From positions 7,160-71,159 of the IMG/VR virus record IMGVR_UViG_3300014204_000174: a stretch of 64,000 nucleotides of DNA; one strand, written 5' to 3'. The notes under the pieces were generated by a model. That model had not been told where the DNA came from, did not search any database, and saw nothing but the letters and a program-made list of their open reading frames with translations. The position numbers were made by a program, and so were the translations under genes. Of the stretch, positions 1 through 64,000 are shown one piece after another (position 1 is the first letter of the stretch; each line of letters starts with the position of its first letter). The stretch is from a virus. Its lineage: Duplodnaviria; Caudoviricetes.

Positions 1-552
1 TAATTCCATTGTTTTTCTATTATCATAAGATGCTTCATGAGCTTTTTCTTCATCGAACTCTATATCAAACAATTCACATATGTTTTTCAACGTGAAATTT
101 TTAACTTTATGTCTGATGCCCATTGTAACTAAAGCTGCGGTTTGCATAACATCAATGAATGGAAAATGGAAAAAAGATCCGAAGTATTTCTCTCCAGCTG
201 CTTCACTCCATGATCTAAGAAAACTATAATCAAAATCTGCATTATAAGCTAAGAAAAACATTTTATCGTTTGAATTATATTTATCTACACAATGTCCAAG
301 AGTTGAAAATACTTTAACATATGTTTCATCTGGATTTGGAAACGTTTTAATTTTTTCAATAGTAAGACCTGTTTTATCAAGAGCTCCTTGTTCGTAAATA
401 GCTAAATCATCAGCATTTCTAGGTCTGCATTTCCACTCACGCTCGGTTGACTTTCCTGTTTCAGTATTTTCAAATATCATAGATATCTGAATTACTTCAC
501 ATAACTTTCTATCTATTCCAGTAGTTTCTACATCACAGAAGCAAAGTTTCAT
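1..552 (-). CDS. DEDDh 3'-5' exonuclease (DnaQ/epsilon-like), 3'-truncated by window edge
   Basis: Hand translation (not in ORF track): MKLCFCDVETTG...FLAYNADFDYSFL...EKAHEASYD, i.e. ExoI/II/III motifs; frame open to base 1. Confidence 0.85.
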   Translation of the reverse strand, partial: MKLCFCDVETTGIDRKLCEVIQISMIFENTETGKSTEREWKCRPRNADDLAIYEQGALDKTGLTIEKIKTFPNPDETYVKVFSTLGHCVDKYNSNDKMFFLAYNADFDYSFLRSWSEAAGEKYFGSFFHFPFIDVMQTAALVTMGIRHKVKNFTLKNICELFDIEFDEEKAHEASYDNRKTMEL

Positions 553-555
553 TTT

Positions 556-801
556 TTATTCTTTCTTTGTCCAATGTTCAGTATCCCAGTTTTTTTCATT
601 CATTATAGCAGCTTCTATAATTGGCCAACAATATCTAGATTCTCCGCCACTTTCTTGTTCTTCACATACAGAAACTTGTGAACATCCTTGACATTGCCAT
701 GAAAGTTCTTTAAGTTTATTACTTAAATGAACTCTGAGCATTTCTCCATAACTATCCAATTTTAACTCCATTTTAAAATTACTGATTGGGCAAATTTTCA
801 C
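556..801 (-). CDS. hypothetical protein (CxxC-containing)
   Basis: ORF co-oriented and tightly packed with neighbours. Confidence 0.5.
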   Translation of the reverse strand: MKICPISNFKMELKLDSYGEMLRVHLSNKLKELSWQCQGCSQVSVCEEQESGGESRYCWPIIEAAIMNEKNWDTEHWTKKE

Positions 802-1048
802 TATCGATAATTCTAGTTCTTATAGCCGAAGACGGATTAATAAATCCATCCAGTCTCCAGATATGTCCTTTGCTGTTTACAACCCATGCTCCATATTCAC
901 CACCAGCAATAGAGTATGTTACTGGAGAAGTATCTATGCTAACTGCGTTTATCGAGAGCAATGCAATAATTCCCAACAAAAATCCGATGATAAAATCTTT
1001 ATTTATTGTTCTCATCGACATTCTCCAAAAAGTTAATAGTACCTCCAA
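779..1048 (-). CDS. hypothetical membrane/secreted protein
   Basis: Hydrophobic segment FIIGFLLGIIALLSINAV. Confidence 0.55.
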   Translation of the reverse strand: MEVLLTFWRMSMRTINKDFIIGFLLGIIALLSINAVSIDTSPVTYSIAGGEYGAWVVNSKGHIWRLDGFINPSSAIRTRIIDSENLPNQ

Positions 1049-1090
1049 CTACAGATTCGAACTGTGCTGGAGGTACTAGGTAGATTACGT

Positions 1091-1480
1091 TTACATATCC
1101 TTCAACATCTCGGTTAGCTCATCAATAGACTTACTGCTAAGAGCTTCATCTTGACGCTGAGCGATAAGCTCCATGATACGAGATTTCTTCATATCATTTT
1201 CAGCTTTGAGAGCAGCCAAAGCACGTTCAGCAAGCTTAACATCAATAATATGCTTCACAATGTCAAACTTAAGCTGAATAACAGAATCATTTTTACGATC
1301 GACATCGACGAATGAAATGTCATCATTGTTCTTCAACTGATTATGAAAACCACGAGCGAGGTCATCCAGGTTAACATGACCCCGTGTACTGGTAAGCGGC
1401 AGATCCCATAGATCTTCTACAGACAACTGACCTTTAGAAGTATCGAACCGAAGTTTCTGACGAGTTGCACGTTCAAACAT
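1091..1480 (-). CDS. conserved phage hypothetical protein
   Basis: MFERATRQKLRFDTSKGQLSVEDLWDL N-terminus; RBS upstream; coiled-coil C-terminus. Confidence 0.7.
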   Translation of the reverse strand: MFERATRQKLRFDTSKGQLSVEDLWDLPLTSTRGHVNLDDLARGFHNQLKNNDDISFVDVDRKNDSVIQLKFDIVKHIIDVKLAERALAALKAENDMKKSRIMELIAQRQDEALSSKSIDELTEMLKDM

Positions 1481-1523
1481 TGTTAGTTCCTTTCATGAGT
1501 TGTGTTTTAAATTAACAAATTAT

Positions 1524-1552
1524 AAAATAATACATTTTACCGATAAAGTCAA
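1524..1552 (-). promoter_or_regulatory. sigma70-like promoter (class I variant)
   Basis: AAAAGTAG-TTGACT-N17-TATTTT. Confidence 0.55.
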
Positions 1553-1559
1553 CTACTTT

Positions 1560-3611
1560 TTAAAAATTAATCTTGAGAACTCTCGAAGTAGCACCGGTAA
1601 CTCTAACAGTAATCTGATTCCTTTGAGTACTAGAGAAACCCATACCACTAAGCTGATCTTCGGTAATTTCAGTCTTCATCTTACTTCCAACAATTTCTAT
1701 CACCTTACGATGAGCATCAAGTTCAGACTTCAGAAACTCGTTGAAGAATCCCCTAGCCTGACCATCATTCATACATCCATCAATCATAAAGAAATAGTGC
1801 TTGTTGCCGATACCCTTCTGGTCATCCCAATAATTAGGTGACATCATTATAACATTTACTTTATGGAACTGATTGGTAGAGATTCCCCAAATATTCCTAG
1901 ATACAGAAGTACCTTCCAGAGAACTTAAAATAGTAAAGCCAGTTTCCTTAGAATATTTAAGTTTCATCACATCAATAAATTCACGTGAGGGTACAGCTTT
2001 TGAATATTCAAAATGATATAATGTACCTTGAATATCAACTTCAACTTCAAATCCAACATCTTTTGTTTCACGCTTATTAAAATTATGAACACGAAGAGTA
2101 TATACACCCTCACGCATATTTCTCGAATCGCGATAAAATATATTTTCAACAGCTTCACGAGTAAGATGATTATCACTAACATTCATATCTACATCAAGTT
2201 CACCGCCGGAGTATGATTGACGATTAGCATAGTAAATATGTCCACTGTTAGGTTCTTCCATATGAAGATCTAGATCATCATGATTGAACCATGCAAGACG
2301 GCAACAAAGAACACCTTCAATACTGCCACCAGCTTTCTTAACTCGTTCTTTGATTAAAGAGTCTGCTAAATCTCCAGTATACGACCAACTAAAATTATTA
2401 TTCCATTTGAATAAATTACCAGCTGTTGGATCGACTGGAGCTATCAAACTCATTAGATTCTTCTGATGCCGGTTCTCCATAAGAATCTCAATATTTTTTG
2501 CTTTAGGAAGTACGTCAGACAAGAATTTTTCAATTCCTATCTCTTCGACCTTATCGAAAGATTTTGGTTTAACAGCAGATGATGCAATATCATCGAAAGC
2601 TGAATTTACAGCATCTGTCATAATCTTACGAGTGTCTCTGTTTGCAAACAAAATATTGTTTACAGTAATATCAGATAGGTTAGCATAACGCCGTTCTAAT
2701 GCAGAAGAAAGACCAAGTTCTTCTATCTTCTTTCTAGCTGCTTCAACCATAGACTTAGTAACCAATGCTGTTGGACGTTTATAGTTAGTAGGAGCAACTA
2801 TTGTTTCAAAAGCTTTAACAGCATATTCGAGTTCTTTACCTTCAGAGATATCAACCAAAAGAGTACCGATGGATGTGTTACGGATTTTGGACACCGCTGG
2901 GTGAATATCGTTTATAGATGTCCAAACAAACAGATCCTTAGCTTTATCATCTTTTAGCTTCTTAAACTTTTTCTGCAATTTACTGAATTCATTCAAAGTA
3001 GCCTTATGATCATCACCACGATATAATGAATTCTGAGCAATCAGTTCAAGAACAGTATCAACAGAATCTTCTGTGATTTCATTAATAGAACGAAGCAAAA
3101 CATCATGAAGAGCTCGAAATTCACCAAGATTAGTTGCTATTGTAGCTTTAGGCATTACATATTGAACTGGAATATTTACGAAAAAATGATTCCAGGTATA
3201 GACCTCGCCATCTTTTTCTTCATAATTTTTATCAGTACCAGCAATGCGTTCAAAATGAAGAAATTTATTATCGATTGGATGAGACTTAACGAATTCAGAC
3301 ATAGCATCAGCAACAGTCTGATAAGCCTCATCTTGAACTTTACAATCCCATATACTTACGAGCTTATTATCAACAATAGTAACAACATTACCAACATTAC
3401 GAATGAATTGCCTACAGCAACTACAATCATATTCCCTACGTTCACGAAAGATAGGATTAGTTCCATCTGGATAACTGGAAAGATATGTTGTCCACATATC
3501 ATCCTTAGATGCAGTAGTACGAAATAGTTGTTGATTATTCTTGGTCATATCGCTAAATGCTTTAGCAACAGCAGTCTTAAAATTAATAAAATTCATTTTT
3601 AATTCCTCCAA
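1560..3611 (-). CDS. large conserved phage protein with N-terminal CxCC motif and C-terminal YfaP-like (DLDLH) region; probable start 3596
   Basis: 683-aa ORF; YDCSCCRQFIR and LAWFNHDDLDLHM motifs. Confidence 0.7.
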   Translation of the reverse strand: MEELKMNFINFKTAVAKAFSDMTKNNQQLFRTTASKDDMWTTYLSSYPDGTNPIFRERREYDCSCCRQFIRNVGNVVTIVDNKLVSIWDCKVQDEAYQTVADAMSEFVKSHPIDNKFLHFERIAGTDKNYEEKDGEVYTWNHFFVNIPVQYVMPKATIATNLGEFRALHDVLLRSINEITEDSVDTVLELIAQNSLYRGDDHKATLNEFSKLQKKFKKLKDDKAKDLFVWTSINDIHPAVSKIRNTSIGTLLVDISEGKELEYAVKAFETIVAPTNYKRPTALVTKSMVEAARKKIEELGLSSALERRYANLSDITVNNILFANRDTRKIMTDAVNSAFDDIASSAVKPKSFDKVEEIGIEKFLSDVLPKAKNIEILMENRHQKNLMSLIAPVDPTAGNLFKWNNNFSWSYTGDLADSLIKERVKKAGGSIEGVLCCRLAWFNHDDLDLHMEEPNSGHIYYANRQSYSGGELDVDMNVSDNHLTREAVENIFYRDSRNMREGVYTLRVHNFNKRETKDVGFEVEVDIQGTLYHFEYSKAVPSREFIDVMKLKYSKETGFTILSSLEGTSVSRNIWGISTNQFHKVNVIMMSPNYWDDQKGIGNKHYFFMIDGCMNDGQARGFFNEFLKSELDAHRKVIEIVGSKMKTEITEDQLSGMGFSSTQRNQITVRVTGATSRVLKINF

Positions 3612-3624
3612 TTAGAAATTATTT

Positions 3625-3843
3625 TTAATCTGCAGCATCCATACAAAGTTCAGTATGTGTATATCCACACTGATTACATGTTATAATAAGATATTCACCA
3701 ACTTCCTCAATTGGAGAATACTGATAATTTAAACTATGAGCTATACCACCACATTTTGGACAAAGCGAAAACCCATTATATTTTTTACAAATTTTATCCA
3801 TTTTATTCATCTCCATTTTATGTTGCCAGCGTGTCCCAGCCAA
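3625..3843 (-). CDS. small zinc-ribbon protein
   Basis: CPKCGG...CNQCGY; the N-terminal extension overlaps the ncRNA, so the true start is probably about 3816. Confidence 0.6.
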   Translation of the reverse strand: MAGTRWQHKMEMNKMDKICKKYNGFSLCPKCGGIAHSLNYQYSPIEEVGEYLIITCNQCGYTHTELCMDAAD

Positions 3844-3949
3844 CCGCTAAACTTGATGTATGTTTCCAAGGATATGCGTTTCTATTTAGCGGGGTTCCGC
3901 CCTGTCCTCGGACAGCAAGTCTCTTTAAAATTTGACCGAGACACACTGG
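3826..3949 (-). ncRNA. unclassified structured RNA (124 nt)
   Basis: 18-bp terminal helix CCAGUGUGUCUCGGUCAA/UUGGCUGGGACACGCUGG with 4 G-U pairs valid only on the minus strand; internal CCGCUAAA/UUUAGCGG and CUGUC-CGAG-GACAG. Confidence 0.65.
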
Positions 3950-3952
3950 AAT

Positions 3953-4240
3953 TTATTTTTCAGCCAACGATTTTTCCAATTCAATTATTCTTCCATTCAT
4001 TTGCTTTAATGTAGAAATCATAATAAAAATGGAAGACATAAGAGACATCATTTCTCCAGGTACTCCATCTTTCTCTTTTTCATCAGCTTTAATATCAGTA
4101 TTTTGTTTGATGAAATCTAGTATCTCATCTACTCCTCCTCGCCAATCGAACTCCTCTGGCTTTTTCTTTTCAGCAGCTTTTAACCAGAAACCTCGATCTT
4201 CAAAGTTCAGAACATTCTTATTCTCCATCTTTTTCTCCAA
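3953..4240 (-). CDS. hypothetical protein
   Basis: ORF track; co-oriented. Confidence 0.55.
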   Translation of the reverse strand: MEKKMENKNVLNFEDRGFWLKAAEKKKPEEFDWRGGVDEILDFIKQNTDIKADEKEKDGVPGEMMSLMSSIFIMISTLKQMNGRIIELEKSLAEK

Positions 4241-4532
4241 TTTTTAGTTTATCAGCATTTAGTTTCTCAAACTTTTCAGCAATTTTTAATGCATCATCTC
4301 TTTTAAAGTCTATAATACATTTACCACATTGCAATTCTCCGTCATCACCATACAGAGAAGTTATATCACAACCATGTCTAAGCCATAAAAGTATTCTAAG
4401 CATTTTATTATCTTCTATGACTTCATCAATTGTTTGTAAAAAATCATATACTATTTGGCCACCAGGAATAAAAAGATTACTATTATTTTTTAAATCTGAT
4501 TTAAGTTTTATTAACTTTTCATCTGTAGTCAT
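4218..4532 (-). CDS. hypothetical protein
   Basis: ORF track; co-oriented. Confidence 0.6.
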   Translation of the reverse strand: MTTDEKLIKLKSDLKNNSNLFIPGGQIVYDFLQTIDEVIEDNKMLRILLWLRHGCDITSLYGDDGELQCGKCIIDFKRDDALKIAEKFEKLNADKLKIGEKDGE

Positions 4533-4551
4533 TTTAATTCCTTCAATTTTA

Positions 4552-4636
4552 TGGTGCGCCTGACTCGATTCGAACGAGCAATGCTTTCCAGCGCTAGATT
4601 AGAAGTCTAGTCCCTTATCCATTAGGGTACAGGCGC
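4552..4636 (-). tRNA. tRNA-Arg(UCU) with long variable arm
   Basis: GCGCCUG/CAGGCGC-A-CCA; anticodon arm CUAGA-CUUCUAA-UCUAG; T-loop UUCGAAU; 14-nt variable region. Confidence 0.9.
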
Positions 4637-4649
4637 ATGATTTAGATAT

Positions 4650-4823
4650 TCATTTTTGGTATATCAATGTTGAGTTCTCTTTTTCATGACGTAATTTTAC
4701 CACTTCAATTGTATCAACTACAATAAATCCAATAAATATTATAAAAAGAATACTAATTATTACAATTCCTATTAATCCCGGAAAATCCGAAAGATTTGGA
4801 TCTGTTCTAGTATAATCTCCCAT
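4650..4823 (-). CDS. small membrane protein (57 aa)
   Basis: Hand translation MGDYTRTDPNLSDFPGLIGIVIISILFIIFIGFIVV...; GGAGGA RBS. Confidence 0.5.
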   Translation of the reverse strand: MGDYTRTDPNLSDFPGLIGIVIISILFIIFIGFIVVDTIEVVKLRHEKENSTLIYQK

Positions 4824-4852
4824 TAATAATTCCTCCTTAATAAAAACAAAAT

Positions 4853-6262
4853 TTAGATATTCATTCTTGCTTTAACTTTACCGATGATATCTTCAGAAGT
4901 AGCAGTTGGATCTTTAATCCAAATACCGCTACAAATATTAAGAATTCTTCCAACCGTCTTTCCTGGCTTGATATTAAATTCCCTCATAACATCATCACCA
5001 GTAACAGGACTTTTCATTTCAGAAATCATCTTCTTGCACATAGCTTCAGGAATTCTATCCCTGAGTGCAGAAATCTGCTCTGGCATATCAAAATCTTTAG
5101 CATGAGAAATATTATCAGCATCCATAATGGTAAGCATATCCTCAAGATTATCTCCACAAACCATTACAAACCTTCTCACAGCAGAATCAGATACTTTCTC
5201 AGCTTTTTTACCCCACTGTTTGATATGCATATGGTTCTTTACAAAGAAAACAACTTTATTCTTATCTTCATTAGAAAGTTTAAGTCTATCACAAATCTTT
5301 TCAGCAATCTCAGCTCCGAACTCTTCATGCTCAAAGAAATGTCCAACTGAAGAATGCTTAGCAGCTTCTGGCTTTCCGATGTCGTGAAGAAGAGCAGCAA
5401 GAACAATAATTGGGTCATTGCTTTTAAGATTACTTACAACTTGAAGAGTATGACCGAGAGCATCACAGCAATGAAAAGCATTCTGCTTAAGTCCGTCAAG
5501 TTCTTTCAGTTCCGGAATGATTTCATCCATAAGTCCAGAATTAATAAGAATACGAACAGCTTTAACCTTATTATCAGAAGAAAACATTTTGAAAAGTTCT
5601 TCTCTTACTCTTTCAACAGATACAACTTCAGAAAGAAGATGTTTCATATCGAAAATGGTATTCCAAAGTTCATTATCAATAAGCCAATCAAATCGTGCTG
5701 CAAACCGTACTGCTCTGAGTATTCGGAGAGGATCGTCACCAATAGAAATTTCCGGGGCAATTGGAGTTCTTACCACTCCAAGTCTAATATCTCTTATAGC
5801 AGCCTGAAGAGGGTCGATAAGATTGCCATTAGTGAGAGACCTCATAAGAGTATTGAAAGTAAAATCTCTTCTCTCAGCATCATCAGAAAGAGAAGCAAAT
5901 GTTGTAATCGGTTTTCTGCTTCCAACCGTGTACTTCTCAACTCGCGGAGCAACAACTTCAATCTTGCAAGAGAATCCATTAATCTCAAGTTTAGCAGTAC
6001 CAAATGTAGGAAATACTACCGGGTTTGTTCCTTCCCTGAAGGAATCTGTTTTCTGAGCGAGCCACTTGGCAAATTCCACTCCACCTAACTCTTCATTTGC
6101 AAGAAGATCTACATCAGAGACCGGAATTCCAAGAACTTCATCTCTTACCGCGCCACCAACCAGGAAGATCTTTCCATCCCATTCGGTACCTTTGATAAGA
6201 TTAGAAATAGTGTTGAGGACTTTTCCCTCTTCACTGTCGTTATTCCAGAATTTCCGAGTCAA
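4853..6262 (-). CDS. cca: CCA-adding tRNA nucleotidyltransferase / poly(A) polymerase family with HD domain
   Basis: LVGGAVRD, DVDL, RRDFTFN, DDPLRILRAVRF, H...LLHDIGKP; TTG start at 6262 after AGGAG (the ORF-track extension runs through the promoter). Confidence 0.9.
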   Translation of the reverse strand: MTRKFWNNDSEEGKVLNTISNLIKGTEWDGKIFLVGGAVRDEVLGIPVSDVDLLANEELGGVEFAKWLAQKTDSFREGTNPVVFPTFGTAKLEINGFSCKIEVVAPRVEKYTVGSRKPITTFASLSDDAERRDFTFNTLMRSLTNGNLIDPLQAAIRDIRLGVVRTPIAPEISIGDDPLRILRAVRFAARFDWLIDNELWNTIFDMKHLLSEVVSVERVREELFKMFSSDNKVKAVRILINSGLMDEIIPELKELDGLKQNAFHCCDALGHTLQVVSNLKSNDPIIVLAALLHDIGKPEAAKHSSVGHFFEHEEFGAEIAEKICDRLKLSNEDKNKVVFFVKNHMHIKQWGKKAEKVSDSAVRRFVMVCGDNLEDMLTIMDADNISHAKDFDMPEQISALRDRIPEAMCKKMISEMKSPVTGDDVMREFNIKPGKTVGRILNICSGIWIKDPTATSEDIIGKVKARMNI

Positions 6263-6295
6263 TTTAAATCTCCTTTGTTTAATTTCAATAGTAAT

Positions 6296-6324
6296 AATAT
6301 AAATCATTGAAAGCCCAATGTCAA
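6296..6324 (-). promoter_or_regulatory. class I sigma70-like promoter
   Basis: TTGACA-N17-TATATT. Confidence 0.8.
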
Positions 6325-6515
6325 CTATTATTTTAAAATTTTTGAACAAAATACTCCGGGCTGAACATTCCAATTAATATGATCTTCTCTGAACTCACAC
6401 TTCTCGCATTGTTCTGCATTCTTTTTAAACGGGCATGTCGGTACAGTTTTTCCATCTTCGCTAAGATGTCTATATATCCAAGTTCCCATTTGATTAATCT
6501 CCCAATTTTAAAAGA

Positions 6516-6551
6516 TGCAGCGGAACCAATCTTTTAATTGGTTCCGCTGCA
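6516..6551 (-). terminator. intrinsic terminator
   Basis: 15-bp perfect inverted repeat TGCAGCGGAACCAAT, followed by TCTTTT on minus. Confidence 0.75.
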
Positions 6552-6633
6552 GGACTTTATGATTACTCTAAACATCTAACATTTGACTTTAATAATCATT
6601 TATGATCTCCTAATTTCTTTCAATAAAATCTAG

Positions 6634-7089
6634 TTAATCATTCATGATGTCATATTTCGTCACCGGAGTAACAGCAACGAACTGATCTCCTAATTTAGCA
6701 GGTGCTTTTGTCATATAATTTGCGAACAGATCATTAGAACTCGACTTTATATTTTGATTCTTAACATTAGTCAAAGCCGAGGTTTCATTGTGATTGAACG
6801 GGTTTGAATAATAAGCCACGCTGAGATTCGATAGAGGCGTTGCGTTATTCATAACCTGTTCAATACTAAACATCTGTGATATCTGCGAGTTTTTGTATTC
6901 CTTATCAATTTTTAGAAAACTAACAGTGCTGTCTGTGTTAGCGGCCTTTCCTGTGGAATCCGCGACAGCTTCAGTTTGATCTCCGCCAGGCGGTGCTTCA
7001 CTCTGATTCTTACCACAACCTGCGATAAGAAGAAAGAGTGAAACAATAAAAGCGAGAATCGCGATCATTATAACATTCTTCCTCATCAC
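6634..7089 (-). CDS. predicted lipoprotein
   Basis: Basic N-terminus, hydrophobic core, lipobox LIAG|C, low-complexity linker. Confidence 0.65.
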   Translation of the reverse strand: MMRKNVIMIAILAFIVSLFLLIAGCGKNQSEAPPGGDQTEAVADSTGKAANTDSTVSFLKIDKEYKNSQISQMFSIEQVMNNATPLSNLSVAYYSNPFNHNETSALTNVKNQNIKSSSNDLFANYMTKAPAKLGDQFVAVTPVTKYDIMND

Positions 7090-7127
7090 TTACTTTGTTC
7101 TCCTTTCAAGTTTTTAGATTTTTGTTT

Positions 7128-7631
7128 TTAATACCCAGAATCTTGTCTCTGGATATTTTCCTCATTCTTCTTCATGTAAATCTTGTACATCATCTCCGAT
7201 GTCATTCCTAGCATCAGAGCTCTGTTCATGAAGAAGTGCCAATCGTCAATAAGTTCCTCTCTGAGTGCGTAAAGTTCTTCTTCGGAAAGATCTGAGATCT
7301 TCTTGAATTTCAATCCTTCATGCTTCTTTTTCCAGTACTTCCATGAAGCATTTCCATCAGAACCTCCTAAAGCTCTCATCAATTCTTGAAACTCATCGTC
7401 TGAAGCTTGTTTCTGATGTAGCATAAATTCAGCTGCATCTGCTATTGTTGCTTCAGTCCCAAGTTCGTTTCCAAACATCCTCGCGTACTCAGGTTTACTA
7501 ATCTTAACTTTCTCTTGAAGTTTTCTTTGAAAGTCAAGCATTTCTTGAAGTTTATCTTCCGCCACCTCTACCCCATTTCTGTTATTTATTACCAACTTCT
7601 CTCTTAGATTTTCAATTATATTTTTCAACAA
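7128..7631 (-). CDS. dimeric all-alpha dUTPase/dCTPase (T4 gp56-like)
   Basis: EELIDDWHFF and YMKKNEENIQRQDSGY motifs. Confidence 0.8.
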   Translation of the reverse strand: MLKNIIENLREKLVINNRNGVEVAEDKLQEMLDFQRKLQEKVKISKPEYARMFGNELGTEATIADAAEFMLHQKQASDDEFQELMRALGGSDGNASWKYWKKKHEGLKFKKISDLSEEELYALREELIDDWHFFMNRALMLGMTSEMMYKIYMKKNEENIQRQDSGY

Positions 7632-7704
7632 TTTTAGTACCTCATATCATCCTCCTCTGTCTAAAATTTAATTCCATCTTTTGTTTCAATTTTCAATTAA
7701 TTAT

Positions 7705-7733
7705 AATATAAACAATGGAGAACCCAATGTCAA
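7705..7733 (-). promoter_or_regulatory. class I sigma70-like promoter
   Basis: TTGACA-N17-TATATT. Confidence 0.8.
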
Positions 7734-7742
7734 CTACTTTTT

Positions 7743-9707
7743 TCAATTATTAATCATTTTTTCAAGATCATTAATTGTAAGAATCTTAACTCCTTTATCC
7801 GCCGCCTTCTTTACCTTAGAACTCATTCTTTCTCCACCAATCACAAGATGAGTTGTCTTCGAAGTAATACCTTCTTCGCCACTGCCACCATATTCAAATA
7901 TTTTTTCTAACAGCTTCTTGCGCGGGCGATAATCAACAAAGTCTCCTGTAAGTGCAAAGATCATTCCATTCAAAGGTCCGTCTTTTGGAACATCTTTCTT
8001 TTCTTCAATATGATTAAAATCAAAGAACAAATCCATATCTTTAACATATTCATATGCTTCATTAAGTTCATCATACAATGTTTGGCCTGTTACAACACTG
8101 CTTTTATTTACAAGTGTTATTTCATCTGCAGCCAAAAGTGAAGAAAAATTCCTTATTCCATTATCATAAATCTTCTTTGATGTTCTATGACCAGTTCTTG
8201 AGAATCCGCATGCTGCAAGTATCTGCCAAAACGGTAAAGACTGAGACTTTTTAACTTCACTGATTATTTTTTCAATACTGTTTTTAGCGAATCCTTCTAC
8301 CTCAAGAAGTCTCCAATAATTAAAAGTATAAAAATCTATTGGAGTTCTGAATTCAAAGTTCTTTACCAGAACAGATACAGTCTGACCAGAAACTGATTCA
8401 ATATCAGCATTTCCCTTTGCAGCGAAGAATGAAAGTTTAGCTATTGTTTTCTGTACACATTTTCCAGGTTTAGATACACATCTGTCATCTTCAAGAGGTT
8501 TACCACATGAAGGACAAACTTCTGGAATTAATACCATTTCATAACTGCGTTTTTCTTCAATTCTTTCAACTTGAGGAATTATCTCGCCCCTCTTAGATAT
8601 TACAACCAAATCTCCAGGAGCTACTTCAAGAGAATTGATAATATCAATGTTATGAAGAGAAGCTCTTGATACAGTTGTTCCTCCAAGTTCAACTGGTTTT
8701 AGAATGGCAACCGGTGTAAGTCTTCCAGTTCTACCAACTTGCCAATCGACTTTAAGAAGTTCAGTTACAGCTTCCTCAGCATCAAACTTCCATGCTATAG
8801 CCCACTTTGGAGCCATTCCATTATCTCCAAGTTCCTCCCTAACATTATAATCAAGAATTTTCAATACAAGTCCGTCTGTGTTAAAATCGAATGTTTTAAA
8901 CATATCTTTATACATTGCCATGCCAACTTCATTTATTGAAGAAAGATCTGCAGGCTGAACTGGAGCGAAAACAAATTCAGAAAAATCATGATTTAAAACA
9001 TATGCTTCACGAAAGAAATCCTTTGATAATTCGCTAAGAGGCTCAAGCTGATGAGCAATGAACTCACATACTTTTCCAAACTCTTTTTCAATAGCAGAAT
9101 CTGAATCTCTTTTCATAAGACCAACTGAAAGATTTCTCGGATTCTTTACAGAATGCTTGCTTTTTACTATCATACTAAAAGTTGAATTACTGATGCATAC
9201 TTCTCCACGAACAGCAACAGAACCAGTAAACTTTATTTTGGAAGGTACATTCTTACAACGATTCAAAGCAAAATCAGTAATATCTTCTCCGAAGAATCCA
9301 TCTCCACGCGATAATGCACGTTTAAGAGCTCCACCGGAGTAATACAATGTCATAGAAGCACCATCAATTTTTGGTTCAACGTTTATCTTACAATTATACT
9401 TTTTAACATTTTTAATAAACCAATCACCATCACCATCTCTTTTAGCCTTAGCCAAAGAAAGATTAGGAAAAGGATGTTTACGTTTTTTACCAGAATCAAT
9501 ATGTCCTTCATGCCCGATTACTTTTGTAGGGCTATCTTGAAGAACAAATTCGGGGAAAAGAGATTCCAAATTAGAAAGATGTTCGATTTCTCTGTCAAAC
9601 TCTGCATCTGAAATGCAATCTTCTCCCAAGTAATACTTCAAACTTTCACCCTTGAGGTAATTCGACAAAGATTCGATTTCTTGCTTTACCTGATCTCTTG
9701 TCTTCAT
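7743..9707 (-). CDS. ligA: NAD+-dependent DNA ligase
   Basis: EPKIDG adenylation motif, TDGLVLK, PKWAIAWKF, VGRTGRLTPVA, Zn finger, C-terminal BRCT. Confidence 0.95.
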   Translation of the reverse strand: MKTRDQVKQEIESLSNYLKGESLKYYLGEDCISDAEFDREIEHLSNLESLFPEFVLQDSPTKVIGHEGHIDSGKKRKHPFPNLSLAKAKRDGDGDWFIKNVKKYNCKINVEPKIDGASMTLYYSGGALKRALSRGDGFFGEDITDFALNRCKNVPSKIKFTGSVAVRGEVCISNSTFSMIVKSKHSVKNPRNLSVGLMKRDSDSAIEKEFGKVCEFIAHQLEPLSELSKDFFREAYVLNHDFSEFVFAPVQPADLSSINEVGMAMYKDMFKTFDFNTDGLVLKILDYNVREELGDNGMAPKWAIAWKFDAEEAVTELLKVDWQVGRTGRLTPVAILKPVELGGTTVSRASLHNIDIINSLEVAPGDLVVISKRGEIIPQVERIEEKRSYEMVLIPEVCPSCGKPLEDDRCVSKPGKCVQKTIAKLSFFAAKGNADIESVSGQTVSVLVKNFEFRTPIDFYTFNYWRLLEVEGFAKNSIEKIISEVKKSQSLPFWQILAACGFSRTGHRTSKKIYDNGIRNFSSLLAADEITLVNKSSVVTGQTLYDELNEAYEYVKDMDLFFDFNHIEEKKDVPKDGPLNGMIFALTGDFVDYRPRKKLLEKIFEYGGSGEEGITSKTTHLVIGGERMSSKVKKAADKGVKILTINDLEKMINN

Positions 9708-9746
9708 TTTATCTCCACAACAATTAGTTAAATTTCAATTAATTAT

Positions 9747-9775
9747 AATATAAACAATGAAAGTCAAAATGTCAA
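9747..9775 (-). promoter_or_regulatory. class I sigma70-like promoter
   Basis: TTGACA-N17-TATATT. Confidence 0.8.
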
Positions 9776-9786
9776 CTACTTTTTTT

Positions 9787-9864
9787 TGGTGACCCTGGTT
9801 GGATTCGAACCAACGACCTGCCGTTTATTAATCGCGCTGCTCTACCAGCTGAGCTTACAGGGCC
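9787..9864 (-). tRNA. aberrant tRNA-like gene (Ile-like, loop UUAAUAA / possible AAU anticodon)
   Basis: Intact acceptor (GGCCCUG/CAGGGUC-A-CCA), D-arm and T-arm; irregular anticodon stem and an extra nt at 8/9. Confidence 0.7.
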
Positions 9865-9870
9865 ATAAAT

Positions 9871-10218
9871 TTAGAAAATCTCTTTTTCAGAATTAATAAA
9901 ACTGTCTTCCATATTAATTTTTATAGGTGTTGCTAATCCTCGATCTATAAAATGATTTTTACATTCTTCAAAACTCATATTATTTTCTAGTTGTTCAATA
10001 AAATAATCTCCATCTGCTTCTTTTAATTCATCAAATGATTCATCAAAACTTACTCCATCTATTTCTGAATAATAAGTAACAACTTCAAGAACTATAAGAG
10101 CAATTGGAAGACCGTAACATTTTCCATCTGCTAGATCCATTCTAATCTCTTTCTCTAGCAATGGCATAGAACTTTTATACTTATCCCTAAAAGTATCAAC
10201 TTCTTCTTTCGTAAACAT
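9871..10218 (-). CDS. hypothetical protein
   Basis: ORF track; co-oriented. Confidence 0.6.
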   Translation of the reverse strand: MFTKEEVDTFRDKYKSSMPLLEKEIRMDLADGKCYGLPIALIVLEVVTYYSEIDGVSFDESFDELKEADGDYFIEQLENNMSFEECKNHFIDRGLATPIKINMEDSFINSEKEIF

Positions 10219-10737
10219 TTACATCCCTTTCTTTATTATATCATTAAAAGTTTTAAAATCTTTAGCCAAACATTTATTTGTCATACCATCTATAATATCT
10301 TTTATTTTATCAAAAGCATAATTAAGAGCAGCTTTTGCAGTATTATGATATAACCAATTATCTTCATCATCTTTTAAATCATCAACAGCCTTCTTTACAG
10401 CATTCTTCACTGGTTCATCTAAAATATAACTAAGTTGACGTCTAACTTCTTCTTTAATATATTCATCAATTTTATTTCTAATATCTTGTCTAATAATAGT
10501 ATTTTCTCTGTATTCAGTATTAAGAAAAGCAGCGTTAACTTTTAAAGAAATATCATCTTTAAGTTGAATCACTGCTTTTTCTATAGCTTCGTTGCTAGCT
10601 AAACCCTTCAAATGTTTGTTTGTAAACTCCTGAACAATATTTCCTCTAAGTTCAAGACTAATATCTTCACCCTTCTTAATACCAAACAATCTTTCAAGAG
10701 CTTCAACATTGTTAATCTGAATCTTAACTCCGCTCAT
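10219..10737 (-). CDS. hypothetical protein
   Basis: ORF track; abuts neighbour. Confidence 0.65.
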   Translation of the reverse strand: MSGVKIQINNVEALERLFGIKKGEDISLELRGNIVQEFTNKHLKGLASNEAIEKAVIQLKDDISLKVNAAFLNTEYRENTIIRQDIRNKIDEYIKEEVRRQLSYILDEPVKNAVKKAVDDLKDDEDNWLYHNTAKAALNYAFDKIKDIIDGMTNKCLAKDFKTFNDIIKKGM

Positions 10738-10755
10738 AATATATTCCTTTCTAAA

Positions 10756-11445
10756 TTATGTTAAAAATGCATTTGTAACTACTATTGTTCTAATTCCAGC
10801 ATTTTTAAACAAAGTAATTTCCCAATCTTCTATTTTTCTTTTAGTCTTAACATCTTGAAAACTATTAACAAGTATATGACAACCAGTTTTTATATCTTTT
10901 TCTATCCACACTAAATGTTCTGCTATTTTTTCTGCTATATCTTCTCCTGTTAATGTACAAACATTATTTTCACTTGCATATCCAAATTCATCATGATAAT
11001 CCCAAGATAATTTTTTTACATTAAATGTTATACTTTTAACAATAAAATAACTTCTTTTATTTCCAACCATGTAAATTGTATCTCCAACTGAGTACTTAGG
11101 CTTAAATATATTATGATGTGTATCTTTCTTTAAATCTTTTACCATAATTGTTGATGATATTTTTATCATAAATTCAACAGACTTGCTTATCATAATATCT
11201 GTATCTACTATTGTTGAAAATATAGCACCATTCTTAAGTAAACAATTTATAATAATATAGCATTTATCTGTATATAAAACATTACTACTACGATACACAA
11301 TTACTTTACCATTATTGATTAAAACAGAAATATCAACAAATTCAGATATTTCATCAGAAAGATATGAAATAAGATATTCATCTTCTTCTTCACTTTTAAA
11401 TAAATTAATAATTCTTCCAATAAGTTCTTTATTATCCATTTTCAT
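10756..11445 (-). CDS. hypothetical protein
   Basis: ORF track; directly downstream of promoter. Confidence 0.6.
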   Translation of the reverse strand: MKMDNKELIGRIINLFKSEEEDEYLISYLSDEISEFVDISVLINNGKVIVYRSSNVLYTDKCYIIINCLLKNGAIFSTIVDTDIMISKSVEFMIKISSTIMVKDLKKDTHHNIFKPKYSVGDTIYMVGNKRSYFIVKSITFNVKKLSWDYHDEFGYASENNVCTLTGEDIAEKIAEHLVWIEKDIKTGCHILVNSFQDVKTKRKIEDWEITLFKNAGIRTIVVTNAFLT

Positions 11446-11475
11446 TTTCCTCTGTTTGAATTTTCAATTAATTAT

Positions 11476-11504
11476 AATATAAACAATGAAAATCTAAATG
11501 TCAA
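11476..11504 (-). promoter_or_regulatory. class I sigma70-like promoter
   Basis: TTGACA-N17-TATATT. Confidence 0.8.
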
Positions 11505-11847
11505 TTACTTTTTTCATAATATCTTGTTTAAGAAAAAGCAAAGATTTAAACTTATCTTCAACTTTTTCAGTAAACACTGTATACGCAGTAGGTTCCTTCA
11601 GAAGTACCATATTATTCTTTGTAGTATAAGAACTAATATGTCTTCTTGTCGCTTTTCCAGTACTTTTTCCAGACCATGTTTCTTCAAAAGCTGTTACAAC
11701 TGTTTTATCATTTTCAGATATTCCAGTAAATACTCCAACCCTAAGTTTAGCAGAACAAGACAGTTTAACTGGATATGCAATAAAATCTCCAGTTATTATT
11801 TTTCTACCAAACATATCAGTTGTTTCATTTTTAACTATCTTTATCAT
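11494..11847 (-). CDS. hypothetical protein (paralog of 11844-12149)
   Basis: Shared DxFG...G..(I/V)AY...VGVFxG(I/V)S motif. Confidence 0.6.
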   Translation of the reverse strand: MIKIVKNETTDMFGRKIITGDFIAYPVKLSCSAKLRVGVFTGISENDKTVVTAFEETWSGKSTGKATRRHISSYTTKNNMVLLKEPTAYTVFTEKVEDKFKSLLFLKQDIMKKVIDI

Positions 11848-12149
11848 TTCATTTTCTCCAATTCACAGTTCTTAAAAATAGAAGTCATTAATTTTTCCAT
11901 CTCTTCTGTTGCTCTTCCAAAACATTTAGTTCCATTCATAGAAACAATTGATGATCTACCAACAAATATTGGTTTATCACCATTTGGAAATTCTACTTTA
12001 CATCCTCCTGATATGTTTGATACTCCAGCAAAAACTCCAACTACTACTATACATGACGAATGGCCATGACCTCTTGCATATGCAACTGGATGTCCAGGTT
12101 CAACGACTGTTCCAAATACATCTTTAACTGATTTAAGTTCAAGTTTCAT
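11844..12149 (-). CDS. hypothetical protein (paralog of 11494-11847)
   Basis: Shared motif; 4-nt overlap. Confidence 0.6.
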   Translation of the reverse strand: MKLELKSVKDVFGTVVEPGHPVAYARGHGHSSCIVVVGVFAGVSNISGGCKVEFPNGDKPIFVGRSSIVSMNGTKCFGRATEEMEKLMTSIFKNCELEKMK

Positions 12150-12841
12150 TATTCCCTCAAAAAATGAATAGTATCATCTTGAACATCATGTTCACTGAAC
12201 ATTACTTTTAAAAGTCCAACCCACTTATTATAGTTACCAAACTTCTTTATGTTGTTGACTGTAGTTAATGAAGCTTTCTCAAACTCTGGTTTATGGAGAT
12301 GAATTTCCATAACTAATTCATCTGGCCAAAATAAAAGATCTTCAGAAAACAATTTATGTTCATATCCTTCAACATCAACTTTCAAGATATCAGGACGAAT
12401 ACAATCCAAAAGAGGAGATAGTTTTACTGTTTTTACTTTTACTGTTTTTCTACCTCTAGTTTTCCTCAATGTATGTTGACCCTTGTTCTTTCCAGAAGCA
12501 ATATATAATTCCAATTCTTCAGGATCTTCATCTGCTACAACTGCTAAATTATTACATGCAACTGGAACATTTACTGTATTAAGCAAAAGCATTTTATAAT
12601 TATCTGGATCTGGTTCAAATGCAATAACACTCTTTGCTCCTCTGGCTATAGCATATCTAGAAAAAGCTCCGATATTAGCACCGATATCCATTACTGTTTT
12701 TCCAACAAATGAATTTATAGTACCATACTCTCCATCTTGTTCATTGACTACAAATGTATCAAGTGTTCCTTTACGACAAAAGATTTCTCCCATAGCAGTA
12801 TAATTTTTTGGAATATGTTTAAAAATTTGGTAATCTTCCAT
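12149..12841 (-). CDS. FkbM-family SAM-dependent methyltransferase
   Basis: VMDIGANIGAFS, VIAFEPDP, ILKVDVEGYE. Confidence 0.85.
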   Translation of the reverse strand: MEDYQIFKHIPKNYTAMGEIFCRKGTLDTFVVNEQDGEYGTINSFVGKTVMDIGANIGAFSRYAIARGAKSVIAFEPDPDNYKMLLLNTVNVPVACNNLAVVADEDPEELELYIASGKNKGQHTLRKTRGRKTVKVKTVKLSPLLDCIRPDILKVDVEGYEHKLFSEDLLFWPDELVMEIHLHKPEFEKASLTTVNNIKKFGNYNKWVGLLKVMFSEHDVQDDTIHFLRE

Positions 12842-12859
12842 TATATTTTTCCTTTTAAT

Positions 12860-12992
12860 AACTGCGTGGTCCAGAGATTGAAGAAATTTGCTTATCGCGT
12901 ACTAATCTTAGTCTACACCTAAGACCAGCCCTAAGGATAAAGGTTCAAATTTCTCTCTGTGTAGATCAGGTATCTCCGGACCAAACGCAGTT
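12860..12992 (-). ncRNA. unclassified pseudoknotted structured RNA (133 nt)
   Basis: 19-bp terminal helix with 2-nt bulge, 10-bp inner helix, hairpin whose 7-nt loop GUGUAGA is complementary to upstream UCUACAC; G-U pairs valid on minus. Confidence 0.65.
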
Positions 12993-12998
12993 TTATGT

Positions 12999-13190
12999 TT
13001 AAGCTAGGTTAAATTTACCAATCCCAGCTTCGAATACTCTGATTGTTTCTCCATCAGGAGAAGGAAGCATCTTAAAATACGATTCGGGTTTACGAATCTT
13101 CCTGAAAGCGTCATCACCTTCCATCTTAATAACGTATCCTCTTCCAGCTGCTTCTTTCTTAAACTTTTTCCACATCTCAGCATAAATCAT
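12999..13190 (-). CDS. hypothetical protein
   Basis: ORF track; RBS. Confidence 0.55.
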   Translation of the reverse strand: MIYAEMWKKFKKEAAGRGYVIKMEGDDAFRKIRKPESYFKMLPSPDGETIRVFEAGIGKFNLA

Positions 13191-13213
13191 TTCATTCTCC
13201 TTCTTTTAAACGT

Positions 13214-13891
13214 TTAACAAAAGTAGTAATTCTTAGAACCAAAAAATGGAACCATATTAATACAGTGAAAATTAGTTATTTCATCAGTATCTTCAAATAC
13301 ATATTTTCCGTTTGTGGTCATATGATAATGAGAAAAGAACCATTCAGAAGGTCTTGATGTATCAAGAATTGCATCCAATGCAAACTGAGAATAAGAATCT
13401 TTGTATTGTGGAAATGCTTTAAATTTAGATGGACAAGTATGAGAAATTACAACATCTACTTTTCCAACAGACATTGCTTTTTCAGCTTCAGATGCAGAAA
13501 TACTTTCCTCTGGAAACCAATCCAAACCCGGGGTTCTTGTAGAGTAATCTACGGATTCAGCACCTCCAATAAACAAAAACTTTTTTCCAAAAATTTCAAC
13601 AATACCACCTCTACTAATATGAATAATATTTGGTTTTATTTCCGCAAATGAATCATCTTTATCTTTATGCAATTTTTTGAGATAAGGATGATCTTCATGA
13701 TTGCCATCACAGAACAAAAGTTTAGCACCATCCATAATACTCAGATCATTAAATTCTTTATAATCTGGCCAAACCCCGAACTCACCGCAACAGATAAATG
13801 TATCTATACCAAGATGCATTTCTTCTTTTACGATTTTATTCAAAGTATGAAACTTTCCATGTACATCACCAATCAAACATATCTTTTTCAT
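13214..13891 (-). CDS. calcineurin-like metallophosphoesterase
   Basis: IGDVHG, CGEFG, DGNHE, SHT, SHYH motifs. Confidence 0.85.
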   Translation of the reverse strand: MKKICLIGDVHGKFHTLNKIVKEEMHLGIDTFICCGEFGVWPDYKEFNDLSIMDGAKLLFCDGNHEDHPYLKKLHKDKDDSFAEIKPNIIHISRGGIVEIFGKKFLFIGGAESVDYSTRTPGLDWFPEESISASEAEKAMSVGKVDVVISHTCPSKFKAFPQYKDSYSQFALDAILDTSRPSEWFFSHYHMTTNGKYVFEDTDEITNFHCINMVPFFGSKNYYFC

Positions 13892-13942
13892 TTCATCCTT
13901 CTCATTTAAGTTTTCTGTTTATTTCAATTTTCAATTAATTAT

Positions 13943-13971
13943 AATATAAATTATTGGTAGTTAAATGTCAA
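13943..13971 (-). promoter_or_regulatory. class I sigma70-like promoter
   Basis: TTGACA-N17-TATATT. Confidence 0.8.
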
Positions 13972-13975
13972 TAGA

Positions 13976-14017
13976 AAACTTTGGTACGATATAATTTTAT
14001 TTCTCGTACCAAAGTTT
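13976..14017. terminator. probable intrinsic terminator
   Basis: 14-bp inverted repeat AAACTTTGGTACGA/TCGTACCAAAGTTT directly after ORF 14026-14424. Confidence 0.6.
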
Positions 14018-14025
14018 CTTTGATA

Positions 14026-14424
14026 TTACACTAACATCATAGGTCTATAATTACTAAACTGATGCAGCGCTCGTTCTTGAATCTTCTTCAAAGACCGACG
14101 AAGATTTTCATTAAGCGGAAGATCATGTCCAACATTTCTTCGTTCAAGCTGTTTTAATGCTCTTCCTAAGGCAATATTATATGTCTTCTTTAAAGCTTCT
14201 TTCCGCTGAGTTTTATTCATCTTTCCAGCAGCAGTGAAAAGACTGTAACCAAAGGTAACAAGCTGATCTCCATGAATATTTCGCGGAACTGCTATAACAA
14301 CTCCAATTGGAGTTCCATTCTTTTTTCTAACATATTCCTTCACTACATCTGTAACATCAAAGAATGTTCTCTTCGGTTTCTTTTTATCTTCTACTGCCAA
14401 TGTTTCATTAGTCTCGGGAATCAT
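14026..14424 (-). CDS. hypothetical protein
   Basis: ORF track. Confidence 0.6.
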   Translation of the reverse strand: MIPETNETLAVEDKKKPKRTFFDVTDVVKEYVRKKNGTPIGVVIAVPRNIHGDQLVTFGYSLFTAAGKMNKTQRKEALKKTYNIALGRALKQLERRNVGHDLPLNENLRRSLKKIQERALHQFSNYRPMMLV

Positions 14425-14615
14425 TTCTTTTCTCCTGCTTTTTTTGTTTTTACTGCATTATCGGTTTTAAGGCTTGAACTCGACGATGTTCTCTCTGCAT
14501 TACATACTGTACATCTATATCTACCCTTTTCTTTCCTTTCATTAAAAACTCTATTTCCTCGACCATAAGTTAAATCTTGAAAATCATGTTTGCAAGTACA
14601 ACTCATAATAGGCAT
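14421..14615 (-). CDS. small Cys/His zinc-binding phage protein
   Basis: CTCKH...RCTVC. Confidence 0.6.
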   Translation of the reverse strand: MPIMSCTCKHDFQDLTYGRGNRVFNERKEKGRYRCTVCNAERTSSSSSLKTDNAVKTKKAGEKK

Positions 14616-14630
14616 AGTCCATTCCTTTTC

Positions 14631-15143
14631 TTAAACGTTTTTACCAATAGACCTTGCATAGTCAACCCATTTTTTAGGATTAACAATATATACAGCTTCA
14701 TTACAATGATACCGAAAAGCCTTCTTTACAGCAGCCTGAACCACTGAGAAAAGATGACTGATATAATACTTTGCATAATAATCCTGATCATTGTAAGAAT
14801 GCTTGTCGAATTCATAAGTTTCAAGTTCATCAAATTCGACATATTCTCCGGTTTTATTCGGCACATTAATGATTTGATAAGCCAAAATATCAATATCATT
14901 GCGCCATCTGACTACTGAAATAACATAATCTCCAATATCAATAGGTACAAGAGCATGTTTTCCACACTCAGATTCAACTGTTGGCATTGTAACAAAAATT
15001 GCACTTTTCCGCTTTCCTTCAGAATCACATATTACTACAGATTCTCCGCAATGCTTACATCCACCACCACGTTCCCAAAGTGACTTAACATTTGTCTTCG
15101 ATACTTCAACAGGAAATTTCTCTTCACTAATCATGACTAACAT
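14631..15143 (-). CDS. hypothetical protein
   Basis: ORF track. Confidence 0.6.
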   Translation of the reverse strand: MLVMISEEKFPVEVSKTNVKSLWERGGGCKHCGESVVICDSEGKRKSAIFVTMPTVESECGKHALVPIDIGDYVISVVRWRNDIDILAYQIINVPNKTGEYVEFDELETYEFDKHSYNDQDYYAKYYISHLFSVVQAAVKKAFRYHCNEAVYIVNPKKWVDYARSIGKNV

Positions 15144-15168
15144 TCTCCATTTTTAAATTTAGTTTATT

Positions 15169-15474
15169 TTATGACGAAAGTTCTTCCAAAAACTTAAATA
15201 AACATGAAACAGAAAGTAATACACAACTAAAAAATAAACAACATACTGAAGATACACTCAGAAATAAATTATCACCTCCAAACAAAAATAATATCATTGA
15301 TAATCCCATTGCTAATATAGACATATTCCATAAATCATCTGACTGCTTTCCTCTTTGTATTGCTTTTCTTAAATCCTCCCCACATTCTGGACATATTATG
15401 ACATTTATATCAGATTCTGTAGAGATAGTCATCTTATATCCACAAGTTAAGCATTTATACTTTACATTTTTCAT
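15169..15474 (-). CDS. zinc-ribbon membrane protein
   Basis: CLTCG...CPECG plus two hydrophobic helices. Confidence 0.55.
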   Translation of the reverse strand: MKNVKYKCLTCGYKMTISTESDINVIICPECGEDLRKAIQRGKQSDDLWNMSILAMGLSMILFLFGGDNLFLSVSSVCCLFFSCVLLSVSCLFKFLEELSS

Positions 15475-15486
15475 CTTTACCCCATT

Positions 15487-17280
15487 CTATAGTTCGTCAT
15501 GAGAACTACTAAAGAACTGCATTATTTCTTTAGCATCTTCAATCTTTACAAGTATTGGTTCATTTATCATAGATTTTGTAGCATTTTTAGACATAGAACC
15601 AAGACCTTTGAAGTACTTTACATTTATAGCATCTTCAGGTGGTTTTTCCTTTGAATATTTTATTTCCTTTCCTGTTTTATATTCATAAAGTGGAGCTTCA
15701 AGTATAAACAGTCTACCTTCTTCAATAAACCAAGGAAAGAATTTTGCGAAGAATTGAATAAGTAGTAATCTAATGTGCAAGCCATCCGGATCTTGGTCAC
15801 TTGCTATATAACATTTTCCATGACGAAGGCTATTCTTATCTCCTAATCCTATTGCTCCAATTATATGCATATACTTATCAGACGATGTTACCTGAGCAAG
15901 AGTCTGGTTAAAAACATTAGAAGGTTTTCCCTTCAAAGGAAATAGAGACATTGTTTTTGGATTTCTTACTGAGTTAAATTGACCAAGTGCAGAATCACCC
16001 TCTGTTAAAAGAATTACTTTTTCTTCAGAATTTCTGCTTGTAGCTTCAACCAATTTAGGAATATACGTTTTCTTAACATTCTTTATAACAACTTCAGCTC
16101 TTGAGTTATCCCTTGCATTAAAATGTTCGGAAAACATTTCCGAAACTTTAGGATTGTTGGCAATAATTTTTCCACACTTGATAGCATCAAGATTGGAGAA
16201 TGAAAAATCAGAGTAAGTTACCTTTACAAGAATATCTTTAGTCTGATTCTTAAATCTTGCATTGGTACCTTTGAAGAAAGCTACTACAGAAATATTATCT
16301 CTGAACCATCCATTTGTTGCAACATTTGTCTTCATACGACGATTAAGGATTTCTCTTGCTTGACTGTAAATGTAATTTACCAATCCGTCGAACTCAACAT
16401 AATATGAAATAGGCTTCGAATTAACCGTAACTGAACGATTACAAGTATCGGATAATCCGATGAATATTTCAGCTTCAGGTGATACATGCTTACAAAGAAT
16501 GTTTTGAACCATGGCGGAAACAAACTCGCCACGACGCATTACAACTTTTTCATCATTGAAGAAGAACCGAACTTTTGGATAAACAACAGAAAGATTACGT
16601 AAATACTCAATGAAAAGTTCCTTATACTCATCATAGATAGATTCATCGAGGTTGAACAATGAAAGGTCAGGTTTAAACCGAATCAAAGTATGCTTTGATT
16701 TAGTTTTCTTAAGAATCTGTTCATTGTTCTTTTTTGAATGAGACAAGAAAGTTTGAATATATCTTGACTCTCCGTTGGCAGTATCAAGTTCAAATACTTC
16801 CGAGAAGAAATTTACAAGAGATATTCCACAACCGTTCATCCCAATCGTTACTCTTCCGTTGTCTTCAAAATTTGTACCTGAATTCAATTTAGTAAGAATC
16901 CATTCGGGTGCATATTTGCTTTCACCTGAGAATTCATACTTTTCCTGAGGGTAACCACCGCCATTATCATGAACCGTTATGAAGCCATCAGATGTTTTAA
17001 CTCTTACTTCAGTCAGCTCACCATGACGTTCATGCTCATCTACAGAATTTGTAACAGCTTCTTCAAATAACCTGAAGAAAGCTTCTGAGAATGAGAACTC
17101 CTTCGGAAAGAATCTGTTCTTCTCGGTATCATAAACATTGAAAGATTTATTAACTCTTTCAATAGTACCAAGAAGCTCTTCTGGACGAAGGTGAGCTTTA
17201 TCAACCTCTGTGAGAACTTTGAATCCGCTCTTTGCAGAATCAGCTCTCGTTACGATGTCCATGATACTTTCTTTTTTCAT
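15487..17280 (-). CDS. type IIA DNA topoisomerase large subunit (T4 gp39+gp60 fused)
   Basis: EAVTNSVD, DNGGG, GMNGCG (GHKL); LTEGDSA, PLKGK, DQDPDG, YFKGLG (TOPRIM). Confidence 0.95.
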   Translation of the reverse strand: MKKESIMDIVTRADSAKSGFKVLTEVDKAHLRPEELLGTIERVNKSFNVYDTEKNRFFPKEFSFSEAFFRLFEEAVTNSVDEHERHGELTEVRVKTSDGFITVHDNGGGYPQEKYEFSGESKYAPEWILTKLNSGTNFEDNGRVTIGMNGCGISLVNFFSEVFELDTANGESRYIQTFLSHSKKNNEQILKKTKSKHTLIRFKPDLSLFNLDESIYDEYKELFIEYLRNLSVVYPKVRFFFNDEKVVMRRGEFVSAMVQNILCKHVSPEAEIFIGLSDTCNRSVTVNSKPISYYVEFDGLVNYIYSQAREILNRRMKTNVATNGWFRDNISVVAFFKGTNARFKNQTKDILVKVTYSDFSFSNLDAIKCGKIIANNPKVSEMFSEHFNARDNSRAEVVIKNVKKTYIPKLVEATSRNSEEKVILLTEGDSALGQFNSVRNPKTMSLFPLKGKPSNVFNQTLAQVTSSDKYMHIIGAIGLGDKNSLRHGKCYIASDQDPDGLHIRLLLIQFFAKFFPWFIEEGRLFILEAPLYEYKTGKEIKYSKEKPPEDAINVKYFKGLGSMSKNATKSMINEPILVKIEDAKEIMQFFSSSHDEL

Positions 17281-17334
17281 TCTACCCCCAAGCAGTTTAA
17301 GCTATTTAGAACAGTTGCAATCTTCAATAAAGTA

Positions 17335-17363
17335 AATATAACAAACCGTGACCTAAATGTCAA
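17335..17363 (-). promoter_or_regulatory. class I sigma70-like promoter
   Basis: TTGACA-N17-TATATT. Confidence 0.8.
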
Positions 17364-17560
17364 CTACTTTTTTCCAAATCGACAATTTCTTCGACTTCAG
17401 CCTCTTCTGCTCTCAACTGAGCATTTTCTCTTTCATTCAAAAGAGATTTAATAACTGAAATAATAGTTACTTCATTAAGATTAAGAAAACTTCCAGATGA
17501 ACCATCATATATTCCTGGAGCACCATTTAAAGATGCTTTTAATGTATATCTTTCTTTCAT
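17360..17560 (-). CDS. hypothetical protein
   Basis: ORF track. Confidence 0.5.
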   Translation of the reverse strand: MKERYTLKASLNGAPGIYDGSSGSFLNLNEVTIISVIKSLLNERENAQLRAEEAEVEEIVDLEKSS

Positions 17561-17786
17561 TTTTTTATCCTTGACTCATCAATTTTTACTATTATTCTCA
17601 ATTCTGAACCAAAGTATTCCATCTTTATTTCCTTGAATACTTCTAAAGATACTCCAGAAACTATCTCTGGTAATCTTTTTAAAAGGTTTTCTCTTGCTTT
17701 TCTATTTCTTCTTTAGTTGCTTTTTCTACAGCAAAATTTATTGCTTCAAATACTGCTTTTTCAATATTAGTTTCTATCAAACCCAT
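17557..17786 (-). pseudogene. small gene interrupted by a 1-nt frameshift
   Basis: MGLIETNIEKAVFEAINFAVEKATKEEIEK continues in the -1 frame as ARENLLKRLPEIVSG...RIKK*, with an ATGA overlap into the next ORF. Confidence 0.5.
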
Positions 17787-17787
17787 C

Positions 17788-18165
17788 TTACGATCCTTTT
17801 ATCATAGAATCGAATGATTTCGGTATAAATGATGGAGGCTGAAGTTCAAACTGTTCAAAAGCAGTTCCATTTTCAGCACGAAGAGATTCCCTTGCTGCAT
17901 AAAACTGTTCCATTTTACTAACATGAATCTTCAAAGCAATACTTACTTCGGCTTCATACTTCGGACAGATAGCTTTCTTTCGTTCTTTTGTTTTAGGGTC
18001 AATAATAAAACCAATATAACCACGACCATAGCAAAGCTTGCACTTGTTACTATGCACGGGAGGTTTAAATCCCCTCATAAGCTTTGCTGCAATTTTCTCT
18101 TCATTCTCTTCAACTCTAGTATTCTCAAGAAAATAAGTCTGCTCTTCCATCTCATTCTCTTTCAT
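17788..18165 (-). CDS. hypothetical protein (CxxCxGxG)
   Basis: CKLCYGRG motif. Confidence 0.6.
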   Translation of the reverse strand: MKENEMEEQTYFLENTRVEENEEKIAAKLMRGFKPPVHSNKCKLCYGRGYIGFIIDPKTKERKKAICPKYEAEVSIALKIHVSKMEQFYAARESLRAENGTAFEQFELQPPSFIPKSFDSMIKGS

Positions 18166-18608
18166 TTGTCTGATATGTTATTGGTATACTTCTTCTTAGC
18201 ATAATGGTCCATAGCGAAATTTGCTTTAGAAACAGCTTCATCGAAAAATGCTGCGTTTTTCTCTCTCAGACCTTTCTCCCTGTTTATTATGTAGATAAAC
18301 GCATTCATAACAACTGTTGTGAAATAGCTAAAAGCATTGTTTGATTTAGTTGGGTCGAAATTCTTCATAGCCATCCATACATGGCATACAGCTATAGACT
18401 TCATCTCATCTATGTACGTGTACCCACTAAAATTTGGTCTAGTTGCTATTCTGTTAACTAGCAATAAAACCATTCGACCTATTTCATCTTCTTCTCTTCT
18501 TGTAAGTCCTTTTTCACTTTTCATCTTTACAACGAGATCGAACATTCTAATCTTGTCTATATAATAAATGTTCTTTTCTTTTCCCATCCTAATATCCCAT
18601 CCCATCAT
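18162..18608 (-). CDS. T4-like late-transcription sigma factor (gp55)
   Basis: RPNFSGYTYIDEM...NFDPTKSNNAFSYFTT...F. Confidence 0.85.
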   Translation of the reverse strand: MMGWDIRMGKEKNIYYIDKIRMFDLVVKMKSEKGLTRREEDEIGRMVLLLVNRIATRPNFSGYTYIDEMKSIAVCHVWMAMKNFDPTKSNNAFSYFTTVVMNAFIYIINREKGLREKNAAFFDEAVSKANFAMDHYAKKKYTNNISDK

Positions 18609-18632
18609 ATAATAGGTTTCTGTATCTTATTA

Positions 18633-18661
18633 AATATAACAAACGAGGAGAGAAATGTCAA
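18633..18661 (-). promoter_or_regulatory. class I sigma70-like promoter
   Basis: TTGACA-N17-TATATT. Confidence 0.8.
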
Positions 18662-18670
18662 CTACTTTTT

Positions 18671-19357
18671 TTGGAAAATATAATGGATGAACTAAGAAAA
18701 AGAGCTTCTAAACTTCTTGGTGTCTACGTTGGTATCGTAGAAGATCGAGAAGATCCTGATAAGATGGGTAGAGTCAAAGCAAGAGTTTGGGGAATACATA
18801 ATGAAGAACTCCCTGTATCTAAACTACAATGGTTTATTCCTGCTTATCCAATAACCGCTGCTCAAAAAGATGGTATTGGAGATTCTGGACTTCCAGAAAT
18901 TGGATCTTCAATATTAGTACTATTTGTAGATGGAGATATAATGCAAGGTGTTTACTTTGGTGTACTTGGTAGAATAGGTGGAATGCCTAATCCAGATGCA
19001 TACTTAGAAAACACCGGTCATCGACAAATAAAAACTCCATCTGGTCATATAATTGAAACTACAGATAAAATAGTCAAAATTACAGCAGATGATGGAGCTA
19101 CTATTATTGAGATAAACAATGGAAATATTTCAGTAAAAGCTCCAAATGGAAAAGTTAGTGTAGAGGCTAAAGAAATAACTCTACAAGATGGAAGTAATAT
19201 TGGAGATGTACTCATAAATCATCAAAAATTCCTCCAGTATATACATTTACACCAGCACCCGACGGGTGTGGGCCCAAGCGGAACTGTGCTGGTAGCAACT
19301 AGTGGTCTAAAAAATAATAATGACTGGTATACAACCACTATAAAGGTGAAAAGTTAA
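18671..19357 (+). CDS. baseplate central spike (gp5/gpV OB-fold plus beta-helix, HxH apex; no lysozyme)
   Basis: GIVEDREDPDKMGRVKARVWGIH OB domain; TPSGHIIE; HQHP tip. Confidence 0.8.
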   Translation: MENIMDELRKRASKLLGVYVGIVEDREDPDKMGRVKARVWGIHNEELPVSKLQWFIPAYPITAAQKDGIGDSGLPEIGSSILVLFVDGDIMQGVYFGVLGRIGGMPNPDAYLENTGHRQIKTPSGHIIETTDKIVKITADDGATIIEINNGNISVKAPNGKVSVEAKEITLQDGSNIGDVLINHQKFLQYIHLHQHPTGVGPSGTVLVATSGLKNNNDWYTTTIKVKS

Positions 19358-20245
19358 ATGTACATTTATAAAACTACTAATTTAATAACTGGTAAAATTT
19401 ATATTGGAAAGTGTCAAAGATCTATTGAAAAAAGTATTGATTACTTTGGATCTGGAAAAGCTATCACTGCTTCTATAAAAAAACATGGTAAAGAATTATT
19501 TGTTAAAGAAATTCTTCAGGTTTGTGAAAGCATAAAAGAACTTTTTGACGCTGAAAGAGAATGGGTAATTAAGCTTGATTCCACAAATCAAGCTATTGGA
19601 TATAATATTATGATTCCAAAGAGCCATAGTTGGTCTATTTATAAAGAAATAGATCCTGAAAAATATAATTCTATAAGAAAAAAATTATCTGAGTCTGTTA
19701 AAAAATCCTATGAAAAAAATCCTTTACTTAAAGAATTAAGAAAAAATCCTAAAACAGAAAAAACAAGAAAAAAAATATCTGATGCTCTTATAGGGCATGA
19801 AGTCTCAGAAGCTGCAAGAGAAAAACTTAGACAAATAAATCTTGGAAAACCTTTATCTGAAGAACATAAAAATAATATAAGTAAATCAATAACTGGAGAA
19901 AAGAATCCATTTTATGGTAAAACACATTCTAAAGAAACAATGAAAAAGATACTTGAGACAAGAGGTAGCTACAAAGGAGAAAATAATCCTTTCTTCGGTA
20001 AAACACATTCAGAAAAAACAAGAGAAAAATTACGTCAAGCTAATCTTGGAAAACAATATTCACCTGAAGTTAACAAAAGCAAAGGACTCCCTGGAGAAAA
20101 TAATCCATTTTATGGTAAAACACATTCAGAAAAAACAAGAAAAATATGTAGTTTAAGTGCTTCTCTTCAAGCTGCTAGACGTCATGGTGATTTATCTCGT
20201 ATTGAATTTCTTGAATCTGAAATTTCTTCTCTAAGGAGTTCATAG
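19358..20245 (+). mobile_element. free-standing GIY-YIG homing endonuclease with NUMOD3 repeats
   Basis: YIYKTTNLITGKIYIG; three NPF(Y/F)GKTHS(K/E)(E/K)T repeats. Confidence 0.9.
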
Positions 20246-20246
20246 A

Positions 20247-20684
20247 ATGGGATTCCCTCCAGATCATATGGCCGGAGCTTTAAAAATGGTAAAAGATCCA
20301 AAATTAGCTCCGCCAGTAAAAGCTGCTTTTGATAAATGTAGAGATAAACCAATTAACTATATGGAATCTTACTCAGAAACAGATAGCGCTGCTTCTCGTA
20401 AATTTGCTGCCGAATCTTTAGCTTCAGCTTTCGACCAAAAAGCTAAAAGAATACTCGATCCATATTGTATAGCTAAGAAAAGACCAACTGTTAAATTAAA
20501 TGGTAAAGGCTATATTGCTATGGCTGCTATGCTTGAAAAAATGTTTGGCGACTTTTTCGGAACCGATGATGAATATTATGATTCTCAAATAAAAGCAGCA
20601 CAAATGAAATACCTCACAGAAGTAAAAAAGCAAACCGGACTTAGTCAATCTACATCATCTATGTACAATATGTGCTTCGCTTAA
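20247..20684 (+). CDS. hypothetical protein in baseplate module
   Basis: ORF track; position. Confidence 0.55.
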   Translation: MGFPPDHMAGALKMVKDPKLAPPVKAAFDKCRDKPINYMESYSETDSAASRKFAAESLASAFDQKAKRILDPYCIAKKRPTVKLNGKGYIAMAAMLEKMFGDFFGTDDEYYDSQIKAAQMKYLTEVKKQTGLSQSTSSMYNMCFA

Positions 20685-20694
20685 TGGAGAAAAT

Positions 20695-21087
20695 ATGGGA
20701 ACAGTGAATAGATCATCAAAAAGAGTTTGGTCAGATATGGACCCAGACTTTACAGCAACTAGAAGTGGTGATGCAGCAATGTATGTTGATGTTAATTCTA
20801 TAAAAGCTTCGATAAAGAATATACTTAATACACCTCGCGGCGAAGAACTTATGAATAAAAAGTTCGGAGTTGGATTATATAAATTTGTTTTCGATCCTTT
20901 GGATGATATAACAATAGACTTCTTAAAAGAATCAATAAAAAATGATATACTTAATTTTGAAACAAGAGTTAATGTAGATAAAGTAGATGTTGAACAAACA
21001 TCTGAAACATCTATATTAATATCTGTTACATTTACAATTAAAGATACAAAATTAGAAGATAGTGTAACATTTGAAGTTACATTATAA
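20695..21087 (+). CDS. baseplate wedge subunit (gp25-like)
   Basis: SIKNILNTPRGE...FGVGL...FDP...FETRV. Confidence 0.85.
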   Translation: MGTVNRSSKRVWSDMDPDFTATRSGDAAMYVDVNSIKASIKNILNTPRGEELMNKKFGVGLYKFVFDPLDDITIDFLKESIKNDILNFETRVNVDKVDVEQTSETSILISVTFTIKDTKLEDSVTFEVTL

Positions 21088-22281
21088 ACTAAGACTAATA
21101 AGTAATTTGTTTATTGCATTAATATCTGGTTTCTTTGGAAGAGTGGTTTTATCATACCACTTTTCCATTTGTTTTTCTGCATCTTCAGCTATTTTTATTA
21201 TTTCATTATAAGTTAATACTCCATCTCTAATACCTTTAATTAAAGCTAGTCTATTTCCTTCTAGTTTTGGTTTATATTCTCCAGTCTTTAGAATATCTAA
21301 ACCACCAATCATTAATCTAACTAGATGAGAAGCATGCTTAGTATCGAAACCAATTTTATCTTCTTCAACACTTCTTTCTTTATTTCTATTAATTTTCCAT
21401 TCCCACATCTTATCAACTTCTTTTTTAGCAGCTTCATAAGCATCTGTATTAATAGATAAAATATAATTTGCTTTGTTTAAAGATGGAAGAGTTTGTTCTT
21501 CCTCTTGTTTAGAGTAATTAAAATTTCCATCTCTAGAATATAAACGTCTAGAAATATCTTTAAATACAAACACTGTATTTCCATGTTTAACTGGAAGACC
21601 AGTTAAATAATATTCTGGTTTACTTTCATTAGTATTATTCTTTATAACTTCTACGAAATTATTTACTTTTGGATAAGCATATTTGCTAGCATTTTTAATT
21701 TTAATAAGAATATAATCTACTGTTGGAGATATAGTAATCTTAAAATCAATATTATCACCACACACTTCTCTAGCAACATTTCCACCAAAATGATCTTTAA
21801 GCCAATTAAAATCTATTCTTTTATTTTCAAATGCATATTTTAAAATTTCTAAAACAACACCAGCATCTGGATATCTTTCAACCCATCTCATATGGTTCTT
21901 CAGACGTGTGAGTTGACTGTAAGCGTACCCTGAAAAAGTAAATCTAATTTTAGAAGATAAAAACATTCTTTTATTATTTAATATAGCCTGACCTACTTTA
22001 GTTTTAGTTATGTATTCATCTTCAGGTGCAAATAATATATCGAGAATATTAGGATTAGCATCAGCAGATAGTTTAAAGAACTTCTTTATTTCAAATAATG
22101 TTCTATCTCCATTTGGATCTTCAACTTGTTCTACTGCTCCAATAAGTCCAACTTTAGTATCAATTGGAGCTACAAATACTCCACGATAATCATAATCAGA
22201 TTTTTCAGTATTAGTTCCATAAAGTCTAGAACCAACTAAAGTCTCAAGAACACATAATTGTTCAGCTTCTTTGATATTCAT
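21082..22281 (-). CDS. Pol-beta-superfamily nucleotidyltransferase (NrdC.11/RlaP-like)
   Basis: VGSRLYGTNTEKSDYDYRGVF; K.NPNILDIL; KHASHLVRL. Confidence 0.8.
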   Translation of the reverse strand: MNIKEAEQLCVLETLVGSRLYGTNTEKSDYDYRGVFVAPIDTKVGLIGAVEQVEDPNGDRTLFEIKKFFKLSADANPNILDILFAPEDEYITKTKVGQAILNNKRMFLSSKIRFTFSGYAYSQLTRLKNHMRWVERYPDAGVVLEILKYAFENKRIDFNWLKDHFGGNVAREVCGDNIDFKITISPTVDYILIKIKNASKYAYPKVNNFVEVIKNNTNESKPEYYLTGLPVKHGNTVFVFKDISRRLYSRDGNFNYSKQEEEQTLPSLNKANYILSINTDAYEAAKKEVDKMWEWKINRNKERSVEEDKIGFDTKHASHLVRLMIGGLDILKTGEYKPKLEGNRLALIKGIRDGVLTYNEIIKIAEDAEKQMEKWYDKTTLPKKPDINAINKLLISLSL

Positions 22282-22282
22282 A

Positions 22283-22966
22283 CTATTCCTCCACTTTAAC
22301 TACTTCAACTGACTTCTCTCTAAATTTCATTACCTTAGTGACATAATTCCTTGTTTCTTCTGGAACATGTTGTTTAGCTGATTCAAAATTTTTAAACCTT
22401 CTTAAATCCATTCCACAATTATAAGAAGCTACAGACATCTTTGTTCTTTCTGGTTCAGGAAAATCTTTATATATTAAATTATATAATCTACTGTAAACAC
22501 TAACACCAGCAAAAACATTATGTACAGGATCTGTTCTATCTGAATCAGGACCAAAGTTTTCTGGCATAACTTGCATAAGTCCTATTGCACCCTTTGGACT
22601 TACAACTTTTTCTTTGTACCCACTTTCTACATATATAATAGAAAGAATAATATCAAGATCTATACCATAAACATCAGTCAATGCTGCTACTAAATTTATT
22701 TGAGAAAAGTCTCTTACTCTATTAGCAAACTCCGAAGAAGTACTTGTTTCCACAGTTATATCTCTAATCTTTGAAGTTACAACCACTGTTGTTCTTTCTG
22801 ACATTAATTCTTCATTTCTCTTAGCAATTGTTTTTGAAATTGAAACAGATTCAGAATATTTTACAAAAAGTACTAATATACACATAAGAAGTATAAGAAT
22901 TACTTTATAGCTTATTGCCCCACCATTGCATCCTAGTTCGATCTTTTTCATTTTTACTCCTTCCAT
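22283..22966 (-). CDS. lytic transglycosylase (SLT) with N-terminal membrane anchor
   Basis: IIYVESG, SPKGAIGLMQVMP, ASYNCG, ETRNYV. Confidence 0.85.
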   Translation of the reverse strand: MEGVKMKKIELGCNGGAISYKVILILLMCILVLFVKYSESVSISKTIAKRNEELMSERTTVVVTSKIRDITVETSTSSEFANRVRDFSQINLVAALTDVYGIDLDIILSIIYVESGYKEKVVSPKGAIGLMQVMPENFGPDSDRTDPVHNVFAGVSVYSRLYNLIYKDFPEPERTKMSVASYNCGMDLRRFKNFESAKQHVPEETRNYVTKVMKFREKSVEVVKVEE

Positions 22967-23702
22967 TCAGCTTCTTAGACAGAGCGTGAGATAATATAGC
23001 TATATCATCAGCTATACCTCTCGAACCGCTTATAAATTTTCCAGTAAAAGACTTAGCCAAAAAATGCAGGACTCTTCCATCCCATGTCTCAATTGGATAA
23101 GTCTTTCCTGTATCTATCATTCTATCTAGAAGCGGATAAACATCTTCAGAAGAGTGATTAGAATATTTCAATCCTCTTCCCCTACAGAGCTCAGCTCTGA
23201 TCATTTCATCTACGAAACAGAAAACAAACATTGCTTCAATATCTTGCTTTACTATTTCTTCAAATTCAACATTATATCTACAATCATCTATGATAAGTAC
23301 ATCTGGAATTTTCATTCCAATTGCTGAATATATACCATAATCTCTTTTAAAATCTTTAAAAAGTTTTTCTGCAAAGAAGCTTGGTCCAAATAAATTTCTC
23401 ATCGTATCACCAATTAGATGATACTGCCTTCTAGGTTTATCACCCTTTGGTGTATCAGCGTCTAAAATTTCTAACTGATTTCTAAGATTGTCTAATTTAT
23501 TATTTACTTTAAACATATCTATTGAAGGTGGTATTTCTGTTTCTCCAAGAATATGCATATAAGACTTTGTTTCATACATATACTTTATTGGAGTAGCAAA
23601 AGAAGTAATTATTGATGTTTCTGGAAATAATTTTTCAGAAACTTCTTTTGCTAATTCTGATTTACCGCTTCCCATCTTTCCAATAAAAGATACCACTCTC
23701 AA
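22905..23702 (-). CDS. deoxynucleoside monophosphate kinase (T4 gp1-like)
   Basis: GKMGSGKS, SFATPIK, PRRQYHLIG, IIDDCRY. Confidence 0.75.
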   Translation of the reverse strand: MRVVSFIGKMGSGKSELAKEVSEKLFPETSIITSFATPIKYMYETKSYMHILGETEIPPSIDMFKVNNKLDNLRNQLEILDADTPKGDKPRRQYHLIGDTMRNLFGPSFFAEKLFKDFKRDYGIYSAIGMKIPDVLIIDDCRYNVEFEEIVKQDIEAMFVFCFVDEMIRAELCRGRGLKYSNHSSEDVYPLLDRMIDTGKTYPIETWDGRVLHFLAKSFTGKFISGSRGIADDIAILSHALSKKLNGRSKNEKDRTRMQWWGNKL

Positions 23703-23717
23703 CCCAACACCCCCGGA

Positions 23718-24122
23718 TTACATGTTAGACATCATAGAAATCATTGTATCTATAGTTTTTCCACGCTCACGAACAGATGATATAGCTCCCTTAATAACGT
23801 CTGACATTGTTTCAAGTTTTCTTCTTCTATTTCTTAATTCAACAATATCTTTATCAGCATTTATGTATATTTTAATATCCCCTGGTGCTAACTTTCTATC
23901 GAATTCGGTTGTATAAAATACATGAAGATCTCTTACTTTAATGTCTGTAAGTATAATACATTTTTTTATTTCATTCTCAATTTTTGCTAATCTTACTGTC
24001 CATTTTCTGATTAAATCTTTTTGTTTTTTCTTTTCACCAAGTAAATTTGATTCCTCAACTTCGAGGTCTTGTTTCATTTCATCTTCTATATCTATAATTC
24101 TGTCTTCTACCTCGATATTCAC
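23718..24122 (-). CDS. uvsY: recombination mediator UvsY
   Basis: Coiled coil, DIKIYINAD, ERGKTIDTMI; size and context. Confidence 0.7.
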   Translation of the reverse strand: MNIEVEDRIIDIEDEMKQDLEVEESNLLGEKKKQKDLIRKWTVRLAKIENEIKKCIILTDIKVRDLHVFYTTEFDRKLAPGDIKIYINADKDIVELRNRRRKLETMSDVIKGAISSVRERGKTIDTMISMMSNM

Positions 24123-25153
24123 TTCTTACTCCTTCCACCGAGGATAGAAGCTATAGATGTTTTTGGAACTTCAATTCTTCCAGTAGATTTAATTTGCTCA
24201 GATGGAATATAAAAATATGGAAATGAATCACTTTCTTTAATAGACCTACAATCATATCTTTTCATATATTCAAGGAACATTCCAGGATTTCTATTTTGTT
24301 CTGCTTTAACTGAAATGGTCATAGTAGAAGCATGAGGTTCTCTAAGATTTACTAATTTTAAATTTCTTTTATAGTTCTCCATATTTTTCTCAGAAAAACT
24401 AAGAAAAAGTTCTGGAATTTTTCCACCAACACCTTTAGCAGAATTTACTTTTCCAGATAAAAGATTTTCTGTTGAATTGGTTAGCATCAACTTAGCTGTT
24501 TTTCCAGCAAGTCCTGTAACTTTAGGTTCACGCCAAAAATAACCATCTTCAGCAGTTCCATCTATTTCTGCAAACACAGATGGAATATTATCAGTAGGAT
24601 CTCCTGTTAAAGCAAGTAGTTCTGGATATCTTTCTGGACCAACTCCACGAGTATGTTCATTTACATTTGATACATCAACAATAGGATCTTTTTCTGAACC
24701 TCTAAGAACGGTTATTTTTTGTCCAACTAATTGTGAAAAGTCATGGTCACTTGAGTAAATAAAATACTCATCTTCATCTTTTCTAAAAGCACAAGACAGA
24801 GCGATAATATCATCAGCTTCCATTCCAGGAGATGATACCACTTTCATGTCTAAAGAAGATAATATCTTCTTGATATCTCCAAATTGACGATTAAAATCTT
24901 CACCATCTGCTGAATCAAGTCCAAAGTTTTTCCGTCTTCCAGCTTTATATGTTGGAAGTACAAGAGTTCTCCAATATGGTTTAGAATCAAGAGCAACTAT
25001 AACACTGTCTATTCCATATCTAGTTATCTTTGATTTCAACATCTTCAAAGCTCCGAACACCATACCAGAATGTTCACCCTTTGAATTATGAAGATTATGT
25101 GAGAAAAATGCTCTTGCTGCTAGATTACTATAGTCAACGAGAAGTACTTTCAA
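24119..25153 (-). CDS. 5'-3' exonuclease / RNase H (T4 rnh, PolA-N-like)
   Basis: LVDYSN, MEADDII, SSDHDFSQL, LTGDPTDNIP. Confidence 0.85.
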   Translation of the reverse strand: MKVLLVDYSNLAARAFFSHNLHNSKGEHSGMVFGALKMLKSKITRYGIDSVIVALDSKPYWRTLVLPTYKAGRRKNFGLDSADGEDFNRQFGDIKKILSSLDMKVVSSPGMEADDIIALSCAFRKDEDEYFIYSSDHDFSQLVGQKITVLRGSEKDPIVDVSNVNEHTRGVGPERYPELLALTGDPTDNIPSVFAEIDGTAEDGYFWREPKVTGLAGKTAKLMLTNSTENLLSGKVNSAKGVGGKIPELFLSFSEKNMENYKRNLKLVNLREPHASTMTISVKAEQNRNPGMFLEYMKRYDCRSIKESDSFPYFYIPSEQIKSTGRIEVPKTSIASILGGRSKK

Positions 25154-25658
25154 TTAATTCCTCCATTTTTGTATTATATTTTTTCTTTTTTTCTAAAAAC
25201 TTTTTAACAATTTTTAAGTATTCAAATTTAATATAGTCAATATTATTGATAAATTGCATTTTTACTACATCATTTACTTCATCAAATTTAGTAGAGTGAT
25301 ATTCATTTCCATATCTAATTTCTCTAGAGATTATCCAATAAAAATGATTCTCAAATAAACTTGCAATACCAGTATCTACTAATTTTGGCATTTTAATATA
25401 AATTTCTGGAAAATTATCATAATTATATACTGAAGTAAATCTTTTAATAAAATTTTCAAATTCAATAATTTTTAATTTAAAAATATCATCAAACATACTT
25501 TTAGTTTCCTTAATATTTTTTAATTCAGAAATAATATTAGATATAACCTCTTCTGATTCATACGGCGAATTAAAAAAATATTTAAACTGTATTAAAAGTT
25601 CATCTCTGCGAATTTTTTTCTCTTTTGAAAAAATTATGTTTTGATTTAAATCTAACAT
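25134..25658 (-). CDS. hypothetical protein
   Basis: ORF track. Confidence 0.5.
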   Translation of the reverse strand: MLDLNQNIIFSKEKKIRRDELLIQFKYFFNSPYESEEVISNIISELKNIKETKSMFDDIFKLKIIEFENFIKRFTSVYNYDNFPEIYIKMPKLVDTGIASLFENHFYWIISREIRYGNEYHSTKFDEVNDVVKMQFINNIDYIKFEYLKIVKKFLEKKKKYNTKMEELIESTSR

Positions 25659-25691
25659 TATTAAAATCCCTTCATTATTGTAAAAAGTAAA

Positions 25692-26093
25692 TTATTCCAT
25701 GAAAATAGGTTCGAATTTTTCAAACAAATAACGGTCTTTACTACTCTCATCAATTTTTCCTATGATAGTTGAATCATTTAATATATATTTTTTGTTATAT
25801 ACATTTTCATTGAAAAACCAAAAATCATTATAATCACTGATATTCCAGATTTCTATCCATGGATTATCAGATTCTTCTCGATCCATTAATGTATACCAAC
25901 CTATATCAAACGTAGTAACAATAATATCTTCTTTTACAAATATTTTTATTTCTTTATCTGGAAGTTCATCTATATCAAATCCAGGCAATTTAGAAATCTC
26001 TTCTAATGTAGTTTCCTTGAAACCTTCTTTAATAAGATAATCTTCAAGAAACTTTCTAGTAAGCTGTTTCATTACAATTAGTTCAAATTGCAT
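25692..26093 (-). CDS. hypothetical protein
   Basis: ORF track; RBS. Confidence 0.55.
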   Translation of the reverse strand: MQFELIVMKQLTRKFLEDYLIKEGFKETTLEEISKLPGFDIDELPDKEIKIFVKEDIIVTTFDIGWYTLMDREESDNPWIEIWNISDYNDFWFFNENVYNKKYILNDSTIIGKIDESSKDRYLFEKFEPIFME

Positions 26094-26115
26094 ATTTCCT
26101 CCATTTTAATTTAAA

Positions 26116-26194
26116 AGTTCAGGTATGGATTCGAACCATACGGCTAGGTCGGTGTATACCCCGGGGGCCTCGGTTTGCCACTTCCTACTGAACC
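26116..26194 (-). ncRNA. tRNA-like RNA with no recognisable anticodon arm (no encoded CCA)
   Basis: Acceptor GGUUCAG/CUGAACU and T-arm GUAUGG-UUCGAAU-CCAUAC intact; middle is an irregular GC-rich hairpin. Confidence 0.6.
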
Positions 26195-26202
26195 ATATTT
26201 TA

Positions 26203-26278
26203 TGGTGACTCTGGCGGGATTTGAACCCGCGATCCCGGAGTTGAAAGCCCCGTGGCTTAACCATTCGCCTACAGAGTC
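26203..26278 (-). tRNA. tRNA-Glu(UUC)
   Basis: Cloverleaf; CGGGG-CUUUCAA-CUCCG; CCA encoded. Confidence 0.95.
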
Positions 26279-26289
26279 ATATTTTAATT

Positions 26290-26369
26290 TGGCGCCCTCG
26301 GAAGGATTCGAACCTTCGACCATACCTTCTTTATAGAAGGCTTAGGCTCTATCACTGAGCTATAAGGGC
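26290..26369 (-). tRNA. aberrant tRNA-like gene (Arg-like D-loop and G73; abnormal anticodon arm)
   Basis: GCCCUUA/CGAGGGC-G-CCA, D- and T-arms intact; CCUUCU-AUAA-AGAAGG in place of a 5-bp/7-nt arm. Confidence 0.65.
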
Positions 26370-26388
26370 AATTTCAATTTCAATAGAT

Positions 26389-26417
26389 AATATAATACTC
26401 AAAAATCCTAATGTCAA
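26389..26417 (-). promoter_or_regulatory. class I sigma70-like promoter (tRNA cluster)
   Basis: TTGACA-N17-TATATT. Confidence 0.8.
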
Positions 26418-26432
26418 CTACTTTTTTCATAA

Positions 26433-27950
26433 TCATATTAATGATTTTTCTATATGTTCTATGGTAAATCCATTTGCAGAATATATCTTCGATCGTTCGA
26501 AGTAATGGTTCATAGCATAATTGTTCTTTTTCTTCCATTTCATATTATCTACAATATCCCATACCCTTGCGAAATCCTTGGATGGATGAAGTCTTAGTGA
26601 ACGTCCTATAGACTGAAGAACTTTTATTTCTGCCTTTGTAGTACTAGCGAAAACTAGATTATGTAGGTTCTTTATGTTTATGCCTGTAGAAAAAGTTCCA
26701 TATGAACATACTGCTACAACTCCATTTCCAAGTTCCATAGTATCTCTAACATTTTCTCTATCTGAAACACCAACAGAACCGTCTACATATAATACTTTTA
26801 TTCCAAGTTTTTCAAGGTCAGTAACTGTTCTTTTTCCAAATTCTATTCGTTTAAACAATACTAAAGCATTCTCTCCAGAATCAGATATCTTTTTTACTAA
26901 AGATGATAAAAAGTCTGCTCTATTTTTAGATTGGTCTATAAAATTCATTTCAGCTGGATATGGTAATCCATTTACAGATCTACAATCTTCATCTGAATAA
27001 AGAAGATTTATTACTTCTATTTTAAGCTTAGAAATATACCCTCTATCCATAAGTTCTATTGTATCTATATACTTAACTGGGTCAGAAAACATTCCAGCGA
27101 GAGTCCAAGCTGAACATGGATCATTGCTTCCAAGTGTTCCAGTAGTTCCCATTCTTAGCCAAGCATTAGAACAATTTCTAATAACATTCTTTACTTTATT
27201 TGCAGCAAACTGGTGAACTTCATCGGCAAAGATTGCATTTACAGAAATAAAGTCGCTAATTGGACGTTTATAAAGAGACTGCCATGTAGATATAACTATT
27301 CTTTTATCAGTATTCATTCTATCTCCACCATCAGGAGAACCAGAATAAACTCTATGACAGTATTTTTCTGAATTGAATCTATAACTCTCAAAGTCTCTAT
27401 ACATTTGTTCGACAAGCTGAGTAGTTGGAACAACTATTAAGCATTTAGAATTTTTATCTATTATAGACAAAGCATATCTGATTGCCATGTATATTACTAG
27501 AGACTTTCCAGAAGCAGTCGGTGATTCAGCAAGTATATGATTTTTTTGAATAAATTTAGCAAGATACTTATATTGATAATCTCTAACTTCTAATTCTGGT
27601 GGAAGTCCAAGACCATCTACAAAGTCAGTAATAAGATCTGAAACTTCTGATGGAGTTAAACCTGAAAAAGAATTTATGTTTACTCCAGGTTCTAATTTTA
27701 AATCATATCCCATTGCTTTACTGAATCTTTTTAATTCACCTAGAAGTCCAGATGGAAGAATGCAATTTTTTCTGTCAAAGAAATAGATTTTTCCATCCCA
27801 AACATGTCTTTTAAATCTAGGATCGTAAATAAAATTTGGAGCATACTGACTAAACCATTGCGATAAATTTCCTTTTAATTCAGCTAAACTAGCTTTATCT
27901 GTTTGGATTAAAAGTTCGAATTGGTTTATTCTTGAAACCTCTACTACCAA
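26433..27950 (-). CDS. uvsW: SF2 DNA helicase UvsW
   Basis: WDGKI, SPTASGKS, ADEVH, TGTL, FSTGINIKNLHN, LQSIGRSLR; TTG start after GGAGG. Confidence 0.95.
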   Translation of the reverse strand: MVVEVSRINQFELLIQTDKASLAELKGNLSQWFSQYAPNFIYDPRFKRHVWDGKIYFFDRKNCILPSGLLGELKRFSKAMGYDLKLEPGVNINSFSGLTPSEVSDLITDFVDGLGLPPELEVRDYQYKYLAKFIQKNHILAESPTASGKSLVIYMAIRYALSIIDKNSKCLIVVPTTQLVEQMYRDFESYRFNSEKYCHRVYSGSPDGGDRMNTDKRIVISTWQSLYKRPISDFISVNAIFADEVHQFAANKVKNVIRNCSNAWLRMGTTGTLGSNDPCSAWTLAGMFSDPVKYIDTIELMDRGYISKLKIEVINLLYSDEDCRSVNGLPYPAEMNFIDQSKNRADFLSSLVKKISDSGENALVLFKRIEFGKRTVTDLEKLGIKVLYVDGSVGVSDRENVRDTMELGNGVVAVCSYGTFSTGINIKNLHNLVFASTTKAEIKVLQSIGRSLRLHPSKDFARVWDIVDNMKWKKKNNYAMNHYFERSKIYSANGFTIEHIEKSLI

Positions 27951-27954
27951 CTTA

Positions 27955-28190
27955 TCCTCCGTTGGTCCGCCAGGACCGTGCCCACTAGGGCACCGTTTAG
28001 TGTTACTACGTTCAAGCTTCCTTTATAATATTAAACTCAGATCTATTTATTCAGTATTTAATCAGTTAGCTGGCGGGTTATATTTAATCAGTTCCCTAGC
28101 GGGAACAACCCTGGCGGGTTATATTTAATTCTTTTATAATACTGTGGAGCGACAGCGGAACGTTTCTGTCCATTATTAGCAGTACCTGTA
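27955..28190. repeat. non-coding region with direct repeats and short GC hairpins (candidate origin or regulatory leader)
   Basis: 19-nt CTGGCGGGTTATATTTAAT x2; hairpins GGTCC-GCCA-GGACC, GTGCCC-ACTA-GGGCAC, TTCCC-TAGC-GGGAA. Confidence 0.55.
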
Positions 28191-28192
28191 AA

Positions 28193-28221
28193 TATTTATT
28201 ATCCAAAAATCACTTTGTCAA
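28193..28221 (-). promoter_or_regulatory. class II promoter
   Basis: TTGACA-N17-TAAATA. Confidence 0.6.
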
Positions 28222-28228
28222 CTGTTTT

Positions 28229-28726
28229 TTACATTTTTTCAACATTTATTTCAGTTGTTTCAAAAATACTGGTAAATTTAATAGGAGTTGCAGTTGATGA
28301 TGATGTAGTCAGATCTATTGATGATAGAGAAGTTGGAAAACAGTTTGATAAAATTATTTTTCTTACTGGTCTTTTACTTAAATCATATTGGACTATTACT
28401 ATTTCTGTAACAAGATCATCGTCTTTTTTGGTCCGGTCAGAGTACGATTTTATCCATTCGAAGACTTCAAAATAGTTGGAGTAGTCCTCCTGGCAGTTGA
28501 AAGTTACCTGTATCGATTCTCTGACCGGATCCATAGATCTATTTGGAACTGGAATAAATTTTATAGTTTGTCCACCTTGATTTACTTTTCTTGATTCTAT
28601 AGACACACCTGGTTGAACTACTGCTACAACTCCAAAATTTAAAGTTGGTCTTTTTGAGAATGTAACAGTAAAATTATTCTCAATAGCAGTATTCATTAAT
28701 TGTCCAGATGTTTGATTATCAGACAT
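28229..28726 (-). CDS. tail tube terminator/completion protein (T4 gp3-like)
   Basis: Tube-fold pattern: PGVS...VTF...EDYSNYFEVFEWI...NCFPTSLS. Confidence 0.65.
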   Translation of the reverse strand: MSDNQTSGQLMNTAIENNFTVTFSKRPTLNFGVVAVVQPGVSIESRKVNQGGQTIKFIPVPNRSMDPVRESIQVTFNCQEDYSNYFEVFEWIKSYSDRTKKDDDLVTEIVIVQYDLSKRPVRKIILSNCFPTSLSSIDLTTSSSTATPIKFTSIFETTEINVEKM

Positions 28727-29204
28727 TTATATTTCTCCTATCTATAACTGTATATGTTTTTCCTATACCCTTAAGCAGTTCACATTTTTTATTTTTCTTC
28801 TGAGAGCAATTAAAAGAAAGATGAACAAAATTCTGCTTTGGATAAAATATGATTTGTCTTACAGGGAGTTTCATTTCCCATGCTATCCTAGCTATTGATT
28901 CAGGACCTTCTTTTAAACATTTTTCACAAGTTGTATCAGCAGCAGCTCCAAACATATGATCAGAAGTTTTAGAACCGTTTATAACAGTATTTAGTTCATC
29001 TGTTCTAATTCCAGAATTTATATCCAAAGATTCACCAAGTTCTATTCTAAATGGTTGAAGAATGGTTCTAACTAGTATTCTAATGTTTTCTATTACCCAT
29101 TCTTCTGGCTGCATCTTTTCTGCTATATTTCTATGATCAGCAGAAACTAAGAATTCATACATCCAAAAATTTTCTGAAATTTTTTCATTTTTATCTATTG
29201 ACAT
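28719..29204 (-). CDS. peptidase M15 (Zn D-Ala-D-Ala peptidase), probable endolysin
   Basis: SGIR...LN...SDHMFGAAAD...FVHLS. Confidence 0.8.
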   Translation of the reverse strand: MSIDKNEKISENFWMYEFLVSADHRNIAEKMQPEEWVIENIRILVRTILQPFRIELGESLDINSGIRTDELNTVINGSKTSDHMFGAAADTTCEKCLKEGPESIARIAWEMKLPVRQIIFYPKQNFVHLSFNCSQKKNKKCELLKGIGKTYTVIDRRNINV

Positions 29205-29226
29205 TTTGACTTCTCCGTGATAAATA
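29198..29226 (+). promoter_or_regulatory. class II promoter
   Basis: TTGACA-N17-TAAATA. Confidence 0.6.
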
Positions 29227-29278
29227 ATAATAAAAGGTATTAGATTTAAATGTATTTATTCTTGTCTGGAGGAAAATT

Positions 29279-29521
29279 TTGGAAATATGTATGAATTGTA
29301 TTGAATTTAGTAAATGTGCTCATATGGGATTTTTTGGATCTTGTTCTGAATTTTTTAGAAGACTTGCTTATCCTCCTAAAAAATGTTTAGATTGTAAAAA
29401 GTATAGTTTTAATAAAGAATCTAATGAATGGAAATGCGATGTTAGTGGAAAGAAACCTGGTGACGAAAACTACTATTGTGATGGAGAAAGTTTTGAAAGA
29501 GAAAATAGATTCGATAGATGA
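29279..29521 (+). CDS. small Cys-rich protein
   Basis: Multiple CxxC. Confidence 0.45.
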   Translation: MEICMNCIEFSKCAHMGFFGSCSEFFRRLAYPPKKCLDCKKYSFNKESNEWKCDVSGKKPGDENYYCDGESFERENRFDR

Positions 29522-29789
29522 TGATCTACTTTTATCTGCAACCGAACGAACAAATATTCCAGAATGGGCTAATGAATCTGATATTAGATTTGTAGACTTT
29601 AATCAGGGTTCTGTAGATAAGTTGGTAAAGTCTGAAAAAAGTAAAAAAGAATTAGAAAAATGTTTGTCAGTTTTTCTAAAAATGATGTCAGATAAACATG
29701 CTTCTCATATATCTGGAAAAGAAATTAAGATATGTGTATTTGGTAATACACGTCATCCAAGATATATTTTTGCTATGGAGAAAAAATGA
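29424..29789 (+). CDS. hypothetical protein (true start probably about 29499)
   Basis: ORF track. Confidence 0.5.
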   Translation: MNGNAMLVERNLVTKTTIVMEKVLKEKIDSIDDDLLLSATERTNIPEWANESDIRFVDFNQGSVDKLVKSEKSKKELEKCLSVFLKMMSDKHASHISGKEIKICVFGNTRHPRYIFAMEKK

Positions 29790-30781
29790 AATCATGTGTT
29801 ATTGTTACTGGAGGCGGCGGAAGAGCTGCTAAAGATTTTATGTGGCTTCATAAAAGAGAGGGAGATGAGAGGTTTATTTCACCGTCTGAAGCTAGGCTTA
29901 TCTTCTTCTCAAAAGAGAATTGTGATGTCACTTCTGTACTCTCTATACTCAAAGCTGCTGAAGAGTGCAAGAAAAAAGACATGAAAGTAGAAGCTATTCT
30001 TAACCTTGCTGCTTTCACTGACGTAGACAGGTTTGAAGATAGTCCAGAATATTGTTCTGCTGGAAGATGCGTTAATGGTTTATCAGCGTACTCTATTCAC
30101 GCTGCATCTAAAGAGCTCGGAGATATACCTGTAGTGCATGTATCTTCCGAGTACGTACTAAGAAGAAAAGCTTCTTTGAAACCATACTTTGTTTCAGAAA
30201 AAGAAGATATATCTAAGCCAGCATATACTAAGTACGGTGAATCTAAGAGAATGTTTGAGAAGACAATGAATGAGTTAGGCACAAGAGGAACTATAATAAG
30301 AACTTCTGGCTTGTATTCATCTGGTTACTCGAGTCCTATAAACGTTCCATTAAACTACATTCTTGGTGAAGACAAAAACTGGATGACTGCGTTCTCAGAT
30401 TGGTACTTTTCTCCAACGTCGTCTGCTGAACTGTTTTGTGCTGTAAGTCAGGTACTCAGGATGATAGTAAAGACATGCACTACACCACCGAGACTAATAA
30501 ATGTTTCTTGTGGAGTAGCAATAACTAAGTACGAGTTTGCAGTATCGATGATAAGTAGAATATGTGAGATAACAGAGATAGATGTAGACATAAAGATAAG
30601 TCCAAGAAATATATCAGAGATAAAAGACTTGAAGAGACCATTTGGACTTTGTTTATCTACAGAACTTTTAGAAAATAAATTTAAGTTTTTTGATAAGTCT
30701 TCTAGATGTGATATGATAGATATGGTATTAGAAAGAGCAGTAAATAGATATATAGATGGATATGATAAAGCCAGTAATTAA
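29786..30781 (+). CDS. dTDP-4-dehydrorhamnose reductase-like SDR (RmlD-like, divergent)
   Basis: VTGGGG, NLAAFTDVD, HVSSEYV, YGESK, IIRTSGLY, FSPTS. Confidence 0.75.
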   Translation: MKSCVIVTGGGGRAAKDFMWLHKREGDERFISPSEARLIFFSKENCDVTSVLSILKAAEECKKKDMKVEAILNLAAFTDVDRFEDSPEYCSAGRCVNGLSAYSIHAASKELGDIPVVHVSSEYVLRRKASLKPYFVSEKEDISKPAYTKYGESKRMFEKTMNELGTRGTIIRTSGLYSSGYSSPINVPLNYILGEDKNWMTAFSDWYFSPTSSAELFCAVSQVLRMIVKTCTTPPRLINVSCGVAITKYEFAVSMISRICEITEIDVDIKISPRNISEIKDLKRPFGLCLSTELLENKFKFFDKSSRCDMIDMVLERAVNRYIDGYDKASN

Positions 30782-30861
30782 ATTACTGGTATAGGCAGAC
30801 CATAAATCAATAACGATTCCAGAATGGTCTGGCTGGAATCAGAATTATAGGAGATACAAAA

Positions 30862-31764
30862 ATGTTTCATCATGAAATGGTTCTTAGTGTAAAGTACAAT
30901 GGTAAATTTGTTTCAGAGAATCCACCAGGTGAAGTTAAACTATCATTTGAATCTGAGTATTCTTTGTTCATCAAGAATAAGAATCCAAGAAAAGCTTTGA
31001 TTGAAGAGATCCTGGTAGATGGAAAGAATGTTCTTGATGGTAAAAAACTTATCGTTGGTGGAAATAGTCATATTGAACTAGAAGGGTTCGTAGATTCCTC
31101 AAAAAATACAATTTCAAATAAATTCAGATTTGTAAAAGCTTCTAAATCTGGATCTGGTGAAACTGGACCTGAGAATGGAACTATCACAATTATTTTTAAG
31201 AGGGAAAAGGAAAAGAAAGAAATAGACATTGTAGAGAATTTTAAAGTGAATTATTATCCTGAAAGATATCCAATATTTCCAAAGTATCCAACAATTCCTA
31301 GTACATGGTTCAAAACTTATACCAATTGTTCTGATATTATAACTGATACATTTATTGGTATTCGTCCAAGAGGTACTTATTTTTGTTCTTCTTCATCTGA
31401 TAAAGTAACAGATTCATCTGGTAAGACTACAACTTCTTACCAATTCTCTGATTCTAAGGGAATAAATTATTCTCTTGTAGATCATTCAGCTTTGAATGAT
31501 GAAGGAAAGACTGAGAAAGGTTCTGCTTCAGACCAATCATTTACACTTGGATTTATAGGAGAACTTGAACAACAAAGTCAGTCGATGACTATTACTATAA
31601 AAGGTATAGTCTATGATAAGATTTTAAATCCAGTTTATATTCCTGAAAAAGCATTTGATGAATCAAAAAAAGCCACAGCTGGATTATTCTGCACTGAATG
31701 TGGAACAGAATGTGAATATGATGATAAGTTCTGTAGAAAATGTGGTAAACCACTGAAGAAGTAA
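30862..31764 (+). CDS. conserved phage protein with C-terminal double zinc ribbon
   Basis: SEYSLFIKN...VDGKNVL...KFRFV; CTECG...CRKCG. Confidence 0.6.
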   Translation: MFHHEMVLSVKYNGKFVSENPPGEVKLSFESEYSLFIKNKNPRKALIEEILVDGKNVLDGKKLIVGGNSHIELEGFVDSSKNTISNKFRFVKASKSGSGETGPENGTITIIFKREKEKKEIDIVENFKVNYYPERYPIFPKYPTIPSTWFKTYTNCSDIITDTFIGIRPRGTYFCSSSSDKVTDSSGKTTTSYQFSDSKGINYSLVDHSALNDEGKTEKGSASDQSFTLGFIGELEQQSQSMTITIKGIVYDKILNPVYIPEKAFDESKKATAGLFCTECGTECEYDDKFCRKCGKPLKK

Positions 31765-31771
31765 ATTTTTT

Positions 31772-31810
31772 AATTGAGTGGCAGATTTAAACTGTCTGCC
31801 ACTCAATTTT
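31772..31810 (+). terminator. intrinsic terminator
   Basis: AATTGAGTGGCAGA/TCTGCCACTCAATT plus T-run. Confidence 0.75.
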
Positions 31811-31814
31811 CCTA

Positions 31815-31843
31815 TTGACATTTCAAATGTGGTGTATTATATT
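31815..31843 (+). promoter_or_regulatory. class I sigma70-like promoter
   Basis: TTGACA-N17-TATATT. Confidence 0.8.
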
Positions 31844-31893
31844 ATAATTAAGATACAGATAGGTAAAATGCTATAAACATTGGAGATTGAGAC

Positions 31894-33210
31894 ATGTCAG
31901 AGTGCAGAGAAAAAATGAATCATTGGTACAGTGAGTACAAGAGGAAGACAATATTCGACCGAGCTGTTCCGAATATTATGGATGGATTGAAACCAGTCCA
32001 AAGGAAGATTCTCTTTACTGCTTTGAACAATCTGTCTTCTGGGAAAGCAATGAACACCGGTGCTTTTTCAGGAACCGTCAAAGCTGAAGCAAACTACCAT
32101 CATGGTGATTCATCTCGTGATGGAGCTATCATAGCTTTGACATCCACCTTTTCCAATCAAGTTCCAATGTTTGTTGGAGAAGGAAATTTTGGTTCAAGGA
32201 TTGAGAATGCTGCAGCTGCTACAAGATATACATCAGTAAAACTGAATCCTGAATATTCGAAATACCTTGTCATGAAGGAAATTCTTCAGTTCACTCCACA
32301 AGATGATAATAATGAGTATGAACCAGATTACTATCTTTTCTCTATACCAATCGTACTTGTAAATGGAATATCTGGAATCGCAGTCAGTCTGAAGACAGAT
32401 ATTCTTGGTTATTCTGTTACTGATATAAAGAATAATGTAAAACGAGTTCTTTCTGGTAAAAAACCAAAAAAGATGGTTCCCTACTTTCCAGAGTTTTCTG
32501 GAAAGGTAGTTGAGATTGATGAAAATGTTTCTGGTTCATGGTCTCAGATTGGTATTGTAAAGAAGGAAAGTTCAACTCAACTCAGAATAACAGAGATTCC
32601 TACATGTTATGATAGATCAAAGTATATCTCTGTTCTTCAGAGTATTAAGGATAAAGGAATAATTTCCAATTATGATGATGAGTCTACCGAAAATTTTAAT
32701 ATTTCAGTTTCAGTTACTCGGAAACAAATGGAAAAATTGGAAAGTTATGGAATTGAAAAAGCTCTTGGACTTATTCATAAAGTTCGAGAGGGTATAAAGG
32801 TTCTTTCTAAAGATGGAGATAAAGTTCTTGAATTTTCATCTCCTGAAGATCTTATCGTTGAATATGTTGCTTTATTCCTTGATAGAATAAATCATTTTAT
32901 CTCAGCAAAGTCTTTTGAGTATAAAGATTTAGTAAAAGCTATGGAAGAGAAAATACTTTTCTCGGAGTTTGTATCTTCCGGAATAGATTTTACAAAAACG
33001 TCTGCTAAGAAACTTGCAGAGGATGCTGCTGCTGAAACTGGTATAAGCTTTGAAAGAGCAAAGCAACTTATATCCAGTATGACCCTGCTTTCTATAACAA
33101 GTGAGTCTATTGAGAAATACAGAGAACAACTAAAAGAACTTCAATCTAAGTTTGTTTATTATACAGAAGAAGCTACTCCTGAGAATGTTTACTTAGGTAT
33201 GCTTGACTGA
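31894..33210 (+). CDS. type IIA DNA topoisomerase small subunit (T4 gp52-like)
   Basis: DGLKPVQRKIL, YHHGDSS, GNFGSR, AATRY catalytic Tyr, LVNGISGIA. Confidence 0.95.
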   Translation: MSECREKMNHWYSEYKRKTIFDRAVPNIMDGLKPVQRKILFTALNNLSSGKAMNTGAFSGTVKAEANYHHGDSSRDGAIIALTSTFSNQVPMFVGEGNFGSRIENAAAATRYTSVKLNPEYSKYLVMKEILQFTPQDDNNEYEPDYYLFSIPIVLVNGISGIAVSLKTDILGYSVTDIKNNVKRVLSGKKPKKMVPYFPEFSGKVVEIDENVSGSWSQIGIVKKESSTQLRITEIPTCYDRSKYISVLQSIKDKGIISNYDDESTENFNISVSVTRKQMEKLESYGIEKALGLIHKVREGIKVLSKDGDKVLEFSSPEDLIVEYVALFLDRINHFISAKSFEYKDLVKAMEEKILFSEFVSSGIDFTKTSAKKLAEDAAAETGISFERAKQLISSMTLLSITSESIEKYREQLKELQSKFVYYTEEATPENVYLGMLD

Positions 33211-33242
33211 AATTATTTAATATGGGATGAAGGGAAGAGAGG

Positions 33243-33482
33243 ATGGCACATAGCTTTAGTGCTTTATCAGGAATGCTTTCTGCAGCAGATAATTCATACA
33301 TCGTTGCTACTGTGATGTATATTACTGATGTTCTTGATATTGAAATAGAGGATTTCGATGTTAAAGATTTACCAAAAGAATGGGTCGATTGTATAGCTGA
33401 AGAAGCTAGAAAAAATAAACTTTTAAGAGATGATGGAAAAAAGTTTAGTATATTTTCTATAATTGATGGAGAAGCTAAGTGA
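33243..33482 (+). CDS. late-transcription coactivator (gp33-like)
   Basis: Size, Y...V...IEIE...EEA...LL pattern; 33-59-32 synteny. Confidence 0.65.
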   Translation: MAHSFSALSGMLSAADNSYIVATVMYITDVLDIEIEDFDVKDLPKEWVDCIAEEARKNKLLRDDGKKFSIFSIIDGEAK

Positions 33483-34060
33483 GATATACATCTCAGCAGG
33501 CTTTTGGGCTTCTTATGTCCACAAGTATGTATTTTACTCCATTTAAATGGAAGGTTTCTCCAGTTCCATGTGTTTATAAGGGAACACCAAAAAATCGTTT
33601 ATACATGGCTAGAAAGAAAACACTTGAACATGTTGTTTCTTTGTATTATCCACAAGATGTAGATTCATTAGTTTATGGAATGTTTCTTCAAACATCCAAT
33701 CCTATGGATATAGCAGGTGCAGAATGGTCTAAGTGTATACAGATATGGAATCATACTAAAAATAAATTATCAAACATAGCAAAAAGTTGTTTCCAAAATG
33801 AAAAACCGGTAATAAATAATATTTTAGACGGTAATACTATTGATTTTAGTATTGAAAAGATTAAGAGCAAAGCTGAAGAAATTGGCTTTGCAGAGATTTC
33901 ATCTGAAATTGTGTTGGGAGGTGGTTACGATGCTCTAATAAAGTTGAGTTCGGAGACTAGGTCTCTTGAGAATTTTGAGACTTATTCACGACTCTTTAGG
34001 CATTTACAATTACTTAAATTGGTGAGCAGAGAAGAAGAAAAAACAGAAAAAAGAAAGTAG
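33479..34060 (+). CDS. helicase loader (gp59-like)
   Basis: Mainly synteny (between gp33 and gp32) and size. Confidence 0.5.
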   Translation: MRYTSQQAFGLLMSTSMYFTPFKWKVSPVPCVYKGTPKNRLYMARKKTLEHVVSLYYPQDVDSLVYGMFLQTSNPMDIAGAEWSKCIQIWNHTKNKLSNIAKSCFQNEKPVINNILDGNTIDFSIEKIKSKAEEIGFAEISSEIVLGGGYDALIKLSSETRSLENFETYSRLFRHLQLLKLVSREEEKTEKRK

Positions 34061-34066
34061 AGAAAA

Positions 34067-35086
34067 ATGAGCGGATCCAGAAGTGTAATGAACAAAGTAA
34101 TGTCGAATATTAAGAAAGTTCAAGAAGCAGTAAATAGTAAATCATCAAGTGGTGGCGTAAAAGATGATACTTGGTGGTCTCCTCCGTGGAATGATACAAA
34201 GAAATCCGGTTCAGCAGTTATAGCATTTCTTCCCTTTAAAGATTTATTCGAAGATGAAGATTCTGGTGAATCTTCGCCATTCATTCCAATGCATGTTCAT
34301 GCAAATATGATTGGTACAGGTGGAAAGAAGTACTGGGGAGTTATGTGTCCTAGTGCTGATGTTGAAGGTTCTCAGGATTCATGTCCTATCTGTTCAAAGT
34401 TCTTTGAATTATGGAATGAAGGAGATTCTGGAAAAGAAATGGCAAGAAAGCTTTCTCTCAATCGTAAGAGAAAGTTTGGTGGAAATATTGTAGTAATTAA
34501 AAACGATATGAGTCCAGATGAAGTCGGAAAAGTCTTCAAATGGAATTTCGGTGTTGCTATTCAAGAAAAGATCGTTAGCAAAATTGCTCCAACAGAAGAT
34601 GATGATGAGCCAATTTTTATTCATTCTATATCATCTCCTCTTTTGTTCAGACTTAAGATCAAAGAAAAGGGTGGATATCGTAACTTTGATGATTGTGAAT
34701 GGGCTCCACAATCAAATAAATCTTTAGCTGATCTTTTATGGAATGAAGCTAAAGGAGCAAATGACGATGAAAAGGAAGCTTGGGAAGATGAACATATTAT
34801 TTCTAAGCTATTCTATGTTAAGGATTTTGTATCCCCTGAATCATTCAAAAGTCAGGAAGAGATGCAGCGGATAGTTGATGATGTGATGGCTGCTTATAGG
34901 GGAAGTTCCGCTAAACCTCAATCTGAAGCACCTCATTCTTCTGTTCAAGTTGATAGTGTTAAAGCTCAAAAGCAGCAAGAACAAATTGGAGATCCTCTAG
35001 GAGAAGAGGATAAGCAAACTTCTAAAAATACATCAGAAGATGATGACGGATTCGATATCGATTCTGTTTTCGGTAAGGGAGAATGA
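34067..35086 (+). CDS. single-stranded DNA-binding protein (gp32)
   Basis: DDTWW, AFLP, H...C...CPIC Zn site, GKVFKWNFG, F.LKI, acidic tail. Confidence 0.9.
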   Translation: MSGSRSVMNKVMSNIKKVQEAVNSKSSSGGVKDDTWWSPPWNDTKKSGSAVIAFLPFKDLFEDEDSGESSPFIPMHVHANMIGTGGKKYWGVMCPSADVEGSQDSCPICSKFFELWNEGDSGKEMARKLSLNRKRKFGGNIVVIKNDMSPDEVGKVFKWNFGVAIQEKIVSKIAPTEDDDEPIFIHSISSPLLFRLKIKEKGGYRNFDDCEWAPQSNKSLADLLWNEAKGANDDEKEAWEDEHIISKLFYVKDFVSPESFKSQEEMQRIVDDVMAAYRGSSAKPQSEAPHSSVQVDSVKAQKQQEQIGDPLGEEDKQTSKNTSEDDDGFDIDSVFGKGE

Positions 35087-35832
35087 AAAATATGAAGAGT
35101 ACTGCAGAAGTTTGGAAGCCTACAACCGAACAAGTAGAATCGATGATTCTTTCATCTAGGCTTAGTAGTTTTCTTGTACTATCACCAGAAACAGAAGCAC
35201 TTACAGCTGTGAATGCTTTGGATGAGTCATTTACAGCGATGTTTATCGATACAAAATTTGGTAAATCTGTATCAACAAATAAAGCTCTCTTTCATAATAT
35301 TCCAGCAGTTCTTAAGACTGTGAAGTCTATCGGTGTTGGATCTGCTGAGTTTAGAATCAGTGAAGGAACTTTCGTCGTATCAGATGAATCATCAAGAGTA
35401 AAATGTAATTTTCAGTTCGCTAGTCCGACTATACTGAAGACAGTATTGTCTATGGTAGAAGATGAGAAGTATAAAGGTGTAGTCGAATTTATTGTTAAAA
35501 ATGATGAAGCAAGTTCTTTCAGTTTTCCTAAGTCTTTGTTCAATGATATAAAGACTTTCGGAGCTGGAGATTACAATACGATTGCTTTCGCAAAAGATAA
35601 GATCGTTCTTTATGATAACACTGGGTCTACAGATTTTAGTCAAAAGCCCAGTGTTGAGATAAAGCTGGAATCAGATTTGTTTAAAGAAGATAAAAGATTT
35701 GACTTGGGTGCTGAATTGTTTACTCTTCTTCCTCCAGCTGATTATAAATGTACTATTTCTCCTCCTGGCTATCTTCTTTTTGATGATAGTTTTGGAAAGA
35801 TGTTTATCCTAGCATCAAATATAAACGAATAA
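35083..35832 (+). CDS. probable sliding clamp (gp45-like)
   Basis: About 250 aa, beta-rich; upstream of clamp loader; weak sequence evidence. Confidence 0.5.
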   Translation: MKNMKSTAEVWKPTTEQVESMILSSRLSSFLVLSPETEALTAVNALDESFTAMFIDTKFGKSVSTNKALFHNIPAVLKTVKSIGVGSAEFRISEGTFVVSDESSRVKCNFQFASPTILKTVLSMVEDEKYKGVVEFIVKNDEASSFSFPKSLFNDIKTFGAGDYNTIAFAKDKIVLYDNTGSTDFSQKPSVEIKLESDLFKEDKRFDLGAELFTLLPPADYKCTISPPGYLLFDDSFGKMFILASNINE

Positions 35833-35853
35833 AATATTCGTTTATTAAGTAAT

Positions 35854-35887
35854 AAGGGAGTGGGAACTCTGCCCCCACTCCCTTTTT
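35854..35887 (+). terminator. intrinsic terminator
   Basis: AAGGGAGTGGG/CCCACTCCCTT plus TTT. Confidence 0.8.
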
Positions 35888-35902
35888 AAGGAGAATAAAA
35901 AG

Positions 35903-36262
35903 ATGTTCTTTATAATAGGATTTGATAATCTTGGAAAAGCAGATCAAAATTCAATCAGCCAAATGATACATGGATTACCAAGAGCTTATAAAGAAGCAAT
36001 AATGTTATATCCAATTGAGAAAATAAAAGCAACAATAATATACAAAAAAATAAATTATATTTCTGAAATAAACAATAGAAAAGATTCAACTCGATTTATA
36101 GTTATTCTTCCAAATAAAGAAGTATTGGATTTATCAAAAAGTGAAACTGAAAGTATGTTTATATCTGAACCTCTTGCGACATATGGTTTGAAAATTTATG
36201 AAACTGTATTTCCTACTCCAAGGGGTGAAATTGATTTAAGATGGCTTGAAAAAACTAGTTGA
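35903..36262 (+). CDS. hypothetical protein
   Basis: ORF track; AGGAG RBS. Confidence 0.55.
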   Translation: MFFIIGFDNLGKADQNSISQMIHGLPRAYKEAIMLYPIEKIKATIIYKKINYISEINNRKDSTRFIVILPNKEVLDLSKSETESMFISEPLATYGLKIYETVFPTPRGEIDLRWLEKTS

Positions 36263-36287
36263 CTTATATGAGTTTGAAGACTAAATA
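36259..36287 (+). promoter_or_regulatory. class II promoter
   Basis: TTGACT-N17-TAAATA. Confidence 0.6.
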
Positions 36288-36308
36288 GTTAAAAGGAGGA
36301 TTTAAAAG

Positions 36309-37268
36309 ATGTCTTCTATGACAGATAAAATGTGGGAGTTTAAATATGCTCCTACAAAAGTTGAGGATATGATATTACCGGAAAGAGAATCTGCTATATT
36401 TTCAAAGTGGTTAAATGATAAAACTCTTAGTAACTGTCTACTTGTATCTGCTAATCCTGGTTGTGGAAAAACAACATTTACTAGTCTTTTTAGAAATTCA
36501 AAAGATTTTGTTTGTATTTTCATTAATGCTTCAAGAGAAACGAGTATTGAAACAGTAAGAGAAACTGTATCGTCATTCGTCAAAACTGTTACTATTTCTA
36601 CTGTGTCAGGAGCTCAAAAAGTAGTAATATTAGATGAAGCAGATAGAATGAGCCCGAATGCTCTTGATGCTCTTAAAGCTGAAATAGAAATATCAGCTTC
36701 TAATGCTAGATTCATATTTACAGCCAATAGAGAAACAGCTTTTCCAGAACCAATTTTATCTAGACTCAGTGTATTTAATTTTGATAGAATGTTCACTGAG
36801 AACAGAGCTGAAATGATGAAGATGGCATTTAGAAGAATAAGTTATATACTTGATTCTGAGAATGTAAAATATGATAAAACTGCTATAGTTGAACTTGTAA
36901 AGAAACTTGCTCCTGATTGGAGATCTCTTGTTAAAACATGTCAGTTACTTTCAGCTTATGATGGTACTATAGATTCATCAGCAGTATCAAGAGCTGATTT
37001 TACTTGTAGTGTAGATGAATTAATTAGACACCTAAAAGAAAAGAATTTTAGTGCAGTTAGATCTTTTAGTGCTAAGAATTCTGGAAATGAAGTTGCTGTA
37101 GTTGGTGAATTATGGAAACTTCTTGATTCAGATGAAGTAAAGAATGATTCTAAACCAGCTTTAGTTATGCTTCTTGCTGAAGCAAACAGATATTTAGCAG
37201 TTGTTCCAGATCCAGAAATAGAACTTATGAATTTATTCGTAATGATTATGTCAGAAAACATTCTTTAA
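36309..37268 (+). CDS. clamp loader large subunit (gp44/RFC-like)
   Basis: WEFKYAP, PGCGKTT, INAS, VILDEAD, FTAN, SRL. Confidence 0.9.
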   Translation: MSSMTDKMWEFKYAPTKVEDMILPERESAIFSKWLNDKTLSNCLLVSANPGCGKTTFTSLFRNSKDFVCIFINASRETSIETVRETVSSFVKTVTISTVSGAQKVVILDEADRMSPNALDALKAEIEISASNARFIFTANRETAFPEPILSRLSVFNFDRMFTENRAEMMKMAFRRISYILDSENVKYDKTAIVELVKKLAPDWRSLVKTCQLLSAYDGTIDSSAVSRADFTCSVDELIRHLKEKNFSAVRSFSAKNSGNEVAVVGELWKLLDSDEVKNDSKPALVMLLAEANRYLAVVPDPEIELMNLFVMIMSENIL

Positions 37269-37282
37269 TAGAAAGTTAAAAT

Positions 37283-37720
37283 ATGAATCCATATCTTGAT
37301 AATGAAATTCTTGGAGACTGTTTCATAGATAAATGTTCTGCTGGAACAGAATCTACTGAGAATATAGAAACTTATGTTAAAAAATGGTTAGACGAAGGTA
37401 TGGAATGTGAACTTTGGGAATTTCTTGGATTCAGACATCCAACTCATTATTCAATGTTTATACAAGATAAAAGTTTTGTTAATAATTATTGTTCTATTTT
37501 AAGAAAATTAGTTGACATGCCAAGTGATGAAAGACAAAAATATCTTAAATCCATTTTAACTGAAGCTAGTATTGTATCAACTCTTATAGAAATAGAAAAT
37601 CAGTCTGAAGCTGAATTATGTAAAGTAATAAATGATTCTCAATGTTTATCTGATGATGATTTAATTATTTTTGATGAAGATGACGATGATGAAGAGGAGG
37701 AAACTACTGATGGCAGTTAA
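37283..37720 (+). CDS. hypothetical acidic protein
   Basis: ORF track. Confidence 0.55.
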   Translation: MNPYLDNEILGDCFIDKCSAGTESTENIETYVKKWLDEGMECELWEFLGFRHPTHYSMFIQDKSFVNNYCSILRKLVDMPSDERQKYLKSILTEASIVSTLIEIENQSEAELCKVINDSQCLSDDDLIIFDEDDDDEEEETTDGS

Positions 37721-38072
37721 TTCTCTTTTCGATGTAGTAAAAAATCTAACTTCTGAAAAAGATAAAGATGGTTTAGGTTCTAAATTCTTTACTTCATTTA
37801 TGGTAACAAGATTTCTTAGTATGGATATAAATTATGTTCCAATTGCAGCAGCAGCAAATAGACTTATACAGTGGGCTCCTAAATTTGCTCAAGAAAAGTT
37901 TTTCTTTTATTCTATTCCTAAGAAAAGAGTATTTCTTAAATATATTAAAGGAGATAAGTTAAAAGAACAAGATTTATCTTCTGTAATAGAAGAACTTAAT
38001 ATTTCTGATAAAAAAGCTGTTGAACTTCTTGAGTTTTCAAATAAATTAAATATGGCAAGGAATGGATTATGA
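37671..38072 (+). CDS. clamp loader small subunit (gp62-like); start probably 37710
   Basis: FMVTRFLSM...AN...FFYSIPKKRVFLKYIK. Confidence 0.75.
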   Translation: MMKMTMMKRRKLLMAVNSLFDVVKNLTSEKDKDGLGSKFFTSFMVTRFLSMDINYVPIAAAANRLIQWAPKFAQEKFFFYSIPKKRVFLKYIKGDKLKEQDLSSVIEELNISDKKAVELLEFSNKLNMARNGL

Positions 38073-39130
38073 TAGATAGAAAAACAGATAATTGGTTGAT
38101 TACAGGAAGTAATGGATTTATTGGGTCTAATTTTGTTGCTATGCTTGCAAGAGCAGCTTTTCATTCTGGTGTTTCTATGAACGGTGGATCATTTATATTA
38201 AATCCAAGGAAAATAATTTGTTTTGATGCTATGACATATGCTGCTATGCCAGATCATAAACTTCGAGAGTTCATTGGATTTTCAAAATGTGGAAACATAA
38301 AGACTATTCCTGGTGATATAAGAGAAAGAGGTTTAGTAAAATATCTTATAGATTTATATGATATAGATATTGTAGTAAATTTTGCAGCTGAAACTCATGT
38401 AGATAATTCTATAACGAGGCCTGGATCATTTGTAGAATCAAACGTAAATGGTGTATATCAATTACTTGAAGCCATAAGAGAAACAAAGAAAAAACCAAGA
38501 TTTCATCATATTTCAACAGATGAAGTATTTGGATCTTTAGATGAAGAAGATAAACCTTGGACTGAAGAATCTCCATATTCTCCAAATTCACCATATGCTG
38601 CAACTAAAGCTGCAGCTGATCATTTGGTTAGATCTTTTGGAAAAGCATATGAAATAGAATTTTCAATAACTCATTCGTGTAACTGTTTTGGAAGAAACCA
38701 ATTTCCAGAAAAACTTATACCTAGACTTGTTAAAACTTCTATTGAAGAAGGAAAGATATATGTTTATGGAAATGGTAGACAACTTAGAGAATGGAAATAT
38801 GTTGAAGATAATTGTTTAGATATTCTTTATGCTATAATTCTTGGTGAAAAGAATACATCATATTGCATCGGCGGTGGAATAGAAAAAAGAGTATCAGATG
38901 TAGTAGATTTATCAATAAAGAAAATGTTAGATAGAGGAATAATTAATTCTGCTCCAGAAATAGTTAATATACCAGATCCGCGTGGTCTTTCTCAAGATCA
39001 CAGATATTCAATGAATGATATTAAATTCAGAAGTATACCAAGAGTATCAAAAATTAAATATACAGAAAAAGATTTCGATTTTGATTTAGGAATAGCTATA
39101 GAAAGTACATTTCATGATACTCTTATTTAA
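38069..39130 (+). CDS. rmlB: dTDP-glucose 4,6-dehydratase (RmlB-like)
   Basis: TGSNGFIG, NFAAETHVD, STDEVFG, PNSPYAATK, QFPEKLIP. Confidence 0.9.
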   Translation: MIDRKTDNWLITGSNGFIGSNFVAMLARAAFHSGVSMNGGSFILNPRKIICFDAMTYAAMPDHKLREFIGFSKCGNIKTIPGDIRERGLVKYLIDLYDIDIVVNFAAETHVDNSITRPGSFVESNVNGVYQLLEAIRETKKKPRFHHISTDEVFGSLDEEDKPWTEESPYSPNSPYAATKAAADHLVRSFGKAYEIEFSITHSCNCFGRNQFPEKLIPRLVKTSIEEGKIYVYGNGRQLREWKYVEDNCLDILYAIILGEKNTSYCIGGGIEKRVSDVVDLSIKKMLDRGIINSAPEIVNIPDPRGLSQDHRYSMNDIKFRSIPRVSKIKYTEKDFDFDLGIAIESTFHDTLI

Positions 39131-39135
39131 ATTGA

Positions 39136-39164
39136 TTGACATTTAAGTTCTTTATTGTTATATT
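39136..39164 (+). promoter_or_regulatory. class I sigma70-like promoter
   Basis: TTGACA-N17-TATATT. Confidence 0.8.
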
Positions 39165-39184
39165 ATATTAAAATTGGAGATTAA

Positions 39185-40294
39185 ATGCAATCTATTGATA
39201 TAATTTCAGAATTAAAAATGGTTTTGTCTGGAATGACAAAAGTATCGCCATATGTCTATAATTCAAGATGCCCAGTTTGTGGAGATTCTAAATCTAAAAA
39301 GTCAAAGAAAAGATTTTATATACTTCTTAAAAAAGAAGTTGTTTATTGTCATAATTGTGGATACTCATCTTCTATAAAGAGATTCATTCGAGAATATTTT
39401 CCAGACATTCAGTCTAAACTATTCAGAGATTCATCTGTAGAAGCAATTAGAAATAAATCATTCGAAAGAAAAAGTATTGTAGAAAATATTAAATCTTCTA
39501 CTAAAATAAAAGTAAAAACTGAATGGTTAGAAAAAGCTGCTGAAAAATATGGATTAGTAAAAACTAATCTTCCACAAATAGCAGAAGATTTTATAGAAAA
39601 AAGAGGATTAAGAAAAAGAGATCATGGTGAAATATGGTACATTGAAGATTTCTTTGGACTTTCAGCTTTTGTAAACTCAATAAAAGATAAAAAACCAGAA
39701 CTTAAAGCTAAAGGTTTTGATCCTAGAATTTTTATTCCTTTTTTCGATAATGATGGAATTTTATATGCAGCTCAGGGAAGAGCTTTATATGAAACTCAAA
39801 GTCCAAAATATTTAACAGTTTTACCAAATGAATCTAAACCAAAATTATATAATGTTTTTTCAGTAGATAAAAATTCTACAATATATGTTTTAGAAGGACC
39901 AATAGATTCAATGTTTGTAAAGAATTCAGTTGCAACTGCTGGCTCAAATTCAACTGAGTCTGTAAGACAGTTTCTCTCTGAAGTAAATAAAAAAGTTTAT
40001 GTATTCGATAGAGATTTTTCTTATAATTGGGATGTTAGAATTGCTATGAAAAAAGCTGTTTCAAATGGAGAAACTGTCTTTATTCATCCTCCAGAATTTG
40101 GTTCATGTAAAGACATAAATGATTATGTTTTAAAAACTGGAGCAACTTGTGAAGAAATAACTGATATGATAGATAAAAATTCATTCAGTGGTGTAGTAGC
40201 AGCTGCAAGAATGGCTGTTTTCAGATCAAGGGAGGGAGATGGAAGAAGACAAAAGGCCAGATATAGTTCTAGCCGACGTCCACTTCGGAGCTAG
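39185..40294 (+). CDS. DNA primase (gp61)
   Basis: RCPVCGDS...CHNCG; RIFIPFF...QGR; VLEGPIDSMF; KDIND. Confidence 0.9.
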   Translation: MQSIDIISELKMVLSGMTKVSPYVYNSRCPVCGDSKSKKSKKRFYILLKKEVVYCHNCGYSSSIKRFIREYFPDIQSKLFRDSSVEAIRNKSFERKSIVENIKSSTKIKVKTEWLEKAAEKYGLVKTNLPQIAEDFIEKRGLRKRDHGEIWYIEDFFGLSAFVNSIKDKKPELKAKGFDPRIFIPFFDNDGILYAAQGRALYETQSPKYLTVLPNESKPKLYNVFSVDKNSTIYVLEGPIDSMFVKNSVATAGSNSTESVRQFLSEVNKKVYVFDRDFSYNWDVRIAMKKAVSNGETVFIHPPEFGSCKDINDYVLKTGATCEEITDMIDKNSFSGVVAAARMAVFRSREGDGRRQKARYSSSRRPLRS

Positions 40295-41315
40295 AAATTC
40301 AAGTCAGTTCTTCTTGGATAAGACGAGAATATTTTTTGATAGATTATTTTCTCACTTACAAAATAATGATGTTGGTGATGTATTTGTACTTGGTGATTTA
40401 ATGAATGATAGGAGAGAAATAAACATACTTGTTTATAACACAGTATTCGAAATACTTGAAAGATTTGAAGAACTTTATAAAGATAAAGGAATAAAATGTA
40501 TATATGTTCTTGGTAATCATGATCTTTATTATAAAAATACTGTAGCTGTTAATTCTCTTAGACCAGTATTGTCTAAATTTAAGCATACTGTATTTTCAGA
40601 AGAACCATTCTTTTATAATAAAAAAGCAATAATTCCATGGGTCATGCAAGAAAATGCTGAAAGAGTATCTAAATTTATAAAGGAAGCTTCTTTAGTTGGA
40701 TGTGATACTTTATTTGGTCATTTTAGTTTTTCAGATGTAGTTCCATATGGTGGAAAAGACCATATACAATTTTCTGAAATATCTAAATTTAGAGAGGTTC
40801 TTTCAGGTCATTATCATATTAGAAAGAAATATGGAAATTTTAGTTATGTTGGATCTATTTTAGACTTTTGTTGGTCTGAAGAAAATAGTCCACATGGTTT
40901 TGCTGAATTACATAATGATGGTAAACTTGAATATTTTGATAATGATAATAGTCTTCATAAGAAAGTTTATGTATATGGATCTTCTGATATGTCTGAAGCT
41001 GAAGTTAATTCTGGAGAAGCTTTTGTAAAAGTAGTTCTTATGAAAGGATTCCAATCTACAAAGTCTGAATATGATAAGTTTATAACTTCTCTAGAAAGTA
41101 AATGTTATGATGTTCAAGTTGTAAGTGAGAATTCTAATTTTATAGAAGAAGGTGAAGAAAATAATACAGATTGTGAAATTGAAAGTAAAAGTTTTGATGA
41201 GTTCTTAAGAGACTTTTTTAGCACTAAGCAACTTCCTCCTGGCATAAACAGAGAAGTTATAATTAAGTTATTTTTAAGTTTAAGTGAGCTTTCAGATAGA
41301 AGGGAAAATAATTAG
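40239..41315 (+). CDS. recombination endonuclease subunit (gp47/Mre11/SbcD)
   Basis: ADVHFG, LGD, GNHD, GH, SGHYH, YVGS. Confidence 0.9.
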   Translation: MEEDKRPDIVLADVHFGARNSSQFFLDKTRIFFDRLFSHLQNNDVGDVFVLGDLMNDRREINILVYNTVFEILERFEELYKDKGIKCIYVLGNHDLYYKNTVAVNSLRPVLSKFKHTVFSEEPFFYNKKAIIPWVMQENAERVSKFIKEASLVGCDTLFGHFSFSDVVPYGGKDHIQFSEISKFREVLSGHYHIRKKYGNFSYVGSILDFCWSEENSPHGFAELHNDGKLEYFDNDNSLHKKVYVYGSSDMSEAEVNSGEAFVKVVLMKGFQSTKSEYDKFITSLESKCYDVQVVSENSNFIEEGEENNTDCEIESKSFDEFLRDFFSTKQLPPGINREVIIKLFLSLSELSDRRENN

Positions 41316-41690
41316 ATGGAAGAATTATTAGAATCTATGACTTTTAGACAATTAAGACTTTTAGAAAAAAGAATGGATGAGCTTTTTGGAAAGTCTAATA
41401 TAGATGTAGATTTTACTCAGCATTTTAAAGAGCGAGTTATAAAGAGAAATATAAATGAACCAGAACTTAAATCAATGCTTCTTAAACTTTACAGTATGCA
41501 TAGAGGTGAAATATCAAGAGATGAGTTTAAAGCTTTAGTGTTTGATGTATCTACATTCCTAAATGTTCCAATAGATGTGGAATGGAAAGAACGTAAAGGC
41601 CAATATGAACTTTATTTAATAACTGCATTTAATACGAAAGATAAAGGTAAACCAGGTGGAGGACAAGGAAAACCAATTATCAAAGTCTGA
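41316..41690 (+). CDS. hypothetical protein (FTxHFxER motif)
   Basis: VDFTQHFKERVIKRNI. Confidence 0.55.
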   Translation: MEELLESMTFRQLRLLEKRMDELFGKSNIDVDFTQHFKERVIKRNINEPELKSMLLKLYSMHRGEISRDEFKALVFDVSTFLNVPIDVEWKERKGQYELYLITAFNTKDKGKPGGGQGKPIIKV

Positions 41691-42105
41691 ATTAGATGAA
41701 GCATTAAAAAGAGCAGTAACACGAGCTCTTGAGACTGTTGATTTATTTGGTAGAACTAAAGATTTTACTGGTTGCAAAGAATCAAATGTTAATAATAGAG
41801 TTATAGATATGTTAAGAATGAATATGTATCAGATGGGTGTTAAAGATTCTGTATTATCTGTAGCTTCTAAACATTTTGATGATTCTTTAGTAGATGTAGT
41901 TATGCATAAAGAAGGAATAACTTTATTATATGAAGGAGATCCATTTGAAATTTTTGGAATAGATATAAAATTAGATAATGATAATAGAGAAATATCTTTA
42001 GAAAAATTAGTAGAAACATCTTCTTATATTAGTAATGTAACACTGTTTACAGATTATGAAGAACCTTTTATCATTAAACAAAACATAAATATTGGTTCCA
42101 GTTGA
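41656..42105 (+). CDS. hypothetical protein
   Basis: ORF track. Confidence 0.55.
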   Translation: MEDKENQLSKSELDEALKRAVTRALETVDLFGRTKDFTGCKESNVNNRVIDMLRMNMYQMGVKDSVLSVASKHFDDSLVDVVMHKEGITLLYEGDPFEIFGIDIKLDNDNREISLEKLVETSSYISNVTLFTDYEEPFIIKQNINIGSS

Positions 42106-42334
42106 GGAGGAAGTTATGAACAAAGATAAGAGTGAAGATCCTTCAAAGTTTAAAGCTAAATCTGTTTCAACAGAGAATTCTAGTAATTATAATGCTTCTT
42201 GGACTCAAAATGGTTATGTAATTTCACCAATGAATACTATTCCGGTTGATAGATGGCCATTTAAGCTTCGAGATGAGACTGATGAAGAGTTTGATGCTAG
42301 GATGGAAAAATTAAAAAATAATGATAAAAAATAG
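42092..42334 (+). CDS. hypothetical protein
   Basis: ORF track. Confidence 0.45.
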   Translation: MVPVEEEVMNKDKSEDPSKFKAKSVSTENSSNYNASWTQNGYVISPMNTIPVDRWPFKLRDETDEEFDARMEKLKNNDKK

Positions 42335-42363
42335 TTGACATTGGGAATTCTGAGTATTATATT
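42335..42363 (+). promoter_or_regulatory. class I sigma70-like promoter
   Basis: TTGACA-N17-TATATT. Confidence 0.8.
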
Positions 42364-42382
42364 ATTTATTGAAATTGAAATT

Positions 42383-42458
42383 ACCCTCGTGGCCTAACGG
42401 TGAAGGCGTCTGGCTTATATCCAGTAGATTGGGAGTTCAAATCTCTCCGAGGGTACCA
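42383..42458 (+). tRNA. tRNA-Ile(UAU)
   Basis: ACCCUCG/CGAGGGU-A-CCA; loop CU-UAU-AU. Confidence 0.85.
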
Positions 42459-42619
42459 ATTAAGTTTAAAAGTTCAATCTAGAAATAGTCTAGATTGTGT
42501 AGAATGACATTAGACACAGTTTAGAATCTTCTGAATAGATACAAGTATATGATCTGGAAAAAGACACTAAACTTTATCTAACATAATCGTAGTTAATCAT
42601 TGAAGGAGGTGATTCTGAC

Positions 42620-43732
42620 ATGGACAAGACTGAAAAAACTCAAAGAATAAAAGAACTGAAACAGGAAATTTCTGTTTTAGATCAGAAGCAAGGGAGTTTA
42701 AAAGTCTTGCTCTAATGTGCACTAAATTCTGGTTATGGTGCACTTGCGAATCCATATTTTGCTATGTATGATATTCGTTTAGCTAAAGCAATTACATATA
42801 CAGCTCAGTTAGTTACTAATTGGGTTAAACAACATCTTGAAAAATGTGAACATAAGTGCATATATGGGGATACGGATAGTTTGTATCTTTGTGTCCAAAA
42901 TCAAGTTAAGAAATTATGCTCTGAATCTGAAGTAGATTATGATTCTATTACTTGGGATGAACGCAGAGAAATGATGTATACTGTATCTAAAAAAATAGAT
43001 ATAATTGTAGCAGAAGCTTTATCAGAACTTTCAGATTACTTATGTGTATTTGAACGATGTCTACATATGAAAAGAGAACTTTTTGGATTTGCTGGAATAT
43101 GGATAAAGAAGAAAACATATTGCATAAAATTATTGGATAAAGAAGGTAAATATTGTGGTCCAGATGAGAAACCATATGTTAAGGGTTTTGATATAGCTAA
43201 ATCTTCAGCTAATCCGAAATGGATTCTTGATACTTTAGTTGAACATCTTGAACTTGTATTTACTGGAAATTCTAAAGCTGTTTATGAATTTGAAGCAAAG
43301 AAAAGATCAGAGTTCAAAGAACTTCATCCAGATGATTTTTCTTTTATACGTTCTACAACTGCTATGGGCAATTATTCTTCAGCTGAAGACAAAGGAGTTC
43401 AAGCTCATATAAAAGCAGCAATTATTTATAATGATATTGCTTCAAAAGAAGAATTTAAAAGTATATTTCCAAAAGTTTACATTGGAGACAAGATCCGGTA
43501 TTTTTATACTAAAACTCCAAATGGACTTGGAACTAATGTAGCAGGGTATAGTGTATCTGCTGATGGAAAAAGATTTTTGGATGTTTTAAAAAATGAATAT
43601 GGAATAGAACCAGATTTTGATACTCAGTGGGAAAAGATATTAATCGGTCCAGCCAGAAGACTTACTGATGCAGTTGGTTGGAATATGGATTCATTTAAGA
43701 GGAATAGTATATTTGATATTATGAGGAAATGA
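42620..43732 (+). CDS. family B DNA polymerase, C-terminal fragment (gp43B-like), interrupted by in-frame TAA at 42713
   Basis: AAGGAGGTGA RBS then ATG 42620; QGSLKVLL*CALNSGYGALANPYF; YGDTDS; KK.Y; KGFD. Confidence 0.85.
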
Positions 43733-44160
43733 TGTGGAATAAAGATAAGTATATAGATTCTTTACCTTCTGAATCAGATTATATGAGAGCAAGAAAACTT
43801 GGTTTAACAGATGGTGAAAAAAGAATAAAAAGTGGTGAACTTCATCACCCTATGTCTAGAAGGATAATGTCATTTATAGAAGAGCATGACTTTATAGACT
43901 ATAATGATTTCTTTTGTTGGAAATCTGGTGGTGATGGTGATAATGGAGAAGCTTTGATGTGGGAACTTGATGCTTTCTTTGAGTTCTTAGATGCTACGGA
44001 GAAAAAGGATAATATAAAATGTGATAAATGCGGAAGTGAAATAGATGTATGTAGTAGTCCAGATAAATCATTAAGTCTTTGTAGAGCATGTGCAGTTAAT
44101 AATGCTATTGAAGTTTTATCAAAAGAAATAGCTGAATTTGAATCAAAAGATAAAAAGTAG
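43729..44160 (+). CDS. hypothetical protein
   Basis: ORF track; GGDGDNGE motif; C-terminal Zn ribbon. Confidence 0.55.
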   Translation: MMWNKDKYIDSLPSESDYMRARKLGLTDGEKRIKSGELHHPMSRRIMSFIEEHDFIDYNDFFCWKSGGDGDNGEALMWELDAFFEFLDATEKKDNIKCDKCGSEIDVCSSPDKSLSLCRACAVNNAIEVLSKEIAEFESKDKK

Positions 44161-44189
44161 TTGACATTGATTGCTTCATATATTATATT
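44161..44189 (+). promoter_or_regulatory. class I sigma70-like promoter (drives ncRNA)
   Basis: TTGACA-N17-TATATT. Confidence 0.8.
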
Positions 44190-44210
44190 AAATTCAAGGT
44201 AACAAAAAAA

Positions 44211-44329
44211 GCAATGGTCGGTGAATTTGGGAAGTCGCGGGAAGTGGACCCAAATTAGCCAGAAGCCTTAAAGTCTAAGAGACGCTTTTATTGGCGGCCG
44301 CAACAAACCCGCGATACATCGACTATTGC
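44211..44329 (+). ncRNA. unclassified pseudoknotted structured RNA (119 nt)
   Basis: 13-bp terminal helix with 2 G-U; AAUUUGGG/CCCAAAUU whose loop GUCGCGGG pairs with CCCGCGAU (44308-44315); own promoter. Confidence 0.7.
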
Positions 44330-44360
44330 ATCTTTAAATTTTTTATAAAAGGATAAAATA

Positions 44361-44825
44361 ATGTCAGAACTTAAGAACGTAACAGTAAAACTTAAAATAG
44401 AACTTAATACAGACGCTTATGGAAATGCTTTTAAGAAAGCATATTTTTCTTCATCAGAATTAGATGGTGTTATTTCTATTGAAGGAACAATTAATTTTCC
44501 TACTGAAATTTTTGCTGATAAAATAGAAGAAAGAGTTTTTGATCTTATTAAATCTTTTTCTACAGATGAAATATCGATTCAACCTGATGTAATTAGAATG
44601 AGTACCATTACTTCTTCTAAAGAAATCTTTTTTAGTTCTCAAGTAATATTGGATTATATTGAAAAAGAAATTATAGTATTTAATAGAGAAAAAGAATTAT
44701 GTACAGTTTTAATGGACCCAGAAACATCTCAAATAAGTATTGATGTTCCAGAGAAGTATGCTGATAAAGTTAAGATCTTTCTTGATGGTATAACATTTTC
44801 TACAAATACATATGAAGCAGAATGA
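44361..44825 (+). CDS. hypothetical protein
   Basis: ORF track; RBS. Confidence 0.55.
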   Translation: MSELKNVTVKLKIELNTDAYGNAFKKAYFSSSELDGVISIEGTINFPTEIFADKIEERVFDLIKSFSTDEISIQPDVIRMSTITSSKEIFFSSQVILDYIEKEIIVFNREKELCTVLMDPETSQISIDVPEKYADKVKIFLDGITFSTNTYEAE

Positions 44826-44834
44826 TAAAACATT

Positions 44835-44910
44835 CGGAGTGTAGCTCAGTTGGTAGAGCACTCGGCCTGGGCCCGAGAGGTCGTCCGTTCAAGCCGGACC
44901 ACTCCGACCA
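44835..44910 (+). tRNA. tRNA-Pro(UGG) (C33 variant)
   Basis: CGGAGUG/CACUCCG-A-CCA; loop CC-UGG-GC. Confidence 0.9.
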
Positions 44911-44918
44911 AATTTTAT

Positions 44919-44994
44919 TGGGATGTAGCTCAACTGGTAGAGCAACTGGCTTTGGACCAGTAGATTGCTGGTTCGATTCCAGTCATCCCAGCCA
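44919..44994 (+). tRNA. tRNA-Gln(UUG)
   Basis: UGGGAUG/CAUCCCA-G-CCA; ACUGG-CUUUGGA-CCAGU. Confidence 0.95.
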
Positions 44995-45091
44995 AATTAA
45001 AGGAAAATTGGAATGTTTTTGCTTATTATAATTTTAGTATGTGCATTTTTATATATTTTCATTATTATGAAGACGATGATGAAGTTAGAAT

Positions 45092-45227
45092 GGGGGCGAA
45101 TTGGATTCGACGTTAATGCTTAGCTATAGCACAGCGTGGTAGCTGAACGAGTTAAATGCGCTTGAAAACACTCGGGCTATAGTGGTTCATTGACGGACGT
45201 GGGAACCGATGCCCACCGCCTCCACCA
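45092..45227 (+). ncRNA. ssrA: miniature tmRNA-like RNA (136 nt)
   Basis: GGGGGCG/CGCCUCC-A-CCA with G3-U70; UGGAUUCGAC; P2 helices; UUAAAU-GCG resume context; GGAC-GUGGG...CCCAC. Confidence 0.75.
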
Positions 45228-45264
45228 ATTTACTATATTAAACTTATCTTGAGGAGGATAAGAA

Positions 45265-46287
45265 ATGAAAAATGTTAAAATTTCGGTTGTAAAGTTCAAA
45301 GATTGTTGGGCTGTGTATTCATCAGATATCACAAGATTAAGGTTCGATGGAAAAGAAGCTGAACAAAGATTTAATGGTTGGTATTTTATAGATCCAGACC
45401 CAAAGAAGATTACATATGTCTTTGATTCTAAACATGGTGATAAATTTTATGTTTTAAAAGATGCATTTAAGAAATTAACATCAATGTCTATTCCACATGA
45501 GTTTCATTCAGAAACTGTAGAAACTGGAAAAATTGAATATAGTGATGATGATAAGTATGGTGAAATTTGTGTTTGGAAAGAAGAATTTCAGCATCTCAGG
45601 TTAATGTATGAGATTAAATATGATATTATCTCCGGAGGAGAGGAAGAAGTAGAACCAGAGTTCTCATTCAAAGCTGATGTAGATTTTGATTACAGAGATC
45701 CAAGAGGTGTGAAGTTTCCTATTGGAAAAAACAGAGAGATAACTAGCAGTGAAGTAATCAGACCAACTCTAGTTGAGAGTGTAATGTTTCCTGAAGTAGT
45801 GACTAAGACTTTATGAGAATCATCGCTGACATCTGATCAGATGTACAGCATTATTAGAGAACATGTGAAGAATAATATTGATCCGAAGAACGCTTTCGTT
45901 TCGAGTGACTATGATTTCTGTTTCGACGTAATGAAAAGAGTCAAATTAGCTGAACCGATGACAGAGCAGCAAAGTTATTATCCAACTTTTAAGTCTAAGA
46001 AAATGAAAGTTAGAGAAGTAACTATTACTCAAAGAAATTTCTATATATTTAGAATGACAAATGAATGCCGTAAATATAAAGGGTATAATGTTATACCAGG
46101 TGTTAAAGCTAATAATATTTTTGAATTGAAAAAGAAAGTAGATAAGCTTCTTGATGATTTAATGAAAGTTATAAATGCTCCAATAGAAGATTGTCCTCAT
46201 TGTTCTGGTTACGGAGTAATCTTTACAGGAGAAGTAAATCATGATGAGTGGTTTAAAATAATTGGAGCTGAAGATGAGGAAGTATGA
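45265..46287 (+). CDS. conserved phage protein, probably one gene interrupted by in-frame TGA at 45814
   Basis: ORFs 45265-45816 and 45841-46287 are in frame with no other stop; no RBS before 45841; SSDYDFCF motif. Confidence 0.6.
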
Positions 46288-46901
46288 AAAAACTATTGAC
46301 AAAAGTGATCCAGCTTTATAAATTAAAATATAAGGATTTTTTAAACCTCTTGGGGGACTCAGTGATAAAAAGAAGAGAACTAGCCGTTGCTTCATTACTT
46401 GCAAGAAAAGATACAATGTATCTCGTTAAGTTTTTGAAAATGGTATACATTTATGATCTTCTCACTTATGCTGAAACTGGAAAAAGAGCTTTTTCATGGG
46501 ATTATGTTGTTGGAGCTCATTGTCCTGTATCTGTAGCTCTTTTAGATAGTATTATTGGAGCTGGTGCAAAAAGAGAAGATGTGTCAAGTGATTTTATTAT
46601 TGTAGCTCCTCCTGGATCTAAAATCACTGTTCGTAATGTTCATAGAATAAAAATTCTTAAAAAGGCTGATGGTGAAAAGTTTAAGAATATTGTTCTTACT
46701 GAACAAGAAATGGAACGAGCTGGAAGAATATATGATCTCTTTATTAATGCTTTGCCTTCAGCAGTTAATGAAATAGGGTTCTTTGGAAAATCATTTTATA
46801 AAAGATACTTGTCAGATGGATTAGAAGGAAAGATATTTCCAATTGAAAAAGTACTTGATGAAATTCCTATTAGAGTGAAGAAAGAAGAGGCTTCTAAGTG
46901 A
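46284..46901 (+). CDS. Panacea/SocA (DUF4065)-like protein
   Basis: VKFLKMVYIYD...TGKR...DY...HCPV resembles KLxKLLYxxD...G...Y...GPV. Confidence 0.5.
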   Translation: MKKLLTKVIQLYKLKYKDFLNLLGDSVIKRRELAVASLLARKDTMYLVKFLKMVYIYDLLTYAETGKRAFSWDYVVGAHCPVSVALLDSIIGAGAKREDVSSDFIIVAPPGSKITVRNVHRIKILKKADGEKFKNIVLTEQEMERAGRIYDLFINALPSAVNEIGFFGKSFYKRYLSDGLEGKIFPIEKVLDEIPIRVKKEEASK

Positions 46902-47497
46902 AAATAGCTGTATGTGGTTCTCATGGAGTAGGGAAGACTACTCTGGTATTCGACATAGCTTCTGAGTTGAAGAAGATGATGAAGAATGATAGAATAGGAA
47001 TTATCCAAGAGAACGCTGGAAACTGTCCTCTTCCAATAAACAAAAATGGAACATTCATGTCTCAGATGTGGATGATATGTGATCAGGTTAAAGCTGAGAT
47101 AGAAATGGAAGAATCATATTCAGTTGTAGTTTGTGACAGAAGTGTGTTCGATCCAATTTGTTATGCTATGGCTATAAATGATGAATATGATGGTGAACCA
47201 AATGACTTAGCAGATTTTATAGATTATGCAGAAAGTTTGATGTCTATTTACGCTAAGAGCTATGATATGATAATATTGCTTGAACCAAATTCTGATAGTA
47301 TTTCAGAAGATGGACTTAGAAGTACTGATTTAGAATTCAGAGATAAAGTAGCAGATATGTTTTTGATTGAACTTGATAATCTTCATGATAAGGGTATTAT
47401 AAAAAGACTGTATCATATGTATCAAAATTATACAAAAGAAGAAGTTGTAAAGCTTTTAAATTGTACTATTGTTAAAAATATAGGAGAAGAATTTTGA
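46898..47497 (+). CDS. P-loop NMP kinase/ATPase (AAA_28/NadR-like)
   Basis: GSHGVGKTT; CDRSVFD; EDGLRS. Confidence 0.75.
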   Translation: MKIAVCGSHGVGKTTLVFDIASELKKMMKNDRIGIIQENAGNCPLPINKNGTFMSQMWMICDQVKAEIEMEESYSVVVCDRSVFDPICYAMAINDEYDGEPNDLADFIDYAESLMSIYAKSYDMIILLEPNSDSISEDGLRSTDLEFRDKVADMFLIELDNLHDKGIIKRLYHMYQNYTKEEVVKLLNCTIVKNIGEEF

Positions 47498-47946
47498 GTG
47501 ATGAAAAAGATATAAGAACATATACAGAAGTTTTAAGTATATTTGAAAAAAGATCAACATGTGCAAAAAGAAAAGTAGCAGCTATAATTGTAAGAGGTGG
47601 TAGAATAGTTAGCACTGGTTGGAATGGTGTTCCAAGCGGAATGAAACATTGCTGTGATGTTTTTAGTCCAGAAGATATAGCTGAAGATCCATCTGAACAT
47701 CATTTATATCAGAATCAATACGAAATACATGCTGAAGCCAATGCTATTGGTTTTGCTGCTAGGCATGGAGTATCTACAGATGGATGTGATATATATATTT
47801 CATGTTCTCCTTGTTATTCATGTGCAAAGACTATAGTAGCATCAGGAATTAAAAGAGTATTTTATAGAGATAAATACGACTATGATTCAGCTGCTGTAGA
47901 GTTTTTGGAAAGATGTGGAGTAAAGTGTATTTTAGTTCAAATATAA
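47494..47946 (+). CDS. dCMP deaminase
   Basis: STCAKRKVAA, GWNG, HAEANAI, SPCYSC. Confidence 0.9.
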   Translation: MSDEKDIRTYTEVLSIFEKRSTCAKRKVAAIIVRGGRIVSTGWNGVPSGMKHCCDVFSPEDIAEDPSEHHLYQNQYEIHAEANAIGFAARHGVSTDGCDIYISCSPCYSCAKTIVASGIKRVFYRDKYDYDSAAVEFLERCGVKCILVQI

Positions 47947-47952
47947 AACATA

Positions 47953-48444
47953 GTGAGGAAGAAGATGGGTGAAGAAAAGCAGAAACAAAAGAAACAATAT
48001 TTTGGTTCAGATGAAGTCAAATTAGTAGCAGAAAATGTTATTAAAACACAGTCTTCTAAATTAGATCCAGATATTTCTATTGCTAAGATAGATTATTTAC
48101 TAGTTGAACCAGAAATATCTCCAACTACAGTTGCGATGTGTCGTAGAACTTCGCCGCTGTTAAAATATTATGGAGAGATTGATTATGTGGTAGAAGTGTC
48201 TAAAGCTACATGGGATAAGCTTAATGATAAGACAAAAAATATTCTTATACTTCATGAATTAATGCATGTTAAGATTGGATTTGCTAAGAATGGTACTCCT
48301 AAATTTGGAATTAAGAATCATGATATTACTGACTTCTTTCTAATAATCAAAGAATTTGGAACAGATTGGTTAGAGTCAATAAAAAGTTCTGTTGCTTCTA
48401 TATATGATTTTACATCATGTCAAGAAGATAATATCAAAATTTAA
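47953..48444 (+). CDS. putative phage metallopeptidase
   Basis: LHELMH...HD. Confidence 0.6.
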   Translation: MRKKMGEEKQKQKKQYFGSDEVKLVAENVIKTQSSKLDPDISIAKIDYLLVEPEISPTTVAMCRRTSPLLKYYGEIDYVVEVSKATWDKLNDKTKNILILHELMHVKIGFAKNGTPKFGIKNHDITDFFLIIKEFGTDWLESIKSSVASIYDFTSCQEDNIKI

Positions 48445-48495
48445 TGGTTGCTAAATACAGCTGAAATAAAAACATATAAAAACTGAGGAGAGAAG

Positions 48496-49749
48496 ATGAA
48501 AGTTAGTCCTATCATGGCTGATTTAGAACCATTTGGTATAACAATGAAGGATCTTAGGTTCCTAAAAGATACAGAAGAAATGAGAGAGACAGTTCCTCCA
48601 ATGATGGTTGTTGAAGTAACTGAAGATTTCAATATGAATCTTGACAACACTGTTTATGAACTGAAAGCTGGACAAGTACTCGTTATTCAGTTTAATCTTA
48701 TGCTTACTATTCAAAGTTTTCTTGATCGAGATGGAAAGACAAATGTTTTTAAGAAACATGATATAAATTTCAGAGATATGTATAGACCGTATTGTGGACA
48801 AGATTTATCAGGAAAGAAGTTATTTATTATGGCTACATCGATAGGTGATACTCTATTTGTGCAGCCGGTTATTAGAAAGATAAAGAAACTTTATCCAGAT
48901 TGTAAAATAACTTATGCAGCTTCTCCTACTATTAAAGAAATGATTTCATGTTATCCTAAAGGTCTTGTAGATAGGGTATATGAATCTACTTTGTTTGTAG
49001 ATAAGACTTTAGTTGAAGAAGCAGATTATCATCTTTATTGTAATTTCCTTGTTACTAAAAATTTCGAAGCTCACAAACTTGATGCATATGAAATGTTTTC
49101 TAAGTTTGCTGGTTTCGATTTTCATGATGACATAGATACAGATTATGCAATTCTTGAACCAAAGAAATTTGCTATAGATGAAGTTAAGAGATCTTTACCT
49201 ATTAATCCATACGTGGTTTGTCAGATTAGATCTTCAACTTCGAATAGAATGATACCATCTGAAAAATGGTTGAAGATTATCTCAGCTTTAATTGATAATG
49301 GAAGAGATATTGTATTCGTTGATACTGGTAATTTTTATGATGTTTATGAAAATGATATTAAATCAAAATTTCCTCTAGATAAACAGAATAGAATAAAGAA
49401 TCTTTGCAGAGTTTCAAGAGATATGAGACATGTTGTTGCTATAATTTCACAAGCAGAAGGTGTGATTGGTGTTGACTCATCATTTGTTCATATTGCTGCT
49501 GCTCTTAAAGTTCCAGTTATTGGAATTTACACTGCATTCCTTGGAAAAGTTAGAGCATCAACTTTCAAAGGTAAACATAATTGGGTAGATGCAGAAGGAG
49601 TAGAGTGCAGAAGATGGCCGTGCTTCTTTCATCAAGATGAACTGATGCAAGGCTTTTGTGAATATGTGCGAATGGCAGACTTCCCAGATTGTGTCAAAAG
49701 AATAAATCCAGATGAAGTTGTTAAAAAATATTTAGAGATGTTCAAATGA
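48496..49749 (+). CDS. glycosyltransferase family 9 (heptosyltransferase-like)
   Basis: SIGD...P, GVDSSFVHIAAAL.VP, C-terminal CRRWPC...C...C. Confidence 0.8.
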   Translation: MKVSPIMADLEPFGITMKDLRFLKDTEEMRETVPPMMVVEVTEDFNMNLDNTVYELKAGQVLVIQFNLMLTIQSFLDRDGKTNVFKKHDINFRDMYRPYCGQDLSGKKLFIMATSIGDTLFVQPVIRKIKKLYPDCKITYAASPTIKEMISCYPKGLVDRVYESTLFVDKTLVEEADYHLYCNFLVTKNFEAHKLDAYEMFSKFAGFDFHDDIDTDYAILEPKKFAIDEVKRSLPINPYVVCQIRSSTSNRMIPSEKWLKIISALIDNGRDIVFVDTGNFYDVYENDIKSKFPLDKQNRIKNLCRVSRDMRHVVAIISQAEGVIGVDSSFVHIAAALKVPVIGIYTAFLGKVRASTFKGKHNWVDAEGVECRRWPCFFHQDELMQGFCEYVRMADFPDCVKRINPDEVVKKYLEMFK

Positions 49750-49973
49750 GTAATAAATTGTTTATAGTTGGAGAATATATAGCTGATCTTTCAAAAGAGG
49801 TTGGATTTACTCCAACTTCTGTATGGGGTGGAATTTATTCAGATAAAAGTGTTGCTGAATTGTACTGTATTGAACCAAATATGTTTATCTTTGAACTTGA
49901 ATTAGATGCTGAACCGATATTTGATAAAAAACTAGTAGAAGTATACTTTCCAAAAAAAGTAGTTGACATTTAA
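49746..49973 (+). CDS. hypothetical protein
   Basis: ORF track. Confidence 0.5.
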   Translation: MSNKLFIVGEYIADLSKEVGFTPTSVWGGIYSDKSVAELYCIEPNMFIFELELDAEPIFDKKLVEVYFPKKVVDI

Positions 49974-49991
49974 CCACAAATGATTTATATT
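49963..49991 (+). promoter_or_regulatory. class I sigma70-like promoter
   Basis: TTGACA-N17-TATATT. Confidence 0.8.
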
Positions 49992-50019
49992 ATAATTTGT
50001 AATTTCTAGAGGAGGATTT

Positions 50020-50586
50020 ATGGTAATAATATTGTGCGGTCCAGATGGTGTTGGAAAAAGTACTCAGATAAGGCATCTGAAGTCTTTTTTCTCGCATAAC
50101 AAAGACATTCTTTTTCATGAATTGCATTACACTGCTGACATAGCTAAGGATATGGAAGTAGATCAAGCTAAATCTACTAGTATAGTATATTATACTGGTA
50201 TGTTCTGTTTACTTAATGAAATGATAAATCAAGGGTTTAGTGTCGTATGCGATAGAGCTCATATCGGAGAAGCTGTCTACGCTCAGAAATATAGAGGTTA
50301 TTCTGGAGATTATGTGTTTGATTTGGAGAATTCATTTCCTAGTGTAACTAACAATCCAGATGTTTATCTTATCGTGTTTGTAGCTGAACCAATAGATTTA
50401 GCTTTCAGAGAAGATGGAAATTCTCTTGGCAAAGAAGTTGAAGATAAAATCGAAGAAGTTTCCAGATTTAAAGAAGCATTTATAAAATCTAATTTTCAAA
50501 AGAAGAAGCTTATTGATATTACTGGAAAAGATGAATATGATGTTTGGTCTGAAGTCATTAAGTTTATTGATGGAGATAGACGATGA
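50020..50586 (+). CDS. thymidylate-kinase-like NMP kinase
   Basis: GPDGVGKST; CDRAHIGEAVY. Confidence 0.75.
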   Translation: MVIILCGPDGVGKSTQIRHLKSFFSHNKDILFHELHYTADIAKDMEVDQAKSTSIVYYTGMFCLLNEMINQGFSVVCDRAHIGEAVYAQKYRGYSGDYVFDLENSFPSVTNNPDVYLIVFVAEPIDLAFREDGNSLGKEVEDKIEEVSRFKEAFIKSNFQKKKLIDITGKDEYDVWSEVIKFIDGDRR

Positions 50587-51521
50587 CAAAAGACATTCTT
50601 TATCCAGATTTTGCAACAGCTTACAGAGATATTCTTTTAAATATTATGAATCGCGGTGAAGAAAGAAAAGCTAGAGGTTTCTTAGCCAAAGAAATAAGAA
50701 ACTTCTCTATATCAATTAATGGAGCTGGTGGAAATTTATTCAAAAATGAAGTTAGATCTCCAGATTTAAGATATCTATGTGGAGAACTCGCATGGTATTT
50801 CGCTGGAATGAATGACTTAGATTTTATATCAAAATATTCTAAGTTTTGGAATAAAATCTCAGATAATGGTCATTCATGTAATTCTGCTTATGGATATCTT
50901 TTATTCAGAGATCCAGATATTGGTAGAGGACCTATGACACAATGGGCATGGGCTTTAGAGTCTCTAATAAATGATAAAGATACTCGTCAAGCAGTAATTC
51001 ATTTTAATAGAACAAGACATCAGATATTTGGAGTAAAAGATTTTCCTTGTACAATGTATGGTGTGTTTTCAATTAGATATGATCCAATGTTCAAAAAGAA
51101 TGTTCTAGAATCAGATTATGTTTTAGACTTTTCTGTGTTTATGCGCTCTTCTGATTCAATTCTTGGAACAACATATGATATTCCATTTTTCATGCTTCTT
51201 CAGCAACAAATGGCTATAAATGTATCAAAGATTTCGTTCATAAATAACCCTATGAGACTTGGGGATTTTTATTATCATACTAACTCTCAGCATATTTACG
51301 AAAGAGATTTTGAATTAGCAAAAAAAATGTTGAAACATAATTTTTATAAAGATTCTACCCCACCAATAGGGTACAGCCTAATAAATTCTGAAAATGGTGG
51401 TTTACCAAGTATGAATATGGTAGATTTGTATTATTCAATTAAAAATGGTGAAAAAAGAGATTATACAGATCCTTTTATGAAATATGTATATGAAAATGCT
51501 ATTAAGGAAAAAAGTAGTTGA
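50583..51521 (+). CDS. thymidylate synthase homolog, probably dCMP hydroxymethylase/hydroxylase type
   Basis: DKDTRQA, DFPCT, RSSDSILGTTYD (Asp at the position of EcThyA Asn177), HIYE. Confidence 0.75.
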   Translation: MTKDILYPDFATAYRDILLNIMNRGEERKARGFLAKEIRNFSISINGAGGNLFKNEVRSPDLRYLCGELAWYFAGMNDLDFISKYSKFWNKISDNGHSCNSAYGYLLFRDPDIGRGPMTQWAWALESLINDKDTRQAVIHFNRTRHQIFGVKDFPCTMYGVFSIRYDPMFKKNVLESDYVLDFSVFMRSSDSILGTTYDIPFFMLLQQQMAINVSKISFINNPMRLGDFYYHTNSQHIYERDFELAKKMLKHNFYKDSTPPIGYSLINSENGGLPSMNMVDLYYSIKNGEKRDYTDPFMKYVYENAIKEKSS

Positions 51522-51546
51522 CATTTATGGGTTTAAAGAATAAGTA
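51518..51546 (+). promoter_or_regulatory. class II promoter variant
   Basis: TTGACA-N17-TAAGTA. Confidence 0.55.
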
Positions 51547-51576
51547 ATGTAATAATATAAAGTTTTTCCATGGAGG

Positions 51577-52230
51577 ATGGAAATGATAATAGCAAATGTG
51601 TTTGATTTCGATGAGACTCTTTATGGTACTAAAGCTAATACTTTAGCTGCATACAGTAAAGCATATAAAGACTTATTTAAGAATGAAATACCCGAAAGTC
51701 TTCTTGAATCTATATGGAATAATGGAGTAGATGAATCTGCTCATATCTTATTTTCTAAAGAAGATGAGATTGGTGGAAATATGTTAGTATATCATTGTTT
51801 AAAGAAACTTAAAGAAGCAAAGAATTTCATATATAAAGAAATGCTAAAATCTAATCCTCCAGAATTATATAAGAGAGTATGTATTTTATCTTCAAATGCA
51901 AATTTAAATTATATCTGCACAAAAGCTTCTGAAGAATCATTTAAAGCAGTAACAGAATTAATACCTCTTCCATTTAAACCAACTTATATATTTTTTAAAG
52001 GTTCAAAAATTGGAAAAAGCGAACAGTTACAAGGTGCTTTTAGAGATTTGGAATATAATTCTAGGGGAAAAGATTGTGAAGTAAATATAATCGATGATTC
52101 TGAAAAAGAATTGTTTAATTCAGTTATGATAATGAGAAAAGAAATGTCTAATAATTCAAAATTCTTTCTTACTCTGGTTGAATCTGGTTATCCAAGAATA
52201 ATTTGTCATGGGAGAATCGTTTGCAATTGA
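51577..52230 (+). CDS. HAD-superfamily phosphatase-like protein
   Basis: VFDFDETL motif I; IIDDSEKE motif IV. Confidence 0.7.
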   Translation: MEMIIANVFDFDETLYGTKANTLAAYSKAYKDLFKNEIPESLLESIWNNGVDESAHILFSKEDEIGGNMLVYHCLKKLKEAKNFIYKEMLKSNPPELYKRVCILSSNANLNYICTKASEESFKAVTELIPLPFKPTYIFFKGSKIGKSEQLQGAFRDLEYNSRGKDCEVNIIDDSEKELFNSVMIMRKEMSNNSKFFLTLVESGYPRIICHGRIVCN

Positions 52231-53087
52231 ATATTGGTAGCGGCTGTAATATAGAGTTTATAAATGGAGTTGTTAGAAAAAGTTATAATTCTCCAAATTC
52301 TTCTTTATATTCTCAATATATTTGGATGTCTAAAATGAGTAAAGAGCTTCCATATTTATTCCCTAAAGTATGGGGATGGGATGGGCTCGGATACTTCATA
52401 GAAGATTTATCAAAGTATCCAAAAGCATGTGATTTTACTGGAATAGAAAGATCTAAAGTTATAGACATGTGTTTAGTAACTTCAAAAAGAATTTCTGAAA
52501 TTAAAGAAGTTTTTGGTATCAATCATTTTAATTCTTTCTTAGCAAGAATGGATTCTCATTGGAATTTAATGAGTGAATATGTTTTAAAAGTAAAGCATAT
52601 ATATGTAAATGGAAGAGAAGTAAAGAATTTTGATTATCAAGTTTTTAGGTCTGTAGCAGAATCTATGTCTAAAGATTTTAATAGTCTGACATCAAATTGT
52701 CATGGAGATATGACTTTAGAGAATTGCTTTGTTGACTCAGATAGAATTATATTGATAGATCCAAATCCCACCCCAGATTGTTGGAGAAGTTGGATACTAG
52801 ATGTAGCTAAGATTTGTCAGTCTGTTAGATTTGATTATGAAAAAATATTCTACGGAAATGCAGCTAGAATTGAAGGTGATGATGAAAATATTTCTGTTTA
52901 TATTACTAAAGAAAAAATGATGTGGGAATATTGGAAAATTTTAGACAGAAATTTTAGATATGCTAATCTTATAAAAATACTTGAAGTTTCTAACTACTTG
53001 AGGATGTTAAAATATAAATTAGCTCAATCTGAAGAGAAGTTTAGGCTTGCTTTATCAATAGGTTCACTTTTAATGGAGGAAATATAA
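52203..53087 (+). CDS. APH/choline-kinase-like (sugar) phosphotransferase
   Basis: CHGDMTLEN, LIDP, DVAKICQS. Confidence 0.75.
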   Translation: MSWENRLQLNIGSGCNIEFINGVVRKSYNSPNSSLYSQYIWMSKMSKELPYLFPKVWGWDGLGYFIEDLSKYPKACDFTGIERSKVIDMCLVTSKRISEIKEVFGINHFNSFLARMDSHWNLMSEYVLKVKHIYVNGREVKNFDYQVFRSVAESMSKDFNSLTSNCHGDMTLENCFVDSDRIILIDPNPTPDCWRSWILDVAKICQSVRFDYEKIFYGNAARIEGDDENISVYITKEKMMWEYWKILDRNFRYANLIKILEVSNYLRMLKYKLAQSEEKFRLALSIGSLLMEEI

Positions 53088-53840
53088 ATGAATAAATTAT
53101 ATCAATGTGTAGATTCTGCTATTATTCTTTGTGCTGGAGCTTCAAGAAGATATGGTTCAGATAAATTACAAGAAAAGTTTGACGGTAAGACTCTTCCACA
53201 GAGAGCTATTGAGTTTTGTTTCGATAATGGAATAAATGATGTATGCGTTACTTTAAATAAGAAAGATGTCTGTATGGTGGGTTCTAACATTACTACTGCT
53301 GTGAAAGAAGATATTGAATTTTTTGCCAAGAGTAATATGAAACTAAGATTTGACTTTCAAAGTCCAGATGAGTATGGACCAGCAGCTGCTCTTAGACCAT
53401 GGATGGGAAGAGTTGGGAATACTTTAATATTGTTTGGAGATAATTTTTACAGAGGAGAAGTTACTAATCAATTTTTATTCAATGTTAAAAGAGATAAGAC
53501 GGAAGTTGTAGCTACAGTTAAAAGTAATGATTTTGATCCAAGAAATTTACAACTTGCAGCTGCAGTTGGTAATGTTCTTATAGAGAAACCACATGGATTT
53601 GTTTCTGGAGATTTCTTTTGTGGATTTATGGTTGTATCTGAAAAAGCTATGAATAATGATGGACTTTTAAATATGATAGAAAAATCTAATACAAGAGATG
53701 AGTATGAAATAACTGATTTCTTTAATTTTGCTGAAGTTAGAAAGTTTGTAGACATAGAAGCAATAGGAATCGAATGGGCAGATGTTACATATCAATTCGA
53801 CTTCGATAAAGTAAAAGATCTAGCTTCTAAGAGGAAATAA
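53088..53840 (+). CDS. sugar-1-phosphate nucleotidyltransferase (RmlA-like)
   Basis: ILCAGASRR...K, LFGDNF, IEKP, S.TRDEYEITD. Confidence 0.8.
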   Translation: MNKLYQCVDSAIILCAGASRRYGSDKLQEKFDGKTLPQRAIEFCFDNGINDVCVTLNKKDVCMVGSNITTAVKEDIEFFAKSNMKLRFDFQSPDEYGPAAALRPWMGRVGNTLILFGDNFYRGEVTNQFLFNVKRDKTEVVATVKSNDFDPRNLQLAAAVGNVLIEKPHGFVSGDFFCGFMVVSEKAMNNDGLLNMIEKSNTRDEYEITDFFNFAEVRKFVDIEAIGIEWADVTYQFDFDKVKDLASKRK

Positions 53841-53842
53841 TT

Positions 53843-54787
53843 ATGCATGTTTATATTTTAAGTTATCTTCCTGATGATGAGTCTATAAAGTTTTCTAAAA
53901 GATCTGCTCAAATACTAAAACAGTTAGAATGGTTTGCTGAACAATCATCTAAATCTAGAACATTAGATTTAACATATTTAGCTCAAAGATGGAGCCCAGA
54001 TTTTACAAAGAAATTTAGTATTAAAGTAAAAGAACTTCAAAGTAAAGATAATGTATCAATTTCTGTAAATGTAATAGCTACAACAGAAAATATGGGACCA
54101 GCTGGTGGAAGAAATTCTCTTATTAATGAATATATGTTATTACCAGAAAATTATCCAGCTTTCTTCTTTGATGATGATATATTATGTTTTACTTCTGATA
54201 AATTATGGAGTGTATTTGATTATGTAGAGAGACTTCCAGAACAAGTATCAAAAATAGTAAATATAATGTCATTTAAGAATGGTAGATATAAAACTCCAGG
54301 TGAAGATTCAACTATCTCTACGCTTGTAAGTAATACCGAATTAGCTGGTGGTGTGTTCTATGTATCGACGAATAGAGTGTTCTCCAGTGGAATAAGATTT
54401 GATACATCACTAAATACTCTTGAGGATACTGATTTTGCGATAGCTTTAGCACATGCTGGAATGACTAATCTCACATGTCACAATCCATATATGATGGAAA
54501 TGTCAGCTATATCTATTTTATCAACATGTGAGGATCATAGAAAAAGACTTAATCATGAATCTAAAATAAAAATTTCTAAAAAATGGACAGATATATTTGG
54601 TCCAGGAATAGTTGATTATGATGGTAAAAGAATGAACTTACGTGGATTAAAAAAGTTTATTATAAAAAAGATATATGTTGATATGAAAATTTCTAAAATA
54701 GCTGATTTTAAACATGTAATATTAACTATAGATATTCCAAAGGCTCATTTTCAAGTTCCAAGTATATGGAATATAAAATCAAAATAA
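53843..54787 (+). CDS. GT-A glycosyltransferase (TAGT / beta-glucosyl-hmC glucosyltransferase-like)
   Basis: GPAGGRN, FFDDDI, LEDTDFAIAL...G. Confidence 0.6.
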   Translation: MHVYILSYLPDDESIKFSKRSAQILKQLEWFAEQSSKSRTLDLTYLAQRWSPDFTKKFSIKVKELQSKDNVSISVNVIATTENMGPAGGRNSLINEYMLLPENYPAFFFDDDILCFTSDKLWSVFDYVERLPEQVSKIVNIMSFKNGRYKTPGEDSTISTLVSNTELAGGVFYVSTNRVFSSGIRFDTSLNTLEDTDFAIALAHAGMTNLTCHNPYMMEMSAISILSTCEDHRKRLNHESKIKISKKWTDIFGPGIVDYDGKRMNLRGLKKFIIKKIYVDMKISKIADFKHVILTIDIPKAHFQVPSIWNIKSK

Positions 54788-54799
54788 GAGGGCTGTGGA

Positions 54800-56107
54800 A
54801 TGAAAGTTGCTATAGGGAAGTTCGGAAAGTCTATTCTTTTCGATGAATCAAAATGGGGTCCTATTGGTGGAGATTGTGAAGCGCCAATTTTTTACAAGTG
54901 TTTAGCTAAATATTATCCTGAGATAACTTTCTATATGATTGGAAAGTCTGATATTTATAAGATGTCTAAATCTGAATTTGCTAAGAATTTTCCTAATAAG
55001 AATATGATTGATGCAGCTGGAAGTAGAACAGCTACAGAAGATGAAGAGTATATGGTTCCAGATAAAATACTTGATGGAGTAGATATAGATTTTGGTATGT
55101 TTTTCTCAGGACCAGTTGGAAATGCTAATATACCAAATTTTATTCCTAATATATCGAAAGCAAAAGCTGGACAAAAAGCAATATGTTTAGAAATGTTTAA
55201 GAGGTATGCTGCTCCAATTGTTTACTTCTTAAATAAACGCAGTATACCTTATTTTACTTTAACACCAGATCCAAGATATCATCCAATTAGAGGAAGAGAT
55301 TTATTTAATGTCGCTAAGTTCTCTTTGTCTCAAATGGATACAAATAATATGTCAGTAAAGCATGTAAAATCTCAAGATGATATGACAGTTATTACTACTG
55401 TGGTTCCTACTATTTACTCTAGGTTCGAGAACATGTTTTTATATGGAATGGATAAACCTTCTGTTCCAGAAAAAACATCTATTTTATCTATGGTTATGAA
55501 TGAAGGTGGGAATGGCGGAACACTTAGAGGACCAATTTTAGAAGAGTATGTTTTAGGAAATAAAAATATAAGAGATGATTTGAGATCAAGTTTTGAGGTA
55601 TTTGGTAAATGGGATGATACTTGGATGAAGAAATATAAACAATTTAAAGGAACCGTTCCTTATTATAAAATATGGAATATCATAGGTTCATCAAAGTATT
55701 CATTCCTTATACCAATTGCTCCTGGATGGTGTACTGCTAAAGTATGGGAAAGTATATATTGTGGAACTATACCATTTCTTCATCCGACATATGATCAGAA
55801 TAAACATTTAGACGGTGTTATTCCAGATTTTCTAAGAACTAAATCTCCTAAAGATTTTGCAGAAAAAATGGAAGAACTTGAAAAGGATCCAATTGCTTAT
55901 AATCAAATATTAAAATATATTATATCTTCTCTTAAAGACGAGTATTTTGACGGTAGGCATATATGTGAAATGTTTAGAAAGGGATCCGAAGATCTTGGAT
56001 TCAAAATAAAAGCAGTTTCTGAATATTTTATAACAGAAAAGAATAATGAAATTAGTAAAATGACCTTTGTATCTGGACCATTTAGCAGTATTCTATCAAG
56101 GAGATAA
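54800..56107 (+). CDS. GT-B glycosyltransferase (phage DNA BGT/arabinosyltransferase-like)
   Basis: GGDCEA N-terminus, TPDPR, FGKW, WCTAKVWE...G.IPF. Confidence 0.55.
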   Translation: MKVAIGKFGKSILFDESKWGPIGGDCEAPIFYKCLAKYYPEITFYMIGKSDIYKMSKSEFAKNFPNKNMIDAAGSRTATEDEEYMVPDKILDGVDIDFGMFFSGPVGNANIPNFIPNISKAKAGQKAICLEMFKRYAAPIVYFLNKRSIPYFTLTPDPRYHPIRGRDLFNVAKFSLSQMDTNNMSVKHVKSQDDMTVITTVVPTIYSRFENMFLYGMDKPSVPEKTSILSMVMNEGGNGGTLRGPILEEYVLGNKNIRDDLRSSFEVFGKWDDTWMKKYKQFKGTVPYYKIWNIIGSSKYSFLIPIAPGWCTAKVWESIYCGTIPFLHPTYDQNKHLDGVIPDFLRTKSPKDFAEKMEELEKDPIAYNQILKYIISSLKDEYFDGRHICEMFRKGSEDLGFKIKAVSEYFITEKNNEISKMTFVSGPFSSILSRR

Positions 56108-56109
56108 TT

Positions 56110-57378
56110 TTGAAATTTGCATCTATAATTCCACTTATAGGCGGATTTGCTATAGGAGCTAAAAGAGCTTTGAGGAATGATCCAGAATTTATAATATCAT
56201 ATCCTTGTTTTTCTTTAAATGATGGAGTGTATTTAGAAAATTATCCACATCTTTCATATAAGTATTTCGTTATAGAAGATGGTTCAAATTCATTCTTAGA
56301 TGCAGATACTGAATCTAAATTTGAAAGTAAAAATAAAGATGTGGACATAGTAGTTGGTGTACCACCATGCGGCGGTCTTAGTCAGCTTAATTCATCCAGA
56401 TCAAATGGAAATATAGCTGATATAAACAAAGCTAGAGGACCAGAAGCGATACAAAATAGATTTATATTTAATACTGCTAAGTTTGTTCTTGGTAGAATTA
56501 AACCAAAAGTATATGTATTAGAAAATGCTCCAGTATTATCAACTAATGCTGGGTCAAAAGTGTTAGATGGTCTAAGAGAAGTTGCTTCAGCAAATGGATA
56601 TAGTGTATCTGTTTATTATACAGATACTCTTCTTCATGGTGTTCCTCAGAGAAGAAGGAGAACTTTTTGCTTTTTCTGGAAGGGAAGTAAATCATATATT
56701 CTAGACTGGGTTAATGAACCACATAAGTCTTTAGCAGATTATTTTGCAGAAATTCCAGAATGGGCAACGTATAATAATAGGGAAGAGTCAAAAAAAGAAT
56801 GGAAAACAAGTTTATATAGTCAATTTATGGATTCTATTGGAATTACAGCTTCTGGAGCTCGTGAACTTGGAGCAAGTACTTTTCTTCAATTAGCGTTCAG
56901 ACCAGAATTTAAAGATAAGTATCTAAATTTCATAAATTCTAATGGAAGAGAAAATACTACTGAAGCTAGAGTAGCTAAACATGTTGTAAATAAAATTGGT
57001 ATGAACATGAACTTCTGGGATCAAAGTCCAATATTTGCAGAAAATGATCATGTGAATGCTGTAATTTCTAAAAACATGTTAAGGTTTGTTCTATGTGAGG
57101 AAGATAGGTATATAACTATGAGGGAATGCATGCATCTTATGTGTCTTCCTCATGACTTCGTCACAGATCAAAAAAAGAAATACCTTATAACTCAGAATGT
57201 TCCAGCAAAAACGGCTGAAGACATAGTAAGACTTGCAGTTAAAGCTCTTGAAGAAGGTAAGACTGCTAATGGAAATTTTCTAATCCAAAACAATAGCACA
57301 CAAAGATCTATTTATCCTGAAGAATCAACTAAGAAAAACTCTATCTTTTCTATAATGAATGGGATTTCAAATGGATGA
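56110..57378 (+). CDS. C5-cytosine methyltransferase-like protein
   Basis: PPC (motif IV), ENA (VI), PQRRRRTF (VIII); atypical motif I IPLIGG. Confidence 0.7.
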   Translation: MKFASIIPLIGGFAIGAKRALRNDPEFIISYPCFSLNDGVYLENYPHLSYKYFVIEDGSNSFLDADTESKFESKNKDVDIVVGVPPCGGLSQLNSSRSNGNIADINKARGPEAIQNRFIFNTAKFVLGRIKPKVYVLENAPVLSTNAGSKVLDGLREVASANGYSVSVYYTDTLLHGVPQRRRRTFCFFWKGSKSYILDWVNEPHKSLADYFAEIPEWATYNNREESKKEWKTSLYSQFMDSIGITASGARELGASTFLQLAFRPEFKDKYLNFINSNGRENTTEARVAKHVVNKIGMNMNFWDQSPIFAENDHVNAVISKNMLRFVLCEEDRYITMRECMHLMCLPHDFVTDQKKKYLITQNVPAKTAEDIVRLAVKALEEGKTANGNFLIQNNSTQRSIYPEESTKKNSIFSIMNGISNG

Positions 57379-57607
57379 TATAAAAAGAATAGAACTTTTC
57401 AGAGAATTTAAAAAGATTTCAGATGAATCTGTAAATATTATAAAAAATCTATCATCTATTGTTCAGAATCCAGATTTGAATATAACAGATGAAGATTTAC
57501 TTAAATTTAGAAATGATGCAAGACTTCATGTTAAATGGTATGCTTCTAAATTTGCTGATCTTTGTGATAATATTGAAACATTTTATAGAAGCAAAAAAAT
57601 TAGTTGA
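57359..57607 (+). CDS. hypothetical protein
   Basis: ORF track. Confidence 0.5.
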   Translation: MGFQMDDIKRIELFREFKKISDESVNIIKNLSSIVQNPDLNITDEDLLKFRNDARLHVKWYASKFADLCDNIETFYRSKKIS

Positions 57608-57632
57608 CATTATATCTTTTGAAGACTAAATA
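57604..57632 (+). promoter_or_regulatory. class II promoter
   Basis: TTGACA-N17-TAAATA. Confidence 0.6.
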
Positions 57633-57669
57633 TCTATATAAAGAAAGTTTTATTAAAGAGGAGGAAATC

Positions 57670-58401
57670 GTGGTACTTTTGGAACCAAGTTGTTCTATTG
57701 AATCTGTAACACCAAATGCCATTGCTCTTATAGAAAGAGCTGGCAGAACTTGTTATAAAAGTGAAGAAAAGATTACTAAAGATTCTTCTGAAGAATTTGT
57801 CAGAATGATAATTAAAAGAGGACATCACTCAGTTCTTGAACATGCTTCTATGACAGTTAGAATAGTTTGTGATAGAGGTGTTACTCATGAGATTGTAAGA
57901 CATCGTTTATGTGCTTACTCTCAGGAAAGTACTCGATATTGTGATTATGTTGGAAGAGAAATAGATGGAGAAACAGGTGTAAAGTATATTACTCCATTTT
58001 TCTTCGATCCAATGGAAGAAAGAAAAAATATATATGTACCGTGTATTCGATTTGAACCAAATGAAGATGCTCCAGATAATCATGTTGAATTAGATTTTAG
58101 AATGGGTAATGGATTTTTAATGAACTCTTTAGATATATGGATGATATCGTGTCTTTTTTCAGAATGGTCATATAAAATTCTTTTAAATCAGTTTAATAGA
58201 ACACCTCAAGAAGCACGATCTGTACTTCCAAATTCTCTGAAAACTGAAATAGTTGTTACTGCTAATATAAGGGAGTGGAGACATATATTCTCACTCAGAC
58301 TATCTAAAGCAGCTCATCCTCAGATGAGAGAAATAATGACCAAAGTTCTAGAGAAAGCTAAAGAAGCAATCCCAGTAGTATTTGAAGATATAAACCCGTA
58401 A
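57670..58401 (+). CDS. thyX: flavin-dependent thymidylate synthase
   Basis: HHSVLEH, THEIVRHR...SQESTRY, ARSVLP, AHPQMR; GTG start 57670 after GAGGAGG. Confidence 0.95.
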   Translation: MVLLEPSCSIESVTPNAIALIERAGRTCYKSEEKITKDSSEEFVRMIIKRGHHSVLEHASMTVRIVCDRGVTHEIVRHRLCAYSQESTRYCDYVGREIDGETGVKYITPFFFDPMEERKNIYVPCIRFEPNEDAPDNHVELDFRMGNGFLMNSLDIWMISCLFSEWSYKILLNQFNRTPQEARSVLPNSLKTEIVVTANIREWRHIFSLRLSKAAHPQMREIMTKVLEKAKEAIPVVFEDINP

Positions 58402-58419
58402 AAGTAGGGAGAATAGTTC

Positions 58420-60462
58420 TTGGTATCTCCAGAAATTCAAGAGAAGGAAGCAGAAGAAAAAATGAATCGTACGAGGAAACTTCTCGTATCTTCAACTTCC
58501 TATGATTCGGCATTTGTTCAATTAATATATGATCTTCAGCGTAGACTTCCTGAAAAAGTATTTCATATACAAGGAATATCTAATCAAGCTAGAGACATAA
58601 ACAATTTTTCTAGAAGGTTCTTTTCTAAATCAGCTGGAAGTACTATTGATATTACAGTAGACCAAAATGCTAATGTTAGTACTAAGACTGTATCTCAATT
58701 TTCAGCTGAAAATAACAAGGCTACTCTTAGGCTTAATGGGCTTTATCTTTTATGGAAGTATATGAAGAAAGTTCAGATGAATGATGGAGTAAAAGAAGTA
58801 TATTCAATAGTCAAAGCTAATAATGTAATAGAAAGAATTATAGATGGAGAGTTATTTGTTAATGACCTAGCATCAGTTGAAAAACCATATTGTTGGGCAC
58901 AATCTTTAGAGATGTTGATGTTTGAAGGTGCTCCATTTATGAATTATAATGCAAGGATACTTCCACCGAAGAGACCTTCATCTTTTGTAAACTTAGTTGT
59001 TCAGATAGTAGCTTACTTATCTAATCAATTAGCTGGTGCTGTAGCTTTACCAGATTTGTTCTTTTACTGGGATTATTTGAACAGAAAAAAGTTTGGAGAT
59101 AAATACCTCACAGAAGATGTAATGAATGAAGACCAAAGAGATGAACTAAAGAACTTGTTTCAGCATATTGTTTATTCATTTGGAACTGAGTTCAGGACGG
59201 GACAATCACCATTTACCAATGTAAATATAGCTGACTCTGGATTCCTAGAATATCTATTCGGAGAGAAAACATATCCAGATGGATCTAAACCAGATCTAAG
59301 ATCTGTAAAGCTTCTTGGTATGAGATTCTTTGAAGAATTTACTAGAATGAATATGAAAGAAGGAATATTTACTTTTCCAGTTGTTACTTTAGCATGTTCA
59401 GTCTTAGATGGAAAATTAGTGGATGAGGAATTTGTAGACTGGGTGTGTAAAGTTAATTGTGAAAAAGCACTTGGTAACATTTATACTGGAGATCCTACAT
59501 CACTTTCATCATGTTGTCGTTTACGAAACGATGTAAATACTTTTACTGATTACCAGAATTCATTTGGAGTATCTGGAGTATCAATAGGAAGTCATAGGGT
59601 TGTTGGAATAAATATGCCAAGACTTTTTGTTGAATCAACACCAAGTGGAATATTTGATAAAGACTTTTTCTTAGAAAATCTATATAATAGATTAGATGAT
59701 TGTAAACTTATTCTTGAAGCTCATAGAAAGATTATAGAGAAACATATAGAAGTTGGAGTTCTTCCTCTATATACTCATGGATGGATGTTCCTTGAAAAGC
59801 AATATAGTACCATTGGAATTATTGGCGTTTATGAAATGCAGAGTGCTTATAATTCCCTTCATGGTTACGAAGACGTTTCGAAAAATATTAAGAACTATTC
59901 ATTCGCTATTGATGTTGTATCAAGGATTAGTAAGAAAACTCAAGAGTGGTCATCACAAGGAACATCAAAGTATAATCTTGAACAGATTCCCGGTGAGTCT
60001 TTAGCTGTAAGATTAGCAGAAGTTGATGATATAATGGGTAAGAGTAGAGGTGAGAAGATTTATTCTAATCAATATGTTCCTCTTGTGGTTGGAAATGTTA
60101 CTATATCTGACCGCTTTAAGATTCAAGGAAAGTTCGATACTCTTACATCAGGAGGTTCAATTCTTCATATTAATATAGATGAATCTGAGCATATTACACC
60201 AGATCAAATGAAAAAATTATTTGAAATAGCAGTAAAAACTGGAACTGTATATTGGGCTTTAAATTATGTATATGCTAAATGTTATAATGGACATTATTTC
60301 TTAGCAACAAATAAAGAAACTAAATGTCCAGCATGTGGATCTGAAGATATAAAGTTCTTTTCAAGAGTTGTTGGATTTATAACTCCAGTTGCTAGTTGGA
60401 TAGATACAAGAAGAAATTGGGAGTTCGGAGAAAGAAAGTTCTATAGTGGAAAAATAATCTAA
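58420..60462 (+). CDS. nrdD: anaerobic (class III) ribonucleoside-triphosphate reductase
   Basis: SNQLAGA, QSPFTN, FTFPV, SSCCRL, GGSILH, Zn ribbon, SRVVGF glycyl-radical loop. Confidence 0.9.
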   Translation: MVSPEIQEKEAEEKMNRTRKLLVSSTSYDSAFVQLIYDLQRRLPEKVFHIQGISNQARDINNFSRRFFSKSAGSTIDITVDQNANVSTKTVSQFSAENNKATLRLNGLYLLWKYMKKVQMNDGVKEVYSIVKANNVIERIIDGELFVNDLASVEKPYCWAQSLEMLMFEGAPFMNYNARILPPKRPSSFVNLVVQIVAYLSNQLAGAVALPDLFFYWDYLNRKKFGDKYLTEDVMNEDQRDELKNLFQHIVYSFGTEFRTGQSPFTNVNIADSGFLEYLFGEKTYPDGSKPDLRSVKLLGMRFFEEFTRMNMKEGIFTFPVVTLACSVLDGKLVDEEFVDWVCKVNCEKALGNIYTGDPTSLSSCCRLRNDVNTFTDYQNSFGVSGVSIGSHRVVGINMPRLFVESTPSGIFDKDFFLENLYNRLDDCKLILEAHRKIIEKHIEVGVLPLYTHGWMFLEKQYSTIGIIGVYEMQSAYNSLHGYEDVSKNIKNYSFAIDVVSRISKKTQEWSSQGTSKYNLEQIPGESLAVRLAEVDDIMGKSRGEKIYSNQYVPLVVGNVTISDRFKIQGKFDTLTSGGSILHINIDESEHITPDQMKKLFEIAVKTGTVYWALNYVYAKCYNGHYFLATNKETKCPACGSEDIKFFSRVVGFITPVASWIDTRRNWEFGERKFYSGKII

Positions 60463-60476
60463 AACAGGAGGAAGAA

Positions 60477-60881
60477 GTGAAGATAAAGAAAGCAACTGAT
60501 ACTGGCATTGAAGAAAAAGAAGTTAGTACCGAAGAATTAAAACCAGTTGTTACACCGGAAAAGGCAAGAAAAGTAGCACTTAATAATATTTCTTTTTCAG
60601 CAGATTTTGAAACCTACAAAGATGGAGATTCTAGATTAGTTATGGTTCAGTTCTTTGGAATGTCTCCAAATGGACCTGTAATTATGTCTAGAGTTTATAA
60701 AGGTACTGCACCAATTTCTTCAGAAGAATTCTCAAAGACTTTGGCTGAGAAGAGAGAAGCTGTAATAACTACAAGTTCTCAGAGTGATGTAATGGATGCT
60801 TTGAATTGTGTCAATGATATTCTTACAGAAGACATGGGATATGAAGTTGTGCCAATGTATTCAATGATAAATCTTTCATAA
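60477..60881 (+). CDS. hypothetical protein
   Basis: ORF track; RBS. Confidence 0.55.
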   Translation: MKIKKATDTGIEEKEVSTEELKPVVTPEKARKVALNNISFSADFETYKDGDSRLVMVQFFGMSPNGPVIMSRVYKGTAPISSEEFSKTLAEKREAVITTSSQSDVMDALNCVNDILTEDMGYEVVPMYSMINLS

Positions 60882-60886
60882 TAAAT

Positions 60887-60961
60887 GGTGTGAGCTTAAT
60901 GTAATGGTAGCACGATAGGATGTGGCCCTGTTAGCGTGGGCGAATCCCGCAGCGCACCCCA
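60887..60961 (+). tRNA. degenerate tRNA-His(GUG)
   Basis: G-1:C73, CCA, AUAGG-AUGUGGC-CCUGU; T-loop reduced to CGAAU; acceptor pairs 6-7 mismatched. Confidence 0.6.
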
Positions 60962-60984
60962 ATTTTAAAATAAAAGAGGATTTT

Positions 60985-61851
60985 ATGGTGTATGATTGCT
61001 TTGCTTATAATGGAGAAAAAGAAGCTCTTGATATAAGACTTCATCATCATAGTTTTGTCGATTGGTTTGTTATTATGGAGTCAGATTATACGTATTCTGG
61101 AAATAGAAAACCACTTTATTTTAAAGAATTATTTCATAGTAAAGAAGGAGAATGGCTTCAAGATTTTGAAGATAAAATATTATATGTTCATCATAGTGAA
61201 AGAAGAAAACCAAACCAATCTATATGGGAATATGAATTTGAACAAAGAGATATGTTAATGTCAGTTGCTCCAATATTTAAAAATGATGATCTTATTTTAT
61301 ACTTAGATTGTGATGAAATAATTAGAGATTTTGTAGCAATAGAAATGGCTATGGTTCATGATTGTATTGTTACATTTAACATGGACATGAGATGGTATTA
61401 TTTAGATTGTGAAGTAGATCCTTCTAGATCTACTCATACTTTAGATTATAGTGCAGAACAATGTTTTAAATGGAAATGGCATATGGGAAAAGCATGTAGA
61501 AAGAAACATCTTTATGAAAAAAGAGGAAATTTATATTCTCTAAGAACTGATAATATTTGGAATGAAGAACTTAGAACTTCGATTGATCATGCTGGTTGGC
61601 ATTTTTCTAATCTTAGAGGAGCAAAAGAAATAATTAGAAAAATAGAATCTTTTTCACATAGTGAAGAATTAAAAGAGAAATATATAATTGCAGAATATGA
61701 AATAAAAGATAGAATAAAGAATCTTAGAGATCCACTTGGAAGAGACATTTGGTTTAAACAAACAAAAATATTAGATGTTCCAGATTATGTTTCACATAAT
61801 ACAGAAAAATTTAAGGAGGTACTTCTTTGCGAGCAGAAGAGTGGAGTTTAG
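60985..61851 (+). CDS. glycosyltransferase family 17-like
   Basis: MVYDCFAYNGE...LDIRL...VDWFVIMES..TYSG..KP; EFEQRD; DCDEI; AGWHFS. Confidence 0.75.
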   Translation: MVYDCFAYNGEKEALDIRLHHHSFVDWFVIMESDYTYSGNRKPLYFKELFHSKEGEWLQDFEDKILYVHHSERRKPNQSIWEYEFEQRDMLMSVAPIFKNDDLILYLDCDEIIRDFVAIEMAMVHDCIVTFNMDMRWYYLDCEVDPSRSTHTLDYSAEQCFKWKWHMGKACRKKHLYEKRGNLYSLRTDNIWNEELRTSIDHAGWHFSNLRGAKEIIRKIESFSHSEELKEKYIIAEYEIKDRIKNLRDPLGRDIWFKQTKILDVPDYVSHNTEKFKEVLLCEQKSGV

Positions 61852-62636
61852 AACAGCACGCTAGAAATATTCAATATATTAATGTAGAAACTCATAATGG
61901 ATGTCATTATAAAGGTATTCATGATTGGTGTCCTCTCCATTATGATAAAAGAGATCAGATGTTTCTTTCTGCAAGTATTCTTGAAAAAGTTGTTGAGTTT
62001 CTTAAGAAGTATGATTTTTCTGGTTTATTTTATCTTTCTGGTTATGATGAACCACTATCTGACCCAAGAATGTCTGAATTTGTAAGATATGTAAAGAAGA
62101 GTTTACCAAAATGTACAATTGGTATGTTTACAAATGGTAAACTTCTTGATTCTAGAATGATGAGAGAAATAGTAGAAGCTGGAGTTGATGTTCTAAGATT
62201 ATCTATCTATAGTAAGTCTGAACATGAAAGACTTATTAAAGAACACGCTTCTTCTGGAGTAAATAATGTATGTTTTCATCCAAGATATGATAAAGCAGTG
62301 ACTGATGAAGGTGCTGGCGAAGATATGGATGATAGGATTCACAACTATGACTTTCCTGGAACATGTCTTCAAGAACCATGTTATATGCCAGTAATGTATT
62401 ATTTTGTTCGAAATACTGGTGAAGTTCATATGTGTTTTAGAGATTGGCAATATGATGAAACATTTGGAAATTTATATACAGATAGTGTAGAGGATACATT
62501 GGTTCATCCAAGAAGGATTGAAATTATAAACACTCTTGTTTATGATAGAGATAGAATGAAGATTCCAGTTTGTTCAGGGTGCAGATTACCAGTTATGAGA
62601 TGTGTATCAGAATATTGTGGGAGAATGAATATTTAA
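61827..62636 (+). CDS. radical SAM/SPASM-like protein with non-canonical cluster motif
   Basis: ETHNGCHYKGIHDWCP, SGYDEPL, TNGKL; C-terminal PC...GEVHMC...FGNL...CSGC. Confidence 0.7.
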   Translation: MRAEEWSLEQHARNIQYINVETHNGCHYKGIHDWCPLHYDKRDQMFLSASILEKVVEFLKKYDFSGLFYLSGYDEPLSDPRMSEFVRYVKKSLPKCTIGMFTNGKLLDSRMMREIVEAGVDVLRLSIYSKSEHERLIKEHASSGVNNVCFHPRYDKAVTDEGAGEDMDDRIHNYDFPGTCLQEPCYMPVMYYFVRNTGEVHMCFRDWQYDETFGNLYTDSVEDTLVHPRRIEIINTLVYDRDRMKIPVCSGCRLPVMRCVSEYCGRMNI

Positions 62637-62643
62637 AAACTAG

Positions 62644-62672
62644 TTGACATTGGGAGTTTCTTTTATTATATT
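62644..62672 (+). promoter_or_regulatory. class I sigma70-like promoter
   Basis: TTGACA-N17-TATATT. Confidence 0.8.
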
Positions 62673-62707
62673 ATATTTAATTGAAAATTCAAATAGAGGA
62701 GAATGAA

Positions 62708-63250
62708 ATGAAGTTCACAGATATTAAGAAACTTACAAACATTGGAAATTATTCAATTGATGTATCATGGATTTCTCTTGAACGCCATCTTGAAAGATGG
62801 ATATCAGAGAAACATTCATCTCTTGATTTAAATCCTGATTTTCAGAGAGCACATGTTTGGAATGAAAAGCAGCAGAAAATGTATGTTGAGTTTAAACTTC
62901 GTGGTGGTAATGGTGCTGATGAATTAATTCTTAATTGTAATGGTTGGATGGATGATTTTCGTGGACCATTCGTTCTTGTAGATGGCAAACAAAGGCTTGA
63001 AGCTGTAAGAAAATTTCTTCGTGGTGAACTTGCAATATTTCATTCTGAAGAAAAACCTGATGGATACACTATAAATGATTTTGAAGATAAACTTAAATGG
63101 AATCCTAAATTTACATTTTCAGTGAATAATCTTAAAACAAGAGAAGAAGTTTTACGTTGGTATCTTGAACTTAATACTGGCGGAACTGTTCATACCGATG
63201 AAGAAATAAACAAAGTTAAACAAATGCTTGATGAAATCAAAGGAGAATGA
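62708..63250 (+). CDS. stand-alone DUF262 (GmrSD-N / ParB-Srx fold) protein
   Basis: PDFQRAHVW, LVDGKQRL, YLELNTGG. Confidence 0.8.
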   Translation: MKFTDIKKLTNIGNYSIDVSWISLERHLERWISEKHSSLDLNPDFQRAHVWNEKQQKMYVEFKLRGGNGADELILNCNGWMDDFRGPFVLVDGKQRLEAVRKFLRGELAIFHSEEKPDGYTINDFEDKLKWNPKFTFSVNNLKTREEVLRWYLELNTGGTVHTDEEINKVKQMLDEIKGE

Positions 63251-63251
63251 A

Positions 63252-63497
63252 ATGAAGTTCACTGGATATAAAGTATTATGTGGGCAATGGTTATATTATG
63301 TATTAGATAAAGAACCAGGAATATGGTTACTAGTTATTTGTATTGACAAAAAATGGGTTTATACTGAACATTATAAAAATACTGATAAAAAAATTAAATT
63401 ACATATTAATTCACTTGAAGATGAAAATGGTCGAGGTAGAGCATATCCTTCAGTATATGATTATAATTATCGGTTAAAATTTGAACAATTCAACTAA
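63252..63497 (+). CDS. hypothetical protein
   Basis: ORF track; AGGAG RBS. Confidence 0.5.
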   Translation: MKFTGYKVLCGQWLYYVLDKEPGIWLLVICIDKKWVYTEHYKNTDKKIKLHINSLEDENGRGRAYPSVYDYNYRLKFEQFN

Positions 63498-63500
63498 TTT

Positions 63501-63576
63501 GTCCTCGTAGCTCAGTTGGTAGAGCAGTGAACTTTTAATTCATTGGTCGCTGATTCGATCTCAGCCGAGGGCACCA
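63501..63576 (+). tRNA. tRNA-Lys(UUU)
   Basis: GUCCUCG/CGAGGGC-A-CCA; GUGAA-CUUUUAA-UUCAU. Confidence 0.95.
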
Positions 63577-63590
63577 AAAAGGAAAAGATA

Positions 63591-63959
63591 ATGAAGCTAT
63601 GTTATGATATTGTTGAAGTTAAAATTGCAAGAATAAAATTAGGTGATATTTGGTATACTGCACAATATGTAAAATCAAAATTAGATCTATTAACAAAAGA
63701 TGTAGATAGAAACCCTACTATTGATGAATTTGAAGATGAAGTATTACTGGATTATTTTGTTAAGAATAAAATAGTCACACTTGCATTTTTTGATATTTTT
63801 ATACATTATGGATATCAACCAGACAATGCTCCATATTCTATTGAATATTTTGATGAGTTCCGTAAAGAAGTAGATAATATTTGTAAATTAGATGAAGATA
63901 TTAATATTATGGATTACCCAGAAGATGAAGAATGGGAAGAAGAAGAAGAAGATGAATAA
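63591..63959 (+). CDS. hypothetical protein with acidic tail
   Basis: ORF track; start downstream of tRNA. Confidence 0.55.
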   Translation: MKLCYDIVEVKIARIKLGDIWYTAQYVKSKLDLLTKDVDRNPTIDEFEDEVLLDYFVKNKIVTLAFFDIFIHYGYQPDNAPYSIEYFDEFRKEVDNICKLDEDINIMDYPEDEEWEEEEEDE

Positions 63960-64000
63960 TTAATTTTAAAAGGAAAAGATAATGGAATTCAATGTTATTA

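Follow-up and report, generated by a model that had tools for sequence, protein, structure and literature searches.

Within motif B of a split family-B DNA polymerase (PolB) gene on a viral contig we found a 12-nt insert that contains an in-frame stop codon, and we favor, with somewhat better than even confidence, the explanation that these 12 nt are skipped in translation by a programmed short stop-hop, in which the ribosome would pass from the Leu codon CUC to the Leu codon CUA. The 12 nt are a genuine DNA insert. A broader reading, which we hold to be about evenly poised between right and wrong, is that the window insert belongs to a natural family of 8–12-nt motif B stop-hops that would travel with a Q-G-x-x-K-V-L-L patch by gene conversion and occupy a group I intron/nuclease site. 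An essential split phage PolB would then be made only by hopping ribosomes, and the version in the window would be the first natural in-frame stop-hop, a miniature natural counterpart of the T4 gene 60 bypass. The window, as we call the whole stretch of DNA analyzed here, is 64 kb long and corresponds to bases 7160–71159 of a 71-kb IMG/VR viral contig with an estimated completeness of 41%.

A split DNA polymerase gene with a stop codon in motif B

The window has a G+C content of 32% and densely packed genes, including T4-like replication genes (gp32, clamp loader, primase, and SbcD) that are syntenic with those of a 160-kb relative. We found no DNA match to the window among GenBank phages, and tblastn searches against GenBank phages returned only polymerases of at most ~30% identity, all of them one-piece among the matches listed. 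The gene for the C-terminal part of the polymerase (polB C-gene, 42620–43732, + strand) was recognized as belonging to a split family-B DNA polymerase by its match to the profile phrog_1918, a split form (E-value of 3e-56, positions 46–381 of 382), and it also matched phrog_262 (E-value of 3e-61, positions 490–851) with one TAA inside the match. It has the features of a split C-subunit, namely homology across the palm, fingers, and thumb from motif B to the C-terminus, in a separate gene of ~360–370 codons that starts ~30–40 codons before motif B; split forms accounted for 32 of the 154 PolB homologs. Searching the contig, at its 41% completeness, we found no N-terminal PolB half, no other DNA polymerase, and no intact polB copy, the last of which an earlier note on this DNA had named as evidence that would speak against a ribosome hop.

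Aside from the insert, the polB C-gene and its neighbors are intact and in synteny with relative L004. A strong Shine-Dalgarno sequence (GAAGGAGG, 42602–42609, + strand) lies 10 nt 5' of the ATG at 42620, and this ribosome-binding region is 95% conserved in relative L002. The 31 codons from that ATG to the stop (ORF1, 42620–42712, + strand, MDKTEKTQRIKELKQEISVLDQKQGSLKVLL) represent the N-terminal piece of the C-subunit; they bear the Q and K of motif B and align with the first 30–38 residues of the split homologs P0002, P0004, P0007, and P0008. Following TAA 42713–42715 are 338 open codons in frame with ATG 42620, which end at the stop codon 43730–43732. The remainder of the C-subunit (ORF2, 42725–43732, + strand) is open and runs from NSGYG through YGDTDS (42863–42880) and KKKTY to that stop, with all invariant residues kept. 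The only downstream in-frame ATG, at 42764, lacks a Shine-Dalgarno sequence and lies past motif B, as the earlier note had pointed out, and we rejected re-initiation there for the same reasons. Coupling through TAATG / ATGTATGA by way of an 18-codon +1 ORF (42714–42770) was rejected as well, since it leads to the same motif-less product.

The interrupted region (42701–42745) reads AAA GTC TTG CTC TAA TGT GCA CTA AAT TCT GGT TAT GGT GCA CTT, so that motif B in the window is Q-G-S-L-K-V-L-L-stop-C-A-L-N-S-G-Y-G, with four extra codons relative to homologs. When the window was aligned with seven close homologs, their sequence LKIL-LNAGYG showed a four-column gap facing the residues L-X-C-A, and the close homologs in general, which have 366–371 residues, read Q-x-A-x-K-I-L-L-N-[SA]-G-Y-G across this region. 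The uninterrupted pattern K-x3-N-[SAG]-x-[YF]-G was present in every one of the 256 homologs that retain motif B, while the spacing K-x7-N occurred in none of them (0/256); among PolB loci from IMG/VR, 80 of 80 were uninterrupted. The sequence thus bore out the earlier note's description of a stop-containing 12-nt insert in PolB motif B whose removal restores the conserved motif, and the order it had described, a Leu codon, a stop, two codons, a synonymous Leu codon, and resumption of the motif, can be read directly at 42710–42724.

The insert in the window is known from a single contig of ~7× depth, for which we compared contigs from two assemblers. Over 42100–43797, a Logan contig of X1, the run from which the window probably derives, agrees with the window at every position (depth of 6.9). 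Exactly 12 nt are missing at the position of the insert in a contig of an unrelated study (X2), and run X3 contained a 199-nt piece equal to 43732–43930 and no contig spanning the insert. We found no further copies of the insert in the 64-kb window at ≤3 mismatches, and searches of IMG/VR, JGI metagenomes, and GTDB genomes, which may not have covered the records nearest to the window, returned neither the window allele nor the insert.

Inserts at the same site in two sister lineages

Taken alone, the insert in the window resembled a recent lesion, and it was the presence of inserts at the same site in two other lineages of this polB-C clade, among relatives whose called proteins start past motif B, that changed our reading to a hop. 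In the loci L010 and L011 the junction reads AAG GTC TTG CTT, TGA CAA GA, CTC AAT GCG GGA TAC GGT, a shift of 11 nt; in L008 and L009 it reads AAA GTT TTG CTT AAT, TAG GG, AAC GCG GGA TAT GGT, a shift of 8 nt; and the corresponding division in the window is AAA GTC TTG CTC, TAA TGT GCA, CTA AAT TCT GGT TAT GGT, a shift of 12 nt that stays in frame. All three follow one rule, in which a sense codon is directly followed by a stop, then by the rest of a 5–9-nt gap, and then by a synonymous codon at which the motif resumes, with a different stop in each case (UAA at 42713–42715 in the window, TGA in L010, and TAG in L008). Deletion of the insert restores KVLLN[SA]GYG exactly at the three loci (KVLLNAGYG in L008 and L010). 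The rest of the polymerase in L008 and L010 lies in a second reading frame that is reached by the 8- or 11-nt shift, and their codon pairs, AAU/AAC in L008 and CUU/CUC in L010, are each readable by one tRNA. A single frameshift in L008 or L010 was rejected as an explanation because it would add three residues to the motif. The alignment of polB from relatives that the earlier note had proposed thus showed a variable insert, absent from the closest relative and replaced by shifts of 8 and 11 nt in two lineages.

The sister inserts persist across runs. L008 and L009 come from two runs and are 6 SNPs apart, with the insert kept in both, and the insert of L010 and L011 also persists in two runs. 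A tree of the C-terminal domains placed the three insert-bearing genes in different subclades within an enclosing clade with support of 100/100: P0013 grouped with P0007, P0008, and P0164 (100/99), P0005 was sister to P0002, and the window formed its own branch. Branch lengths of the insert-bearing genes resemble those of their uninterrupted sisters, and all three genes are otherwise open, with every catalytic residue kept. From these placements the three inserts appear to have arisen independently. The insert family as described here comprises these three lineages; a truncated gene call in P0173 proved to reflect a scaffold gap and not an insert.

The closest relative and the recoded patch upstream of the insert

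The closest relative, P0011, carries an uninterrupted allele, reads KSLKILLNSGYG at this position, and was recovered on contigs of three or more samples. Its DNA is identical to that of the window at 155 of 157 positions (~99%) between 42725 and the motif C codons, and the two differences are synonymous. At the motif C codons P0011 carries an intein that the window does not have. Directly upstream of the insert the picture is different: the seven codons GGG AGT TTA AAA GTC TTG CTC, encoding GSLKVLL (42692–42712, + strand), differ from the relative's AAA TCA TTA AAA ATA TTA TTA by 11 substitutions in 21 nt with the protein conserved, and upstream of this recoded patch the identity between window and relative returns to 91–95%. 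Since the patch is so strongly substituted while the identity on its flanks is high, the insert directly borders, on the 3' side, a short patch that has been replaced, and judged from this mosaic the patch seems to behave as a horizontally moving module.

The Q-G-x-x-K-V-L-L sequence is common to all three insert-bearing alleles and is shared by one uninterrupted allele, L007. It is otherwise rare, with Q-G present in 2 of the 256 intact proteins and Q-G combined with K-V in 1 of the 256. The sharing of such a rare sequence, together with the mosaic structure of the window, suggests a short Q-G-x-x-K-V-L-L module that would move by gene conversion or, alternatively, a shared requirement that would constrain the end of the nascent chain or the mRNA.

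A predicted hairpin and a proposed stop-hop

The insert in the window is predicted to form part of an irregular hairpin that starts from the take-off and stop codons (42711–42749, + strand), with a z-score of −3.07 over 41 nt and 2 of 200 shuffled sequences folding as well. Its inner stem pairs GUGCACUA (42717–42724) with UAUGGUGCAC (42734–42743), in line with the earlier note's observation that the insert pairs with downstream sequence; its 5' arm comes from the insert (stop, gap, and landing codon) and its 3' arm from the native GYGAL codons. The hexamer GTGCAC occurs at only two places in the 64-kb window, both within this stem. When wider stretches were folded the z-scores were only −1.5 to −2.2, and no comparable fold was predicted for the uninterrupted relative (z = +0.29). 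For L008 the prediction is a 12-bp hairpin beginning at the stop (z = −4.3); for L010 it is a 7-bp stem whose loop holds CUU-UGA and whose 3' arm contains the landing codon. Each of the three inserts, three sequences in all, is thus predicted to pair with its own native flank.

By analogy with CUU in L010 and AAU in L008, the candidate take-off codon in the window is the Leu codon CUC (42710–42712, + strand), which is rare here (3.3 per 1000). The sequence and its alignment with relatives suggest UAA UGU GCA (42713–42721, + strand) as the untranslated gap, and the putative landing codon is the Leu codon CUA (42722–42724, + strand). In the mechanism we propose, the ribosome would translate 31 codons from ATG 42620 and pause with peptidyl-tRNA-Leu on CUC and UAA in the A site. 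The tRNA would then leave its codon while the mRNA slides by 12 nt, perhaps aided by the hairpin formed by the insert and the downstream sequence, and would re-pair at CUA. Decoding would restart at AAU 42725 to give QGSLKVLL-NSGYG, a normal motif B, in a C-subunit of 366 residues, and such a product would show the junction peptide VLLNSGYGALANPYFAMYDIR. We infer both the hop and its efficiency from sequence comparison, and the hairpin and the nascent QGxxKVLL peptide may each have a role in it; as a nascent-peptide signal, Q-G-x-x-K-V-L-L is suggestive only.

Several features bear on how readily such a hop would occur. Both CUC and CUA encode Leu and they share two of their three bases; under standard wobble rules no single tRNA serves both codons, and one tRNA would suffice only if tRNA-Leu(UAG) reads all CUN codons. 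Besides this codon pair, it counts against the hop that UAAU serves the phage as an ordinary and strong terminator, at which 14 of its ORFs end, that hairpin z-scores over wider stretches are modest, that the gap lacks a Shine-Dalgarno-like triplet, that no homing endonuclease gene was recognized beside the polB C-gene, that the contig has a second gene with an in-frame stop, that the family numbers three lineages, and that the uninterrupted P0011 allele is found in multiple samples versus the single contig of the window insert. On comparative grounds the ribosome hop put forward in the earlier note nevertheless gained support as the leading explanation, one we rate a little above an even chance, as the same rule of codons around the stop is followed in both sister lineages.

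Comparison with known bypassing systems

To our knowledge, T4 gene 60 and, in part, phage Hau3 are essentially the only cases in which experiments have demonstrated efficient bypassing. The insert in the window shares a number of features with T4 gene 60. It falls near the beginning of the downstream part of an essential, split replication gene (at codon 31, compared with codon 46 in T4), a stop follows the take-off codon and the landing codon is synonymous with it, a hairpin is predicted to start from these take-off and stop codons, removal of the insert restores the conserved protein exactly, and in both cases the 5' flank looks horizontally acquired and the site is targeted by selfish elements. 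The layout follows the gene 60 logic of take-off, stop, and landing on a far smaller scale, as the earlier note had proposed: the shift in the window is 12 nt and in frame, compared with 50 nt for T4 itself and 20 nt for the shortest of its known natural homologs. Gene-60-type gaps have been described down to 20 nt, with a stop or a hungry codon after the take-off codon (10.1101/2022.08.31.505936).

Other features set the two apart. The gene is a PolB interrupted in motif B and not a topoisomerase, and there is neither sequence similarity to the gene 60 cassette nor an adjacent HNH (MobA) gene in the window. Unlike in T4, the gap (UAAUGUGCA) contains no Shine-Dalgarno-like triplet (GAG, GGG, GGA, or AGG) 5–7 nt before the landing codon, and the nearest Shine-Dalgarno-like element, GGGAG at 42692–42696, is 25 nt upstream of that codon. 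The take-off and landing codons of natural gene 60 cassettes are always a pair read by one tRNA, which CUC and CUA in the window are not under standard wobble rules. The window insert is not a member of the gene 60 cassette family.

Streptomyces phage Hau3 carries a terminase gene with candidate bypass gaps of 10 and 7 nt, and one of its junction peptides was shown by mass spectrometry (PMC10732093). Like this terminase, the window combines a very short gap in an essential phage gene with predicted local structure that would draw the landing codon near. A slow-to-decode A-site codon is the trigger in Hau3, for which UAA can substitute in E. coli; in Hau3 it is the rare Streptomyces UUA codon and the gaps shift the frame, whereas the window has a true stop and remains in frame. 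A regulatory role has been proposed for the Hau3 bypass. Synthetic stop-hops have been reviewed, and no natural in-frame stop-hop was known as of 2016 (PMC5009743). In size, the Hau3-type gaps and these synthetic stop-hops come nearest to the window insert. The synthetic E. coli stop-hops resemble the window in having matched codons around an in-frame stop, with the peptidyl-tRNA re-pairing farther downstream and several codons yielding one amino acid; they are engineered and span 9 nt, whereas a hop in the window would spend 15 nt of a natural, essential gene on a single Leu. Their efficiency is ~1%.

If the stop-hop reading is correct, these genes would offer small and varied natural substrates for defining minimal signals for ribosome release and landing, with 5–9 nt between matched codons. 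Annotation pipelines would also be expected to truncate such genes systematically; the called product of the polB C-gene in the window has 322 residues and lacks motif B.

Alternative explanations

The insert might instead be a scar or lesion without function, a small insertion that arose when this intron or nuclease hot spot was cut and then repaired with errors, or when a group I intron was lost imprecisely, and we judge this unlikely. The polymerase C-gene would in that case be dead or strongly hypomorphic, and survival would depend on complementation or a second copy, if the phage survived at all; with the genome 41% complete, a second polB copy is possible. Absence of the insert from the closest relative and its occurrence in one low-depth contig fit a scar, breaks and repair are plausible given the group I introns at this site in L092 and L093, and the GTGCACT common to the insert and to sequence 21 nt downstream fits templated repair. 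A further point in its favor is a second in-frame stop on the contig, TGA 45814, in a Gad1 homolog 3 kb away whose remaining sequence is colinear with proteins of Bacillus and Clostridioides phages, so this genotype bears at least one further nonsense site. Random repair would not be expected, however, to produce three independent lesions at the same codons of an essential gene, each with matched codons around the stop and each restoring the motif exactly on removal, and two of the three inserts persist in two runs each. The insert-bearing genes also remain open elsewhere, keep their catalytic residues, and have sister-like branch lengths, and the contig of the window is compact and otherwise intact. 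As to where the letters came from, they may be a degenerate duplication of TATGGTGCACTT; this alternative from the earlier note stands as a possible origin, but the shared 7-mer is not proof of duplication, as a match of this kind is not significant and arises by chance in ~13% of trials (~0.13 by resampling).

Excision of the 12 nt from the mRNA by an endonuclease and an RNA ligase, in the manner of a micro-intron, is in our view very unlikely. RNA repair genes do occur near the polB C-gene in relatives (RtcB in L010 and L011; RNA ligase and Thg1 in L007), the insert sits within a hairpin, and self-splicing introns are found at the same site in relatives. Yet excision needs no matched flanking codons, which all three inserts have, cmscan found no intron in the window, and we know of no bacterial or phage system that excises 8–12 nt from mRNA. 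More improbable by a shade is readthrough of UAA by a near-cognate or suppressor tRNA, which would yield a polymerase whose motif B helix is longer by four residues, x-C-A-L. In favor of this reading, the insert keeps the frame and the phage has tRNA-like genes with abnormal anticodon arms, but no tRNA has a UUA anticodon, the odd tRNA-like genes (9790–9864 and 26293–26369) included, which led us to reject a suppressor tRNA. UAAU is a common terminator in this phage, and K-x7-N was unseen in 256 homologs. The sister inserts change the frame by shifts of 8 and 11 nt, so readthrough cannot rescue L008 or L010. Use of TAA as a sense codon, which the earlier note had considered in the form of UAA read as Lys, was rejected given that TAA is the most frequent terminator of this phage, closing 40 of 73 ORFs, with TAAT at 14 of these. 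An artefact of sequencing or of assembly, the latter also raised there, we consider extremely improbable: the insert does come from one sample at a depth of ~7, with contigs rather than raw reads compared, but the same letters were obtained by two assemblers, including in the identical Logan contig of X1, the 33-nt patch requires real k-mers, and analogous inserts are present in unrelated assemblies.

Selfish elements at the motif B site

In two more distant split polB genes, L092 and L093, a group I intron (RF00028, 105 and 90 bits, respectively) interrupts the same motif at K-I-L|L-N-S. This intron begins with an in-frame TAA and is located one codon 5' of the position of the insert in the window. 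The window insert differs in being 12 nt long with no intron core; it gave no Rfam match, and cmscan found no RF00028 intron in the window. Inteins in this clade are at YGDTDS in motif C (P0006, P0011, P0012, and P0013). A collapsed intein at the pol-b site, suggested in the earlier note, was dropped for this reason and because the insert has four codons only; the element found at the motif B site in distant relatives is the group I intron. No homing endonuclease family was recognizable in the ORFs flanking the polB C-gene in the window, L008, or L010.

Judged from these sequences, motif B is a hot spot of selfish elements. An origin in such a setting, as target-site protection, has been proposed for the T4 gene 60 gap (PMC5009743), and by analogy the inserts described here may deprive an intron or homing nuclease of its target. 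If so, bypassing would once more be tied to an arms race between a phage gene and a selfish intron or nuclease. The gene map of a more distant relative, P0181, is suggestive in this respect: a DUF559-like gene is followed by a 36-residue ORF, then by a truncated C-gene and an I-TevI-like gene.

Overlapping reading frames and selfish elements at polymerase motifs

Within the 12-nt insert in motif B of polB-C, the C-terminal gene of the split family-B DNA polymerase, the stop codon overlaps a start codon (TAATG) that opens an 18-codon ORF in the +1 frame (42714-42770, plus strand), and the TGA ending this ORF (42768-42770) in turn overlaps the ATG at 42764 (ATGTATGA). Judging from this arrangement, the overlapping stops and starts across 42714-42770 could possibly form a termination-reinitiation chain leading to a 322-residue product that would lack motif B.

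The polymerase genes of some relatives carry selfish elements. At locus L002, from the closest relative of the window, an intein region (701-1811) lies at motif C (YGDTDS/C...); its frame ends in a stop after 114 intein residues. Downstream, a second and separate ORF spans over 235 residues; its N-terminus contains CxxC...CxxC and it has KYGEEEG modules in repeated form. This motif C intein, which is absent from the window, may have been split or invaded, with a free-standing nuclease-like gene carried in it. In two more distant split polB C-genes, motif B contains a group I intron (RF00028; L092 744-965 and L093 44-284) inserted at K-I-L/L-N-S and having no internal ORF; because the intron splits motif B, gene callers give a 37-residue ORF and a protein starting MLNSGYG.

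Other features of the window

Upstream of polB-C lies a small, conserved ORF (41316-41690, plus strand) that showed weak, sub-threshold likeness to T4 RegB endoribonuclease and DUF4258 (E 0.045), as did its counterpart (453-827) at the relative polB-C locus L008, where the match was likewise weak and sub-threshold (E 6e-5, 23.5 bits). A miniature tmRNA of 136 nt (45092-45227, plus strand; Rfam RF00023, 60.9 bits) has G3-U70 and a CCA end and lacks the pseudoknot ring; ARAGORN made no tmRNA call at these positions. The gene at 45265-46287 (plus strand) encodes a homolog of Gad1, an anti-Gabija protein (phrog_20113); it is colinear both with the Gad1 proteins of SPbeta-like phages of Bacillus and with an ORF from a Clostridioides phage, the identity being 25-31%. 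Its in-frame TGA (45814-45816) falls in a weakly conserved linker, the halves on either side being otherwise conserved, and the interrupted gene may represent a pseudogene, a gene in two pieces or a case of readthrough.

A baseplate hub/lysozyme-like gene fragment (18671-19357) is followed directly, in the same frame, by a homing-endonuclease homolog (19358-20245, plus strand; phrog_314, E 9e-46). Three tRNA-like genes scored above the Rfam tRNA threshold, at 60890-60958 (plus strand), 9790-9864 and 26293-26369 (both minus strand). The anticodon arm is abnormal in the latter two, with a bulged stem and the loop UUAAUAA at 9790-9864, and an 8-bp stem and a 6-nt loop (UAUAAA) at 26293-26369; the gene at 26293-26369 is kept in relatives (loose end of a related contig; X2, a sequencing run of an unrelated study).

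What the first reader, a model, noticed from the sequence alone, without database searches (positions are those of the whole stretch)
45092..45227. 136-nt miniature tmRNA keeping the alanine tRNA-like domain and resume signal but no pseudoknot ring
Seen: GGGGGCG/CGCCUCC-A-CCA with G3-U70 and A73; tmRNA-type 5' AAUUGGAUUCGAC; P2 helices GUUAAUG/CAUUGAC and GCUAUAGC/GCUAUAGU; only about 45 nt inside (CAGC-GUGGUA-GCUG and CGAGU/ACUCG). The second loop holds UUAAAU-GCG, matching the WUARNY-GCN resume context. The frame reads (A)ALENTRAIVVH-stop, with the stop inside P2 and no C-terminal AA degron. The T-loop is atypical (AACCGAUG). Established: one-piece bacterial tmRNAs are about 350 nt with pk1-4. 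Inference: a minimal ribosome-rescue RNA that frees ribosomes without ClpXP tagging, or an SmpB/AlaRS decoy.
Basis: partly seen in the sequence, partly recalled or inferred. Interest (0 to 1): 0.8.

Follow-up and report, generated by a model that had tools for sequence, protein, structure and literature searches.

The report
Phage mini-tmRNA keeping the restart signal
This uncultured large phage carries a real, conserved 136-base miniature of tmRNA, the bacterial RNA that rescues stalled ribosomes; it keeps the alanine-accepting end and the restart signal but has no conserved tag message, so it probably diverts stalled ribosomes from the host's tag-and-destroy pathway.

Summary
Window 45092-45227 (+) matches Rfam tmRNA (RF00023) at 60.9 bits (cut-off 47). 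ARAGORN misses it.

It is not an assembly artefact. Four other phage or metagenome contigs (GC 43-52% against 32% here) carry an RNA of the same design:
- a tRNA-like domain with G3:U70;
- a long interrupted helix 2;
- a 4-bp hairpin with loop GU(G/A)GUA;
- a second hairpin whose 17-20 nt A-rich loop shows a GCN codon with A at -4 and -3.

In the alignment of the five RNAs 96% of pair cells are paired (shuffled 71%, slid 43-51%), and 26 of 37 pairs show changes on both sides.

The proposed tag (A)ALENTRAIVVH-stop is not conserved. The other four have no in-frame stop, so the UGA here is probably incidental. The 8-nt T-loop is unique to this member.

No smpB lies in this 41%-complete record or in the complete 356-kb phage that holds one member.

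Most likely reading (inferred): an alanine-charged, host-SmpB-dependent RNA that keeps stalled ribosomes and their proteins away from host ssrA tagging.

Published precedent covers only the DS6A tRNA-like-domain-only phage tmRNA. This scan has already noted such mini-tmRNAs in other phages.

The parts
45092..45227 (+). whole mini-tmRNA gene (136 nt)
   Evidence: RF00023 at 60.9 bits, model 1-374. Own model R1 finds 4 homologues at 51-65 bits.
45092..45098 (+). 5' strand of the acceptor stem, GGGGGCG; G3 pairs with U70
   Evidence: G3:U70 is invariant in 5 of 5 family members.
45099..45110 (+). D-loop-like single strand AAUUGGAUUCGA, the tmRNA signature GGAUUCGAC region (SmpB contact region in known tmRNAs)
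   Evidence: Aligned to the Rfam consensus without gaps. GG..UCGAC is invariant in the family.
45111..45118 (+). helix 2a, 5' strand (pairs with 45188-45195)
   Evidence: Fold. 7 of 8 pairs covary across the family.
45123..45130 (+). helix 2b, 5' strand GCUAUAGC (pairs with 45176-45183)
   Evidence: Fold. 8 of 8 pairs covary.
45132..45145 (+). hairpin 1, CAGC-GUGGUA-GCUG, in the place where PK1 lies in full tmRNA
   Evidence: Loop and closing pairs GCGU(G/A)GUAGC are invariant in 5 of 5; the two outer pairs covary.
45148..45174 (+). hairpin 2, stem CGAGU/ACUCG with a 17-nt A-rich loop (45153-45169)
   Evidence: 5 of 5 stem pairs covary. The loop 14-mer UAAAUGCGCUUGAA is identical in L044.
45153..45160 (+). 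resume-like signal UAAAU followed by the GCG codon (45158-45160)
   Evidence: It fits the published rule of pyrimidine at -5, A at -4 and purine at -3 (PMC8363625). The Rfam consensus is UAAuU-GCa. A at -4 and -3 occurs in 5 of 5 members.
45191..45193 (+). in-frame UGA that ends the 11-codon frame, inside the 3' strand of helix 2a
   Evidence: Absent from the four homologues, so probably incidental.
45176..45195 (+). 3' strands of helix 2b (45176-45183) and helix 2a (45188-45195), with internal loop GGUU between them
45199..45216 (+). T-arm GUGGG/CCCAC with the atypical 8-nt loop AACCGAUG (45204-45211)
   Evidence: The homologues have the canonical loops UUCGAUU, UUCGAAU or UUCGAUG.
45217..45227 (+). 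3' strand of the acceptor stem CGCCUCC, discriminator A and encoded CCA
44835..44994 (+). tRNA-Pro(UGG) and tRNA-Gln(UUG) just upstream, on the same strand
   Evidence: ARAGORN and Rfam. Three of the four homologues also lie in or near tRNA arrays; none was found in L023's 8.6-kb locus.
44161..44189 (+). nearest strong sigma-70-like promoter, TTGACA-17-TATATT. No terminator is predicted between it and the RNA.
   Evidence: Consensus scan only; promoter-like sites are no more frequent than in shuffles.

Best explanation
This is a functional phage gene for a reduced tmRNA. It belongs to a conserved phage family built as follows: a tRNA-like domain, helix 2, a small hairpin where pseudoknot 1 normally lies, and a second hairpin whose A-rich loop shows a resume-type GCN codon.

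Proposed mechanism, all steps inferred:
1. The RNA is transcribed with the neighbouring tRNAs and cut out by the tRNA-processing enzymes.
2. Host AlaRS charges it with alanine through G3:U70 and A73.
3. Host SmpB binds it, and EF-Tu delivers it to ribosomes stalled on broken messages.
4. There it competes with host tmRNA. It takes the nascent chain on its alanine and may place its GCG codon in the A site.
5. It has no pseudoknot ring, no conserved stop codon and no ssrA-type degron. The net result is that stalled ribosomes, and host SmpB, are kept out of the host's tag-and-degrade pathway. Phage proteins are therefore not marked for ClpXP-type proteolysis.

The 11-codon frame ending in UGA in this copy is most likely incidental.
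For: Shown:
- Membership of the tmRNA family: RF00023 at 60.9 bits against a cut-off of 47.
- A stable fold, z = -3.0, and a GC island in an AT-rich genome.
- Four homologues in unrelated contigs: L044, L106, L112 and L023, of GC 43-52% against 32% here. Helix 2 plus interior is only 35-60% identical, yet they score 51-65 bits with a model made from this sequence alone.
- Covariation on alignment A4: 96.2% of cells paired, against 71.2% in shuffles (0 of 500 reach it) and 43-51% when partners are slid. 26 of 37 pairs change on both sides. All 5 pairs of hairpin 2 and all 8 pairs of helix 2b covary.
- G3:U70, GG..UCGAC and GGACG are invariant. The alanine identity and the SmpB-contact region are therefore under selection.
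- The other conserved parts are those reported as conserved in full tmRNAs for setting the reading frame: a hairpin in the pk1 position, the upstream A-rich bases, the resume codon and the +2 codon (PMC4236655; -4 A rule in PMC8363625; Rfam consensus UAAuU-GCa).
- L044 and L023 were found with a pattern that used only the tRNA-like domain, so their interior match is independent of how they were found.
- There is no in-frame stop in 4 of 5 members and no shared peptide.
- There is no smpB and no second tmRNA in the complete 356-kb phage that holds L106, nor any smpB in this record. A host SmpB would therefore be needed.
- Three of the four homologues sit in or near tRNA arrays; here the RNA follows tRNA-Pro and tRNA-Gln. 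A CCA-adding-enzyme family gene is present in this record.

From the literature: an RNA consisting of the tRNA-like domain alone strongly inhibits tmRNA (Mao et al. 2009, as cited in PMC4131195 and PMC11915505).
Against:
- The T-loop of this copy (AACCGAUG) lacks the canonical UUC and differs from all four homologues. This member could be impaired or specialised.
- If only SmpB titration mattered, a domain-only RNA of 70-88 nt would do (such forms exist: L005, L012). That leaves the conserved interior unexplained.
- If the RNA truly resumes translation, the missing stop codon in 4 of 5 members leaves release of the ribosome unexplained.
- The alignment used for the pair counts was fitted to the model's structure, and the family has only five members.
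- The record is 41% complete, so a phage smpB cannot be excluded here.
Confidence: 0.5

Rival explanations
1. Pure decoy. The RNA only soaks up host SmpB (and perhaps AlaRS or EF-Tu) and never acts productively on ribosomes. It thereby shuts down host trans-translation, as reported for an RNA made of the tRNA-like domain alone.
For: - The published precedent cited in PMC4131195 and PMC11915505 (the DS6A domain-only tmRNA; Mao et al. 2009).
- No conserved terminated frame.
- No phage smpB.
- The upstream A-rich bases are themselves SmpB contacts in full tmRNA (PMC8363625), so the interior could simply add affinity for SmpB.
Against: - G3:U70 is invariant in 5 of 5, although the cited inhibition did not need charging.
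- The GCN codon, the +2 codon and the hairpin in the pk1 position are conserved, which a simple SmpB sponge does not obviously require.
- Shorter domain-only forms exist (L005, L012) and would suffice.
Confidence: 0.2
2. This is a complete minimal trans-translation RNA that resumes at GCG, adds (A)ALENTRAIVVH and terminates at the UGA inside helix 2, freeing ribosomes without a degron.
For: - The resume context UAAAU-GCG fits the -5/-4/-3 rule (PMC8363625).
- The frame is closed by UGA in this copy.
Against: - The stop is absent in all four homologues and the peptides are unrelated after codon 2 or 3.
- The genome is 32% GC, so a chance stop within 11 codons is likely.
- The stop lies 2 nt from the core of the tRNA-like domain. 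To decode it the ribosome would have to unwind helix 2 and pull the T-arm into the mRNA channel.
- There is no ring to pass round the 30S head (geometric inference from PMC8363625).
Confidence: 0.1
3. A decaying remnant of a full-length phage tmRNA that lost its middle by deletion and no longer works.
For: - A distant relative by PolB (39% identity) has a full-length 362-nt tmRNA right after its PolB C-terminal gene (L067 2677-3038, 107 bits).
- The T-loop here is non-canonical.
- L029 shows that deletion derivatives of a full tmRNA do occur.
Against: - Four diverged phage contigs have the same miniature design, with compensatory changes in 26 of 37 pairs.
- The GC island is kept in an AT-rich genome.
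- All signature bases of the tRNA-like domain are intact.
- It is the only tmRNA in a complete 356-kb phage.
Confidence: 0.05
4. Another role that uses the tRNA-like shape. Examples: bait or replacement for host anti-phage nucleases that cut tRNA or tmRNA, or a partner for a phage protein rather than SmpB.
For:
- A PolB relative has RNA ligase and Thg1-like genes nearby.
- tmRNA fragments are used by one phage anti-CRISPR (PMC11662646).
Against: - Nothing specific links this RNA to a nuclease or a repair gene.
- The conserved parts map onto elements that set the tmRNA reading frame rather than onto an anticodon-like target loop.
Confidence: 0.1

Closest known systems
Standard one-piece tmRNA (SsrA, Rfam RF00023)
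   Same: - A tRNA-like domain with G3:U70, A73 and CCA.
- The GGAUUCGAC D-loop region.
- A GGACG junction, a T-arm and helix 2.
- An A-rich stretch with A at -4 before a GCN resume codon.
- It scores above the family cut-off.
   Different: - 136 nt instead of about 350.
- No PK1-PK4 and no helix 5.
- No conserved terminated tag and no C-terminal Ala-Ala degron.
- The resume region sits in a hairpin loop.
- The T-loop is 8 nt and non-canonical.
- It is phage-encoded, and no smpB was found.
'TLD only' (CDS-less) tmRNA of Mycobacterium phage DS6A (PMC4131195, PMC11915505; Mao et al. 2009 as cited there)
   Same: A phage-encoded, drastically reduced tmRNA that keeps the alanine-type tRNA-like domain and has no degradation tag. 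Likely interference with host trans-translation.
   Different: DS6A is described as little more than the tRNA-like domain. This RNA also has a helix 2 of about 16 bp and a conserved 45-nt interior with two hairpins and a resume-type signal. I did not fetch or align the DS6A sequence itself.
CDS-less tmRNAs of jakobid mitochondria and some plastids (PMC11915505, PMC3590771)
   Same: Natural tmRNAs without a tag reading frame that are still conserved, presumably because they still help with stalled ribosomes.
   Different: Those are organellar, often two-piece or about 65 nt, and lack the resume-type module kept here.
Engineered reduced E. coli tmRNAs (pk1 reduced to a hairpin, PMC4236655; pk2-4 replaced by single strands, recalled from memory)
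   Same: The elements kept here are those reported as conserved or needed for resuming translation: tRNA-like domain, helix 2, a hairpin in place of pk1, the upstream bases, the resume codon and the +2 codon.
   Different: The engineered RNAs keep a full tag frame with a stop, helix 5 and a long 3' connector. Here only 18 nt separate the GCG from the 3' strand of helix 2.

Membership tests
tmRNA (SsrA, Rfam RF00023) | Score at or above the curated gathering threshold of the covariance model | tested here: met
   60.9 bits against 47, E 2.4e-21, model 1-374.
tmRNA (SsrA, Rfam RF00023) | Alanine-type acceptor stem: G3:U70, discriminator A73, 3' CCA | tested here: met
   Read in the sequence and the fold. 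G:U at pair 3 in 5 of 5 family members.
tmRNA (SsrA, Rfam RF00023) | tRNA-like domain without a D stem or anticodon arm: GGAUUCGAC strand, GGACG junction, helix 2 closing the domain | tested here: met
   Gap-free alignment to the consensus. Helix 2 covaries: 7 of 8 and 8 of 8 pairs.
tmRNA (SsrA, Rfam RF00023) | T-arm with a canonical 7-nt T-loop (UUCRANY) | tested here: inconclusive
   The 5-bp stem is present. The loop is 8 nt, AACCGAUG, keeping the C and GA but not the UU. The four homologues are canonical.
tmRNA (SsrA, Rfam RF00023) | Pseudoknots PK1-PK4 and helix 5 | tested here: not met
   Only 45 nt replace 280 model positions, and they fold as two simple hairpins. I found no complement to the GUGGUA loop by eye.
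tmRNA (SsrA, Rfam RF00023) | mRNA-like domain: a resume codon with conserved upstream bases, then a terminated tag frame ending in a protease degron | tested here: not met
   The resume context is present and conserved. An in-frame stop occurs in only 1 of 5 members, and there is no shared peptide and no Ala-Ala end.
tmRNA (SsrA, Rfam RF00023) | Works with SmpB; is alanylated; supports trans-translation | not testable with these tools
   No smpB in this 41%-complete record or in the complete phage G001. No biochemical data.
TLD-only (CDS-less) phage tmRNA, DS6A type | [quoted passage not shown] | tested here: not met
   136 nt with a 16-bp helix 2 and a conserved 45-nt interior. True domain-only forms look like L005 (88 nt) and L012 (70 nt).
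TLD-only (CDS-less) phage tmRNA, DS6A type | Phage-encoded, with no tag reading frame | tested here: met
   The window is an IMG/VR virus record with phage DNA polymerase, dCMP deaminase and tRNA genes. No conserved frame.
   Alignment A4 and the pair counts; candidate codon table.

The most novel reading that the evidence does not exclude
This family is a natural minimal trans-translation RNA. With only the tRNA-like domain, helix 2, one hairpin and a loop-borne resume codon, and no pseudoknot ring, it really switches the ribosome onto itself. Phages would use this to re-route stalled ribosomes. Most members have no stop, so the ribosome would read into the RNA's own 3' half. That would be an unknown way of ending or parking a rescue event.
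Probability: 0.25. Interest if true: 0.85.

Novelty: new variant of a known kind. Interest (0 to 1): 0.6.

Why it matters
tmRNA is found in nearly all bacteria (a few reduced genomes lack it, PMC4131195) and is a drug target, and what it minimally needs has been studied only with engineered deletions. A conserved natural miniature that keeps just the alanine-accepting domain, helix 2, one hairpin and the resume signal would be nature's own minimal construct. It would also show that large phages take control of ribosome rescue with an RNA alone, using host SmpB.

There is a practical point too. ARAGORN, the tool used to annotate tmRNAs in huge-phage surveys (PMC7162821), misses every mini form tested here, so this class is probably under-counted.

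The claim is testable with standard assays: alanylation, SmpB binding, non-stop reporter tagging, and mass spectrometry of rescued products.

Tried and rejected
- **Close relatives of this phage: none found.**
  - Megablast and blastn against 50,697 phage records gave nothing.
  - The search for related loci with the PolB C-terminal part gave nothing.
  - The downstream gene 45265-45816 has no homologue among the 5.8 billion protein clusters searched.
  - PolB relatives at 38-49% identity sit on short contigs. Of the four fetched, only L067 has a tmRNA, and it is full length.
- **Bacterial source of the two interior loop motifs:** the scan of 185,579 species genomes gave 37 hits. All are chance or coding sequence and none is a tmRNA.
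- **Further scans of viral contigs:**
  - Patterns for the two loop motifs, or for hairpin 1 plus the T-arm, added only L106 and L112.
  - L105, L107-L110 and L113-L116 are chance hits. L111 is a normal bacterial-type tmRNA in which GCGUGGUAGC is part of PK4.
  - L007 and L008 are chance matches in coding sequence.
- **A two-codon tag, GCU-UGA (Ala then stop), conserved between the window and L044.** Rejected because GCU has a purine at -5, and L106, L112 and L023 lack that stop.
- **A pseudoknot between the GUGGUA loop and downstream sequence:** I saw no complement.
- **attP or integration-site remnant.** Rejected because the whole tRNA-like domain is present, including its 5' half, and the RNA covaries.
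- **Protein-coding reading:** no + strand ORF of 40 aa or more covers the element.
- **Phage genes for SmpB, ArfB/RF-1 domain or peptide deformylase in this record:** none.
- **MAFFT alignment of the five RNAs (A1)** misaligned the stems. I used a model-guided alignment (A4) instead.

Full report
**1. The observation**

The score is 60.9 bits against a gathering score of 47. The match spans model positions 1-374, with 45 nt standing in for 280 model positions.

- acceptor stem GGGGGCG/CGCCUCC with G3:U70, A73 and an encoded CCA;
- the tmRNA-type AAUUGGAUUCGAC strand;
- two 8-bp segments of helix 2;
- hairpin CAGC-GUGGUA-GCUG;
- hairpin CGAGU/ACUCG with a 17-nt loop holding UAAAU-GCG;
- an 8-nt T-loop, AACCGAUG.

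The frame from GCG reads ALENTRAIVVH and stops at UGA 45191-45193, inside the 3' strand of helix 2a. ARAGORN does not report the gene.

The element is 53% GC in flanks of about 30% GC, like the two tRNA genes (Pro, Gln) just upstream on the same strand. No ORF of 40 aa or more covers it on the + strand.

**2. Where it lies**

The window is part of a 71,159-bp IMG/VR virus record that CheckV rates 41% complete. Its genes include a family B DNA polymerase C-terminal part, a dCMP deaminase and a kinase-like protein. The polymerase part is about 30% identical to those of Kuttervirus-type Salmonella phages, with matches also in many Escherichia, Synechococcus and other phages.

No close relative exists in the phage GenBank set or among the viral contigs. 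The gene just downstream has no homologue at all.

The record has a CCA-adding-enzyme family gene. It has no smpB, no RF-1/ArfB domain and no peptide deformylase.

A strong sigma-70-like promoter lies at 44161-44189, and no terminator is predicted before the RNA. This comes from a consensus scan only.

**3. Relatives of the RNA**

I scanned public collections with a pattern made only of tRNA-like-domain bases (GGATTCGAC, a gap, GGACGNGGG, a loop, CCCNCC). The gap was kept too short for a full tmRNA.

This gave a spread of phage-type mini-tmRNAs, all above the Rfam cut-off:
- 70 nt: L012, L049;
- 88 nt: L005, L006, inside a tRNA array;
- 125-144 nt: L003, L021, L023, L029, L036, L037, L044.

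Two of them, L044 and L023, share this window's interior even though the pattern contained no interior bases. In L044 the loop and closing pairs of hairpin 1 (GCGUGGUAGC) and a 14-mer in the loop of hairpin 2 (UAAAUGCGCUUGAA) are identical to the window, while all stems differ.

A second scan that used the hairpin 1 motif added two more members. L106 comes from a complete 356-kb phage. L112 lies inside an array of 32 tRNA genes.

A covariance model built from this window's sequence and fold alone (R1) scores the four at 65.3, 61.9, 53.1 and 51.0 bits, above all other minis.

Their contigs have 43-52% GC against 32% here. Helix 2 plus interior is only 35-60% identical between members.

**4. Structure test**

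I counted pairs on the model-guided alignment A4:
- 96.2% of pair cells are standard pairs, against 71.2% after shuffling (0 of 500 shuffles reach it) and 43-51% when partners are slid by 1-3 columns.
- 26 of 37 pairs show changes on both sides.
- That includes 7 of 8 pairs in helix 2a, 8 of 8 in helix 2b and 5 of 5 in hairpin 2.
- G3:U70 is invariant.

Caveats: the alignment was fitted to the structure, there are only five sequences, and L106 and L112 were found through the hairpin 1 motif. Their helix 2, hairpin 2 and loop content were not part of any search pattern.

This rules out an assembly deletion and makes a dead remnant unlikely.

**5. What is conserved outside the helices**

Four things are conserved:
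- the signature bases of the tRNA-like domain;
- GCGU(G/A)GUAGC of hairpin 1;
- in the hairpin 2 loop, an A-rich run followed by GCN, with A at -4 and -3 in all five members;
- in four of the five, a Leu codon next (CUU three times, UUA once).

The published frame-setting rule for tmRNA is pyrimidine at -5, A at -4 and purine at -3, read by SmpB Tyr24 and Tyr55 (PMC8363625). The Rfam consensus is UAAuU-GCa. The window has UAAAU-GCG.

PMC4236655 states that the conserved parts of full tmRNAs are the tRNA-like domain, helix 2d, part of pk1, the bases upstream of the frame, the resume codon and the +2 codon. It also states that pk1 can be reduced to a hairpin without loss of tagging.

The mini-tmRNA keeps the counterparts of just these parts. 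Hairpin 1 ends 12 nt before GCG here (12-18 nt in the family). I read the interior as a retained resume module. That is inference from position and sequence, not a demonstrated homology.

**6. What is not conserved**

The tag is not conserved. From GCN to the 3' end, L044, L106, L112 and L023 have no stop, and the peptides are unrelated after two or three residues.

In a 32% GC genome a stop within 11 codons is unremarkable.

A conserved GCU-UGA (Ala, stop) frame shared with L044 was considered. I dropped it because its -5 base is a purine and the other three members lack the stop.

The 8-nt T-loop is peculiar to this window. The other four have UUCGAUU, UUCGAAU or UUCGAUG. I cannot tell whether that is a handicap or an adaptation.

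**7. Partners**

The complete 356-kb phage with L106 has no smpB, and no tmRNA above the cut-off other than its 140-nt mini. Members of the family therefore apparently rely on host SmpB, AlaRS and EF-Tu. This window's record is incomplete, so a phage smpB cannot be excluded here.

**8. A full-length cousin**

Among PolB C-terminal relatives (38-49% identity), one contig stands out. L067 (23% GC) carries a full-length 362-nt tmRNA right after the polymerase gene, at 107 bits, with a message ending ...NNNNFSIAA-stop.

Related phage lineages therefore carry either full or miniature tmRNAs. A deletion origin for the miniature is plausible. L029, a 135-nt RNA that looks like an E. coli-type tmRNA with its middle removed, shows that such deletions occur.

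**9. Mechanism**

Shown:
- a conserved, structured phage RNA gene of tmRNA type;
- alanine identity elements and the SmpB-contact region under selection;
- a conserved resume-type loop;
- no conserved stop or degron;
- a setting in or near tRNA arrays for this window and three of the four homologues (none found in L023's locus).

Inferred:
- It is processed like a tRNA and charged with alanine.
- It is bound by host SmpB and taken to stalled ribosomes.
- There it competes with host tmRNA, so that stalled ribosomes and their proteins escape ssrA tagging.

Whether it goes on to template switching cannot be settled by sequence. For template switching: the conserved interior is hard to explain by SmpB titration alone, because 70-88-nt domain-only forms exist. 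Against: most members have no stop, and only 18 nt join the GCG to the 3' strand of helix 2. Helix 2 would therefore have to melt for the loop to pass round the 30S head as the pseudoknot ring does in PMC8363625 (geometric inference).

I put 0.5 on diversion of stalled ribosomes and SmpB with no ssrA tag as the outcome. The rivals are:
- a pure decoy, 0.2;
- another tRNA-mimic role, 0.1;
- a remnant, 0.05.

**10. Known or new**

The literature I could search describes phage tmRNAs that are full length (Bxz1-type phages, Bacillus phage G, huge phages). It describes one 'TLD only' form in mycobacteriophage DS6A, and an RNA of that kind inhibits tmRNA (PMC4131195, PMC11915505, PMC7162821).

I found no description of a phage mini-tmRNA that keeps helix 2 and a resume module.

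Earlier notes of this scan report many phage mini-tmRNAs: 44 notes in at least 41 genomes.
- One note, e1-5610670, is the same RNA as my L106.
- Another, e1-5595181, describes a family of about 30 that keeps the resume signal without a tag.

My results agree with both, but those notes are unchecked leads. I class this as a new variant of a known kind. It fails the tmRNA features 'pseudoknots' and 'terminated tag with degron', and it fails the DS6A feature 'tRNA-like domain only'.

Noticed in passing
window 42764-43732 (+); relatives L064, L065, L066, L067: The family B DNA polymerase is in pieces. This ORF is only the C-terminal part (phrog_262 positions 535-849), and a tRNA-Ile gene (42383-42458) lies just upstream. 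Relatives at 38-49% identity also encode the C-terminal part as a separate protein of 298-529 aa, some with an intein-type Pfam hit.
   Followed up: partly
window 45265-45816 and 45841-46287 (+): Two adjacent ORFs match the first and second halves of one PHROG family of unknown function (phrog_20113, profile positions 31-192 and 203-330).
   Followed up: partly
L067 2677-3038 (+): A 23% GC phage-like contig related by PolB carries a full-length 362-nt tmRNA (107 bits) right after the polymerase gene. Its message ends ...NNNNFSIAA-stop. ARAGORN does not call it.
   Followed up: partly
L029 6088-6222 (+): A 135-nt RNA scores 134.5 bits with RF00023. From memory it looks like an E. coli-type tmRNA with its middle (the second half of PK1 through most of PK4) removed. 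It lies on a 100-kb metagenome contig.
   Followed up: no
L012 1640-1709 (+), L049 940-1009 (-), L005 10069-10156 (+): These are true domain-only tmRNAs of 70 and 88 nt. The 70-nt ones are 79% GC. L005 lies between tRNA-Lys and tRNA-Pro and has an 8-nt T-loop, UUUCAAUG.
   Followed up: partly
L112 8262-14701 (-): A phage contig with 32 tRNA genes in 6.4 kb. The mini-tmRNA (12145-12281) ends 2 nt before the next tRNA gene.
   Followed up: partly
L044 778-1266 (+): The gene just upstream of the L044 mini-tmRNA shows, by eye, peptide deformylase motifs (EGCLS, HECDH); three tRNA genes follow the RNA. I did not run a profile search on it.
   Followed up: no
L065 2176-3649 (+): A PolB relative carries adjacent RNA ligase (PF09414) and Thg1-like (PF04446) genes, a possible tRNA repair pair.
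   Followed up: no
window 9790-9864 (-), 60890-60958 (+), 26290-26369 (-): Rfam calls two tRNA-like genes that ARAGORN does not (46.8 and 31.6 bits). ARAGORN gives a 'tRNA-Tyr' the odd anticodon AUA.
   Followed up: no
L009, L010 and about 15 similar metagenome loci: Full-length tmRNAs on ENA-accession metagenome contigs (L009 and L010, 144-149 bits) contain a second GGAUUCGAC about 100 nt before their T-arm, which is why they matched the mini-tmRNA pattern. I did not examine this internal repeat of the 5' signature.
   Followed up: no
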